A DNA stretch of 59,949 bases, the filler included, from a bacterium (GTDB lineage: Bacteria; RUG730): assembly GCA_031551405.1 (NCBI GenBank). It is 2 parts of 2 records of this genome, joined end to end, with 100 filler letters (N's around TTAATTAATTAA, not from the genome) between each part and the next. Parts side by side here need not be neighbours in the genome. Positions count along the whole stretch, not along the records: positions 1 to 31,085 come from JAVBNQ010000014.1; 1 more part is not named here. One strand, written 5' to 3'. Numbering within the stretch: the first letter of the stretch is position 1; the number at the start of each line of letters is the position of its first letter. The notes beneath the pieces are model-generated. The model was not told where the DNA came from. It did no database searches and saw nothing but the letters and a program-made list of their open reading frames with translations. Positions 1 through 59,949 of this stretch are shown piece by piece. Position numbers and translations under genes: made by a program.

Positions 1-275
1 AATTTTCTCTTTCTCGTGAGATTTTTTTGTTCTTTTTATGAGTTTTTCTTTTTTCTTCTATTTTTAAATGTCTGCATAGTGAAGAGAAGATGGAAAAAAT
101 TGATAAAATCGTTTGAAATTTCTAACTGTTTGAGCCCTCACTTGTGAGTGGCGAGTTTTAGAAATTTAGATTTTTGAGAGTTTTTTCCCTATCTCTGAGG
201 TACAGCAGACTAGCCTTTTTTGTTTATTTTTTGGGCAATGCCAAAAAAGAAAATAAAAATTTGACCAGACTTTCG
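1..275. repeat. Mosaic intergenic repeat, copy A (truncated by the window edge)
   Basis: 1-60 matches 4973-5030 and 61-160 matches ~9165-9260. Contains stem-CTGTTTGAGC-hairpin-GCGAGTT-stem (116-167). Confidence 0.85.
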
Positions 276-509
276 TTTTTCGAAATCCGCAGGCTTTGCC
301 AAAAATGGAAATTTTTAGCTTTATTTTTCTAAAATTTTTGTAAATTTTTATTTTCTTTTTTACAACTTGTTTTTTGAAAAATTTCAATCAATAAAAACAA
401 AACAGTTTCGTTTTTTTTATTGAAAAACCGGTTTTTTTCAGCCTTCACGATGAAAAAAAATGGAATCAATCTAAACTGAATACATTGTTCATTTTGTACA
501 CAACGAACA

Positions 510-1598
510 CTAAAATTTTATGTCAGGGTTATAATAAAAATGTTTTTTTACAATTTTCGCTGGCGTTTTATTGCCTCGGATCAAAACTTCTATTTCCCGT
601 CCAAGCGTCGAGCACTTAGAATCAATCAACCCAAAAGCTATCGTTTTATTCAAGAAAAACGAATACGTTCCACTCGTGACTACACCGATTTTTTGGTCGT
701 CTGCAAAAATTTCGTTTCCTTGACGAGGTATAAATTTTTTGTCGTTTATTTCTAAAGCAATAATTTTTTTTGAAATACCGTTTATTTTCTGAGCTAACAA
801 ACTTTTTTTGCCAATAAAATCAGATTTTTCGAGGTCAATTATAAAATCCAAACCTGCTTCAAGAGGCGAAATCTCCTCGTTCAACTCGTGTCCATAAAGC
901 GGATATCCAGCTTCTAGCCTCAAACTATCTCGCGCTCCAAGTCCACAAATTTTTACTCCTAAATCCTGCATTTTTGTCCAGATTTGAAATATGCGGCTCG
1001 AGCTGTGGGAGAGTACGATTTCAAAGCCAATTTCGCCGGTATAGCCTGTTCTAGCAACGAGAGTATCGGGATTGATCTCAGAAAATTCGAAATATTTCAA
1101 ATTTTTTATGATTTCAAACTCAGTAGGCTCGAAAAGTTGCTGCATTATTTCGAGGCATTTTGGTCCTTGCAAAGCCAAAATTATTCGCGACTTTAATTCG
1201 ATTTTCACGTTAAGAGTATTGTTTTTGTTTAGCCAATCAAAAATTTTTATTTCATTGCCTGCATTTGCAACTACAAAAAATTCGGTTTCAGTTCTTTTGT
1301 AAATAATAATATCGTCTAAAATTCCGGCATTTTCATTACAAAAAACAGAATAAATCGCTTTGAAACAATTTTTGTTGGTTAAATCCGTCGGGACTAGCCT
1401 GTTTAAAAAATCCAGTGCATTTCCGCCTTTCACAGAAAAAAAAGCCATGTGCGAAGCATCAAAAACTCCAACATTATTCCGAACTGCAAAATGTTCATCT
1501 TTGATGCTCGTGACATAAATTGGCATTTCCCAGCCATTAAATTCTGCCATAAAAGCATTCATTTTTTTTATATCGTCGTAAAAAATTGTTTTTTTCAT
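510..1598 (-). CDS. gcvT: Glycine cleavage system aminomethyltransferase T
   Basis: Motifs GWEMP, EHFAVRNNVGVFDASHM, RTGYTGEIGFE, GLGARDSLRLEAGYPLYGHE. Confidence 0.96.
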   Translation of the reverse strand: MKKTIFYDDIKKMNAFMAEFNGWEMPIYVTSIKDEHFAVRNNVGVFDASHMAFFSVKGGNALDFLNRLVPTDLTNKNCFKAIYSVFCNENAGILDDIIIYKRTETEFFVVANAGNEIKIFDWLNKNNTLNVKIELKSRIILALQGPKCLEIMQQLFEPTEFEIIKNLKYFEFSEINPDTLVARTGYTGEIGFEIVLSHSSSRIFQIWTKMQDLGVKICGLGARDSLRLEAGYPLYGHELNEEISPLEAGLDFIIDLEKSDFIGKKSLLAQKINGISKKIIALEINDKKFIPRQGNEIFADDQKIGVVTSGTYSFFLNKTIAFGLIDSKCSTLGREIEVLIRGNKTPAKIVKKHFYYNPDIKF

Positions 1599-1599
1599 C

Positions 1600-2049
1600 T
1601 CAAATATTTTCTAATTCAAACATTTTTTCTATGCGTTTTTGATGACGTTCGCCTTCAAATTCTGTAGAAAGCCACTTGTCGATAATTTTTATGATTTCGA
1701 TGTCATCTAAAACACGTGCTCCTAAACACAAAACATTCGCATTATTGTGTTTTCGAGACATTTCCGCAGTGTACTCGTTGTAACAAAGAGCAGCTCTGAT
1801 TCCATGAATTTTGTTAGCGGCAATGCTCATGCCAATTCCTGTCCCACAAATCAAAATTCCTCGATCAACGATTCCATCTTTTACTTTTAACACAACTTTT
1901 TTTGCAAAATCCGGGTAATCGCAACTTTCTTCAGAATAAGTCCCCTCATCTGAAGCAAGATAACCTTTTTCAGTAAAAATTCGGATGATTTTTTTTTTGA
2001 GATTGAAGCCCGCGTGATCTGATCCGAAAGCTATTTTTAATTTCTCCAT
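1600..2049 (-). CDS. rpiB: Ribose-5-phosphate isomerase B
   Basis: Motifs GSDHAG, CGTGIGMSIAANK, HNNANVL, RHQKRI. Confidence 0.96.
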   Translation of the reverse strand: MEKLKIAFGSDHAGFNLKKKIIRIFTEKGYLASDEGTYSEESCDYPDFAKKVVLKVKDGIVDRGILICGTGIGMSIAANKIHGIRAALCYNEYTAEMSRKHNNANVLCLGARVLDDIEIIKIIDKWLSTEFEGERHQKRIEKMFELENI

Positions 2050-2062
2050 GATTATTCTCGCT

Positions 2063-2806
2063 TTAAGATAATTTCACGATATCTGTAAAATCTGCGACTT
2101 TTAAGCTCGCTCCACCGACGAGGCCACCGTCTACGTTTTCACATGCCATCAATCCTTGGATCGTCGCCGGGCTCACACTTCCGCCGTACAAAATTCGGAT
2201 ATCGTCAGCAGATTTTTGGCTGTAAAGACTTGCGATTTTCTTTCGAATGAAAGCGTGAACTTCTTCAGCTTCAGCTGGCGAAGCAGTTTTTCCAGTGCCA
2301 ATCGCCCAGACAGGTTCGTAAGCTATCACTAAATTTTGCAAATCAACGCCATTCAATCCGTCGACAAGCTGTTTATTGATAACGTCGAAAGTTTTGTTTC
2401 CTTCTCGTTCAGACAAAGTTTCTCCAACACAAAGTATCACTTTCAAGCCTTTTGAAAGAGCAAGCTTTGTTTTTTTGTTAATAATATCGTCAGTTTCTCC
2501 AAAATATGCACGTCTCTCAGAATGCCCTAAAATTACGTAATCGCAGCCTGCGTCAAGAAGCATGTCGACAGAAATTTCGCCGGTATAAGCGCCGGATTCA
2601 GCGTAGCTGCAATTTTGTGCACCAAGCATAATATTTGTTCCGGAAACGATTTCTTTGACCTTTGCGAGCGCTGTAAATGGTGGACAAAGCAAAACGTCCT
2701 TGCCATTAATTTCTTTCAAATTTTCTGTCAATCCTTTCGTTAAATCAGCTGCCTCAGAAATTCGTTTGTTCATCTTCCAATTGCCTGCTAAAAACGGTTT
2801 TCTCAT
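2063..2806 (-). CDS. tpiA: Triosephosphate isomerase
   Basis: Motifs AGNWKMN, GHSERR, AYEPVWAIGTG, LVGGASL. Confidence 0.98.
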   Translation of the reverse strand: MRKPFLAGNWKMNKRISEAADLTKGLTENLKEINGKDVLLCPPFTALAKVKEIVSGTNIMLGAQNCSYAESGAYTGEISVDMLLDAGCDYVILGHSERRAYFGETDDIINKKTKLALSKGLKVILCVGETLSEREGNKTFDVINKQLVDGLNGVDLQNLVIAYEPVWAIGTGKTASPAEAEEVHAFIRKKIASLYSQKSADDIRILYGGSVSPATIQGLMACENVDGGLVGGASLKVADFTDIVKLS

Positions 2807-2916
2807 TTGGATTCTCCTATATTAATTTAATAATTTAAAAAAACTGCAGATTTTCTGCGAGGGACAAAATTTTAAGTGAATAATGAGATTTTTTAATAAG
2901 CCTTGAAATAAGGTGA

Positions 2917-3774
2917 CTAAAATTCCAAATTCTGTAAAAGATTTTCAAGTTCTTCTATCGACGAAAATTTAAGCTTTATGCCGCCTGCGATTTGATTATT
3001 TCGAGTTGCTTTTACGCTAAGCGTCATATTTTTTTCGCCGAATTTTTCATCAAATTTTTCTCGCAAAATTTTCAAATAATTTTGCATGGCTTCGTCGTAT
3101 TCTTTTTCTTTAAAATTTTCAAAATGTTTAATTTTTTTCTCGATTTCTATGACTGACAAATCTTTTGCTACAATTTCAAACGCAATTTTTTCTCTGGCGT
3201 CAAGATTTTCTATTGACAAAAGAGTTCTAGCTTTGACAGGACTAATTTTGTTTTCGCGAATATGTTTTTTTATGTTTTCCGATAGCTGCAGAAGTCGCAA
3301 AGTATTTGTGATATACGACCGACTTTTTTGGACGTGTTTTGAGAACTCATCTTGTGTGTAATGATATTTTTTTATGAGCTCATCATAAGTCTCGGCTTCT
3401 TCAATGACATTCAAGTCTTCTCGCTGGAGATTTTCTACAAGCGCAATTTCGAGTCGCTCGTTTTCGTTATAATTTTTGATAACCGCAGGAATTTTCGTGA
3501 GCCCGGCAATGATCGAAGCCTTGAGTCTTCTCTCTCCTGCAATCAAAAAATATTCGTCTTTGTCATCGGATTTTACAACAATAATCGGCTGTATAACTCC
3601 TCGCATCTTGATTGATTCGGCTAGTTCTTTCAATTTTTCTTGATCAAAAATTTTGCGAGGTTGGTATTTTCCTGCTTTTATTTTTTCAACTTCGATCTCT
3701 GAAATATTTTTATTTTTATCGATTTCCGTCCAGCCCGGGATGATCGCTTCTAATCCTTTGCCAAGTCCAGCCAT
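2917..3774 (-). CDS. parB: Chromosome partitioning protein ParB/Spo0J
   Basis: GLGKGLEA N-terminus, QPR, AGERRLKA, ENLQREDL, HTH KSRSYITNTLRLL; directly downstream of parA. Confidence 0.95.
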   Translation of the reverse strand: MAGLGKGLEAIIPGWTEIDKNKNISEIEVEKIKAGKYQPRKIFDQEKLKELAESIKMRGVIQPIIVVKSDDKDEYFLIAGERRLKASIIAGLTKIPAVIKNYNENERLEIALVENLQREDLNVIEEAETYDELIKKYHYTQDEFSKHVQKSRSYITNTLRLLQLSENIKKHIRENKISPVKARTLLSIENLDAREKIAFEIVAKDLSVIEIEKKIKHFENFKEKEYDEAMQNYLKILREKFDEKFGEKNMTLSVKATRNNQIAGGIKLKFSSIEELENLLQNLEF

Positions 3775-3787
3775 TTTGCCTCCACAA

Positions 3788-4561
3788 TTACACGAGATAT
3801 TTTGGGAAATTCATGATTTCTTTTGCGAGTTCGAGATAAGCTTGCGCTCCGCTGCTTGCAATGTCGTACGTTAAAATCGGGCGTCCAAAACTTGGAGCTT
3901 CTGCGAGTTTAATATTTCGAGGGATTATAGTCTTGCAAACTTTTTTGGGGAAATATTTTTTGACGTTTTCAATCACGTCTTTGCTCAAATTTACTCTGGA
4001 ATCGTACATTGTCATGACGACGCCTTCGATTTCCAGCGTATGATTTAAGTATTCTTTGACTGCTTTTATCGTGTTCAAAAGTTGCCCCAAACCCTCCAAT
4101 GCATAATACTCACATTGTATTGGTATCAAGACTTGATCTGAGGCAGTTAAACTGTTGATTGTAAGCATTCCAAGCGATGGCGGGCAATCAATGATAATGT
4201 AGTCATAAAGTTCTCGGATTGACTCGAGAGCTTGTTTTAAGATAAATTCACGTTTATTCATAGAAATTATTTCGATTTCTGCGCCAACGAGATTAATAGA
4301 CGATGGAGCTATATCTAACCATTCGATTTCAGTTTCTGAAACTACGTTTTCGATCGTTTTTTGGCCAGTCAAAACATTATAAATAGAGGACTTAATTTCT
4401 TCTTTTTTTATGCCAAAACCGCTGGTTGAGTTGGCTTGAGAATCCATATCGATTAGAAGTGTTTCTGCTCCGAGATTTGCCAGACTTGCAGCCAAGTTGA
4501 CGCTAGTAGTCGTTTTCCCGACACCGCCTTTTTGGTTTGCAATTGTGATAATCGTGGCCAT
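3788..4561 (-). CDS. parA: Chromosome partitioning ATPase ParA/Soj
   Basis: Deviant Walker A NQKGGVGKTTT, IIDCPPSLG, IPRNIKLAEAPSFG. Confidence 0.96.
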   Translation of the reverse strand: MATIITIANQKGGVGKTTTSVNLAASLANLGAETLLIDMDSQANSTSGFGIKKEEIKSSIYNVLTGQKTIENVVSETEIEWLDIAPSSINLVGAEIEIISMNKREFILKQALESIRELYDYIIIDCPPSLGMLTINSLTASDQVLIPIQCEYYALEGLGQLLNTIKAVKEYLNHTLEIEGVVMTMYDSRVNLSKDVIENVKKYFPKKVCKTIIPRNIKLAEAPSFGRPILTYDIASSGAQAYLELAKEIMNFPKYLV

Positions 4562-4674
4562 TTTGTCCTCAAAATAAGTAAATTTGAAAGATGTTTTTAG
4601 TTTTGTTTTATCTCTAAAAATTCCGATGTAATTTTTTTAAAACCCCATCATGAAGGAAAGCGGAAAAATTTTTG

Positions 4675-5122
4675 TTTCAAGGCCACGTGTTTTTGTATTT
4701 TCAAAACTTTTTTATCTTTCCGTCCACGTGTTGAAATTTTCAGTTTTCCCGCGCGAGGCGTTCTTTTTTCTCGAAAAACCAACTCCAAAGCCGTAGATTT
4801 TTCGAGCTTTCCCTAGGCTTTTCCTCGCAAAACTCGCTTCATTCCGTTTCGCTCATACAGTTGCGAGCAAGGTTTTCTTATTTAATCCCCACCTAATTTT
4901 TTTGTTCCTTCCTAAATTTTTTTGGTCTACTTTTAGGAGCCTACAGACGATAAATTTTAAAAACCTTGTTTAAATTTTCTCTTTCTCGTGAGATTTTTTA
5001 GTTCTTTTTATGGGTTTTTCTTTTTTCTTCTTTTTTCAATCGCAAAACCCAAAATCCAAAATCCTTTTGTTTTACGGCTCGAAAAATCTTTTTTTGACTT
5101 GAATAGAATTTTATTAGGTCTA
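4675..5122. repeat. Mosaic intergenic repeat, copy B
   Basis: Core 4760-4890 is near-identical to 8895-9030 and to the reverse complement of 31186-31320. The right end GACTTGAATxGAATTTTATTAGGT is shared with ~9503-9526. Confidence 0.9.
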
Positions 5123-5162
5123 AGCCACATTTTTAATCAAAAAAAACTTTCAGCAAAACTTG

Positions 5163-7499
5163 TTAGATGACGACAATCCCAGGGATGTTTTCAGCGCCGC
5201 AAGCATCACATCTATCCAAAACTCCTCGAATCATTTTGTGACAAGAATTACAAATCGTGAACTCCGGTGAAACCGTAATTTGCGCAGCATTCGTGTTTTC
5301 CCAGGTTTTTTTGACAAGATTCATGATCGACTCAGGCGACGGTTTTTCCTCACCAATAAACGCATGAATTATTGCACCGGCTGCGATCAAGGAATGAAAT
5401 TTGCTTTGTTTCGCGATTCTTTCGACGATCGGAATATCCATGTCCGGCGCAAAATGAATGCTGTTTGTGTAATAAAAAGCATCGTTTTCAATGTCCCCTT
5501 TCACATATTTTATGCTCTCAGGATATTCTTTCACATCGACTTTCGCAAGTCTTCGCGCTGCTGATTCAGCCGGGGATTCCTCGAGAACAAATTTTAGGTT
5601 ATATTTTTTCGCGGATTCATTGATTTTCAAAAACATACTTGAAATAATTTTGAGTCCGAGTTTAAACGCTGCGTCGCTTTCGTGCAATTGTTCGCCTATC
5701 AAATACTCAACGCACTCATTCAGCCCAAGCATACCGATGATGTAGCTGGCTTTGTCTAAATCAACGTAAGGGAATCCGTCGAGACTCGGTTTCCCGATTT
5801 GCCAAAGCGGTAATCCTTTTTTTGACATAAGTTGCTCGATAAAACGTCTCTTCTCAAAATGCGCCTCGATGCACATATCCATACTTTCCATTATGTCTTT
5901 TATGGTTCCCTCGATATTTCCCTTGCCGGCTCTGTAAGCGGCTTGAGGTAAGTTTATCGTGATATTTTGGAAACCGCAAAAACGCATACTTTCAGGCTTT
6001 TTTACCATTCTGTGATCGTATTCATCGGACAAATCCAGAGTAGTCCTCAGCCTGCAGCATTGCGATAACGTCACCGCATCTCTGTCAAAAACAAAGTACG
6101 GGGAACCATTTTCACTCGATATTTGGCAAGCAAGTTCGAGAATTTCGTATTGTTTCGGATCATTGAAAGTGTCCTCGTTGATATGCAAATCCATTTTTGG
6201 AAACTCGAAAACATGCCCGTTTGCGTCGCCACGTCTCCAAACTTCCATCAAAGCTTTTGCAAAATCTTGAGTCTCTTTTTCGTATTCGCTGTAATTTTTT
6301 CCGGTATATTTCCCGCCTGGTCCGATAGCAGGAACATCTTTGAGATAAACCGGAATCCCGGTGTGAATGTTGAAGTCAATAAATAACGTTTGTCCGCCTC
6401 GAGAAAAAGCGTTTTGTGCACAACTGAAAATTAAATATTGAGCTTCCTGAATCAATTCATCATGATTTTTTCCGACGAGATATGGCGCGTAGGCAATATT
6501 AGTGTACGCAATTCCTAAAGCTCCGGCGTAATAAGCCTGCATCGACGCCAAAAACGTGTTCAAATGTCCGGTCAAAGTGTGCGCGTGTTTTGCAGGTTTT
6601 GAGATAATATTTAAATTTTCGAGTTCAAGCCCAAATTTTTTGATGTATTCGAGTGAGTGTGTAGAACAATAAACTCTCGTCGGGTATCCAAGATCGTGTA
6701 GATGAATACGTCCTTTGAGATGCGCGTCGGCAATTTCTTTCGAGAAAATATGACTGAGAGCGTATTGTTTTAAAACATTTTCCGCAATTGCCAAATTCAC
6801 AGCTTCCGGATTATTTGCGGCCAAATTACTGTTTTCCTGAGTTTTGGAAAAAATCAATTCCTCGAGATTATAAAGCGGCATACCAATGCTTTTATGTTTT
6901 TGAAGCTTACTTCCGAGTCCCATCACGAGTAATTCATTATCGATCAATTCTCGAATCAAGCTTGTGCTCACTTGCTTTAAATTCGAGTTTAGAATTTTTT
7001 TCTCGACTTTTTGCGCGACCTCGTAAGAAATATCCGGATCAAGCCCGGCTTCTTTAACGAGAGAGTCCATAATTTTTATTTTGTCCCAAGACTGGAGTTT
7101 TGATTCCGCTTCAGTCACAACTAACAGTGAAATATCAGTGGAATCTGATTCGTCGTATCCGGAAATTTTTACTTTCAAATTTTTCCTGGCTTCTTCTTTT
7201 AGATTTTGAGAATTAACGTATGCTTTTGCTGTAAATTTAAATCCGTTCTCGAGCAAAACATTTTCCATCGCTTCTCCAACAGCGCTTGCAGTCAAAGTTT
7301 CTCCGGGCAAAAATTTCGCTTTCAATTTTTCTTCGACTAAGTCCGCAAGTTTTTGGCAAGTTTTATCATCGAGCTTGTCTATAATTTTCCCAAGTTCTGA
7401 AAAAACTTTTACGATTTTATTTTTATCGTATTCGACGATACGTCCGTCACGTTTTTTAATGGAAAAAAAACATTTTTTGTAATTATTAAAGACCTGCAT
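5163..7499 (-). CDS. nrdD: Anaerobic (class III) ribonucleoside-triphosphate reductase with two ATP cones; lacks the C-terminal glycyl-radical motif
   Basis: ATP cone IKKRDGRIVEYDKNKI, a second cone QSWDKIKI, HLHDLG..YC, thiyl-radical loop SQCCRL, EESPAES, YYTNS, Zn ribbon CNSC..CDAC. Ends at GIVVI* with no RxxGY. Confidence 0.9.
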   Translation of the reverse strand: MQVFNNYKKCFFSIKKRDGRIVEYDKNKIVKVFSELGKIIDKLDDKTCQKLADLVEEKLKAKFLPGETLTASAVGEAMENVLLENGFKFTAKAYVNSQNLKEEARKNLKVKISGYDESDSTDISLLVVTEAESKLQSWDKIKIMDSLVKEAGLDPDISYEVAQKVEKKILNSNLKQVSTSLIRELIDNELLVMGLGSKLQKHKSIGMPLYNLEELIFSKTQENSNLAANNPEAVNLAIAENVLKQYALSHIFSKEIADAHLKGRIHLHDLGYPTRVYCSTHSLEYIKKFGLELENLNIISKPAKHAHTLTGHLNTFLASMQAYYAGALGIAYTNIAYAPYLVGKNHDELIQEAQYLIFSCAQNAFSRGGQTLFIDFNIHTGIPVYLKDVPAIGPGGKYTGKNYSEYEKETQDFAKALMEVWRRGDANGHVFEFPKMDLHINEDTFNDPKQYEILELACQISSENGSPYFVFDRDAVTLSQCCRLRTTLDLSDEYDHRMVKKPESMRFCGFQNITINLPQAAYRAGKGNIEGTIKDIMESMDMCIEAHFEKRRFIEQLMSKKGLPLWQIGKPSLDGFPYVDLDKASYIIGMLGLNECVEYLIGEQLHESDAAFKLGLKIISSMFLKINESAKKYNLKFVLEESPAESAARRLAKVDVKEYPESIKYVKGDIENDAFYYTNSIHFAPDMDIPIVERIAKQSKFHSLIAAGAIIHAFIGEEKPSPESIMNLVKKTWENTNAAQITVSPEFTICNSCHKMIRGVLDRCDACGAENIPGIVVI

Positions 7500-7598
7500 T
7501 ATTGCTCCTATTTTTTCTATGCAATCGATTTATTTTAAGTTGATATATCGATGAGTTTTATTAAAAAAATCGTTGGATTTTTGTATTTTATTCGCTTT

Positions 7599-8738
7599 TT
7601 ATTTCCAGTTTATAATATGTTTTTCAAGAGTTGCGACGCCTTTCCCAAGTTCTACTTTTGCGCCTAGCTCAGTCAAAATCATTTCGATAGCAGAAATCCC
7701 TATCACCAAATCGAATCTTTCCATGTAACCCATGTGTGCTAATCTGAAAATTTTGCCTTTCATCTCGAGCTGCCCGCCGGCTATGCTTACACCGTATTTT
7801 TCGCGCAAAATTTTGACAATTTTGCCGCCTTCGAGGTTTTCAGGCACTTTAACGGCTGTGACGACGTTCGATGGAGCTTGGCTGAAAAGCTCGAGCCCAA
7901 GAGATTTGACAGCTTCTTGAACAGCTTTAGCCATGTTCGCGTGTCTTTGCCAAACATTTTCCATGCCTTCGCTCAAAATAATATTCAGAGCTTCATCGAG
8001 TCCGGAAATCAGTGAAACCGGCGGAGTAAAAGGTGTCTCTCCGTCAGGCAATTTCTTCTTGTATTTTTTTAAGTCAAAATAGAATTTTGGAAGATCTGAT
8101 TTTTCCGCTAAATCCCAGGCTTTCTGGTTCAAGCTAATAAATGCTAATCCAGGAGGAATCATGAATCCTTTTTGTGAACCAGAAACAACAACGTCTATTC
8201 CCCATTCGTCGGTTTTCATTTCTTCTCCGACGAGGCCGCTGATCGTATCAACAACAAGAACAGCGCTAGTTTGATTAGTGATTTTTGCAATACCTTTGAT
8301 GTCGTTCAAAGTTCCGGTTGACGTCTCAGTCAATGTAGTAAAAACTGCGACTGTATCTTTATTCAAATCTAAGGCTTCTTTGAGTCTGGCAAGATTCACA
8401 GCTTTTCCATATTCTTCTTTCAACACGATTGGTTCGAGCCCGGCAGCTTTCAAAATATTCGTCCATCTAGCGCCGAAAACACCTGTGTCGAGAACGATTG
8501 CTTTGCTATTTTTGGAGAGCAAATTGAAACAAGCAGCTTCCATAGCTCCGGTACCTGAAGACGACAAAATTAAAACATCGTTTTGTGTGCAAAAAACTTT
8601 TTTCAAGTTATCTTTTACACGGTTAAAAATTTGGCTGAATTCGCTCGTTCTGTGATGAAGAATTGGCAGAGCTTCTTTTGCCAAAACTTCGGCTGGAACA
8701 GGCGTTGGTCCAGGAGTTAACAAGTACTTTTTTTTCAT
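7599..8738 (-). CDS. Class V PLP-dependent aminotransferase (alanine/serine-glyoxylate aminotransferase family)
   Basis: Motifs LLTPGPTPVP, SGTGAMEA, ETSTG, VDTIS, SGSQKG (PLP lysine), FRLAHMG. Confidence 0.92.
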   Translation of the reverse strand: MKKKYLLTPGPTPVPAEVLAKEALPILHHRTSEFSQIFNRVKDNLKKVFCTQNDVLILSSSGTGAMEAACFNLLSKNSKAIVLDTGVFGARWTNILKAAGLEPIVLKEEYGKAVNLARLKEALDLNKDTVAVFTTLTETSTGTLNDIKGIAKITNQTSAVLVVDTISGLVGEEMKTDEWGIDVVVSGSQKGFMIPPGLAFISLNQKAWDLAEKSDLPKFYFDLKKYKKKLPDGETPFTPPVSLISGLDEALNIILSEGMENVWQRHANMAKAVQEAVKSLGLELFSQAPSNVVTAVKVPENLEGGKIVKILREKYGVSIAGGQLEMKGKIFRLAHMGYMERFDLVIGISAIEMILTELGAKVELGKGVATLEKHIINWK

Positions 8739-8851
8739 TTTTGCTCCTTTTTAAATTTTTTTGCCTTCACGACTGAAAAGCAAGAAATTAGGTGGAAAAA
8801 TTTAGAGAATTTATATTTTGTTTTTTTTTGCTCAAAATTTTGTTTTTTCAT

Positions 8852-9527
8852 CTCAAGTCCACGCGTTTTTATGCTCGAAATCTCGTGTGTGGCATTCTTT
8901 TTTCTCGAAAAACCAACTCCAAAGCCGTAGTTTTTTCGAGCTTTTCCTAGGCTTTTTCTCGCAAAACTCGCTTCATTCCATTTCGCTCATACAAATTGCG
9001 AGCAAGGTATTTTTACTTTTCACCCCCGCCAGTTCTTCTGCCCCTTCCTAAAGTTTTCCTGTCTGCTTTTAGGCGTCTACAAACGCTAAATTTTAAAAAC
9101 CCTTGTTTAAATCTTCTAATTTTCGCGAGATTTTTTTGTTTTTTAATTTTTTTTATTTTGTCTTTTTTAAAATGTCTGCATAGCGAAGAGAAGTTGGAAA
9201 AAATTAAAAAAAGCGTTAAAAATTTTCAACTGTTTGAGCCCAATTTTTTGTGGCGAGTTTTGGTCGCTAGCGCGACTCGCAATTTTTCGCGGCTCCGTTA
9301 TTAAATTTTAAAATTTAAACTTTTTGACTCTGCTAAGCATAGCCGTCACGCAGTGACCGAGCAAAGAAAAGTAACAAATAAATTTGATAAACTTTTGGTC
9401 AAAAGCAAGATGACTGTCTTCAGAGTTCGACGGAAAATTTAAAAGTTTTTAAAAACACAAAAACCAAATTCTTTCGTTTTCCAGCTCGAAATTTTTTTTA
9501 TCGACTTGAATGGAATTTTATTAGGTG
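8852..9527. repeat. Mosaic intergenic repeat, copy C (longest)
   Basis: Shares blocks with 4675-5122, 1-275 and 31186-31448. Carries the TGAGC...GCGAGTT module on both strands (8958-9002 minus, 9230-9259 plus). Confidence 0.9.
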
Positions 9528-9539
9528 TTAGTCCCTTTT

Positions 9540-11897
9540 TTATTTTACTAAAACTTTATCAACGATCTCAGTAAAATTTGAAACGAGAATAATCTCGATT
9601 TTATCCAAAACCTCTTTCGGGATCTCTTTCAAATCTTTTTTGTTGATTTCCGGTATGAAGATTTTTTTAATGTGAGTTCTGTATGCCGCCAACGCTTTTT
9701 CCTTGAGCCCACCAATAGGCAAAATTCTGCCGCTTAGAGTGATTTCTCCTGTCATAGCGATATGGCTTTTTATTTTTCTTTTTGTAAAGGCTGAAAGCAT
9801 GGCTGTCGTCATCGTAATTCCGGCTGACGGACCATCTTTTGGGATCGCGCCTTCCGGAACGTGAATATGAATTTCTGCGTCTTCAAATGCTTTTTTCGGG
9901 ATCCCGAATTTCTCGTAATTAGCTCTGAGATAAGAAAGTCCGGTTTGCGCAGATTCTTTCATTACTTCGCCGAGCTTACCTGTCAATGTCAATGTCAAGC
10001 CGCCTTTGCTTGGCATTCGAGATACCTCGATATTGAGAATTTCGCCGCCAACTTCTGTCCATGCGAGTCCTGTCGCTATGCCGATTTCGTTGTTAGTAAA
10101 CGTTTCCAAATTATACTTCGGCACCCCTAAATATTCCTCGACTTTTGCTAAATCTATTTTTTCCGTTTGCGTTAGACCAAGTTCAGCTTTTTTACGAGCT
10201 ACTTTTCTGCAAACTGATGAAATTTCGCGCCTTAAATTTCTAACGCCCGTTTCCTCGGTGTACATTGTCGCGATCTTGTTGATGCTCTCGTCAGAAAACG
10301 AAATATCTTTTTTTACAAGTCCCATATTTTTTATTTCTTTTGGTATCAAATATTTTTTTGCAATTTGCATTTTCTCGAGGTTTGTATATCCGGAAAAATC
10401 GACGATTTCCATTCTGTCCAGGAGTGGACTTGGAATATTGTAGAGATTATTTGCCGTAGTGATAAACATAACGTCCGATAGATCAAATCCAACTTCGAGG
10501 TAATGATCGGAAAAAGAATTGTTTTGTTCTGAATCCAGCACTTCTAGAAGCGCTGACGATGGATCTCCTCTAAAATCACTGCCGAGTTTGTCTATTTCAT
10601 CGAGCAGAAAAACCGGATTTTTTGAGCCTGCTTTTTTGATTGATTGAATAATTCTGCCGGGCAATGCGCCAATATAAGTCCGTCTATGTCCTCTGATTTC
10701 TGCCTCGTCTCGCACTCCGCCCAGAGAAATTCTGACAAATTTTCGTGACATAGCTCTAGCAATCGAACTTGCGATACTCGTTTTCCCTACACCCGGAGGG
10801 CCGATGAAACAAAGAATAGGACCTTTTAATTTTTCATTTAATTTGCAAACAGCTAAATATTCGAGGATTCGTTCCTTGACTTTTTCGAGGCCGTAGTGAT
10901 CTTCGTCGAGAATTTTTTTTGCCTCAGCAATGTCGAGCTTATCCGGCGTTTTAATCGCCCAAGGAAGCGAAACGAGCCAATCCAAATAATTTCTAGTCAC
11001 ATTTGCCTCAGGAGAATATGGGCCCATTTTTTCTAATTTTTTCAGTTCAGTTATAGCCAGTTTTTCGGCTTCTTGGCTCATTTTTGCAGAAGCGATTTTA
11101 GCTCGGAAATCTTCAATTTCTTTGACGCCTTCGTCTTTTTTATTGAGCTCTTTTTGTATCACTTTTATCTGCTCTGTCAAATAATATTCTTTTTGAGCCT
11201 TTTCGATTTGGCCTCTAACTTTCCCGTGAATCTTGCGCTCTAAAGAAAGAATTTCGTTCTCTTGAACCAAAATTTTTTCGAGGAATTTAATTCGCTCTTT
11301 TTTGTCTTTGATTGACAGCAAGTCTTGTTTATCTCGAAGTTTTATGCTTAAGTACGATGAAATCGTATCTATTAATTCGTCTGCATCCTCTAAGTTCACG
11401 ATTATTTGGTTGATTTCAATTGGAATTTTACGGTTCATTTTGCAATAATCGTCGAATAAATCTATGATTGCGCGCATATTCGCTCTCATTTCGAGGGAAT
11501 TGTCTTTCTTGTTAATTATCGGATTAACTTCGACTTCGATATATTTTTTTAGATCAGAATAATCTGAAAAAGTTGCACGAGTCAAACCTTCAACTAAAAT
11601 TTTTAGCGATCCGTCAGGCATTTTGAATAATTGTAAAATTTTACAAATTACGCCGATTTCATAGAGATCTTTTTCTGCCGGATCTTCGAGCATATAATTT
11701 TTTTGCGCACAAATAAAAATCAATCGATTCTTCAGCATAGCTTCTTCGACGGCGATGATCGATTTTTCGCGTCCAACCGTAAGCGGAATTACCATTGAAG
11801 GAAAAAATACTACATCTCGAGTTGGAACCAAGGGAATTTTTTTTACGTCAAAGTTTTTATTGTTGTTTGCTAATTTTTTTGTGATAGGTCTTGCCAA
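9540..11897 (-). CDS. lon: ATP-dependent Lon protease
   Basis: LON N domain, DHYGLEKVKERILEYL, GPPGVGKTS, PKDGPSAG catalytic Ser. Start placed at TTG 11897 after GAGGAG; the ORF track extends to 11924. Confidence 0.97.
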   Translation of the reverse strand: MARPITKKLANNNKNFDVKKIPLVPTRDVVFFPSMVIPLTVGREKSIIAVEEAMLKNRLIFICAQKNYMLEDPAEKDLYEIGVICKILQLFKMPDGSLKILVEGLTRATFSDYSDLKKYIEVEVNPIINKKDNSLEMRANMRAIIDLFDDYCKMNRKIPIEINQIIVNLEDADELIDTISSYLSIKLRDKQDLLSIKDKKERIKFLEKILVQENEILSLERKIHGKVRGQIEKAQKEYYLTEQIKVIQKELNKKDEGVKEIEDFRAKIASAKMSQEAEKLAITELKKLEKMGPYSPEANVTRNYLDWLVSLPWAIKTPDKLDIAEAKKILDEDHYGLEKVKERILEYLAVCKLNEKLKGPILCFIGPPGVGKTSIASSIARAMSRKFVRISLGGVRDEAEIRGHRRTYIGALPGRIIQSIKKAGSKNPVFLLDEIDKLGSDFRGDPSSALLEVLDSEQNNSFSDHYLEVGFDLSDVMFITTANNLYNIPSPLLDRMEIVDFSGYTNLEKMQIAKKYLIPKEIKNMGLVKKDISFSDESINKIATMYTEETGVRNLRREISSVCRKVARKKAELGLTQTEKIDLAKVEEYLGVPKYNLETFTNNEIGIATGLAWTEVGGEILNIEVSRMPSKGGLTLTLTGKLGEVMKESAQTGLSYLRANYEKFGIPKKAFEDAEIHIHVPEGAIPKDGPSAGITMTTAMLSAFTKRKIKSHIAMTGEITLSGRILPIGGLKEKALAAYRTHIKKIFIPEINKKDLKEIPKEVLDKIEIILVSNFTEIVDKVLVK

Positions 11898-11898
11898 A

Positions 11899-13122
11899 TT
11901 AATTCTCCTCAATTTTTCTTTCAAAATTTTTTATGTCGTCAAGAGTCAAAATAATAGTTTCTTCAGAAGAATCCGGAAGAGAATACATTGTGTCGAGCAT
12001 GATGTTTTCGATTATTGCTCGTAAGCCTCGAGCTCCGGTCCCGCGCGTCATTGCTATTTTTGCGATTTCTTTTATTGCGTCGTCGCTAAATTCCAAATTT
12101 TTGCTCTCAAAATCAACCATTTTTTGGTATTGTTTTATTATTGCATTTTTTGGCTCCGTCAATATTCGAACAAAATCGTTTTCGTCTAGATCATCCAAAA
12201 TTGCCGTAATCGGCAATCTTCCGACGAATTCCGGGATTAATCCAAAATTGATCAAATCTTCAGGCTGACAATTTTTGAAAATAGTTTCTTTATCTTTTTT
12301 GTTTAAAGACGAGAAAATCTTTGCGCCAAAGCCAAGTCCTTGATTTTTGATACGAGATTCGATAATTTTTCCGAGTCCGTCGAAAGCTCCTCCGCAAATA
12401 AATAAAATATTTGTAGTATTTAGTTTTATATACTCCTGTTGTGGATGTTTCCTGCCGCCTTGAGGAGGAACATTTGCAATCGTTCCTTCCAAAATTTTTA
12501 ATAATGCCTGCTGAACACCTTCACCGGAAACGTCTCGTGTGATTGACGGATTGCCGGTTTTTCTGGCGATTTTGTCGATTTCGTCGATGTAAACTATGCC
12601 AATCTCAGCTTTTTTAACATCAAAATTCGAGTTATGGAGCAGCCTGAGTAAAATATTTTCAACGTCTTCTCCGACGTACCCAGCCTCGGTTAAACTTGTA
12701 GCGTCTGCGATTGCAAACGGCACTTTTAGCATTTTTGCCAAAGTTTGAGCCAGGAGAGTTTTACCGGTTCCGGTTTTTCCGATGAATAAAATGTTCGATT
12801 TTTCAATTTCTACGTCTTTTGTTTTGTTTTCATTATATTTTATGCGTTTGTAGTGGTTATGAACTGCGACGGACAAAACTTTTTTCGCTTGATTTTGTCC
12901 AACAACAAATTGGTCTAAAAATGCGTGAATATCTCGAGGTTTTGGGATTTCCGGGATCAAGTCTTCGACAGGCTCTGGGTTTTCCGTGGCATTAGCTTCT
13001 TGTTTGATCAGGATATTATAAGCGACTGTAAGACAGTCTTGGCACAGAAAACTAGTTCCATTGCCAATGAATCTTTTTAGCTCTTTTTCAGTTTTTCCGC
13101 AAAAAATACATTTTTTTTCCAT
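11899..13122 (-). CDS. clpX: ATP-dependent Clp protease ATP-binding subunit ClpX
   Basis: N-terminal C4 zinc finger, [40 protein letters not shown] loop. Confidence 0.98.
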
Positions 13123-13312
13123 TGTAAATTCCTTTTAAAAATATAAAAAAGCGATTTAAATCGAGTTTTTTTAAAGTGAAAGCGTAATTTTGATTAAATT
13201 GAGACGGCGGAATAAGCAAATTTTTCGAAGGATTTTGAACCCTGTTTTTAAAAGTTTATCGAATTGAAGAAGCGATGAAGAGAAATCACCGCAAAACAGA
13301 AGGTCAGTGCTG

Positions 13313-13894
13313 TTATTTTTTTTCGATTACATTGTCGACTAAACCATAATTTTTTGCGTCCATTGCTGATAAAAAATTATCGCGTTCAGTGTCTACATAA
13401 ATTTTCTCGATAGTTTGGCCAGTGTGTTTTGCTAAAATTTCGTTAAGGTTTTTACGAATTTTCAAAATTTCTTTTGTGTGAATTTCGATATCAGTTGCTT
13501 GTCCTTGGATGCCGCCGAGAGGCTGATGGATCATTACTCTAGAATTTGGCAATGAGAAACGTTTTCCTTTCGCCCCACTCGCTAAAATCACTGCAGCCAT
13601 ACTTGCGGCTTGACCAACGCAAATCGTCGAAACGTTTGGTTTTATGTATTGGATCGTATCGTAAATCGCAAGTCCTGCCGTTACGACGCCCCCCGGAGAA
13701 TTGATGTACAAATAAATGTCCTTGTCCGGATCCTCGGCTTCCAAAAATAACAATTGCGCTACAATCAAATTGGAAATGTCGTCGTTAATTGCAGTACCTA
13801 AAAATATTATTCTATCCTTCAGTAGTCTCGAATATATGTCGTACGTTCTTTCTCCGTGTCTCGACTGGTCAACAACCATTGGGATTACTGTCAT
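13313..13894 (-). CDS. clpP: ATP-dependent Clp protease proteolytic subunit
   Basis: Motifs [33 protein letters not shown]. Confidence 0.98.
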
Positions 13895-13910
13895 TTCGCC
13901 TCCTTCGTTT

Positions 13911-15185
13911 TTATTGTTTTTTTGCGTTGTCTAATAAAAACTGAAACAATTTTTCTTGAGTAATGTCATTCATTCTGTTTTCCTTGTCTTTTTGGTAATA
14001 TTCCCTCAAAACTTTTTCTTGCGATTTATTCTGTTCAATTTTTTCGTTAAGCTTCTTCTCGAAATCTTCTTCTGTGGCTCTCAAATTTTCTTTTTCTATT
14101 ATCGCGTTCAAAATATAGTAAGCTTTTATTTTATTTTCAGCCTCTTGCCTAAAAGCTTCTTTGTCATAACTAGGCATTTTGATTTTGTAATTTTTGTAGA
14201 ATGCTTTTGTTCTTTCAAGTAAATGATCCATTTCGCGCTCAACCATTGTTTTTGGAATTTCGATTGGATTTTTTTCGATTATTGAATTTATTATTGAGTA
14301 TTCGATTGCGCGATTTTTTTCGTTTTCTTTTTGTTTTGTCAAAGAATTCTTTATTTCATTTTTGAAACTTTTTACATTGTCTTGTTTGAAAAAATTTTGT
14401 ACTAATTCGTCGTTTAATTCAGGTAAAACTTTTTTTTCAATCTTTTTTATTTTCACGTCAAAAACAACGTCTTTCCCGGCCAAATCAGCTGCATGATAAT
14501 CGTTAGGGAATTTTAGGTCGAGCTTTTTTTCTTCGCCAGTTTTCATGCCGAACAAACCCTCAATGAATCCATCGATAAATTTATCGTTTTTTATTGAGAT
14601 CAAATGATCGTTTGCAGAGCCGCCGTTAAAAGCTACTCCGTCTAGCGTTCCTATAAAATCGACAGTAACAAAACTATTCTCGCCGACTGCAGCATTTTCG
14701 TCGAGCTCGAAAGAGGATTGTTTATCAAGCAATTTTGCGATATATTCTTCGACTTCTTGCTCGCCTACATCAGTACTTTTTTCTTCTTTCAACGGTATAT
14801 TTTTATAGTCTTTGACTTCGAAAACGGGCGCAACTTCTATCAAAATTTTCATCTGTAAATCGCCATTTTCCGCAAATTTTAGGTCTTGGACTGCGGGTTC
14901 AGAAACAGGAGCAATTTTTTCATCTTCTAGAAGAGTGTTAAATGTTTCCGAAACGATTTCTTCTAGCATTTCATGTTCTGTAGTAGCGGTGAATTTCGTT
15001 TTTATCAAATCCAGAGGAGCTTTTCCCTTTCTGAAACCGTCGAGAGTTGCTTCATTTTGGATTTGTTTAAAGATTTTTTCTCGTGATTCATCTAATTTTG
15101 TTTTTTCTACCTCTACGTTGAATATGATTTCACAAGGTTTTTGCTCACTATTAATGATATTTAATCCGTTCATTTTGTGCTCCAA
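13911..15185 (-). CDS. tig: Trigger factor
   Basis: GFRKGKAP ribosome-binding motif, FKBP domain ([13 protein letters not shown]), upstream of clpPX. Confidence 0.95.
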
Positions 15186-15387
15186 ATTTTAAGGTTTATT
15201 TTCGTGTTTGTTCGACGATAAATACGTAGGCAAAATTAATTTTGCTATTATAATTTAATTTTTTTTAAAAATCTAGATATAAAATTTTTTTTAGAAATCT
15301 TGATTTTTGTGAGTCAATCTTGATTTAAAAACTTGCTTTTTTCATGAAAATAGCGATAATTTGCAAAAAAGTTTTTTGGAGGAATTT

Positions 15388-15876
15388 ATGCAATCGATTC
15401 TTAATTTTTTTATAACTTTACATTTGCCAAACGAGGCGATTACATTATTGTTGTCAATGCTTCCGGTCTCAGAGGTAAGAGGCGCTTTGCCTATAGCCAT
15501 GACACTTTTCAAAATGAGCTGGATAAAAGCTTATCTCCTCAGCGTACTCGGAAATATCAGCATTATTCTGCCATTTATTTGGTTTTTGGAAAAATTTTCG
15601 CATTATTTGATGAGGTTTAAGGTTTTTAAGAGATTTTTCGATTGGTGGTTCGCTAAAGCCAAAAAAAACGAGGCTTTGATTCAAAAATACGAGGTGTTAG
15701 GGCTTGGGATTTTTGTTGCAATTCCTCTGCCGATGACCGGAGCTTGGACTGGTTGCGTAATTGCGTATCTTTTCGGATTGAAAAAATGGCAGTCATTTCT
15801 ATCGATAGCAGCAGGAGTAGTGGTCGCTGGAGTGATCGTTTTGGCGATTACTTTGGGAGGAATGGCAGTAATTTAA
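15388..15876 (+). CDS. Small multidrug export family membrane protein (COG2426-like)
   Basis: Motifs SMLPVSEVRGALP and FVAIPLPMTGAWTG; ATG at 15388 follows GGAGGA. Confidence 0.85.
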   Translation: MQSILNFFITLHLPNEAITLLLSMLPVSEVRGALPIAMTLFKMSWIKAYLLSVLGNISIILPFIWFLEKFSHYLMRFKVFKRFFDWWFAKAKKNEALIQKYEVLGLGIFVAIPLPMTGAWTGCVIAYLFGLKKWQSFLSIAAGVVVAGVIVLAITLGGMAVI

Positions 15877-16027
15877 AATTATCTTTGAATAAGCAGGGAA
15901 TTTGAACGTTTAAAAAATTTTGAAATTCACAGATTTGCTGAGACAATATTTTTCAAAAGTTGCTTGCTATTAACAAATTACCTTCTTAATTATTATCATC
16001 ATTATTATCATCGTCTTTAAAAAAATA

Positions 16028-16046
16028 TTTTGCCATTATTTTGCCA
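16028..16046. repeat. Left boundary direct repeat TTTTGCCATTATTTTGCCA
   Basis: 17/19 identical to 22694-22712 in the same orientation; internally a tandem repeat with an 11-nt period. Confidence 0.55.
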
Positions 16047-16068
16047 GTTTTAGGTTGTATTTGGGAAA

Positions 16069-16272
16069 CTATTTCTTTTTCCTTCCGACCAACTCGTCTA
16101 TCGAAATCTCAAAAGCTTCGGCGATTTTTGTGACGGTTTGAATTGTTGGATGCGTTGCCGCGCCTTGCTCTATTTTTGTAATCGCATTGTAAGATAACTG
16201 TGTTTTTTCTGCCAATTTCTGTTGCGACCAATTCTTCTTTTTTCTCAACTCTTTTATTTTTTTAGCTAACAT
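16069..16272 (-). CDS. XRE-family helix-turn-helix transcriptional regulator
   Basis: Classic HTH_3 pattern IKELRKKKNWSQQKLAE...ITKIEQG...PTIQTVTKIAEAFEISIDEL. Confidence 0.93.
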   Translation of the reverse strand: MLAKKIKELRKKKNWSQQKLAEKTQLSYNAITKIEQGAATHPTIQTVTKIAEAFEISIDELVGRKKK

Positions 16273-16308
16273 TTTTTTGCCCCTTCTAGCTTTTACTTTT
16301 TTATGAAT

Positions 16309-18888
16309 TTAATTCTCTGGTTCTTTGTCATCAATATTTTGTTCTTTTATTTTTTGCCTAACCAATAAGTCCTGTATCGTAAACTCTTTATCGCTTTTTA
16401 CTTGATCTCGCCCTGCATTTTTTGCTGCATATAACTGATCATCTGCCGCCTCTATCAATTTATCTCGCAAATTTTTTATTTCTCTATTGCTTCGCTCTTC
16501 GCTTGAAGCACTATCTTTCAAAGTCGCAACTCCAATACTGATCGTAACTCCTCTCCTATGTCTGTTTTTAAAATCTAAAAATATTGGATCTTCTTTGACT
16601 TTCAAATTTATTCGTTCCGCCAAGTATCGAGCATCATTAGCCTTTGTGTTTGGCAAAATAATGACTATTTCTTCTCCGCCATACCTAAATACTTCGTCGT
16701 TTTCTCTTACGAATTTCTTTAAAAATGCGCCCATTGCTTTCAAAACTTCATCAGCTTTGAGATGCCCGAGATCAGTGTTGAATTTTTTAAAAAAATCTAT
16801 GTCTATCATAAGAACGCTTATCGCCTCGCCGCTAGTCGTCGCAAAAACTATTTCTTCAGACAAACGTCTCATCAAAAAGCCTTTGTTATAAATTCCCATC
16901 AAACTATCTTTCAATGCTTTGTCTCGCAGAGTAATCGAATTGATAATAAGAGGAGCTACTCTTAACAAAAGACCCAAGAGTTTGATTTCTTCACCTGTAT
17001 ATTCTTGACCGTCTTCTTTCTCGCCAACAACTATAAATCCTAAAAAAGTAGAATGAAATAATGCCCCTACTAATTTGCCTTGCATTTCGCTCAAAAGCTT
17101 CGCCGTGCCAACTAAATCTTTTGACCGCGTTTTTTCCGCCCAGCCTGCAATCTCTTCGGTCCTCAAAACTTCCTTCATCTCTTTTAAATACGAAACTATC
17201 GCAGAATTTTCTTTTATTGTTTTATATATTGGGCCGAGGTTAGGATAATTAACGTCTTTTTTAGAATGACGCCTTTCCTTTTCATCCGTTAGAACTTTAC
17301 TTTCTTGATATTCGTATTGTTCCGTCTCCTCGTTATAAAGATAAATAGTAATAGCTTTTGCTTTTATTGAGTTAAAAAGCAATTTATCTGTAGCTCCGCA
17401 AAATTCCGCCAAAGTTCTTGCTCGTCCTAAATTTTGGATCGAATCCATCATATTGTTTGTATATTTATTTTTAAAAAATTTGATAAATTTTTCTGCGTAT
17501 TTTTGAGACATAGTCTCTAACATTTTCACGTTAATAATTTCAAATTGCGTTTTTTTGATAATATCGTCTAAATATTTCAAATCCTGCTTATGATAAAGAC
17601 TGTTATCAAGTTTTTTGCCATAACAAACTACGCAAATCATCTCGCCATTAAAAAAAATTGGGAAATAAACTTCGTATTCTAATTGATTTAAAATTTCGAT
17701 AAATTCCGAGTCTTGCTTTAAGGAAATAATGTCTTCTTTATATAGCTTTTTTTTAGTCTCTTTCAAATGTTTTACAACTAGGTTTTCCAAATCTAAAGTC
17801 TGGACACTAGATGTTTCGTTATTTGTTAAAAATAATTTATAAAAATCTCCAGCGTCGCTTAGCATATAACAAGAACTATGCGTTAAATTTAAAGCATCCG
17901 CAACCTGATTAACCACAATTTTTATGATATCTTTGAGGTCATAAGACTGAATATTATTTTTGCTTATGTTGTCCAGCTCAGTCCAAATATTTTTTTGTTT
18001 TCTTAAGAAAAAAGATTCTATTTTAGTAAGTAACCAATCTCTAGTAAAAAATATATAAAAACAAGAGAAAATAGAAAAATATATGCAGGGGTAGTTTGTA
18101 CATTTTTGTAGAAAAAAGAAGGTTGCTGTAAAAACGATACCATTCATTGCAACGTACCCGATGTATTTTGCAAAATATTTCCAAGCTAAGTTGATGTCCA
18201 TAAGATTATATTTGATTATGGCATATGAAACTGTAAAAATATAAATAGGCGTTAAATATATTCCTAGCGGAGCAATCTTGATATTAAAAACTGGGAAAAA
18301 AGCCGTGGATCCGCCAGCAAATCCAATAGCACAGCCCAACAGCAAATATCTTATTTGATTTTTCTCTTGCGAAATATATTTATTAGAATTCATTGCTCTA
18401 AAAAGTAAAAATAAACTATATACAAATGTGTATGTAAAAAAAAGTGTGTAAATATAATAAATTATACCAGAGCTTGGGTAATATAAATTTGCAAACATAA
18501 TTTCAACATCGGGGATAAAATACTCTGGAAATATTAGAGATAACGCTAAAATTGCAAAGGCAACAAAATAATAAAAATGAATTTCTTTTTTTTTAGTTTC
18601 AAAAATTTTTAGTAAGCAGCAAACAAAATTAAAAAAAAGTACAGGAATAAAAATAGCGCTTAAATTCAAAAATCGTCCCCAAAAAAGCGCATTATCTCTA
18701 GTTAGTGAGCTAAATAAAAAATATAGTCCAATTCCCCAAAGGCTCACAGCCAAATTAAATAGAATCCACTTAAAAGATAATTTTTTACTTGAATTTCTAT
18801 TGTATAAAAAAGTCAAAAAACTATTTAAGATGCTTGAAACCGCGATAACAAAACCACCTAAAGATAAATAATTTAAAGAAAAATGCAT
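16309..18888 (-). CDS. Membrane sensor diguanylate cyclase (7TM/HisKA_7TM-like sensor + two GAF-like regions + GGDEF)
   Basis: Multi-TM N-terminus ending YAIIKYNLMDI; DSLMGIYN, MIDIDFFKKFN..GHLKAD, I-site RxxD (REND), active site RYGGEEI. Confidence 0.9.
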   Translation of the reverse strand: MHFSLNYLSLGGFVIAVSSILNSFLTFLYNRNSSKKLSFKWILFNLAVSLWGIGLYFLFSSLTRDNALFWGRFLNLSAIFIPVLFFNFVCCLLKIFETKKKEIHFYYFVAFAILALSLIFPEYFIPDVEIMFANLYYPSSGIIYYIYTLFFTYTFVYSLFLLFRAMNSNKYISQEKNQIRYLLLGCAIGFAGGSTAFFPVFNIKIAPLGIYLTPIYIFTVSYAIIKYNLMDINLAWKYFAKYIGYVAMNGIVFTATFFFLQKCTNYPCIYFSIFSCFYIFFTRDWLLTKIESFFLRKQKNIWTELDNISKNNIQSYDLKDIIKIVVNQVADALNLTHSSCYMLSDAGDFYKLFLTNNETSSVQTLDLENLVVKHLKETKKKLYKEDIISLKQDSEFIEILNQLEYEVYFPIFFNGEMICVVCYGKKLDNSLYHKQDLKYLDDIIKKTQFEIINVKMLETMSQKYAEKFIKFFKNKYTNNMMDSIQNLGRARTLAEFCGATDKLLFNSIKAKAITIYLYNEETEQYEYQESKVLTDEKERRHSKKDVNYPNLGPIYKTIKENSAIVSYLKEMKEVLRTEEIAGWAEKTRSKDLVGTAKLLSEMQGKLVGALFHSTFLGFIVVGEKEDGQEYTGEEIKLLGLLLRVAPLIINSITLRDKALKDSLMGIYNKGFLMRRLSEEIVFATTSGEAISVLMIDIDFFKKFNTDLGHLKADEVLKAMGAFLKKFVRENDEVFRYGGEEIVIILPNTKANDARYLAERINLKVKEDPIFLDFKNRHRRGVTISIGVATLKDSASSEERSNREIKNLRDKLIEAADDQLYAAKNAGRDQVKSDKEFTIQDLLVRQKIKEQNIDDKEPEN

Positions 18889-18960
18889 ACAGAAACCTCT
18901 TTGCCTTTTTTTAAGCGCTCGTCATTGCGAACGAATTGAAAAAACTCATTTCTTTTCTCT

Positions 18961-19038
18961 GTCATTCCTGCGAAAGCAGGAATCTGAAACATTTGTTGTT
19001 AAAGCTTTCGTGCTAGATTTCTGCTCCCGCAGGAATGA
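18961..19038. repeat. REP-like palindromic element (GTCATTCCTGCGAAAGCAGGAATC ... inverted copy)
   Basis: Hairpin ATTCCTGC-GAAA-GCAGGAAT at 18961-18984 and an imperfect inverted copy at 19015-19038. Confidence 0.75.
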
Positions 19039-19076
19039 TGGAATTTTTTAACGAAATGATACAAAAATAAAATAAA

Positions 19077-20861
19077 TTATTGTTTCTCTATATTCAAAAA
19101 TAAAACGCCTTTTCTTTCAACAAAAACATCTTTTATATTTGGCAAATTACTTGCTAAAGCTTTCAAATCCTCTTCGCTTCTATAAAACAAAAACCATTCT
19201 CCACCTAATTCCATATACTTTATTAAATTACTTCCTTTTGAATAATTTCCAATTATAAATAAACCATTTTCGTCTATTTTTTCAAATAATACTTTCATTA
19301 GTCTTTTACAACTATTTTCAGTCAAATATTCAAACAAACCCGAGCTATAAATAAAATGTTGATTCTTTTCTATTCTGTCTCTAACATCCGCTTTTTTTAT
19401 AACTTCATACACTGATTCATTTAAAAATTTAAAATTAGTTTTTCTTTTATATTTCTTTTTTAAACTTTCTAGTTTACCTTTTGAATATTCTAATGCTTCG
19501 CTAGAAATGTCTAAAAGCGTAAAATCGCAATAATCCGCTAAATCATCTTTCATAAATTCTTGAATTTCAATACAAGGACCACTTGCGATACTGGTAATTT
19601 TTATTCTTTTATTTTCTGATCCTTTATTTCCCAAAACTATTTTTTTTATTTTATCTAATAAATATGGAATTCTATCTCTATTTGCTGTTGATAGTTCTAT
19701 GTATAAAGTGTATTTATCCATAACTTTAGCAAACAAACTTTCTCCTTGAGGAACGTTTTTATAAATCATGTTCATCATTTCATAATCGCCCGCATACCCC
19801 AAAGGTTTGTAAAAAACACGATTTATAAAAGGAGATAAAAGCAAAAAGCCATGTAATGCATTTTGAAAATATTTTAGATATTTTATATAGTTTTCGTCTT
19901 TTACATCCAAATGTTTAACAGAATCATCAAGGTTTTGTAAATGAGTATCCATCTTTCCAAAAAATTCTTTTTCTAAAGAATCCAACATTTCGTTTGTAAA
20001 TTTTTCTTTTATTTTTGGTTCTTCTTCTTTTATGTTTTCTTCAAAATCATCCAATATTTTTTTTAGATTTGTAAGCTCTGATGCAAGTTCCTTGACTTCG
20101 TCTTTAAATTCCTTCGGCAAAATCTCGCCAATCACTAATGTCTCTTTTATTTTTGTAATAGTAGAATCGATTTTATTTTCATTTTTTCTAGCCAAAACTT
20201 CATCAACTGGAATGAATCCTTCTTTTACATAAATTCTGACTTCAAAATCATTATTTTTTTGGCGAATATCAGTAATAACCACGTCGCCTTGGAATATGCT
20301 TTTATCATCGATTGTTATGTTGAAATTTTTTAAGGTTTCGCTTTTTTGAAGTGTAAAATGAGGGTTTTTAATAAGAAGTAATGCGCCATACTTCGAAAAA
20401 TTCAAAAGTTGCGCTCGTTGGATTTCGTCGTCGATTGTAAAAGATATTTTTGTTTTAAGATTATTTATCGACTCAATACTAAAACGTTTTGCTCTTTTTT
20501 TGAAAACATTTTCTTGCGACAGAAATTCGAGTCCGATTTTATATTTTTTTTGTCTATTGCTTTCATAATCTTTTAGATAAACAACTTTGCTAATTTCGAT
20601 TATGCTTTCATATTCGTTATTGAAAATTTTTATGTTTTTTAAAATCGTATCTTTTTCAAAAAATCCTTCATTTTCCATCATATAAAACGAAAGTCCTCTT
20701 TCGCTTATTTCTTCAATTTTTTTGATCAATTTACAATTTTTTGGAAAATTTAGATTGATTTCAATGCTCAAAGTTTCGTCGCTAATTCTCTTTAATAAAC
20801 GTTTGTCAGGAGTTGTTAATATGCGGGAAAAATCTCTCTTTTCGTTAAATTTATTTGCCAT
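19077..20861 (-). CDS. Tandem PilZ-like domains fused to a class I SAM-dependent methyltransferase (PhcB-like)
   Basis: PilZ-like motifs RDFSR...EISERG and KRAKR...NFSKYG. C-terminal KPLGYAGDYEMM, SIASGP (motif I), LLDIS, YSSGLFEYL, WFLFYRS. Confidence 0.75.
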   Translation of the reverse strand: MANKFNEKRDFSRILTTPDKRLLKRISDETLSIEINLNFPKNCKLIKKIEEISERGLSFYMMENEGFFEKDTILKNIKIFNNEYESIIEISKVVYLKDYESNRQKKYKIGLEFLSQENVFKKRAKRFSIESINNLKTKISFTIDDEIQRAQLLNFSKYGALLLIKNPHFTLQKSETLKNFNITIDDKSIFQGDVVITDIRQKNNDFEVRIYVKEGFIPVDEVLARKNENKIDSTITKIKETLVIGEILPKEFKDEVKELASELTNLKKILDDFEENIKEEEPKIKEKFTNEMLDSLEKEFFGKMDTHLQNLDDSVKHLDVKDENYIKYLKYFQNALHGFLLLSPFINRVFYKPLGYAGDYEMMNMIYKNVPQGESLFAKVMDKYTLYIELSTANRDRIPYLLDKIKKIVLGNKGSENKRIKITSIASGPCIEIQEFMKDDLADYCDFTLLDISSEALEYSKGKLESLKKKYKRKTNFKFLNESVYEVIKKADVRDRIEKNQHFIYSSGLFEYLTENSCKRLMKVLFEKIDENGLFIIGNYSKGSNLIKYMELGGEWFLFYRSEEDLKALASNLPNIKDVFVERKGVLFLNIEKQ

Positions 20862-20885
20862 ATAAATACCCCACTATATATTTTT

Positions 20886-22217
20886 TTAATAAAACAGATA
20901 TTTCACTCCGAATCTAAGCGAATCTGACGGGAATTCGTACGCAGCTCCATTATCTTTTACTTTGTCGGAAAAATTGTGAGCATAGGAAATCCCGAATACA
21001 AAAGCGTTTATTTTGTACTCAGTTCCTAATGTCAAAGTCGTTAAATCATATTGATCTGTATTTAAAAGATTTGCTCTATCTTGCTGATTGTATGGCGATG
21101 GGTCGCGTCTTATTCCTGCCAGCAAATCAAACGCCTCATTAAGTCTGTATTTTGCTCCCAAACTTAACATTGTTGTAGCTTTCCAATTTAAATTTTGGTT
21201 TATATCGACAAAAGTTGTTCCGCTTGCATCGTATTTAATATCCTCTTTCATACTTGAATAATCTGCAACGTCAGCGCTAAAAGCCAGCATTAAATCTTCC
21301 GTCACGTCATACGCGATTCCAAGACTATAAGTGAATGGATATTTGTAATTTTGAGTATAATTTGTTTTTTCGTGAACATCCGGATTGCCTAATACTGCAT
21401 AAACTCCGACTTGATCGTATCTAGCGTCGCCTTTTATTTTTATAGTCGCTCCACTTCTGATGCTAAAACCCAAACGTAAAGTTTCGATAGGGGAATACAA
21501 AACGCCGCCCATTGCTTCAAGACCATAGCCATCGCCTTTTCTTTCTACCGAAACCTCGTAGGTATTCAAAGGCGTAATAATTGTTGCGTTAGAAGTGTAT
21601 TCTTTTTTTGCTTTTAGCTCGCTCTGCATATAAATTACGTCTAATCCTATGCCAATCGAAACTTGATCGGATATTCGTTTTGCTCCGGAAATATTTGCGA
21701 CTATCAAGCCGTACTCTGAATTTAAAGAAGCTTTTAATTCGTCGCTAAAACCTGGAACAGCATCTGCTTTGACGGTGTCGCTCCATTTGCCGCTTCCGCC
21801 GCCAACTCCATAAATACCAATCGCAAGAGTTATATCCTCTATTTGCGTATATCCGGCTACAAACGGTATAAAAGCGTCGACTGTAAGATTTTTATTGTTG
21901 TAAGATGTTCGTTCTGTGGGATAAATTTGTGGAATTGGGAAATCGTTTTTGGATGGGGTGAGAGGAGAATTATTTTGCAATGAACTTGTACTTTTTGCTT
22001 TTGAATCAACATAAAAACTTGTAAATTCAAAGCCATTGCCTTCAAGCTGAGTTAGACCTGCTGGATTGTAATAAATTGCGGTTGCGTCGTCTGCGCCTGC
22101 AGTGAATGCTCCACCCATGTTTGTCGCTCTGTCGCCAGGCTGTACAAAGATTGAACCAGAAAAAACAGCGGAAGGTAGATAAAGTGAAACCAAAAAACTT
22201 AAAAATAGTTTTTTCAT
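20886..22217 (-). CDS. FadL/OmpP1/TodX-family outer-membrane hydrophobic-compound (long-chain fatty acid) channel
   Basis: Signal peptide, MGGAFTAGADDATAIYYNPAGL (NPA hatch motif), amphipathic beta strands, aromatic C-terminus. Confidence 0.88.
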   Translation of the reverse strand: MKKLFLSFLVSLYLPSAVFSGSIFVQPGDRATNMGGAFTAGADDATAIYYNPAGLTQLEGNGFEFTSFYVDSKAKSTSSLQNNSPLTPSKNDFPIPQIYPTERTSYNNKNLTVDAFIPFVAGYTQIEDITLAIGIYGVGGGSGKWSDTVKADAVPGFSDELKASLNSEYGLIVANISGAKRISDQVSIGIGLDVIYMQSELKAKKEYTSNATIITPLNTYEVSVERKGDGYGLEAMGGVLYSPIETLRLGFSIRSGATIKIKGDARYDQVGVYAVLGNPDVHEKTNYTQNYKYPFTYSLGIAYDVTEDLMLAFSADVADYSSMKEDIKYDASGTTFVDINQNLNWKATTMLSLGAKYRLNEAFDLLAGIRRDPSPYNQQDRANLLNTDQYDLTTLTLGTEYKINAFVFGISYAHNFSDKVKDNGAAYEFPSDSLRFGVKYLFY

Positions 22218-22361
22218 TAAATGATTTCCTCCTTTTCTATGTTATAAATTTTATTAAAGTTCCGTCTTTTTTTTTTTTGAGTTCTTAGTCGTTTATTTTC
22301 AACCTTTATTTACAACTTAAAAACACAGTGTTTTTTATCTATTATGAGGACTGCATTTTTA

Positions 22362-22636
22362 TTTTTTAAAATTTTTAATTATGCGTTGGTCTCTATATTA
22401 TGCTGCTTTCTCTTTTATAAATTTTACTATAATTTTCTAAATATTCGTTACAAAGGTTTTCAAAGCTCACGTTATTAATAGTCAACCCATGTTTTTTGGC
22501 TTCAAGTCTCTTCTCGAGTTCTTCTTTAAATTTTTTGACAAGGCTTGGGTCGCTAGAAACAGCTTTTTCTCTTTACTTTCCGTCTTCTCTCTAAGAAAGA
22601 TACCAAATTTTGTTTTTTTTCTACGATGTAACATAA
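22362..22636 (-). pseudogene. Probable degraded N-terminus of a tyrosine (phage-type) integrase
   Basis: Manual translation KKNKIWYLS*REDGK*REKAVSSD...FKEELEKRLEAKKHGL...SFENLCNEYLENYSKIYKRESS, then a frameshift to YRDQRIIKNFKK. This resembles arm-binding plus core-binding domains and lies just past the tRNA-Asp 3' end. Confidence 0.5.
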
Positions 22637-22693
22637 ATGAAATTCTTTTTTATAAAATCAATCTTCTATATACCTTTATAACAAGTATACTAT

Positions 22694-22712
22694 TTTTGTC
22701 ATTATTTTGTCA
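22694..22712. repeat. Right boundary direct repeat TTTTGTCATTATTTTGTCA
   Basis: 17/19 identical to 16028-16046. Confidence 0.55.
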
Positions 22713-22769
22713 TTAAAATTTTTTAAATCTTGCGAAACTTTATTAAACTTTTTGGCTCAATTTGGGCAT

Positions 22770-22803
22770 AAAAAAAAGATCGTCATTTCTGACGATCTTT
22801 TTT
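22770..22803 (-). terminator. Intrinsic terminator after the tRNA-Val/tRNA-Asp pair
   Basis: Stem AGATCGTCA/TGACGATCT flanked by A and T runs. Confidence 0.85.
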
Positions 22804-22805
22804 AA

Positions 22806-22882
22806 TGGCGGGGACGACGAGACTCGAACTCGCGATCTCGGCCTTGACAGGGCCGCATGTTAACCAACTACACTACGTCCCC
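22806..22882 (-). tRNA. tRNA-Asp(GTC)
   Basis: Cloverleaf GGGGACG...; anticodon arm CGGCC-CTGTCAA-GGCCG; TTCGAG T-loop; CCA encoded. Confidence 0.97.
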
Positions 22883-22907
22883 TAAGATGTGATTAATTTG
22901 CAAATAT

Positions 22908-22983
22908 TGGTGGGCGATAGAGGATTTGAACCTCTGACCCTCTGCTTGTAAGGCAGACGCTCTCCCAGCTGAGCTAACCGCCC
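22908..22983 (-). tRNA. tRNA-Val(TAC)
   Basis: GGGCGGTTAGCTCAG...; anticodon arm TCTGC-CTTACAA-GCAGA; CCA encoded. Confidence 0.97.
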
Positions 22984-23214
22984 AAAAAGATAAAATTTTA
23001 CAAAATATATTGACTTATAGACGAGAAAAATTTTTAGTAGTTCAAATTATCATATTTTTTATAAATTGTCAAGGACTGTAGCTGCAAAATTAATATGCCT
23101 ATTTTTTGGGAACTAGATTCCGAGCAGAAAGATTCAAAAAACATAAAAATTTGAGATTTATGCTTTAATTTAAGAGATAAAACATAAGTTTTTTATGAAA
23201 AAATCTTAAAAATA

Positions 23215-25347
23215 TTAAGTTTGAGATTTTATATCCCAATAATACCATTCGTCATAAAACCTGTTGTCTCGATATAAAGCGATTTTCTTGTCAGGCAAAG
23301 CTTTGAGAGAGAAGGAAATCCAAAATTCACGATATAATTTGCTAGTCGCATCATACTTATCAAAAACCGAAAATTTCATTTCCCAGCAATGCAAATCTCG
23401 ATATATCGCAAATTCGCGCTCTTTTTGTTTCAAAACATCATTCCTCGTGTAATCGTAATCAACCCTAAAACTGTAATCCATTCTCCACTTAAAATTAGGC
23501 CTAAATTTTATCGTTGTGATGGCGTCAACTTTGCCGGGTTCGTGCGGCAGATAACTCACATTTTCACTGAATGAAATCCTAGGACTTGGAAAAAAATACA
23601 AAATATTTTGGAAAAAATCGTTTTTTTCCTGCTGCAAATTATACTGCGTTCGAGTGTAAGAGTTGAAATATTTCCCAAATCTAGCTCTCACTTCAGTTGT
23701 GATAGGAGAAAATCTATCGACGGTATTGTTAGTTTTAAGGTTAAAATCATAGCCGGAATAAGCCCTGACTTTTAGCGCTCCTCGCAAAAAATACGTGTTT
23801 ATATCGATATTGAGCTTCTTTGTATCGACATTTTTGACCGAACCTTCGATGTCAGTTGTGTAGTAATAACTCAAATTCAAATCGATGTCTCGAGTGATGC
23901 GATTGCGTAAATTCAAATTCGTATCAATTTTTGTCTGCGATATTTCGTGATAGACATTGAATTCATCGAGTTTGTTTTCCAGCGGTTTACGAAGACCAAC
24001 AGTTGGCGTAAGAGTGATATTTCTCGTGAGTTTTTGCGATGTAGTCAGATTGAAGTACGAATTTCCGGATAAATAATAATTTTCGTTTATAGTGCTGTAA
24101 TTGTCGACAAAATTAAACCCAAGCTTGTAAAAAAGTCCGTTTACAAAAAATTTATTACGGTTTGTGTCGAAACTGAAACTTGGAAGATATTCGCGAGAAC
24201 GAAGATATTTTAGTTTGGTATTATCCCAATTTTCTTCTCGTTCCCAGAGTAGCATCATTGAATAAAATTCTTTGAAATAATTGAGCGAGGAATACGAGTA
24301 AATATTACTTTTCAATCGTTCGCCGGGATTAGACGAGCTCGGGTCACCGGTGTAAGTAAAATCTCTGTCAAATCCCTCGTCGTTTTGATAATTAATTTTT
24401 ACAAAACTTCTTAAATTTTTTGTGATTTTTTGTGTATGATCGATTCGTAAAGTACGTTTCATTGACTCGTCAATTCTGTCGTCGATTCCATATCCATAAA
24501 TCGAGCCGTTCAAAACGTCCGGTTTTTTGTAGTCGTATTTGAGCCCGAGTCCGAGTCCGCGATTGTCATAGTTGTCGATATAAGCAGTGATGGTTTGGTC
24601 GCGGCTCAATGGATATTTGACTCGCAAATTCTCATACCAACCGTCGATAGAATTTTGACCAATAGAAATTGTAATTTCCATTTTTTGATCTTTTAGCGAC
24701 TGATAAAAAATCGGAAAATAAAATATCGGAATTCCCTTCACAAAAATGAAAACATTGTAAGCCACCAATTTGTCTTCGGTATAAACGATTATTTTACTGG
24801 CTTTAAAGTAAAAATGGGGGCATTCATAATCGCATGAAGTAATTGCTCCGCGCCTGAAAATCGCTTTTTTTACGCCTTGACGTTCCAGTTCTTTTCCTCG
24901 CATCACCCATGGAGCATAAAAAGTTTTGGCATTTTTTATTATTCCTTTCTCATTTTCAAAATCGTAGTCCAGACTGCTACCATGAATTTCGTCTTTAGAG
25001 TCTTCAATCTTTATTTTTCCGTTTGATTTTCCGATTTTTGAGTCTGCGTAAAATTCAATGTCGTCGGCATAAATCGTCATATCTTTGTATTTTACGACTA
25101 CATTTTTTTCCGCTTGGATTTTGTCAGAGTCGAGATTTCGATATAAAACTTCAGATTGAAAGTTGATTTTTTCGCTTAAATCGAGGTTTTCATCAGACGT
25201 AGAATCAATCGAAAGTTCTGCTTCGGTTGGAGTATTTTCGTCGAAATGTTGATGAGATGAAGAGGCGTGAGAGTTAAAACAAAAAAATAATGCAAAAAAA
25301 ATCAAAGAAACATTTTTTTTGAAAAATGTCATTTTTTTAATTGACAT
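23215..25347 (-). CDS. lptD: LPS-assembly protein LptD-like (OstA domain + beta barrel)
   Basis: Signal peptide, jelly-roll OstA region, ITSCD..PHFYFKASKI, PIFYFP, C-terminal RDLHCWE. Confidence 0.8.
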   Translation of the reverse strand: MSIKKMTFFKKNVSLIFFALFFCFNSHASSSHQHFDENTPTEAELSIDSTSDENLDLSEKINFQSEVLYRNLDSDKIQAEKNVVVKYKDMTIYADDIEFYADSKIGKSNGKIKIEDSKDEIHGSSLDYDFENEKGIIKNAKTFYAPWVMRGKELERQGVKKAIFRRGAITSCDYECPHFYFKASKIIVYTEDKLVAYNVFIFVKGIPIFYFPIFYQSLKDQKMEITISIGQNSIDGWYENLRVKYPLSRDQTITAYIDNYDNRGLGLGLKYDYKKPDVLNGSIYGYGIDDRIDESMKRTLRIDHTQKITKNLRSFVKINYQNDEGFDRDFTYTGDPSSSNPGERLKSNIYSYSSLNYFKEFYSMMLLWEREENWDNTKLKYLRSREYLPSFSFDTNRNKFFVNGLFYKLGFNFVDNYSTINENYYLSGNSYFNLTTSQKLTRNITLTPTVGLRKPLENKLDEFNVYHEISQTKIDTNLNLRNRITRDIDLNLSYYYTTDIEGSVKNVDTKKLNIDINTYFLRGALKVRAYSGYDFNLKTNNTVDRFSPITTEVRARFGKYFNSYTRTQYNLQQEKNDFFQNILYFFPSPRISFSENVSYLPHEPGKVDAITTIKFRPNFKWRMDYSFRVDYDYTRNDVLKQKEREFAIYRDLHCWEMKFSVFDKYDATSKLYREFWISFSLKALPDKKIALYRDNRFYDEWYYWDIKSQT

Positions 25348-26300
25348 TGATGGTATTCTTCGAGAGCCAAAAGTCCGGCTCCAATAACGCCGGCGTCGTG
25401 GTTGTTATCTCCAAAAATGATTGTTACTCTATTCGCCGGGATTGCAAAAGCGCGTTTTTTTAGGGTGTTTTTTATAGAATCCGAAATCCAAGGCTCTGCT
25501 TGAGCGATTCCGCCGGTTAGGTGAATTGCTTCGACATTGAGAAGGTTGACGAGATTTGCGAGAAGCGTACCGAGAATTTCTCCGATTTCACGCCAAATTT
25601 TTCTTGCAATTTCGTCGCCGTCATTTGCCGCTAAACTTATTGATCTTGGAGTGATTTTTCCGTCATCATTTTTATATTTACTGATTAAAGAGTTTGGATT
25701 TTCTTTCAAGTATTGTTCAGCGAGCTCAATGATTCCTCGAGTTCCGGCATATCTTTCAAAACAGCCGTTTGAGCCGCAGCTGCAGCTTTTTCCGTCGACA
25801 ATATAGTGCATATGTCCAATTTCTCCGGAAGCTCCGTCAGCGCCTCGGTAAAGTTTTCCATCAAAGATCAGTCCGCCGCCGATTCCGGTCCCGAGCGTAA
25901 CGCAAATCATGTCTTTAAATTTTTTTTTGTAATTCAGATAAAAAATTCCCCAAGATGCTGCGCTTGCGTCGTTGTCGACAAAAACTTTGAGGTTAGTCGT
26001 TTTTTTTAGGGCGCTAGAAATGTCGAAATTCCGCCAACCAATATTCGGAGAAAACGTGATTAATCCGGTTTTGTGCGAGACAACTCCGGCTGCGCCGATT
26101 CCGATTCCGACTATATTTTGATATTTTGATTTTAATGAATTGGCGAAACTCGAAAGATTTTGGATGAGAACGTTTTCGTCGATATTTTCGGAAGTTTTTA
26201 AGATTTGTTTTTCAAAAATATTGCCTTTTTCGTCGATCAAAGCTGTATTTATTTTTGTGCCGCCAATGTCAATCCCGATATAAAATTCATGATTTTGCAT
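25329..26300 (-). CDS. ROK-family sugar kinase (glucokinase-like)
   Basis: Motifs GIDIGGT, DNDA, TLGTGIGGG, GEIGH, CSCGSNGCFE. Confidence 0.93.
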   Translation of the reverse strand: MQNHEFYIGIDIGGTKINTALIDEKGNIFEKQILKTSENIDENVLIQNLSSFANSLKSKYQNIVGIGIGAAGVVSHKTGLITFSPNIGWRNFDISSALKKTTNLKVFVDNDASAASWGIFYLNYKKKFKDMICVTLGTGIGGGLIFDGKLYRGADGASGEIGHMHYIVDGKSCSCGSNGCFERYAGTRGIIELAEQYLKENPNSLISKYKNDDGKITPRSISLAANDGDEIARKIWREIGEILGTLLANLVNLLNVEAIHLTGGIAQAEPWISDSIKNTLKKRAFAIPANRVTIIFGDNNHDAGVIGAGLLALEEYHQCQLKK

Positions 26301-26328
26301 TTAATAAAATCCTCGTTAAATCTAAAAA

Positions 26329-27720
26329 TTATCGTGAAAAAATCTTTTTTTCAAACTCTGAAATCAAATAAAAAGACCCGACGAAACAAACTAAATCCTC
26401 TTTTGAAAAATTCTTCTTTATCGTATTCAAAATTTCGTCGTAGTTTTCTGTAGACAACAAAATTTTATCTGTTAAATTTTGTTTTTCAAATTCTTTTTTC
26501 AAACGCTGCACGTCTAGAGCTCTTTCAGATTTTGGACTTGTTAGCAAAAAAAATGTTTCCAAATTTTTAAAATTCTGCTCGGATTTTGCAATTTTACTTG
26601 AAGACGCAGCGTTATTTTTTGAAATGGGACGCACAAAATTTGAAAACTTTTGTATGATTTGACTATAATTTTTATCTCTCAAAATTCCAAAAACAATCGC
26701 GATTTTTCGATATTTTTTTTGCGATTTTAAATATTCGAAAAAAGTCTTTAATCCTGCGAGATTATGCGCTACGTCAAAAAGCAAATTCGTCTCTAATTCC
26801 GAAGCCGAAAAATCGAAAAATTCGAGTCTGCCTGTCAAAGAAAAATTTTTTATAGTTTTCAGAACTTCAACAAAATTAAAATGTAAATCAAATTTTTTGT
26901 TTAAAATCGAAATTGTTTTTAGAGCGAGCGCAAGATTTTTGTATTGGTGTTCACCGCGTAATTTCAAATTTATGTTTTTAAGTTTCGTTGATTTTTTTTC
27001 GCGGTTTAAATGCTCGGAAAATTCGCAAAAAGTATTTTTTTTATCGATTCGAAAATCTCGATTTAGCAAGAAAAGATTTGCATTCAAACCTTTTGCTTTT
27101 TCAGCTAAAGTTAGTCGCAATTTGTTTTGCGAAATCCCTGACACGATAACAGAATTTTTGCGCAAAATGCCCATTTTTTCGTCTAAAATTTTTGCGAGCG
27201 TTTTTCCCAAATATTGCGTGTGATCAAAATCAATGTTAGTTATAATCGAGACGAGCGGAGAATCGAAAACGTTCGTAGAATCTAGCCTTCCGCCGAGCCC
27301 GCATTCGAACACGCAAATATCTACGTTTTCATCAACAAAATATTTTATCGCCAGAAGAGTCAAAAATTCGAAATAGGTCAAATCGATTTTATTTTCCGTC
27401 ACGAAATTTTTTAAAAAATTTGCGTACTTGAATAAAACAGAATTTTCGATATTTTTGTCGTTAATTTTTATTCTTTCATTGAGTTCAAAAATATGTGGCG
27501 ACGTAAAAAGTCCAACTTTTTTTACATCGGAACAATTTTTTTCAAGGATTTTAGCGATCAAATTTGAAACGCTACCTTTTCCGTTCGTGCCGGCTACGTG
27601 AATTATGTTAAGTTGATTCTGAATATTTCCCAGCAAACTTAAAGCTTTTTTGATCCTTTTCAAGTTCAAGTCTATTTTGTTTTCATTTAGCTCGTCTAAA
27701 TATTTTTGCAAATTTTGCAT
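26329..27720 (-). CDS. folC: Folylpolyglutamate synthase/dihydrofolate synthase
   Basis: Motifs HVAGTNGKGS, FTSPH, ECGLGGRLDSTN, DH..YLG, DVAHN, GSFYL; follows accD. Confidence 0.95.
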   Translation of the reverse strand: MQNLQKYLDELNENKIDLNLKRIKKALSLLGNIQNQLNIIHVAGTNGKGSVSNLIAKILEKNCSDVKKVGLFTSPHIFELNERIKINDKNIENSVLFKYANFLKNFVTENKIDLTYFEFLTLLAIKYFVDENVDICVFECGLGGRLDSTNVFDSPLVSIITNIDFDHTQYLGKTLAKILDEKMGILRKNSVIVSGISQNKLRLTLAEKAKGLNANLFLLNRDFRIDKKNTFCEFSEHLNREKKSTKLKNINLKLRGEHQYKNLALALKTISILNKKFDLHFNFVEVLKTIKNFSLTGRLEFFDFSASELETNLLFDVAHNLAGLKTFFEYLKSQKKYRKIAIVFGILRDKNYSQIIQKFSNFVRPISKNNAASSSKIAKSEQNFKNLETFFLLTSPKSERALDVQRLKKEFEKQNLTDKILLSTENYDEILNTIKKNFSKEDLVCFVGSFYLISEFEKKIFSR

Positions 27721-27727
27721 TGGAAAA

Positions 27728-28555
27728 TTAGTTTTTGAGAGTCAATAAATTTATGATTTTTGACAAAGTTTCTTTCATTTTATCTCGAGAAACTATCATA
27801 TCGATCATTCCGTGTTTGAGCAAAAATTCTGCGGTCTGGAAACCTTCCGGCAATTTTTGACGAATCGTTTGTTCGATCACTCTCGGACCTGCGAACGCGA
27901 TCAATGCGCCGGGTTCTGCGATATTGATGTCGCCGAGCATAGCAAAACTGGCGCTGACTCCACCGGTCGTTGGATCAGTTAATATCGAGATATATGGCAA
28001 TTTTGCTTGCCCTAGTTTCGCGATGGCGGCGCTCGTCTTTGCCATCTGCATGAGAGAAAACATACTTTCCTGCATTCTTGCTCCACCAGACGTTGAAATG
28101 AGAATGAGTGGTATTTTCCCTTTTATCGCGATGTCGACTAGTCTAGCAATCTTTTCGCCTTCGACAGAGCCCATGCTTCCGCCCATAAATTCAAAATCCA
28201 TTGCTCCGAGCGCGACTTCTGCACCATGCAAATTACCTACGCCGGTAACAATCGCAGAATTCCTTTGCGTTTTTTCGCGTGTTTCCTCGATTCGCTGTTT
28301 GTACGGCTTGAGATCCTCGAAATTCAAAGGATCGGCTGCCGTCATTTCTCCATTATATTCTTTGAACGTGCCATCGTCGATAAGAAGATTTATTTTTTCC
28401 CAGACGTCTAACCTAAAATGATACCCGCATTTTTTACAAATCTTGAGGTTTGATTCAAGTTCCTTCGCGTATAAAACTTCGTCGCAATTGTTGCATTTAT
28501 TCCACACGCCATGAGGGACGCTTCTTTTTTTTGAGTCTTGTTTATTTTCTGTCAT
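27728..28555 (-). CDS. accD: Acetyl-CoA carboxylase carboxyltransferase beta subunit
   Basis: C4 zinc finger WNKCNNC..CKKC, FMGGSMGS, SGGARMQE, DPTTGGVSASFA. Confidence 0.97.
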   Translation of the reverse strand: MTENKQDSKKRSVPHGVWNKCNNCDEVLYAKELESNLKICKKCGYHFRLDVWEKINLLIDDGTFKEYNGEMTAADPLNFEDLKPYKQRIEETREKTQRNSAIVTGVGNLHGAEVALGAMDFEFMGGSMGSVEGEKIARLVDIAIKGKIPLILISTSGGARMQESMFSLMQMAKTSAAIAKLGQAKLPYISILTDPTTGGVSASFAMLGDINIAEPGALIAFAGPRVIEQTIRQKLPEGFQTAEFLLKHGMIDMIVSRDKMKETLSKIINLLTLKN

Positions 28556-28751
28556 TTTTTACCTCATTGTCTAGAAAAGTAAGCAAAATTTTTGAAATAA
28601 ATTTGCAAATTTTACTTATAAAACGCTTGAAAAGCAAATTTTTTTTTATTTTGAGATGTTTGTTTTATTTTTTTTAAATGTTGAATTTTCTATCTGGGAA
28701 ATTGTACAATTTTTTAATGCCTTTTTATGAGCCAAACTGAGTCAAAATTTT

Positions 28752-28806
28752 GTAAAAGCGTTAGAAATTTTCAACTATTTAAATCCTTTAAGGTGATGAG
28801 TTTTGA
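28752..28806. repeat. Degenerate fragment of the intergenic repeat module (copy E)
   Basis: AAAAGCGTTAGAAATTTTCAACTATTT...GATGAGTTTTGAA aligns with 9208-9262 and 110-160. Confidence 0.55.
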
Positions 28807-28932
28807 ATAACTTTTGTTTAAGATTTTTAGAAAAATTATTAGAGCGTTGCGTTTTGGGGAATTTTGTTGTTATGTTGTCGGAAAATTTGTAGTGCTTTTG
28901 TAGTCTTCACATTACAATTTGTAACATTTTCG

Positions 28933-28961
28933 TTGACAAAAACTGGAAAAATCTTTATAAA
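28933..28961 (+). promoter_or_regulatory. Sigma70-type promoter upstream of serA
   Basis: TTGACA-17 nt-TATAAA. Confidence 0.65.
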
Positions 28962-29026
28962 ATTTAAAATTTGCTAGACTTGAAATTGAAAAATCGAGTC
29001 GTAAAAAATTTAAATTAAGCAAAAAA

Positions 29027-30628
29027 ATGGAGTCAAAATTGAAAACAAAAATTTTAATCAGCGATCCACTCGCAGAGGAAGGAATAAAACTCTTTCAAGA
29101 AAACTCTAGTTATGACGTCGATATAAAAACGAATCTCAGCGTTGAAGAATTAAAAAAAATTATAAAAGATTACGACGGACTTGTGATTAGAAGTGGAACA
29201 AATGTAACGGAAGAAATTATTAATGAAGCGAAAAATCTGAAAATTATTGGACGAGCTGGAGTAGGAATAGACAATGTCGACGTAAAGTCAGCAAGCATGA
29301 AAGGAATTGTCGTAATGAACACGCCGGGTGGAAATACTATTTCTGCAGCAGAACATACGATGAGTATGATGCTTGCTTTGTCGCGCAACATTCCTCAAGC
29401 TGACGTCTCCCTTAAGAAAAAAGAATGGAAGAGAAGTAAATTCACTGGGACTGAGGTTTACGGGAAGACGCTGGGCGTTATCGGATTTGGGAAAATTGGA
29501 TTCGAAGTCGCAAAAAGAGCAAAAGTATTTGGGATGAATATTTTGGTTTACGATCCTTTTACAACTGAGGAGATAGTTTCGCAACTGGACGCAAAAATTG
29601 TGGATTTGGGCGAGATATTTGCAAACTCCGATTATATCACTCTTCACGTTCCTAGAAATAAAGACACGGAAAATTTAATCAGCAAAGCTTCTATTGAAAA
29701 AATGAAAAATAATGTCAGAATTATCAATGTTGCTCGAGGAGGAATCGTTAATGAGGCAGATCTTGCAGAAGCGATAAAATCCGGAAAAGTCAAAGGCGCA
29801 GCACTCGACGTTTTTAACACGGAGCCTTGTACGGATAGCCCGCTTTTTGATTTGGAAAACGTTGTGGTCACGCCGCATCTCGGTGCATCGACAGAAGAAG
29901 CGCAAATAAACGTAGCAATTGATATCGTCAAGCAAATCCGCGATTTCTTCGAAAAAAATGAAATACAAAATGCTGTAAATATCAGTTCTGTTTCGTCTGA
30001 AGTGATGAAAGAAATTAAACCCTTTATCGAATTATCTGAAAAAATCGGAATAATGCACTCATCGTTAATTTCTGAAAAAGGCGTAATTAAAGAAGTTGAA
30101 ATTATTTATGCCGGCGATATTTCTGAGGCAAAAGTTGCGCCGATTACAGTCGCTTTTTTAAAAGGGCTTTTGCAAAATATCGAGGAAAATGTGAATTTTG
30201 TAAATGCTTCATTTTTAGCGAAACAGAGAGAAATCAAGATTAAAGAAAGTAAAATTAGTAAATTAGACGATATCGTAAATTTATTGACAGTAAAAGTAAA
30301 GACGGAAAAGGAAACATTAGAAATTTCGGGAACAGTGTTTTATGAAAGTAATATTAGAATCATAAAAATAAATGGTTATAATGTAGACCTAACGCCAATT
30401 GGTAATATTTTATATTCTGTAAATGTTGATATTCCGGGCGTTGTCGCAAAACTTGGCACAAAACTTGCAGAATCAAACATAAATATTGCAAATATGCAAG
30501 TGAGTCGCGATGAAAAGACAAAAAAAGCAATCATGCTTACAAGTATTGATCAAGCTGTTTCCTCGGATATACTCAAAAATTTACAGAGCATAAAAGAAAT
30601 CGAAACTATAAAGTTAATTATTTTATAG
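29027..30628 (+). CDS. serA: D-3-phosphoglycerate dehydrogenase (long form with ASB and ACT domains)
   Basis: Motifs GRAGVGIDNVD, NTISAAEHT, GFGKIG, NVARGG, TPHLGAST; C-terminal ACT (D.PGVV..NINIA). Confidence 0.96.
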   Translation: MESKLKTKILISDPLAEEGIKLFQENSSYDVDIKTNLSVEELKKIIKDYDGLVIRSGTNVTEEIINEAKNLKIIGRAGVGIDNVDVKSASMKGIVVMNTPGGNTISAAEHTMSMMLALSRNIPQADVSLKKKEWKRSKFTGTEVYGKTLGVIGFGKIGFEVAKRAKVFGMNILVYDPFTTEEIVSQLDAKIVDLGEIFANSDYITLHVPRNKDTENLISKASIEKMKNNVRIINVARGGIVNEADLAEAIKSGKVKGAALDVFNTEPCTDSPLFDLENVVVTPHLGASTEEAQINVAIDIVKQIRDFFEKNEIQNAVNISSVSSEVMKEIKPFIELSEKIGIMHSSLISEKGVIKEVEIIYAGDISEAKVAPITVAFLKGLLQNIEENVNFVNASFLAKQREIKIKESKISKLDDIVNLLTVKVKTEKETLEISGTVFYESNIRIIKINGYNVDLTPIGNILYSVNVDIPGVVAKLGTKLAESNINIANMQVSRDEKTKKAIMLTSIDQAVSSDILKNLQSIKEIETIKLIIL

Positions 30629-30679
30629 ACAAAAAAATTTTTTTTTAATATATTAAAAAACTATGTAAAATTTTTACAT

Positions 30680-30752
30680 GGGCCGGTAGCTCAGCTGGTA
30701 GAGCACGTCCCTTTTAAGGATGTGGCCGCGCGTTCGAATCGCGCCCGGCTCA
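30680..30752 (+). tRNA. tRNA-Lys(TTT)
   Basis: Anticodon arm CGTCC-CTTTTAA-GGATG; TTCGAAT T-loop; CCA not encoded. Confidence 0.95.
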
Positions 30753-30761
30753 ATTTTTTTT

Positions 30762-30833
30762 GCCTCCATAGACTAGTGGTTAGGTCACCGCCCTTTCACG
30801 GCGGCAGCGGGGGTTCGAATCCCCCTGGAGGTA
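30762..30833 (+). tRNA. tRNA-Glu(TTC)
   Basis: Anticodon arm CCGCC-CTTTCAC-GGCGG; TTCGAAT T-loop; CCA not encoded. Confidence 0.95.
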
Positions 30834-30872
30834 ATTCGTTTTGGTAAGCCAAAATGATTAGCGAAGAATTAC

Positions 30873-30909
30873 AAAAAAGCCAACTACCCTTGGGTAGTCG
30901 GCTTTTTTT
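30873..30909 (+). terminator. Bidirectional intrinsic terminator after tRNA-Lys/Glu
   Basis: AAAAAAGCCAACTACCC-TT-GGGTAGTCGGCTTTTTTT. Confidence 0.85.
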
Positions 30910-30951
30910 ATGCCCTTTTCGTCATTACAATATAAATCATTAGACAAGTGT

Positions 30952-31085
30952 CTACGCCGCAGCGCTCAGTTTTTGTAGTGTTTTTTCATTGATTTTATTA
31001 GCTTCGATTTCTCTCTTAAATAGCTTCCTTAGCCTGATTCCCATCTCTATCACTTTCGCTTTTGCAGTTCCTAACATTGTTTCAT
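30952..31085 (-). other. 3' fragment of an ORF running out of the assembly gap
   Basis: Open frame ETMLGTAKAKVIEMGIRLRKLFKREIEANKINEKTLQKLSAAA*; product unknown. Confidence 0.35.
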
Positions 31086-31185
31086 NNNNNNNNNNNNNNN
31101 NNNNNNNNNNNNNNNNNNNNNNNNNNNNNTTAATTAATTAANNNNNNNNNNNNNNNNNNNNNNNNNNNNNNNNNNNNNNNNNNNN
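31086..31185. other. Artificial contig/scaffold join
   Basis: 44 N + TTAATTAATTAA (stops in all frames) + 44 N = exactly 100 nt. Confidence 0.97.
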
Positions 31186-31448
31186 GCGGGGGTTAAATAA
31201 GAAAACCTTGCTCGCAACTGTATGAGCGAAACGGAGTGGAGCGAGTTTTGCGAGGAAAAGCCTAGGAAAAGCTCGAAAAACCTACGGCTTTGGAGTTGGT
31301 TTTTCGAAAGAAAAGAACGCCGCGCACGTGGAAAATGAAAACATCGTCGTGAGGACTGAAAAATAAAAAAGTTTTGTAAGAGCAAAAAACGTGAACATTT
31401 TTTTGTATTTTTGTGAAATTTTCACTTTTAAAACGCGTGGACTTGATA
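31186..31448. repeat. Mosaic intergenic repeat, copy D (inverted relative to A-C; starts at the contig end)
   Basis: 31186-31320 is the reverse complement of 4760-4890; ACGCGTGGACTTGA (~31433-31446) is the reverse complement of ~8853-8866. Confidence 0.9.
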
Positions 31449-31533
31449 CGGAAAAACGACATTTTAATATAACAAACGAAAATATAAATTCTCTAAATTT
31501 TTCCACTGTAAGCAAATTTCGAAGTAAAATAAA

Positions 31534-32334
31534 TTGCAGGATTTTAACTTGAACGTAAAACTAATTATTGCATTTGATGGAAAAGATTTTTTGGGTTGGC
31601 AAGAACAAAAAAATGAAACTGAGGTTTTCTCGATACAAAGTATTTTGGAAAAAGCTCTTGCGAAAATTTACAAAACCGAAATAAATGTGTTTGGCTCGTC
31701 TAGAACTGATCGAGGAGTAAATGCAAAAGGTTTTTGCGCGAATTTTTTTTCACCGTTTTTTATCCCACCGAAAAATCTTAAAAAAGCGATAAATTCGAAT
31801 TTGGCGAGTTTTACTAAAAATATTAAAATTGTTGAAGCAGAATATGTCGATGACAATTTTTCTAGCAGATTTTCTGCAAAATCAAAAGTTTACATTTATC
31901 GTCTAACTTTTTATCCCGAAGAGACGCAAATTTTTGATAAATTTTGTCAGTTTTTGAATAAAAAGTTAGATACAAACGATATATTTTCCATGAAAAAAGA
32001 TAGTAAAATTTTTCTGGGGAAGCATGATTTTAGAGCTTTTAGTTTGTTTGATAAAATTGAATTTCAAGACAAAAATACGATTTGTGAAATTTTTTATATC
32101 GACGTAAAAAAGTTTGGGAATAAAATTTATGTAATTGTTAAAGGCGATCGTTTTTTACATAAAATGGTGAGATTTATCGTTGGATCGATTTTACAAGTCG
32201 GAGAAAAAAATTTAACGATTGAGCAAATAAAAGAAAATTTAGAATCCGGAAAAAGAAAACATCAAATGAAAATTGCAAAACCGGAAGGACTTTTTTTGAA
32301 AACTGTTAGCTATAAAGATAAAAGTATTTTTTGA
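31534..32334 (+). CDS. truA: tRNA pseudouridine(38-40) synthase
   Basis: Motifs FDGKDFLGWQ, SRTDRGV (catalytic Asp), GKHDFRAF, FLHKMVR, PEGLFL. Start uncertain. Confidence 0.93.
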   Translation: MQDFNLNVKLIIAFDGKDFLGWQEQKNETEVFSIQSILEKALAKIYKTEINVFGSSRTDRGVNAKGFCANFFSPFFIPPKNLKKAINSNLASFTKNIKIVEAEYVDDNFSSRFSAKSKVYIYRLTFYPEETQIFDKFCQFLNKKLDTNDIFSMKKDSKIFLGKHDFRAFSLFDKIEFQDKNTICEIFYIDVKKFGNKIYVIVKGDRFLHKMVRFIVGSILQVGEKNLTIEQIKENLESGKRKHQMKIAKPEGLFLKTVSYKDKSIF

Positions 32335-32363
32335 ACATAAAATTTGAAAATTAGGACAAAATC

Positions 32364-33656
32364 ATGAAAATTTTAAATATCCCAATACTTTCCGTTGGAG
32401 AGCCGAAGCTTGAGTCACCTTTAAAAGCTTGGAATGAAACTTTTATCGATGATGGCAAATCTCTGATTTCAAAAGTCCACAAAGCCGAGCTTTTCACAGC
32501 AATCCAAGATCAAGAATTACATTTTTTTGAGATTGCCGGTCCGAGGGAAAAAATATATTTTGACAAAAATATTACTTGTGGAATAGTGACTTGTGGTGGG
32601 CTTTGCCCCGGAATCAATAACGTTATTCGGGCCGTTGTAGTCGAGCTTTATAAGAGATATGGCGTAAAAAATATTTTGGGTTTTAGATACGGATACCGAG
32701 GACTTACGAGTAATTCGGAGTTTGAGCCAATGATTTTGACTCCGGAAATCGTTGATGATATCCACGCACGCGGAGGCACGATTTTGGCGTCGTCACGAGG
32801 GCAGCAAGATTTAGATGATATGCTTAAAACGCTTGTCAAATACAACATAAAAATTTTATTCGCTATTGGAGGCGACGGAACAATAAGAGGCGCTTCTGAG
32901 CTTGCAAAATATATTTTAGAGAAAAATTTAGATATTTCGATAGTTGCAATTCCAAAAACAATTGATAATGACATTGCTTGCGTCGATAAATCTTTTGGCT
33001 TTGAGACAGCTGTTCAAGAAGCTGCAAAGATTATCGAGAGTGCTCACGAGGAGGCAAAAGGCGCGCCAAATGGCATTGGACTTGTGAAATTGATGGGACG
33101 AGAATCCGGATTTATAGCTGCTTATACGACTCTCGCTAACATTAACGTAAATTATTGTTTTATTCCCGAGGTTGAGTTTGATTTGGAAAAATTTTTGGAA
33201 ATTCTGAGGGAACGATTGAAAAAGAAGAGGCATGCTGTGATTTTAGTAGCTGAAGGAGCCGGTCAAGATTTGTTGCGAAAGTCAGATCAAAACATCGAGA
33301 AAGATCCGTCAGGGAATATTAAGCTGAAAGACATTGGCATTTATTTGAAAGATAAGATTAAACATTATTTTGACGACCAGAATATCGAGGTGAATATAAA
33401 ATATTTTGATCCAAGTTATTCAATTCGAAGCGTTCCGGCAAATGCTATGGACGCGGCTTATTGCATTATGCTGGCACAAGCAGCAGTTCACGCCGGCATG
33501 GCCGGGAAAACCAATGTTTTGGTGAGCTATATTAACAATCATTACGTCTATATTCCGATAGATTTGGCTATAAAAGAACGCAAAAAAGTTAATCCATCGG
33601 GGAGACTGTGGCATACAGTTAGAAATTCGATTTTTCAACCGATAGGGATAAATTAA
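32364..33656 (+). CDS. pfkA: 6-phosphofructokinase, probably ATP-dependent (group X type)
   Basis: Motifs TCGGLCPG, IGGDGT (Gly, ATP type), PKTIDND, LMGRESG, DPSYSIRS. Confidence 0.92.
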   Translation: MKILNIPILSVGEPKLESPLKAWNETFIDDGKSLISKVHKAELFTAIQDQELHFFEIAGPREKIYFDKNITCGIVTCGGLCPGINNVIRAVVVELYKRYGVKNILGFRYGYRGLTSNSEFEPMILTPEIVDDIHARGGTILASSRGQQDLDDMLKTLVKYNIKILFAIGGDGTIRGASELAKYILEKNLDISIVAIPKTIDNDIACVDKSFGFETAVQEAAKIIESAHEEAKGAPNGIGLVKLMGRESGFIAAYTTLANINVNYCFIPEVEFDLEKFLEILRERLKKKRHAVILVAEGAGQDLLRKSDQNIEKDPSGNIKLKDIGIYLKDKIKHYFDDQNIEVNIKYFDPSYSIRSVPANAMDAAYCIMLAQAAVHAGMAGKTNVLVSYINNHYVYIPIDLAIKERKKVNPSGRLWHTVRNSIFQPIGIN

Positions 33657-33659
33657 GTT

Positions 33660-34844
33660 ATGATGAAAATTTTGACTTCACTTGATAGAAAATTTTTGCG
33701 TGACAAAATTCGCGTTTACGACGAAGGCGCAGAGATTATGCTTGCAAAAACGCAAGTTTTCAATATTTACATTGACGAGCTCGACAATCGCGCTGCGAAT
33801 ATTTTGAAGCAGGATGCGCTTTCTCTAGGAGGAGATTTAGCTGTTCACGCTGACGTGGTACGCTTTTTACCCGGGAAAAACGCATGCGTCTTGATGGCAA
33901 CGAAAAAACAGATTTTTGGCATTATTCAAAAATCTAAAATTCAGCCTTTTGGACTCAAAGAACTCGGCGAAGAATTGGCTTTAACTATTGCAAATTACGA
34001 GTCAAAAAATTATGTTTTGGAGCTTGCGAGTGGTCAGGTTTTGGGCTTAAGTTCTACAAAAATAATGGGAATTTTTAATGTCACGCCAGATTCTTTTTTT
34101 GACGGAACGAGCGAAAAATATTTGGATTTGAAATTCATAGAACAGAAGCTCGACGAGATGGTTGAGAATGAAGTAGATATTATTGATATTGGAGCTGAAT
34201 CGACGAGACCTGGAGCTACTCCGATAAGTTTAGACGAAGAATTGAAGAGGATTTTGCCGGCCTTGAAATTAGTGCGAAAAAAAACGAAAATTCCGATTTC
34301 AATCGACACTTACAAGTCCGAAGTTGCGAGGCAATGCATTGAGGAAGGTGCAGATATTATTAACGACATTTCCTCTTTTAATTTAGATGAGATGATGACG
34401 GAAATCGCGATAAAATACAATGTCCCGATAATTTTGAATCATATGCAAAATACACCGCAAAATATGCAAGAAAATCCGGTTTATTTCGACGTGATTAGTG
34501 AAATCTTAGCGTTTTTTGCGCATAAAATTGAAATTTTGAAAAAATTTGGCATAAAACAAAATAAAATCGTTGTTGACCCGGGAATAGGATTTGGCAAGAC
34601 GATCGTACATAATTTTGAAATTTTGAAAAATATCGAGGAATTTCGCGTTCTCGGCAAACCGATTTTGCTCGGAACTTCGAGGAAAGGTTTCATAAATAAA
34701 ACGCTTGGCCTCGATAAAACAAACAATTTGTCAGCGAATCTAGCAATCTCGTCGTACCTTTGCGAAAAAGGCGTGAATATTTTACGAGTTCACGATGTGA
34801 AAGAAAATAAACAAATTTGCAAACTTTTAGAAAATTTAAAATAA
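33660..34844 (+). CDS. folP: Dihydropteroate synthase with N-terminal extension
   Basis: Motifs IMGIFNVTPDSFFDG, GAESTRPG, SIDTYK, DPGIGFGK, SRKGF, RVHDV. Confidence 0.95.
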   Translation: MMKILTSLDRKFLRDKIRVYDEGAEIMLAKTQVFNIYIDELDNRAANILKQDALSLGGDLAVHADVVRFLPGKNACVLMATKKQIFGIIQKSKIQPFGLKELGEELALTIANYESKNYVLELASGQVLGLSSTKIMGIFNVTPDSFFDGTSEKYLDLKFIEQKLDEMVENEVDIIDIGAESTRPGATPISLDEELKRILPALKLVRKKTKIPISIDTYKSEVARQCIEEGADIINDISSFNLDEMMTEIAIKYNVPIILNHMQNTPQNMQENPVYFDVISEILAFFAHKIEILKKFGIKQNKIVVDPGIGFGKTIVHNFEILKNIEEFRVLGKPILLGTSRKGFINKTLGLDKTNNLSANLAISSYLCEKGVNILRVHDVKENKQICKLLENLK

Positions 34845-34860
34845 AATTTTGGAGAGAAAA

Positions 34861-35775
34861 ATGAGTTTACTTGTGATTGGTTCGATAGCGTTTGATTCTG
34901 TAAAAACACCGTTCGGCGAAGTAGAAAAAGTTTTAGGTGGAGCAGCTGTTTATGCTTCAGTCTCGGCTTCTTTTTTTAATTCGGTAAAATTGGTTGGTGT
35001 AGTCGGTCAAGATTTTCCTAAGAGCGATCTCGATTTTTTGAAAAGTCGACGAATCGATACAAAAGGTTTGTCTGTTCAAGATGGAGAAACTTTTTTTTGG
35101 CGAGGAGAGTATGGCGAAAACATGAACGAAGCAAAGACGATTGAAACTGAGCTTAACGTTTTTTCGAATTTCAATCCCGTTTTGCCAGAGGATTACAAAA
35201 ATAGCGAGTATGTTTTTTTGGCGAACATTGACCCGGATATCCAGATGAATATTTTGAAGCAGATTAAAAGCCCAAAGCTCGTCGCTCTTGATACGATGAA
35301 TCTTTGGATTGACATTAAAAAGAAAAAGCTTTTGGACGTGATTTCTCAGGTTGACATTCTTTTCATAAACGACACGGAAATCAAGCAGCTGACCGGGCAA
35401 TTTAACGTGATCAAAGCTGCAAAAGAAATTTTTAAGTATGGGCTTGATTACGTCGTGATTAAAAGAGGTGAATACGGCGTGATTTTTCTGGAGCAAGACC
35501 AAATTTTTACGCTTCCGGCTTTTCCTTTAGAATGCGTCAGAGATACGACCGGAGCAGGCGACAGTTTTGCCGGCGGATTTATGGGTTATATCTCGAATAT
35601 CGGAGAAATTTCCCACGAGTCGATTCGGAAGGCTTCGGTCGTCGGTACAGTGATGTCGTCGCTTAACGTCGAGGATTTTAGCTTGAATCAATTCAAACGT
35701 ATAAATAACGACGATATTTTGCAAAGGCTAAAAGATTTCAAGAAAGTTTTGTTTTTCGACGATATTGTTTTTTGA
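34861..35775 (+). CDS. PfkB-family carbohydrate/nucleoside kinase
   Basis: Motifs GSIAFD, GGAA, DTTGAGDSFAGG; ATG at 34861 after GGAGA. Confidence 0.92.
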   Translation: MSLLVIGSIAFDSVKTPFGEVEKVLGGAAVYASVSASFFNSVKLVGVVGQDFPKSDLDFLKSRRIDTKGLSVQDGETFFWRGEYGENMNEAKTIETELNVFSNFNPVLPEDYKNSEYVFLANIDPDIQMNILKQIKSPKLVALDTMNLWIDIKKKKLLDVISQVDILFINDTEIKQLTGQFNVIKAAKEIFKYGLDYVVIKRGEYGVIFLEQDQIFTLPAFPLECVRDTTGAGDSFAGGFMGYISNIGEISHESIRKASVVGTVMSSLNVEDFSLNQFKRINNDDILQRLKDFKKVLFFDDIVF

Positions 35776-35800
35776 TTTTGTTTTGTAAGGATAATAAATT

Positions 35801-37195
35801 TTGAATTTAAGAATATTTTGCGTAAAAATTTTGTATGAAGTTTTTTATAAATCAGCAAGTTTTAAGACGAGCTTTAAAAAAATTCTCAGCCAACATAAAA
35901 TAAAAGATCTGAAAAATATTATTTTTATCAAAAAAATTTGCCAAAACGTAATCAAAAACAAAATTTTTATCGACGAGATTTTGCAGAGATTAACGTCGAA
36001 AAAGATTACGAATAAATTCGTAAATTTGATTTTAGAAATTGCGATTTGCGAGATTTTTTTCTCGAGTGAGAATCCGGAAAATCACAAAAATTATGCGATT
36101 TTAAACGAAGCGTGCAATTCTGCAAAATATTTTAAGCAGATTTATGCGACTGGATTTATTAATGCAGCTTTGAGGAAAAGCTTGGCTTTTGATAAGAATG
36201 AGATTTTGCAATCTGCAGCTAAAAACGATGATATTTTGACAAGAATTTCTGTCAGGTATTCGTACCCAATTTCGTTTCTAAAATATTTTAGCGAGAGTTT
36301 TGGTTTGAAAAATGTCGTGAAATTTTGCGTTTGGAATAATATTTCTCCGAGGCTAAGCATTAGAGTAAATGACTTGAAAACCAGCGTTCAAACCTTGAAA
36401 AATTCGTTTATTTCTCGAGGTTGCGAAATTCGCGAGCCGAAATTAGGTGTGACGAAAGAAATTGGATTTTCCGTGATAGGCGCGAAAAATATCGAAGATT
36501 TGCGAGAATTTAAAAACGGTCATTTTTTTGTTCAAGACGAGGTTTCGCAACTTGTTAGCCTGGTTTTGGGAGCAGAAGATGGAGATTTTGTGCTGGATGC
36601 TTGTGCTAGTCCCGGCGGAAAAACCTGCGGCATCTCGATATTTTCAAAAGAAAAAGCAAAAGTTTATGCGTTCGATATTTCTGATGAGAAAACTAAAAAA
36701 ATTCGTGAAAATGTCAAAAGGCTTGGCTTAAAAAATATTGAAATTTTAACGCAAGATTTTTTTGAATTTGCTAAAAACGCAGAGGAGAAAAATTTACGTT
36801 TCGACAGAATTCTTGTTGATGCGCCGTGTAGCGGGCTTGGAGTTTGGAATAAACATTTTGAGGCGAAATTCCAGCGAAGTAATTTTGCTAAAGATCTGGA
36901 AAAATTCCGCGATTTGCAGCAAAAAATGTTATGTCAAGCCGCAAAAATTCTTAAAACGAACGGTGTTTTGGTTTATTCAGTTTGCACTTTTACGAGAGAA
37001 GAAACAGATGAAGTTGTCCAGAATTTTTTATTGACAAACTCAAATTTTAAATTACAAAACATTAAGGAAATTTTTCGAAATTCAGATGATTTGCTTTTGC
37101 AAAAAATTATTGATGAAAATGGAGTTATAAAAATTTTGCCATTTACGCACAAAATGAATGGTTTTTTTTGTGCAAAACTCGAGAAAATTAAATAG
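35801..37195 (+). CDS. rsmB: 16S rRNA m5C967 methyltransferase RsmB/Sun
   Basis: NusB-like N-terminus (GFINAALR), VQDE.SQ, DACASPGGKT, DAPCSGLG, YSVCT. Confidence 0.9.
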   Translation: MNLRIFCVKILYEVFYKSASFKTSFKKILSQHKIKDLKNIIFIKKICQNVIKNKIFIDEILQRLTSKKITNKFVNLILEIAICEIFFSSENPENHKNYAILNEACNSAKYFKQIYATGFINAALRKSLAFDKNEILQSAAKNDDILTRISVRYSYPISFLKYFSESFGLKNVVKFCVWNNISPRLSIRVNDLKTSVQTLKNSFISRGCEIREPKLGVTKEIGFSVIGAKNIEDLREFKNGHFFVQDEVSQLVSLVLGAEDGDFVLDACASPGGKTCGISIFSKEKAKVYAFDISDEKTKKIRENVKRLGLKNIEILTQDFFEFAKNAEEKNLRFDRILVDAPCSGLGVWNKHFEAKFQRSNFAKDLEKFRDLQQKMLCQAAKILKTNGVLVYSVCTFTREETDEVVQNFLLTNSNFKLQNIKEIFRNSDDLLLQKIIDENGVIKILPFTHKMNGFFCAKLEKIK

Positions 37196-37261
37196 ATTTT
37201 TTGCAAGATTTGCGATATAAAAAAGTTTTTTATTCCAAAAAATAACTATGGGAGAATTTTT

Positions 37262-38140
37262 ATGTCTAGCCAAACGCGTTGTGAAGTATGTGAAAACAGC
37301 AATATTCGATCTCTTTTTAAAAAAGCAGGGTATCCGTATCAAATTTGCGATAATTGTGGTTTAATTCGTATTTACCCACAGTTGTCCGATGAAGAACTCG
37401 ATAATATTTATAACAATGGATATCATAAAGTTTGGGGCGAAGATGAAAATGTTTTTAACGAGCTTAAAAGGCTTACATTTGCAAAATTACTTGAACATTT
37501 CCCGAATGTAAAACGGGCTGAAAATAGAAAATTGTTAGATATCGGAGCCGCGACTGGAATTTTAATGCAAATAGCAAATGAAAAAGGCTATGAAGTTTTT
37601 GGAATTGAGGCAGCGAGAGATGTGGCTGAGTTGATTGCTAAAAGATTTGGGGAAGAACGAGTTTTTAATGGATATTTTAACGAAGAAGCGATCGTAAATA
37701 AGTGGGGAAAAAATTATTTCGACGTAATTTGCATGGTTGACCTTTTAGAGCATTTGCGCGACCCAAATCAAGCTTTACAAATTATTCACTCGCTTTTGAA
37801 AGATCGAGGCAGCATTATCATTGTTTTGCCGGATACAATTTCTATTTCACGATATATTTTAGGACGTCAGTGGGGACATTTTTTGCCTGAACATTTGTAT
37901 TCGTTTTCCAAAAAAAACATTAAAATGCTTTTAGAAAAAAACGGTTTCAATGTGGTTATTTGCAAGAGTGGTCCTAAATATTTAACATTAGAATATGCGA
38001 GAAATGTATTGAAAAAAATGTATCCTGGGAAATTTGGACTTTTCATGTTTAAATTAATCGGGTATCTCCCAAAATATTTGCTGAACAAGCCTTTTAGACT
38101 TAATTTTGGAGAGATGTTTGTTTTGGCTACAAAAAAATAA
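37262..38140 (+). CDS. Class I SAM-dependent methyltransferase with N-terminal zinc ribbon
   Basis: CEVC..CDNC, LLDIGAATG, DLLEHLRDP, PEHLYSF. Confidence 0.88.
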   Translation: MSSQTRCEVCENSNIRSLFKKAGYPYQICDNCGLIRIYPQLSDEELDNIYNNGYHKVWGEDENVFNELKRLTFAKLLEHFPNVKRAENRKLLDIGAATGILMQIANEKGYEVFGIEAARDVAELIAKRFGEERVFNGYFNEEAIVNKWGKNYFDVICMVDLLEHLRDPNQALQIIHSLLKDRGSIIIVLPDTISISRYILGRQWGHFLPEHLYSFSKKNIKMLLEKNGFNVVICKSGPKYLTLEYARNVLKKMYPGKFGLFMFKLIGYLPKYLLNKPFRLNFGEMFVLATKK

Positions 38141-38174
38141 ATGAATAAGCCTCGAGCGGAAGTTGACTTAAAAT

Positions 38175-39134
38175 ATGAAAAAATGTTTACAGATGCAAAA
38201 TATTAAACTTAGCGAAATCGATATTTTAGACGATAAATATGTTTATTGTTCTAAAAAAGTTGGCGATGAAAAATTTATAAATTCAGTAGAAAAATTTGGG
38301 ATTTTGAACCCAATTGTCGTAGAGGAAAAAGCGCCAAATCTTTATCGAATTATTTCCGGCGTAAAAAGATTTTTTATAGCTCAAAGTTTAAGATTTGCCG
38401 AAATTCCGTCGTACATATTTGTAAACGAGAATGAGTTTGATGCGCTGTTTTTTTCTATCGAGGAAAATTTGAGTTTTCGGAATTTAGACGAAATCGAAAA
38501 AGCGAATATTTTAACCAAACTTTTGAATGAAATGCAAGCTAACGATGCGATTTTGAAAAAATTTTGCGAGCTTTTAAAAATCTCTTTTTCCGAATTTTCT
38601 ATCCGAAAATACGTGCAAATTTCGAATTTGCCTTTCGACTTGAAATCCAAGATTTTAGAAAATGTTTTGCCGACTGAAGCTGCTTGTAATTTGGCGATTT
38701 TTCCTGTTATCGAGCGAAAAATTGTTGAAAATATTTTTGATCGACTTAAACTAAACATAAATTTATCGAAAGAAATGTCTGAAATTTTGAAGGATTTGTA
38801 CAAATCTGAGACGATAGATTTTCTTGGATTTTTGTCAAAGCTTACAGGAATTAGAGACGACGAAAGTTTTGATAATTTTAAAAAGATCGAAACAATTCGT
38901 AAAATTTTATTCAAAACAAAATTTCCGATTTTGACGCAAAAAGAAGAAAATTTCGCAGAAATAAAAAATAAAATGTTGGAAAATTTGGATCAAAAGAAAA
39001 ACGTTGATTTAAAATATTTTCCGTTTTTTGAGAGAGAAGAGTACGTGCTTTCTTTAAAATTTAAGGATTTACAAAATTTTTCGGATTTGAAAGAAATGTT
39101 AGCAAAATTAGAGAAAAATTTATGCTCAAAATAG
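38175..39134 (+). CDS. ParB/Sulfiredoxin N-terminal domain protein
   Basis: SVEKFGILNPIVV...YRIISGVKR...EENLSFRNLDEIEKA; helical C-terminus of unknown function. Confidence 0.75.
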   Translation: MKKCLQMQNIKLSEIDILDDKYVYCSKKVGDEKFINSVEKFGILNPIVVEEKAPNLYRIISGVKRFFIAQSLRFAEIPSYIFVNENEFDALFFSIEENLSFRNLDEIEKANILTKLLNEMQANDAILKKFCELLKISFSEFSIRKYVQISNLPFDLKSKILENVLPTEAACNLAIFPVIERKIVENIFDRLKLNINLSKEMSEILKDLYKSETIDFLGFLSKLTGIRDDESFDNFKKIETIRKILFKTKFPILTQKEENFAEIKNKMLENLDQKKNVDLKYFPFFEREEYVLSLKFKDLQNFSDLKEMLAKLEKNLCSK

Positions 39135-40207
39135 ACGATATCAAGAAAATTTATATCGAAAAAGATTTGGGAAATAACGAATTTGTTTCGAAATTTTGCG
39201 ATAAATTTCCTGATAAAATAGCGTGGATTAATAATTTCCACGAAGTTCCGTCGCATTATTTTGAAAAGAAAGAGTCTATAATTTTGGCAAATCAAAAAGG
39301 TGCTTTCTTGAAAAAATGTCCTTGCACTCCAGGTTATTTGGGTTGTAAGTATTATGTCGTTGAGCTTTCCGTCGGATGTTTGTATGATTGCTCGTATTGC
39401 TATTTACAGGAATATCAAAACGTTTTTGCGACGACTTTTTACGTGAATTTCGACAAACTTTTCGACGAATTTAACGAGCTTTTGTCATCTAATCCGAATG
39501 AGTTTTTTAGGATAGGTTTTGGAGAGTATGCGGATTCTTTATTTTTTGACGATTTACTCGATTACACAGGCAAAATAAGCACGTTTCTTGCGAAAAATTA
39601 CAAAAATTATTTGATCGAGTACAAGACAAAAAGCGATAATATTTTGAATCTTTTAAAATTTCAGCCAACCGGGAAAGAAGTTGTAGGCTGGACGATAAAT
39701 ACTTTGAAAATTTCCAGGGAAGAAGAGAAGAATGCTGCGACTTTTGAAGAAAGACTTGTAGCTATGAAAAAATGCGTTTCTCGAGGATATTTTGTGGCTT
39801 TGCATTTTGATCCAATTATTGATTATCCGTCGTGGCAAGAAGGTTACAAATTTGTTGTTAATCGCATTTTTGACGAGATTGATCCAAAAAAAATCATTTG
39901 GATTAGCCTGGGAACTCTGCGTTTTAATGCCAAACTCAAGCCGATTATTGAGCATAGACACGATAATTCAAAGATTGTTTATGCTGAAATGATAAAAGGC
40001 GCTGATGGAAAAATGCGATATATCAAAGATTTGCGAAAGGAAAAATATAAAGCAATCGTTACTTTTATCAAGCAACGAAATCCCGAGGCTTTTATTTATT
40101 TTTGCATGGAAGACGAAGAAATTTGGCGCGAAATTTTAGGCTTTGGTGTGAGTTCGTCAGACGAGATACACGATATTTTTTTGCAAAAAATAAAGAGTTT
40201 GGATTAG
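39122..40207 (+). CDS. Spore photoproduct lyase (SPL)-like radical SAM protein
   Basis: GCLYDCSYCYLQ (CxxxCxxC), GEYADS, KTKS, HFDPII, ISLGTLRF, DGKMRY, YFCME. Confidence 0.85.
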   Translation: MLKIDDIKKIYIEKDLGNNEFVSKFCDKFPDKIAWINNFHEVPSHYFEKKESIILANQKGAFLKKCPCTPGYLGCKYYVVELSVGCLYDCSYCYLQEYQNVFATTFYVNFDKLFDEFNELLSSNPNEFFRIGFGEYADSLFFDDLLDYTGKISTFLAKNYKNYLIEYKTKSDNILNLLKFQPTGKEVVGWTINTLKISREEEKNAATFEERLVAMKKCVSRGYFVALHFDPIIDYPSWQEGYKFVVNRIFDEIDPKKIIWISLGTLRFNAKLKPIIEHRHDNSKIVYAEMIKGADGKMRYIKDLRKEKYKAIVTFIKQRNPEAFIYFCMEDEEIWREILGFGVSSSDEIHDIFLQKIKSLD

Positions 40208-40246
40208 ATCTTGTTTTCTCGACGTTAAATAAAAAAACAAAAAAGC

Positions 40247-40365
40247 TTGACATTGAAAAAATAATAAGTAGAATTATGAAACATTTATTTTTTTCGTGGG
40301 ATTAACTCTCTTTGAAAAAAATAAAGATATTTTTTTGTTGACAAATAAAAAAAAAAGAGTAAAAT
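40247..40365 (+). promoter_or_regulatory. Tandem rRNA promoters (P1/P2-like)
   Basis: TTGACA-16-TAGAAT (40247-40274) and TTGACA-16-TAAAAT (40338-40365), with A-tract UP-like elements. Confidence 0.75.
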
Positions 40366-40457
40366 GTCAAAATTGACTCTTGAATTTTTTTGTAGTGAAA
40401 ACGTTCTTTTAAATAATTATATGCAAGTGTGAAGGGTCTTTTCAATAGGTGTAATTT

Positions 40458-42000
<1,543 letters not shown>

Positions 42001-42072
42001 TTAAAAATCTTTGACCTCTTCACACTTGCTATATTATTAAATAATAAATTTAGGTAGGCTTTATTATCAAGA

Positions 42073-42149
<77 letters not shown>

Positions 42150-42191
42150 AGTATAATTTTGGTAATATTGCAATTTATACGTAATTGATTT

Positions 42192-42264
42192 GGGGATGTA
42201 GCTCAACTGGGAGAGCACCTGCCTTGCACGCAGGGGGTCGCGAGTTCAAATCTCGCCATCTCCA
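42192..42264 (+). tRNA. tRNA-Ala(TGC)
   Basis: Anticodon arm CCTGC-CTTGCAC-GCAGG; G3:U70 identity pair. Confidence 0.96.
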
Positions 42265-42383
42265 AATTTATTATTTTGGGTTTAAATTAATTAAATAAGT
42301 AAAAAATAATTTTATTAAAAGCTCTTTGAAATATTTATATAGTCTTTTTTGTTTAGGGTAACAAAAATATAATGAAATAATAT

Positions 42384-45398
<3,015 letters not shown>

Positions 45399-45461
45399 AT
45401 TTTTTGATTATATTTTCTCTCTTTTAAAAAAGACTAAATAAATATTTATAAATATACGATT

Positions 45462-45578
45462 TCCCGGTGGTCATAGCAATGGGGATACACCCGTTCCCAT
45501 TCCGAATACGGAAGTTAAGCCCATTTGCGCCGATGGTACTATACTGGTGACGGTATGGGAGAGTAGGTACTGCCGGGT
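45462..45578 (+). rRNA. rrf: 5S ribosomal RNA
   Basis: CCCGGTGG...CACCCGTTCCCATTCCGAATACGGAAGTTAAG...GAGAGTAGG..GCCGGG. Confidence 0.97.
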
Positions 45579-45689
45579 TTTTTTTATTTAAATTTGTATT
45601 TTTTATCTAAAATTTATTGACTTATTTTTTTTTATATGTTATTAAATTTAAATTTTATTTTTATACAATTTTTAAAGGACTTTAGAATA

Positions 45690-45881
45690 ATGCTGAAAAT
45701 TAGCGATATAAAAACTTTTTTACAGTCAGTATATGCTGAATTTAAAAAAGTGTCTTGGCCGACTAAAAATGAAACAATTAACTCTACAATAATGGTCTTA
45801 ATTATGATTGTATTTATGGCTATTTTTATAGGGTTAGTAGATTTAATTTTGACTCGTATAATGGGAATTATATTGAGGTAA
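45690..45881 (+). CDS. secE: Preprotein translocase subunit SecE
   Basis: EFKKVSWPT motif plus one TM helix; precedes nusG. Confidence 0.93.
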   Translation: MLKISDIKTFLQSVYAEFKKVSWPTKNETINSTIMVLIMIVFMAIFIGLVDLILTRIMGIILR

Positions 45882-45883
45882 AT

Positions 45884-46417
45884 ATGCAAGAAAAAAAATG
45901 GTACATCGTTCACACAAGAACACTTTATGAAGATAAAATAAAAAGACATATTCAAAATGAAATTACTAAAAGATCGTTAGACAATAAAATCTTTGACATA
46001 ATTATTCCAACTGAAGACGTCATTGAGATTAGAAAAAATAAAAAATATATAAAAAAAAGAAAGTTTTTCCCGGGATATATCTTGATCAATATGATTTTAG
46101 ATGACGATGTATATTGGGTTGTGAAAAACACACCCGGAGTCACGGCATTTTTGGGTGGACAACACCCTATTCCAATGCCGGAAAATGATGCTTTAGCATT
46201 ATTAGATAAAGTGAATACCTCAACCTTAGAAAAACCAAAACCTGCAATAACTTTTGATAAGAATGAAAATGTTCGTATAATGGAAGGACCTTTTGCAAAT
46301 TTTGTAGGGCTAGTTGACGAAATTAATCATGAAAAAGGTAAATTAACTGTAATGGTTACTATATTTGGGCGAGCTACTCCGGTTGTTGTAGATTTTTTAC
46401 AAGTTGAGAAGATTTAA
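45884..46417 (+). CDS. nusG: Transcription termination/antitermination factor NusG
   Basis: WYIVHT, FFPGY, TPGVTAF, KOW GPFANFVG, IFGRATPV. Confidence 0.98.
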   Translation: MQEKKWYIVHTRTLYEDKIKRHIQNEITKRSLDNKIFDIIIPTEDVIEIRKNKKYIKKRKFFPGYILINMILDDDVYWVVKNTPGVTAFLGGQHPIPMPENDALALLDKVNTSTLEKPKPAITFDKNENVRIMEGPFANFVGLVDEINHEKGKLTVMVTIFGRATPVVVDFLQVEKI

Positions 46418-46435
46418 TATTTCTAGGAGATAAAT

Positions 46436-46864
46436 ATGGCAAAAAATATAAAAGCTCTTGTTAAACTTCAAATTCCAGCTGGCGCTGCTAATCCGGCTCC
46501 TCCAATTGGTACAGCTCTTGGGCCTCAAGGCGTAAATATTATGGAGTTTTGTAAAGCTTTCAATGCTTTAACAAAAGACAAAGAACCAGGCATGATTATT
46601 CCTGTTGTAATGACGATTTATGAAGACAAAAGTTTTACTTTTATTACAAAAGTGCCACCAATGGTTTCGCTAATAAAAAATGCTTGCGGAATAGCAAAAG
46701 GTTCAGGCGAGCCAAATAAATCAAAAGTTGCAACATTAAATGCTAAGCAAATTGAAGAAATAGCAAAACAAAAAATGCCGGATTTAAATGCTTATAATTT
46801 AGAAAAAGCAAAACAAATGGTGATCGGAACAGCAAAAAATATGGGTGTTGAAATAGCGGAATAA
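46436..46864 (+). CDS. rplK: 50S ribosomal protein L11
   Basis: [22 protein letters not shown]. Confidence 0.98.
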
Positions 46865-46870
46865 GTGTGC

Positions 46871-46902
46871 TAGTAGGAGCTAATTTTAGCGTTGAACTAC
46901 TA
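46871..46902 (+). promoter_or_regulatory. Putative L1-binding autoregulatory mRNA structure ahead of rplA
   Basis: TAGTAG-GA-GCTAA..TTAGC-GTTGAA-CTACTA, a stem/internal loop abutting the rplA RBS. Confidence 0.6.
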
Positions 46903-46912
46903 AGGAGATATA

Positions 46913-47608
46913 ATGAAACTAGGAAAAAGAATTGAGAATTTATACAAAGGATTCGATAGGGCAAAAATTTATCCTTTGGAACAAGCAGTAGATTTTTTAA
47001 AGAATGCGCCAAAATTGAAATTTGATGAAACAATAGAAGTATCAATTAATTTGAATGTGAACCCTAAAAAAGCTGACCAAAACATTCGGTCAACGACTAT
47101 TTTGCCTCATGGAATTGGGAAAACAAAAAGAATTCTTGTTATGGCAAAAGGGGAAAAACTAAAAGAAGCCGAAGATGCTGGAGTTGAATATAGTGGAAAT
47201 GACGATTTGATAGCAAAAATAGCATCTGGATGGTTTGATTTTGATGTGATGATTGCAACGCCAGACATGATGAAAGATCTAGGGAAAATAGGTAAAGCTT
47301 TAGGGCCTAGAGGGTTAATGCCTAATCCAAAATCTGGAACAGTTACAATGGAAATAAAAAAAGCTGTAGAAGAAATAAAATCCGGGAAAATGGAATTTCG
47401 AGTTGATAGTTTTGGAATTTTGCATGTTTGTGTCGGAAAAATGTCGTTCGATAAGATTAAATTAGTTGAGAATATAAAGTCATTTATAAGCGATTTGCTT
47501 AAACTTAAACCATCGACAGTAAAAGGAAATTTTATAAAATCCATGTCAGTTTCTTCTACGATGGGGCCTGGAATTAAAATAGATTTATTGGAATTAGCTA
47601 ATAGATAA
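46913..47608 (+). CDS. rplA: 50S ribosomal protein L1
   Basis: KFDETIE, LGPRGLMPNPKSGTVT, STMGPG. Confidence 0.98.
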   Translation: MKLGKRIENLYKGFDRAKIYPLEQAVDFLKNAPKLKFDETIEVSINLNVNPKKADQNIRSTTILPHGIGKTKRILVMAKGEKLKEAEDAGVEYSGNDDLIAKIASGWFDFDVMIATPDMMKDLGKIGKALGPRGLMPNPKSGTVTMEIKKAVEEIKSGKMEFRVDSFGILHVCVGKMSFDKIKLVENIKSFISDLLKLKPSTVKGNFIKSMSVSSTMGPGIKIDLLELANR

Positions 47609-47626
47609 TAAGTTAAAATTAAAATA

Positions 47627-47719
47627 TGTCTAAGACAGTAGGGGAGTTTTGCTCTTAATTATCCTACCGAGACGAGTTTTTTAAACACTACTCTCTCGTT
47701 ATGAGCGTAGTGTTTTTTT
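47627..47719 (+). promoter_or_regulatory. L10 leader (r-protein attenuator) with terminator hairpin
   Basis: AAGACAGTAGG...TTAA..CCTACCGAG followed by hairpin AAACACTAC...GTAGTGTTTTTTT, upstream of rplJ. Confidence 0.8.
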
Positions 47720-47749
47720 ATATTTGTAAAATTTTGTAGGGGAGAAAAT

Positions 47750-48277
47750 ATGAATAAAGTTGAAAAACAAGAATTGATTGAAACTCTGAAAAATAGAGTT
47801 GATAATAAAAATTTTGTTTTAGCTGGCTTCAAAGGCTTATCCGTTTTTGAAATTGAGGAAATTCGTAATAAATTACGAGGAGTAAATTGTTCATCTAACG
47901 TTATAAAAAATCGTTTATTGCTTTTGGCTTTAAAAGAGTTAAGTATAGACGGATTCGAGGATTCATTAGCAGAAACGACGATGCTTACTGTTTTAAATGA
48001 GACTGGTTCTTTTAAGGGATTAAAAGTAATAGCAGATTATGTGAAAACAAATGAAAAGATTTTCATAAAATCTGGTTATGTCGAAGGGAAAAAAGTCGAT
48101 GCAAAAAGCCTTGAAAGTATCGCGAATTTATCTTCCAGAGAGGTTTTAATCGCAAAATTATTATCACAATTGCAGTCTCCAATCTCAAAATTTGTATTTT
48201 CATTAAATAATCCAATCTCAAAGTTAGTTTACGCATTAAATGCGATAAAAAATAAAAAAATTCAGGAGGAATTATAA
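47750..48277 (+). CDS. rplJ: 50S ribosomal protein L10
   Basis: [28 protein letters not shown]; operon position. Confidence 0.94.
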
Positions 48278-48279
48278 AG

Positions 48280-48666
48280 ATGTCTAGAGAAGAATTGATT
48301 AAAGCAATAGAAAGCATGAGTGTTTTGGAGTTATCAGAGCTAGTAAAAGACTTGGAAGAAAAATTTGGAGTCAGCGCTATGCCTGCAATGCCAATGGGCG
48401 GATTCGCTCAAGCGGCTCCAGCAGCTGGCGGAGCAGTTGCAGAAGCTGCAGAAAAAACAGCTTTTGATGTGATCTTGGCTTCAGCAGGAGATAAAAAAAT
48501 CCAAGTTATAAAAGTTGTGAGAGAAATAACAGGTCTTGGACTCAAAGAAGGAAAAGATTTAGTTGACGCAGCTCCAAAGCCTGTTAAAGAAGGCGTAACA
48601 AAAGAACAAGCCGATGAGATTAAAGTTAAATTAGAGGAAGCTGGCGCAAAAGTAGAAATAAAATAA
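48280..48666 (+). CDS. rplL: 50S ribosomal protein L7/L12
   Basis: [36 protein letters not shown]. Confidence 0.98.
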
Positions 48667-48694
48667 CTAAAATTTTTCCAAACAAATATATAAA

Positions 48695-48734
48695 AAAATA
48701 GCAAATGGAGTAGATTTATTCCATTTGCTATTTT
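48695..48734 (+). terminator. Terminator/attenuator hairpin between rplL and rpoB
   Basis: AAAATAGCAAATGGA...TCCATTTGCTATTTT. Confidence 0.75.
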
Positions 48735-48856
48735 CAATTTTCAAGTCACATAATCTATTTTAACTACGTTTAAGTTGGATTTTTGTCAGATTAATTTGAT
48801 ACTCCGTTCGCTTCACTTTTGATTTTTATTATAACGAAAAGGGAGGGGAAGTTTTG

Positions 48857-51800
48857 ATGGAAGTTTTTAAAAATATTGTTAATTTTGCTCGAATTCCCAA
48901 AATTTTAGATTTACCTGATATGGTTGAAATGCAAAAAAAATCCTACAAAAGTTTTTTGCAAGTAGACATTTCTGCAAACAAGAGAGAAATGCAAGGGCTT
49001 CAAGCTGCATTTTTAGATATTTTCCCGGTTGCAAATTCTGATGAAAGTTTAGTGTTGGATTTTGTCGACTACACTTTAGACCCACCAAAATACTCTGAAG
49101 ACGAAGCTATTGAAAAAGACGTAACTTATACGCTTTCACTGAAGGCAAATATGCGTCTAACCCAACGAGATGCTTCCGGAAAAGTAAAACAAATCACAGA
49201 ACAAGAGGTTTTTTTATGTGATCTTCCGATGATTACGCAAAATGCTACATTTATTTTTAATGGAGCTGAACGTGTGATCGTTAGTCAGATGCATCGTTCT
49301 CCCGGTGTGATTTTTGAGGAAGACGAAGAAAAAATGATTTCTTCATTCGGTAAAAAATTATTTTTTGCAAGAATCATTCCTTATCGAGGGGCTTGGGTTG
49401 AATTTGAGTATGATCTAAATAATATTTTATACGTGAGAATAGATAAGAAACGTAAAATTTTAGCAACTACGCTTTTGCGGGCTTTGGGTTATGAATCAAA
49501 CGAGACTATTCTAAATTTATTCTATAAAAAAGAAAAAAAAGCTTTAACAAAAAATGTGATAAATATGCATTTGGCTGAAGACGCGATCGATAAAAATACT
49601 GGCGAAATTTTGATGGAAGCCGGAAATTTGATTCTTCCTGAGAAATTCGAGATTTTAAAATTGCGAGGAATAAAAGACGTAAGTGTAATAATTTTTCCTG
49701 AAAATATAAATGACATCACGATAATTAATACCTTGGCAAAAGATAATTTTAGAAATGCTAACGACGCTATTTTTGATATTTACAAAAAATTAAGGGCTCA
49801 AGAATTTATTTCTGCAGAACAAGCAAAAAATTTTATTTATAATATGCTTTTTAACAGCATAAAAAAATATGATTTAACAAAAGTTGGACGATACAAAATC
49901 AATAAAAAGCTTGAAAAAATTTTTGATGAATTTAAGAAAAATAAAGTTTTGGAAATGCCAACAGAAGACGTGAGAGTTCTGACACGGGTAGATGTCGTTG
50001 CAACAATAAAATATTTGATAAATCTGAACAATGAAGTATCTGGAGAAATCGACGACATCGATCACTTGGGAAACAGAAGAATTAGATCAGTCGGTGAATT
50101 GTTGGAAAACCAAATTCGAGTTGGACTTTCTCACATGGCGAGACTTATTCGCGAAAAAATGAATATGCAAGACAGAGATAAATTGACTGTGCGAAGTCTT
50201 GTAAACGCAGCGCCACTCGTCGGAATTATTCGTAAATTTTTTGGAACCTCACAATTGTCTCAGTTTATGGATCAAGTCAATCCTCTCGCAGAATTGACGC
50301 ACAAACGAAGATTATCAGCTTTGGGTCCCGGAGGATTGAATAGAAAACGAGCAGGATTTGAGATCAGAGACGTTCATTATACGCATTATGGCCGAGTTTG
50401 TCCTGTCGAAACTCCAGAAGGACAAAACATTGGGCTTATAACTTCCTTGTCATGCTATTCGAAAGTCAATGATTATGGTTTGATTGAGACGCCTTATCGA
50501 AAAATTAAAAATGGAAAAGTGACTGATGAGATTTCATATTTGACGGCCAATGAAGAAGAAGGTTTGCGAGTAGCTCAGGCGAACTCGCCGATCGATAAAA
50601 ATGGAAATTTGACTGGTGATTTAGTGGCTTGCAGGTATGCTGACAATTTTCCACTTTTGCCAAAAAGCGCAGTCGAATACATGGATATTTCGCCAATTCA
50701 AGTCGTGAGCCCGTCTACAGCTCTCATTCCGTTCTTGGAGCATGACGACGCTAACCGAGCTCTGATGGGCGCAAACATGCAAAGACAGGCTGTGCCTCTT
50801 ATGATCACACAAAAACCTGTCGTTGCAACAGGAATCGAGGACGTTGTTGCGAAAGATTCCGGAGCTACGATTATTGCCAGACAAGACGGCGTGGTTTTGA
50901 GTGTAACTTCAAATAAAATCATAATTTGGTCTGACGCGAAAAAAAATGATTCTATCGAGATTTATAAACTGAAAAAATACAATCGTTCTAACCAGGATAC
51001 TTCAATCAATCAAATTCCTTTGGTCAAATTTGGTGATAGAGTAAAACAGGGAGATGTAATTGCTGATGGAGCTGCGACTGATAAAGGACAATTGGCTCTC
51101 GGTAAAAATCTTCTCGTAGCGTTTATGCCTTGGGAAGGATATAATTTTGAAGACGCGATTTTGCTCAATCAGAAATTGGTAAAAGAAGACGTTTTGACTT
51201 CGATTCATATTACAGAATTTAACGTCGAGGCTAGGGATTTAAAAATTGGAGTCGAGGAAATTACTCGAGATATCCCAAATATCGGAGAAGAAGCTTTGAA
51301 AAATTTGGATGAAAACGGGATTATTCGAATTGGTGCTGAAGTCGAGGCCGGAGATATTTTGGTCGGAAAAGTGACACCAAAAGGAGAGCAGCTCACGACG
51401 CCGGAAGAAAGACTTTTAAAAGTCATTTTTGGAAAGAAAGCTGAGGACGTTCAAGATGCTTCTCTACGAGTAACACCTGGTGTCCGAGGAAAAGTTTTGG
51501 ACGTAAAAGTTTTGTCAAGATCAAAAAAAATGACGAAAAAAGAAGAAGCAAAGTTTGTAAAAAAATTAGAAGAAAAATATAACGAGATGTTCGCGAATTT
51601 GAAAAAAGAGAAAGACCAAAAAGTAAAAGATTTAAAAGCAGAGAAAAACTTTGACAAAAAATATTTGGAAATGATAAACAAGTTTTACGAGTATCAAGAG
51701 CAAGATTTAAAGCAAAAATTGGCAAATGAAAAAGATAAAATTAACAAAGATGACGAATTGCCGATAACAGTTAATAAAATTGTGAAAGTTTTGATTGCGA

Positions 51801-52549
51801 GCAGACGTAAAATTTCTGTTGGAGACAAAATGGCAGGTCGACATGGAAATAAAGGTATTGTCGCAAAAATTATGAAGCAAGAAGACATGCCGTATTTGCC
51901 GGATGGAAGACCGGTCGATATAGTTTTGAGTCCGCTAGCTATTCCATCTCGTATGAACGTTGGACAGATTATGGAAACGATTTTGGGTTGGGCTGGAGTA
52001 AATCTCGACACACAAATGGTTACCCCAGTTTTTGACGGAGCAACTGAAGACGATATAAAAGAAAACATCAAAAAAGCTAAGAAAAATTTGATGAAAAATA
52101 AAAATTATAAGGAAGAATATTTACCGGACGAGTATTGTAGAACTACACTTTATGACGGAAGAACTGGTGAAACCTTTAACGAGAAAATTACCGTCGGATA
52201 CATGTACATGCTGAAACTTTCACATTTGGTCGAGGATAAGATTCACGCGCGTTCGACTGGTCCGTACTCTCTTATTACTCGTCAGCCGCTTGGAGGAAAA
52301 GCACAATTCGGAGGACAGAGAGTTGGAGAGATGGAAGTTTGGGCGATAGAAGGATACGGCGCAAGTCATATTTTGCAGGAATTTTTGACTGTAAAAAGTG
52401 ATGATGTGAATGGCAGAACAAAAATGTATGAATCGATAATAAAAGGCGAGATAATGACAGATCCGGGAATACCAGAATCATTTAAAGTTTTGGTGAAAGA
52501 ATTGCAGAGTTTGTGTTTAAATATTGAGCTCTTGAAAGAAAATAACTAA
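48857..52549 (+). CDS. rpoB: RNA polymerase beta subunit
   Basis: SQLSQFMDQ, GDKMAGRHGNKG, GGQRVGEMEVWA. Confidence 0.99.
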   Translation: MEVFKNIVNFARIPKILDLPDMVEMQKKSYKSFLQVDISANKREMQGLQAAFLDIFPVANSDESLVLDFVDYTLDPPKYSEDEAIEKDVTYTLSLKANMRLTQRDASGKVKQITEQEVFLCDLPMITQNATFIFNGAERVIVSQMHRSPGVIFEEDEEKMISSFGKKLFFARIIPYRGAWVEFEYDLNNILYVRIDKKRKILATTLLRALGYESNETILNLFYKKEKKALTKNVINMHLAEDAIDKNTGEILMEAGNLILPEKFEILKLRGIKDVSVIIFPENINDITIINTLAKDNFRNANDAIFDIYKKLRAQEFISAEQAKNFIYNMLFNSIKKYDLTKVGRYKINKKLEKIFDEFKKNKVLEMPTEDVRVLTRVDVVATIKYLINLNNEVSGEIDDIDHLGNRRIRSVGELLENQIRVGLSHMARLIREKMNMQDRDKLTVRSLVNAAPLVGIIRKFFGTSQLSQFMDQVNPLAELTHKRRLSALGPGGLNRKRAGFEIRDVHYTHYGRVCPVETPEGQNIGLITSLSCYSKVNDYGLIETPYRKIKNGKVTDEISYLTANEEEGLRVAQANSPIDKNGNLTGDLVACRYADNFPLLPKSAVEYMDISPIQVVSPSTALIPFLEHDDANRALMGANMQRQAVPLMITQKPVVATGIEDVVAKDSGATIIARQDGVVLSVTSNKIIIWSDAKKNDSIEIYKLKKYNRSNQDTSINQIPLVKFGDRVKQGDVIADGAATDKGQLALGKNLLVAFMPWEGYNFEDAILLNQKLVKEDVLTSIHITEFNVEARDLKIGVEEITRDIPNIGEEALKNLDENGIIRIGAEVEAGDILVGKVTPKGEQLTTPEERLLKVIFGKKAEDVQDASLRVTPGVRGKVLDVKVLSRSKKMTKKEEAKFVKKLEEKYNEMFANLKKEKDQKVKDLKAEKNFDKKYLEMINKFYEYQEQDLKQKLANEKDKINKDDELPITVNKIVKVLIASRRKISVGDKMAGRHGNKGIVAKIMKQEDMPYLPDGRPVDIVLSPLAIPSRMNVGQIMETILGWAGVNLDTQMVTPVFDGATEDDIKENIKKAKKNLMKNKNYKEEYLPDEYCRTTLYDGRTGETFNEKITVGYMYMLKLSHLVEDKIHARSTGPYSLITRQPLGGKAQFGGQRVGEMEVWAIEGYGASHILQEFLTVKSDDVNGRTKMYESIIKGEIMTDPGIPESFKVLVKELQSLCLNIELLKENN

Positions 52550-52576
52550 ATATTCCGAAATTAGGAGGATTCTCCT

Positions 52577-55500
52577 TTGGCTAAACTTAATAAAAACAAA
52601 ATTCAAATCAGAAAAAAAATTATCGACACAATAAATTTTGCTAATTTCGACACGATAAAACTAAGCATCGCATCTCCGGAAGATATTCGTAATTGGTCGT
52701 ACGGCGAGGTAAAAAAAGCTGAAACAATCAATTACCGAACCTTTAAACCCGAGAGAGATGGTTTGTTTTGCGAGAAAATTTTCGGTCCAATACGAGACTG
52801 GGAATGTAATTGCGGAAAATACAAATGGATAAAACATCGAGGCGTAATCTGCGATAGATGCGGAGTCGAAGTTACGGAATCAAAAGTCCGCCGAGAAAGA
52901 ATGGGGCACATTGAGCTTGCTGAGCCGGTTTCTCATATTTGGTTTTTGAGGAAATCTCCGTCTAGACTTGCAATTTTGCTTAATATGAAGCTTGGCGATA
53001 TAGAAAAAGTAGTTTATTTTTCAAAACATATCATTCTAAAGCCTGGCGAAACGCCTTTGAAATACAAGCAACTTTTATCCGAAGAAGAATATCAAGATTG
53101 CAAAGTAAAATATGGGCAAAGTTTTGAATCAGGAATTGGCGCTTCTGCAATAAAACAATTGCTCAAAGAAGTAGATTTAAAAATTTTGGCAATAGAATTA
53201 CGAGAAGAAATCAGAAACACAAAATCTGACGCAACCAGAAACAGAATCATAAAGCAATTGCGAGTTGTTGACGCATTTTTGCGGTCTGGAAATAAACCGG
53301 AAAATATGATTATTGACACAGTTCCGGTAATTCCACCGGATTTGAGACCCTTGGTTCCACTGGATGGTGGAAGATTTGCGTCATCTGACTTAAACGATTT
53401 GTACAGACGAATCATAAATCGAAATAACAGATTAAAACACATCCAAAGTTTAAAAGCTCCGGACGTGATGATTTACAATGAAAAAAGACTTTTGCAAGAG
53501 GCAGTTGATGTTTTATTTGAAAATGGAGCCAGAAATAGAACCGTCGTTGGTTCAGGCAATAGACCGCTAAAATCTTTGTCTGACACTTTAAAGGGAAAAC
53601 AAGGAAGATTTAGACAGAACCTGCTCGGGAAAAGAGTGGATTATTCCGGAAGATCAGTCATAGTCGTTGGTCCAGCGTTGAAATTACATCAATGCGGACT
53701 TCCCAAAAAAATGGCGCTTGAGCTTTTCAAACCGTTTATTATGCGAGAACTGATGGAGCGAAATATTGCGACTTCATTTAAAAGCGCTAAAAAAATGATT
53801 GAGAAGACTACGACTGAAGTTTGGGATATTTTGGAGCAAGTGACCATGAATCATCCGGTTTTATTAAACAGAGCTCCAACGTTGCATCGTCTAGGAATAC
53901 AGGCGTTTGAACCAGTTTTGGTCGAGGGTAATGCGATACAGCTTCATCCTTTGACTTGCGCTGCATTTAACGCGGATTTTGACGGTGATCAGATGGCTGT
54001 CCACGTGCCGCTTTCGGTTGAGTCGCAGCTTGAAGCCAAAATTTTGATGCTTGCAACCAACAATATTTTGTCTCCAGCTAGCGGAAAACCAATTACCGTT
54101 CCGTCGCAAGACATTGTTTTGGGATGCTATTATTTGACAAAAGAGAAAAAAGGTTCAAAAGGCGAGGGCAAGATTTTTTCAACGGTTGAAGAGTTAGAAA
54201 TGGCTTATGAGTTCAAAAAAGTTGATGAGCATGCCAAAATAAAAATTTGTCTAGATGGATCGATATTTGAAACAACAGTTGGCCGAGTGATTTTTAATAA
54301 AATTATTCCAAAAGCAATGGGTTTCATAAATAAAGTTATCACAAAAAAAGATTTGGCTGTTCTTATCGAGACTTGTTATAAAAAGCTAGGAAAAGAAGAG
54401 ACAGTTGAACTTTTAGATAATTTGAAGAGACTTGGTTATAAATATTCAACAAAAGCCGGTATTTCAATTTCGCTTTCGGATATGCTTATTCCAAAGGAAA
54501 AACATGAGATCATAGATAGAGCCACAAAAGAAGTAAAAGATATTTTGGAACAGGCGCAAATGGGTGTCATCACAGAAAGTGAAAGATACAATAAAGTAAT
54601 CGATATTTGGACTAGAGTGACTGATGAGATCGCAGATATGATGTTTTCGTCATTGAAAACAAAAGACGATGGAGATTTTGTAGAAGGTGAATCGAAATTT
54701 AATTCAGTCTACATTATGGCTGATTCAGGTGCTCGAGGCAGCAAACAGCAGATAAGACAGCTGGCTGGTATGCGCGGACTTATGGCAAAACCCCAGAAAA
54801 AATTGACCGGACAAATCGGAGAAATTATTGAGTCGCCGATTACTGCTAATTTTAGAGAAGGATTGACAGTTCTGGAGTACTTTATATCGACGCACGGAGG
54901 AAGAAAAGGTTTAGCTGACACAGCTCTCAAAACTGCTGAAGCAGGATATTTGACGAGAAGATTGATTGACATAGCACATGATACTGTTGTGACAATAGAC
55001 GATTGCGAGACAGTGAACGGTATCAAAATAGGAGCTTTAAAAGAGGGTGACGAAATAATCGAACCATTGGAAGAAAGAATTATTGGAAGAGTTTCTCTTG
55101 ATAATGTCGTCGGGCTTATAGAAGGAAATGACGGCGAATTTTATGAGGATCTAATTTTAAAAGCTGACGAAATAATCACTGAAGAAAATGCTAAAAAATT
55201 GGCGAAAGCCGGTATTGAAAAAATCAGGATTCGTTCAGTTTTGACTTGCGAGGCGAACAACGGTGTTTGTAAAAAATGCTATGGCGTAAATTTGGCGAAT
55301 GGAAAAGAGGCGAATATCGGAGATGCAGTTGGAATACTTGCAGCTCAGTCGATAGGAGAGCCGGGAACACAGCTTACTCTTAGAACTTTTCATATCGGAG
55401 GAACAGCAAGTAGAGTTGTTTTAGAATCGTCTCTCACGGTAAAAAATGCTGGAACTTTAAAATATCACAACATTAAGACTTTAAAGAATAAAAATGGACA

Positions 55501-56656
55501 TTTGATCGTCGTAAGCCGAAATGGTGAAATAAGTATAAAGGCAAAGCATAGGAGAGATATTTACACGATTCCGTATGGAGCAAAGCTTTATTTTGAAGAC
55601 AATGCTGTTGTTGAAAAAGATCAATTGGTTGCAGAATGGGATCCATACAGTTTGCCGATTATTTCAGAAATTGCCGGAAAAGTGCTTTGGAAAGATATCG
55701 TAGAAGGTAAGACTATGCAGCAGGAAAAAAACCGAATTACTGGAATGGTTGAGACGATTATTTTGGAACACAGAGCAAACGATAGATTGAACCCGCAGCT
55801 CGTAGTAAAATCAGAGAAAAATCCAGGATTTACTTATACTTTGCCAGCAGACACGTATGTTTTGTTTAATGACGATTCAAAGGTTTTTCCTGGCGACGTC
55901 ATAGCAAAAATTCCACAAGAAGTAAGCAAAACAAAAGATATTACCGGAGGATTACCTCGAATTGCAGAGCTTTTTGAAGCGAGAAAACCGAAAAATATTT
56001 CTATTATTTCGGAAATTGATGGGGTGGTTTCTCTAGAAACAACGAGTAAATTTTTGCTAAAAATAGTTGTCACAAATGAAAATGGAATTACGAGGGAATA
56101 CATTATTCCTCAAGGAAAACATCTAGTCGTTTACGAAGGAGATAGAGTCAGAGCAGGTGATCCGCTTACAGATGGAGCAGCTAATCCGCATGACATTTTG
56201 CGCGTCAAAGGAGATAAAGCTGTTCAAGAATATTTATTGAATGAGATTCAAGAAGTTTATCGCTTGCAAGGCGTGATCATTAATGACAAACATATCGAGA
56301 TTATTGTTCGTCAGATGTTGTCCAATTATCGAATAGAACAGCCTGGAGATACTGAGCTTTTGGTTGGTGAGATGGTAAACCGTTTTAAATTTAGAAATAT
56401 AAACCAGGATGTAACTAAGAAAAATTTGAAGCCGGCAGTCGCGAGCCCAGTTTTACTCGGTATTACGAAGGCCTCCTTAAATTCAGACAGCTTCATTTCT
56501 GCTGCTTCGTTCCAAGAAACTACCAAGATTTTAACAGAAGCGAGCGCTAATGGCGAGAAAGATCACTTGATTGGGTTGAAAGAAAATGTAATTATTGGTC
56601 ATCTAATTCCTGCTGGGACAGGTCTCAAAAAAAATAGGATGACAGCAAAAAATTAA
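52577..56656 (+). CDS. rpoC: RNA polymerase beta' subunit
   Basis: [11 protein letters not shown] catalytic motif, zinc finger, [11 protein letters not shown] start after AGGAGG. Confidence 0.99.
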
Positions 56657-56717
56657 AAATAACTTGACAACCGAATATTGAATATGTTAAATATACAAAA
56701 TTTTTAGGAGAAAACCA

Positions 56718-57125
56718 GTGTTAACGATTAACCAATTAATAAAAAATGGACGACAAAAGATAGGACAAAAATGTAAGACGCCTGCACTTGAGAGCTGTCC
56801 GCAAAGGCGAGGAGTTTGCAGTAGAGTTTATACTACAACACCTAAAAAGCCTAACTCTGCGTTGCGTAAAGTTGCTCGTGTAAAGCTTACGAATAATATA
56901 GAAGTAACCGCATACATACCAGGGATTGGTCATAGTTTGCAAGAGCATTCAATCGTTTTGATTCGAGGTGGTCGTGTAAAAGATTTGCCGGGTGTGAGAT
57001 ATCATATCGTACGAGGAAATTTAGATACAACTGGCGTAGCAAATAGAAATCAGAGTAGATCTAAGTATGGCGCAAAAAGGCCAAAACCAACAGATGGAAA
57101 AGCTCCAGCAAAAGGTAAAAAATAA
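56718..57125 (+). CDS. rpsL: 30S ribosomal protein S12
   Basis: [21 protein letters not shown]. Confidence 0.99.
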
Positions 57126-57150
57126 AATTTAATATACGAGGCAAAAAACT

Positions 57151-57621
57151 ATGTCTAGAAAGAAAAAAAGGCAAGATCGAGGTTTGAAACCAGATACGAA
57201 ATATAACAGCTTGCTAGTAAGTCATTATATAAATCGAATAATGTTAAGTGGTGAAAAAAATATAGCTTCCAGATTAATTTATGATGCGATGGAAATAATG
57301 AAAGAAAAAATTAAAGATGAACCCTTGAAAATTTTGATAAAAGCTACGGATAACGTAAAACCTCAGCTCGAAGTAAAAGCGCGTAGACTTGGTGGAGCAA
57401 CATATCAAGTGCCAGTAGAAGTTGAAGCATTGCGAGCGAATGCTTTGGCGCTCAGATGGATTATAAATTTCGCAAGAGAGAGAAAAGGAAAATCTTTTTC
57501 CGAAAAATTAGCATCAGAACTGATAGATGCATACAATGAACAGGGCAATTCAATAAAGAAAAAAATCGATACTCACAAAATGGCGGAAGCAAACAAAGCT
57601 TTTGCGCATTATAAGTGGTAA
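57151..57621 (+). CDS. rpsG: 30S ribosomal protein S7
   Basis: RRLGGATYQVP, HKMAEANKAFAHY. Confidence 0.99.
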   Translation: MSRKKKRQDRGLKPDTKYNSLLVSHYINRIMLSGEKNIASRLIYDAMEIMKEKIKDEPLKILIKATDNVKPQLEVKARRLGGATYQVPVEVEALRANALALRWIINFARERKGKSFSEKLASELIDAYNEQGNSIKKKIDTHKMAEANKAFAHYKW

Positions 57622-57645
57622 CTCAAGGATTTAAAGGATAAAAAA

Positions 57646-59739
57646 ATGAGTGTGAATGAAAAAAATATCCCGTTAAATAAGTTTAGAAATATTGGAATTA
57701 TTGCACATATTGACGCGGGAAAAACAACAACAAGCGAAAGAATTTTATTTTTCACTGGAAAAATCCATAAAATTGGTGAAGTTCATGAAGGGGCAGCGAC
57801 GATGGATTGGATGGAACAAGAACAAGAAAGAGGAATTACGATTACTTCTGCTGCAACGACAGCGATTTGGAAGGATTGCAGAATTAATTTGATTGATACT
57901 CCGGGTCACGTTGATTTTACGGTTGAAGTTGAGAGATCACTAAGGGTTTTGGATGGAGCAGTTGTTGTCATGTGCGCAGTTGGAGGAGTTCAGCCTCAAT
58001 CAGAAACTGTTTGGCGACAGGCTGACAAATATAAAGTCCCTCGTATGATTTTTGTTAATAAAATGGATAGAACTGGAGCAGATTTTTTTAATGTTCTTGG
58101 TCAAGCGAAAGAAAAACTTGGAGCCCATGCAGTTCCAATTCAGCTTCCAATAGGGGCTGAGTCAGATTTTAAGGGAATAATTGATCTGGTAACAATGACT
58201 GCAACAGAATTTGTAGATGATGACGGCAGCAATTTAAAAACTATTGAAATTCCTGCAGAGTATAAAGAAAAAGCCGAAAAATATCGTGAAAATTTATTAG
58301 AAGCAATTTCTGAGGTTGACGATAAAATTATGGAGCAATTTTTGGAAGGTGAACATATAGCTGAAAAAGAAATATATGATGCGTTGCGAAAAGGGACAAT
58401 AGACGCAAAATTTATGCCAATGCTATGTGGAGCGTCATTTAAAAATAAAGGAATCCAACAACTACTTGATGCAGTTAATGCGTTCTTGCCGTCTCCATTG
58501 GATATTGCGGCTGTTTCTGGAAAAGATGAAAATGGTAATGAGGCAATAAGAAAAGCCGACGTAAATGAGCCTTTTTCAGCTCTTGTGTTTAAAGTTGTAA
58601 CCGATCCTTTTATTGGTAAATTGACGTATATACGAGTTTATTCTGGAAAATTGGTTTCTGGTTCGTACGTTATAAATACTAACAAAGACAACAAAGAGAG
58701 AATTAGTAGGTTGCTCAGAATGCATTCTAATCACCGAGAAGAAGTGAAAGAAGCCTCAGCTGGAGAAATTGTTGCAGTTGTGGGATTGAAAAACAGCGTA
58801 ACAGGAGATACTCTTTCAGACGAAAAATCAAAAATAGTTTTGGAATCAATCGTTTTCCCAGAACCAGTGATACATCTTGCAATCGAGCCAAAAACAAAAG
58901 CTGACGAAGAAAAATTGGGAATTGCATTATCTAGACTTGCTGAGGAAGATCCTACTTTTAAAATTAAAACTGACAAAGAAACTGGGCAAACTGTGATCGC
59001 GGGAATGGGTGAATTGCATTTGGAAATTATTGTGGATAGAATGCAGCGTGAGTTTAATGTGGAAGCAAATATTGGTAATCCGCAAGTGGCATACAAGGAA
59101 GCAATAAATAAGAAAATTGAAGAAGAAGGTAAATATATAAAACAATCTGGTGGAAGAGGACAATATGGGCATGTTTGGCTTGAGATTGAGCCGATTCCTT
59201 TGGAAGAAGGAAAAGATTTTGAGTTTGTGAATAAAATTGTTGGTGGTATCATACCAAGAGAATATATTCCATCGATAGAAAAAGGCGCAAAAGAAAGTTT
59301 GGAATCAGGCCCGGTCGCTGGATATCCTGTCATGGGCGTAAAAGTTTCAGTATTTGATGGCTCGTTTCATGATGTTGACTCAAGCGATGCAGCTTTTAAA
59401 ATTGCAGCTTCTATGGCAATGAAAAGCGGAATGAAAAAGGCTAATCCTCAAATTTTGGAGCCGGTTATGAGTGTGGAAGTCACATCTCCTGAGACTTATA
59501 TGGGAGATATTATTGGCGATCTTAGTTCTCGCCGCGGAAAAATTTCAGGCATTGAGCATAAAGGCACTACCCAAATTGTAAAAGCCGACGTACCTCTTTC
59601 TGAGATGTTTGGATACGCAACTAACGTAAGATCTTTATCTCAAGGTCGCGCCTCTTATACTATGGAATTTGCGAAATATGAGGCAGTGCCTAATAGCATC
59701 GCAGAAAAGATAATCACGAAAGCTGGTGGGACAAATTAA
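57646..59739 (+). CDS. fusA: Elongation factor G
   Basis: [30 protein letters not shown]. Confidence 0.99.
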
Positions 59740-59761
59740 TTTTTTAACTAACAAAAAATTT

Positions 59762-59790
59762 AAAGCGAAGCGATAAACTTCGCTTTTTTT
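59762..59790 (+). terminator. Hairpin + U tract between fusA and tuf
   Basis: AAAGCGAAG-CGATAAA-CTTCGCTTTTTTT. Confidence 0.65.
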
Positions 59791-59839
59791 GTGTTTTCTT
59801 TATATAAAACAAACCAAAAACCTTGGAGGGAAAAGATAA

Positions 59840-59949
59840 ATGGGAAAAGAGAAATTTGAGAGGAAAAAGCCGCACGTAAATATAGGAACAATAGGACACG
59901 TAGACCATGGTAAGACGACATTGACAGCCGCGATATTGAATTATTTGTC
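59840..59949 (+). CDS. tuf: Elongation factor Tu (5' partial)
   Basis: Manual translation [40 protein letters not shown]. Confidence 0.97.

Follow-up and report, generated by a model that had tools for sequence, protein, structure and literature searches.

A PhcB-like methyltransferase next to a seven-helix receptor cyclase suggests a lipid-signal cassette with c-di-GMP output in a small-genome gut bacterium

Do a FadL-type channel, a PhcB-like methyltransferase, a membrane-bound diguanylate cyclase and a small regulator, lying side by side in a RUG730 bacterium (GCA_031551405.1), form a signalling circuit, and which of the four genes belong to it? The genes are four consecutive minus-strand ORFs in the window, by which we mean the whole 59,949-nt stretch of DNA that was analysed, and are separated by gaps of 24, 188 and 36 nt (Table 1). 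A sequence-only reading had proposed a self-contained module of signal synthase, transporter and receptor; its four co-oriented genes, short gaps and domain calls all held. We consider it reasonably probable that the 7TM cyclase senses a putative fatty-acid methyl ester made by the cell itself, and that c-di-GMP feeds back on the synthase.

Table 1. Features of the locus and its surroundings (positions count along the window).
Feature	Position	Strand	Details
tRNA-Val and tRNA-Asp, upstream of the cassette (context)	22806..22983	-	tRNA calls
Tyrosine integrase N-terminal fragment (presumed), decayed, between tRNA-Asp and fadL	22390..22635 (approximate)	-	three-frame translation
FadL/OmpP1/TodX outer-membrane channel	20886..22217	-	443 aa; PF03349 E 1.1e-35
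PilZ-PilZ-PhcB-like class I SAM methyltransferase	19077..20861	-	594 aa; proposed signal synthase
PilZ-like barrel 1, ~residues 21-115	20517..20801	-	RLLKR (RxxxR) 21-25; EISERG 51-56, E for D/N
PilZ-like barrel 2, ~residues 121-215	20217..20501	-	KKRAKR linker, RxxR not RxxxR; NFSKYG 154-159
188-nt spacer with long hairpin, methyltransferase-cyclase gap	18889..19076	-	MFE -52 kcal/mol, z -4.4
HisKA_7TM-GAF-GAF-GGDEF diguanylate cyclase	16309..18888	-	859 aa; proposed receptor
HisKA_7TM sensor domain, GPCR-like seven-helix fold	18193..18846	-	PF16927; structural match
GGDEF domain	16402..16914	-	GGEEI, RxxD I-site, D696/K701/N704/D713
XRE/HTH_3 gene	16069..16272	-	67 aa; HTH_3 E 1.1e-17

The PhcB-like assignment of the methyltransferase, first made from motifs, is supported by sequence comparison, with JGI labels and a Burkholderiaceae protein as the reference rather than Ralstonia PhcB itself. 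JGI labels 34 of 106 homologues "3-hydroxypalmitic acid methyl ester biosynthesis protein" (PhcB), two of which share 43-46% identity with the methyltransferase, and a 468-aa Paraburkholderia protein encoded in a methyltransferase-kinase-regulator-regulator operon, a phcBSRQ-like layout, aligns at 25% identity over 447 aa (E = 3e-48). Similarity to PhcB-assigned proteins spans the barrel, helical and Rossmann regions; SAM motif I is intact (SIASGP), and the protein carries the conserved motifs KPLGYAGD, GLFEYL and WFLFYRS. No PhcB model in Pfam or NCBIfam matched, and a sequence search of the PDB gave 0 matches at E up to 1. The AlphaFold model (pLDDT 87.5) contains two β-barrels, a helical bundle and a Rossmann domain. 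In Foldseek it matched small-molecule methyltransferases, which ranked at the top, and tandem-barrel c-di-GMP receptors.

The two N-terminal PilZ-like domains that had been proposed were also recovered, as the barrels, of the six-stranded fold of PilZ receptors, match PlzA, MrkH, P4397 and VCA0042 (Foldseek: E = 2e-8 to 3e-7). Pfam PilZ was not detected in the methyltransferase of the window itself and matches several of its homologues. PilZ receptors of c-di-GMP carry RxxxR and [D/N]hSxxG within one domain (10.1101/814665); neither site here is fully canonical (Table 1). A [DN]hSxxG-type motif is found in barrel 2 of 16/16 long forms and 0/6 short forms, and RxxxR precedes barrel 1 in 14/16 long forms, having been lost from the orthologue in G003. 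Short, ordinary PhcB-like proteins have lost these c-di-GMP motifs that long forms keep, and begin with a degenerate homologue of barrel 2, which we did not find described in the literature.

The N-terminus of the cyclase matched HisKA_7TM at residues 15-232 (PF16927: E = 1.9e-9, 38.1 bits against a cut-off of 28.6), with seven membrane helices. Its best structural match is the 7TM domain of an adhesion GPCR (Z 16.5, rmsd 4.0, 207 aligned), although helical bundles can score high through arrangement alone, and Foldseek on its own gave weak matches (E about 1e-3). GAF_2 matched weakly at residues 317-440, and the protein probably holds two GAF domains, the second placed by comparison with homologues. 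The GGDEF domain (E = 2.5e-34) confirmed the expected GGEEI (747-751) and RxxD I-site (REND, 738-741), and the conserved D696, K701, N704 and D713 are presumably the metal- and guanine-binding residues, with roles as in PleD. Active site and I-site are intact, and the GGDEF domain is predicted to be active. The cyclase has no significant similarity to a PhcS-type kinase and no receiver-domain gene (PhcR/PhcQ) lies in 16069-22217, in agreement with the proposal of c-di-GMP output instead of phosphorelay. All 3 GGDEF proteins of the 1.2-Mb genome are of the HisKA_7TM receptor type. For c-di-GMP removal the genome has two HD-GYP proteins; a search of it for EAL and MshEN domains found neither, and one candidate output is a PilZ-membrane-glycoside-hydrolase-like protein.

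A gene-neighbourhood survey of 7 genomes of the phylum found the methyltransferase-receptor pair in 5. The methyltransferase is followed by the 7TM cyclase in G000, G001 (two loci), G003 and G005 and, decayed, in G004; another decaying copy lies on contig C11 of G000, and methyltransferase genes lacking an adjacent receptor occur in G004 (C141) and G001 (C55). As the pairing is kept in relatives across different genomic contexts, it is more than chance. By raw count, of the 21 receptors in the phylum whose upstream gene is visible, 16 come after an acyl-chemistry enzyme: PhcB-like (n = 6), alpha-oxoamine synthase (n = 4), HMG-CoA-reductase-like (n = 3), double-hotdog (n = 2) and LuxD-methyltransferase (n = 1). 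The remaining 5 have no enzyme partner. These partners belong to five unrelated families and are often fused to PilZ, and the same genome carries a second cassette version with a PilZ-fused alpha-oxoamine synthase. The locus would then be one version of a swappable "enzyme plus 7TM-GAF receptor" cassette with matching sensors, a part of the whole explanation that we likewise regard as probable. The earlier reading had missed this swappable design.

We found that the 7TM domain clusters by enzyme class and the GGDEF domain does not. On the 7TM tree enzyme class could be explained by 5 changes, where shuffled labels needed 9.05 on average (0/1000 shuffles as low), and genome of origin was not clustered. 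For the same 14 rows the 7TM tree gave 3/1000 shuffles and the GGDEF tree 123/1000; with all seven groups the GGDEF tree was borderline (12 changes against 14.3, 10/200). A 42-row tree grouped five sensors whose partners are methyltransferases of distant families into one branch (99/98), the "any methyltransferase" label having been merged only after an earlier tree was inspected, and sensors with methyltransferase partners do not form a single clade (2-3 changes). It should be noted that the clustering of sensors by enzyme could reflect physical linkage, because the receptor gene has its 7TM end on the side of the enzyme gene.

Outside the phylum, where 70 of 80 genome loci are from Verrucomicrobiota and loci are not independent, a PhcS-type kinase comes next after the PhcB-like gene in 143/144 loci with downstream sequence, a GGDEF domain is found in 0/160 PhcB-like loci, and 36/59 receptor loci (raw count) follow such an enzyme, with one LuxI/FeeM-like gene and five PilZ fusions among the partners.

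The channel is a FadL-type protein, as had been read from its NPA motif, which is present in the translation (PF03349: 123 bits against a cut-off of 29.7). It is single-copy in the genome, 57% identical to the fadL product at the same position in G001 and only ~27% identical to FadLs adjoining phcB elsewhere. Its place in the circuit was upheld in part: beyond the phylum 42/61 fully flanked loci (raw count) have fadL no more than 8 kb from the phcB-like gene, a link we did not find described in the literature, but within the phylum it adjoins only 2/5 methyltransferase-receptor loci with a visible upstream gene. The genome, scored 100% complete, yielded no AMP-binding enzyme, acyl-CoA dehydrogenase or DegV, and it holds homologues of FabF, FabH and FabZ for substrate supply. 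Judged from gene content, FadL appears to be without evident nutritional use. Because a fatty-acid-activating enzyme is missing from the genome, the channel is a plausible, probable helper that would let a hydrophobic signal cross the outer membrane.

The XRE gene, counted in the original module, is probably incidental: it is missing downstream of 3/3 related cassettes with that side visible, and a 76% identical paralogue lies on contig C1 of the same genome. The arm of the spacer hairpin has 4 copies genome-wide (allowing ≤4 mismatches), and the hairpin may be an insert of the REP/MITE type or serve in mRNA processing. Promoter and terminator scans of the locus showed no excess over shuffles (36 against 29.6 and 3 against 3.8). 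The decayed fragment upstream of fadL probably derives from what we take to be a tyrosine integrase; an intact integrative element is not supported, as a search at the cassette's far side found no attR (duplicated tRNA 3' end). Locus sequence occurs in invertebrate-gut sequencing runs. RNA run X2 contains 84% of the words, and was set aside as proof of transcription because its contig coverage is about equally even over the locus and the flanks, integrase remnant included, so that DNA carry-over is possible.

Under the circuit that we favour, the PhcB-like enzyme would draw an acyl substrate from fatty-acid synthesis in the cell itself and, with SAM, convert it into a small hydrophobic ester, by family most likely a (hydroxy) fatty-acid methyl ester. 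The ester would leave and re-enter across the outer membrane with the aid of FadL, the weakest step, and bind in the GPCR-like HisKA_7TM domain, a ligand suggested by sensor-enzyme co-variation. Two GAF domains would relay the change to the GGDEF domain, whose catalytic and I-site residues are present. Judging by fold and motifs, c-di-GMP may then bind the tandem PilZ barrels of the synthase, tune signal output and close the loop. Different acyl-chemistry enzymes would be paired with matching 7TM sensors in the same interchangeable design.

Co-variation would be accounted for equally well if a lipid made or modified by the enzyme stayed in the membrane of its producer and the 7TM cyclase took it as a gauge of fatty-acid flux or membrane state. 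This would fit the loose fadL linkage in the phylum and the many partners that are lipid-biosynthetic by family (FabF-like, serine-palmitoyltransferase-like, reductases). We regard it as unlikely, as characterised relatives from several of the partner families (PhcB, CqsA/LqsA, LuxI/FeeM, AfsA) make diffusible signals and fadL recurs beside phcB-like genes. It is less probable still that FadL admits a fatty acid from a host or neighbour, which the cyclase senses and a c-di-GMP-activated methyltransferase then esterifies as adaptation. PilZ feedback, a FadL without catabolic partner and the presence of locus sequence in invertebrate-gut runs suit such a scheme, but it fails to generalise to the condensing enzymes (ketosynthases, alpha-oxoamine synthases) in the same slot, and PhcB is described as a signal synthase in the available part of PMC11298618.

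Two further explanations seem very improbable to us. The methyltransferase might be an adaptation enzyme of the CheR kind, under c-di-GMP control, with a protein such as the receptor as its substrate; one homologue weakly matches a CheR model (E = 0.0064) and a few protein N-methyltransferases appear low in the fold list, but small-molecule methyltransferases top that list, homologues are labelled PhcB and enzymes other than methyltransferases fill the same slot. Equally doubtful is that a block moved horizontally near a tRNA, its genes lacking functional coupling. The upstream tRNAs and probable integrase remnant, the low GC3 of the methyltransferase gene (0.21; 0.32-0.45 in the genes around it) and the decaying copies would agree with this, yet five genomes keep the pair, in differing contexts, and unrelated enzymes appear in the same design.

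A wider generalisation is offered tentatively, being in our view possible but not the likelier outcome: that HisKA_7TM domains are widespread GPCR-fold receptors for self-made lipid signals, passed on together with exchangeable synthases from about ten enzyme families, and that this phylum has rewired the design, making every receptor a diguanylate cyclase and most synthases c-di-GMP effectors, so that lipid "dialects" drive nearly the whole c-di-GMP network through self-closing loops. We found no ligand in the literature for HisKA_7TM, a common sensor domain; if the favoured circuit is right, it would supply candidate ligands and extend PhcB-type ester signalling far beyond Ralstonia. The c-di-GMP output makes the gene pair testable together in E. 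coli with standard reporters, with non-cognate pairs as controls. We did not find in print the wiring in which the receptor makes c-di-GMP and the synthase binds it.

Among known systems, Phc (phcBSRQ) of Ralstonia and Cupriavidus shares with this locus a membrane receptor gene that directly follows the gene of a PhcB-like SAM methyltransferase, and an expected fatty-acid methyl ester product (PMC11298618). However, the receptor here is unrelated to PhcS-type kinases, the output is a GGDEF domain and not phosphorelay to PhcR/Q and PhcA, and the synthase has one barrel more and retains c-di-GMP motifs, if not fully canonical ones; no PhcS-type kinase directly follows the synthase, and PhcR/PhcQ are absent from the operon. 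RpfF/RpfR of the DSF systems of Burkholderia and Cronobacter is likewise a conserved synthase-receptor gene pair, in which a fatty-acid signal alters c-di-GMP and the synthase is controlled post-translationally (available part of PMC6361424). RpfF is of the crotonase type and RpfR is a soluble PAS receptor, with an FI domain that contacts RpfF directly and inhibits it, whereas this locus, lacking both a crotonase-type synthase and an FI-PAS receptor, has a 7TM cyclase and proposed feedback through c-di-GMP binding to PilZ. Uptake of long-chain AHLs through FadL in rhizobia, which differs in signal class, reportedly belongs to a LuxI/LuxR-type system. There too FadL serves a lipid-like quorum signal (PMC9938287, in part). 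Nas343 and Nas354 are lipid-metabolite synthases fused to PilZ, with c-di-GMP regulation proposed and not shown, but they have a GNAT enzyme and C-terminal PilZ, with no cognate cyclase described in the available part of PMC4897644. In uncultured small-genome CPR bacteria, predicted synthases (CqsA, PpyS and LuxI homologues) adjoin membrane kinases (Bernard et al. 2020), whereas "PhcB", "c-di-GMP" and "Elusimicrobia" do not appear in the main text as available (PMC7567580). Quorum sensing by a synthase and its receptor is known, and the PhcB-like synthase with a 7TM cyclase would be a new version of it.

Re-reading of the window bore out the four ORFs and their gaps as described in the sequence-only reading, and all four lie entirely within contig C10, which makes up positions 1-31085 and is joined through N filler to C14 (see table). 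The genome (G000) is 1.21 Mb, AT-rich and has a completeness score of 100%; the NCBI protein label for a class-level relative is "Elusimicrobiota bacterium", and the window stretch was detected in invertebrate-gut runs of one study. Pfam agreed with the proposed 7TM sensor, GAF and GGDEF organisation of the cyclase, finding HisKA_7TM, GGDEF and a weak GAF match, and homologues suggest a second GAF domain. Both the GGEEI motif and the intact RxxD I-site which had been claimed are present, the I-site five residues upstream, and the cyclase retains the D/K/N/D residues of the GGDEF domain, the metal- and guanine-binding positions in PleD. The predicted structure of residues 1-450 (pLDDT 87) contains seven membrane helices and, after them, a GAF domain (Z about 13). 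The best structural matches of the 7TM model were GPCR 7TM domains (Z 16.5, rmsd 4.0 A, 207 aligned), a likeness of fold which is no evidence of function.

Features of the locus, its surroundings and the comparison loci (minus strand for the first four; L-numbers are comparison loci)
Location	Feature	Remark
Window 20886-22217	fadL	Pfam FadL, E 1e-35
Window 19077-20861	Methyltransferase	
Window 16309-18888	Receptor/cyclase	
Window 16069-16272	XRE gene	Pfam HTH_3; 76%-identical paralogue on contig C1
Window 1-351, 4684-5040, 8823-9263, 31186-31506	MITE-like dispersed repeats, 300-450 nt	Many genome copies, often at contig ends
Window 22390-22635	Decayed fragment behind tRNA-Asp	Probably integrase-like
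Window 38175-40207	ParB-N-domain gene, then spore-photoproduct-lyase-like radical SAM gene	Similar-looking pair precedes the G003 methyltransferase (L097)
G000 C5, about 22000-24000	670-aa PilZ-TM-coiled-coil protein, probable glycoside-hydrolase-like C-terminus	Apparently common to G001, G004, G005
L105:3400-7817 (G000 C11)	PilZ-fused alpha-oxoamine synthase, then 7TM-GAF-GAF-GGDEF receptor	Receptor split into four ORFs
L104:6852-9230 (G000 C11)	Third such receptor, behind mutS	No enzyme partner
L191:5800-7665, L199:6603-7979, L200:5600-7102	Class I HMG-CoA-reductase-like gene in synthase slot	Two PilZ-fused
L192:5901-8468	PilZ-START-LuxD thioesterase-methyltransferase fusion	Sensor clusters with PhcB-paired sensors
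L056:13822-17336	phcB-kinase-regulator, fadL, FabF-like + HisKA_7TM pair, side by side	Deltaproteobacterial

The PhcB-like assignment of the methyltransferase, METHYLTRANSFERASE, was upheld through JGI-labelled homologues and a Paraburkholderia graminis protein, not Ralstonia PhcB itself. Among 106 homologues, obtained by scoring the 8000 best candidates, 34 carried the JGI PhcB label, including two at 43-46% identity; Pfam gave only a weak Methyltransf_31 match. The P. graminis protein (468 aa, 25% identity, E 3e-48) is the nearest named reference and is encoded in a methyltransferase-kinase-regulator-regulator operon. Besides its two beta-barrels, the structure model (pLDDT 87.5) has a helical bundle and a Rossmann domain. 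Foldseek matched it to small-molecule SAM methyltransferases and, through the two barrels, to the c-di-GMP receptors PlzA, MrkH, P4397 and VCA0042, in line with the two N-terminal PilZ-like domains originally proposed. The family has a long form (about 595 aa, two barrels) and a short form (about 475 aa, one barrel); short proteins start with a degenerate PilZ-like barrel. Using published definitions of PilZ motifs that bind c-di-GMP (10.1101/814665), a 22-row alignment had a [DN]hSxxG-type motif in barrel 2 of 16/16 long and 0/6 short forms, and RxxxR ahead of barrel 1 in 14/16 and 0/6 respectively. In the window protein both barrels have sites slightly off consensus (EISERG in barrel 1, KKRAKR ahead of barrel 2), so binding of c-di-GMP by its barrels is likely rather than certain.

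The adjacency of synthase and receptor recurred in relatives. Within our sample of seven genomes of the phylum, the methyltransferase was present in five, the two without it being 76% and 55% complete. A HisKA_7TM-GAF receptor directly follows it in the window, in G001 (L096 and L091, where the GGDEF end lies beyond the contig), in G003 (L102) and in G005 (L099); G004 (L103) holds a frameshifted methyltransferase remnant followed by a split receptor, and two further copies (L098, L101) are solitary. The inclusion of fadL in the module stood in part: it stands ahead of the pair at the window locus and at L096, whose surroundings differ, and is missing from the pairs of G003, G005 and the second G001 locus, these three genomes also having fadL elsewhere. 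The XRE gene is probably no part of the circuit, as none of L099, L102 and L103 has it downstream.

Searching the phylum with the receptor gave 22 receptors bearing the 7TM region, after leaving out L187 and L203 (N-terminus beyond the contig), L196 (a fragment), GGDEF-only matches and G001 C117 and C44. The upstream gene was visible for 21, and in 16 of these it encoded an acyl-chemistry enzyme: PhcB-like (n = 6), BioF/SPT/CqsA-superfamily alpha-oxoamine synthase (n = 4), class I HMG-CoA-reductase-like (n = 3), double-hotdog FabA/AfsA-like (n = 2) and START-LuxD-methyltransferase (n = 1). The majority of these partners have either a PilZ domain at the N-terminus or an RxxxR stretch rich in Arg. 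The HMG-CoA-reductase-like partners have perhaps been repurposed into acyl-thioester reductases; in the 42-row tree described below, the sensor of one falls together with the sensor paired to a fatty-acyl-reductase-like gene. The L192 fusion is a possible PhcB-independent path to a fatty-acid methyl ester. In G000 itself, the split L105 receptor, with a homopolymer run at one or more of its breaks, reflects a pseudogene, slippage or an assembly error. The 7TM and GGDEF of L104 cluster with those G004 receptors whose partners are double-hotdog enzymes. G000 yielded no enzyme of this kind, and L104 may therefore be an orphan or an eavesdropper.

Receptors of the 7TM-GAF type occurred in 110 of 401 searched genomes. 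Outside the phylum we took 60 of the best loci, 59 of which had a receptor ORF, and such an enzyme lay upstream in 36 of the 59, five being PilZ fusions: FabF-like (n = 17), oxoamine synthase (n = 4), SDR/reductase, ICMT-like, GNAT/LuxI-like, acyl-ACP-reductase-like, FAD oxidoreductase and methyltransferase (n = 2 each) and KAS III, thioesterase and radical SAM (n = 1 each). The label "acyl-ACP-reductase-like" is presumptive, the Pfam assignment being Shikimate_DH. Outputs were chiefly kinases, with 11 HD-GYP and 3 GGDEF. A FabF-like ketosynthase immediately 5' of a 7TM-GAF kinase (17 loci within L211-L264, from many families) was the commonest outside version among the fetched loci, and in L230 (G326, contig C4) five 7TM receptor kinases are clustered within 12 kb, next to ketosynthase genes.

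PhcB-like genes outside the phylum were surveyed at 160 loci found by motif, comprising the top 80 among at least 598 genome matches (70 of the 80 from Verrucomicrobiota) and the top 80 among at least 586 metagenome matches, using purpose-built HMMs trained on the same loci and the window. A PhcS-type kinase was the next gene in 143 of the 144 loci with downstream sequence, and our own HMM search found a GGDEF domain at 0/160. FadL genes occurred at 79/160 loci (42/61 where flanks were complete) and immediately upstream of the PhcB-like gene at 48/114, all given as raw frequencies. Such phcB-phcS-like operons (L001-L080, L106-L185) have a wide distribution across Verrucomicrobiota and further phyla, and fadL often adjoins them. 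Since PilZ-bearing long forms are also paired with kinases (L001, L033, L106, L107), the PilZ fusion is independent of the cyclase.

Sensors co-varied with their partner enzymes, in groups that are non-monophyletic and drawn from small samples: partner class changed 5 times on the 16-row 7TM tree vs a shuffled mean of 9.05 (0/1000 shuffles), and genome of origin 9 times vs a mean of 8.6. For the same 14 rows, the 7TM tree had 5 changes (3/1000) and the GGDEF tree 7 (123/1000). When outside loci were added and 8 near-duplicate rows removed, giving a tree of 42 rows, nine methyltransferase-paired sensors gave 2 changes vs a mean of 8.3 (0/500), under a merged methyltransferase label set after the earlier tree had been seen; five of the nine, from distant families and with three methyltransferase kinds, share a 99/98 branch. 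Physical linkage alone predicts some of this co-variation. The window receptor is a mosaic, being closest to L103 in its 7TM and to L187 in its GGDEF.

Three GGDEF proteins, every one of the 7TM receptor type, and two HD-GYP proteins are found in G000, which had no match for EAL or MshEN. G000 also has a PilZ protein apart from the synthases, on C5, whose G001 homologue has weak glycoside-hydrolase matches; it is a candidate c-di-GMP output. Homologues of FabF, FabH and FabZ could provide acyl-ACP. G000 yielded no AMP-binding enzyme, acyl-CoA dehydrogenase or DegV, leaving no evident nutritional route for imported fatty acids, which favours a signalling role for its single FadL.

On balance we lean towards a loop in which the PhcB-like enzyme would make a fatty-acid methyl ester, the ester would pass the outer membrane with the help of FadL, its binding to the 7TM domain would set cyclase activity, and the PilZ barrels of the synthase would bind c-di-GMP and tune ester synthesis. 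It is rather unlikely that the lipid cue stays in the membrane, and less probable still that the enzyme quenches an acid from outside. Alongside the small-molecule Foldseek matches, action of the methyltransferase on a protein seems very improbable. We give equally little weight to the genes being uncoupled. What is observed are the genes with their domains and folds, the catalytic motifs, the conservation of the pairing and the sensor-enzyme co-variation.

The open-access literature searched contained no description of the combined architecture, in agreement with the original claim, and its elements each have precedent. These are the PhcB element (PMC11298618), c-di-GMP output with feedback on the synthase (PMC6361424), lipid synthases fused to PilZ (PMC4897644) and FadL serving signals (PMC9938287). 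Synthase-kinase pairs have been predicted in CPR genomes (PMC7567580), and the supplementary Table S4 of that paper may include some 7TM pairs; in the text searched, HisKA_7TM figures in PMC5847659 and PMC6944256, only as a listed sensor domain. The locus is real and conserved, and would be a form of synthase-receptor lipid signalling. It is a member neither of Phc quorum sensing, having no PhcS-type kinase or PhcR/Q, nor of RpfF/RpfR quorum sensing, with which it has no domain in common except for c-di-GMP turnover, yet it would work like both.
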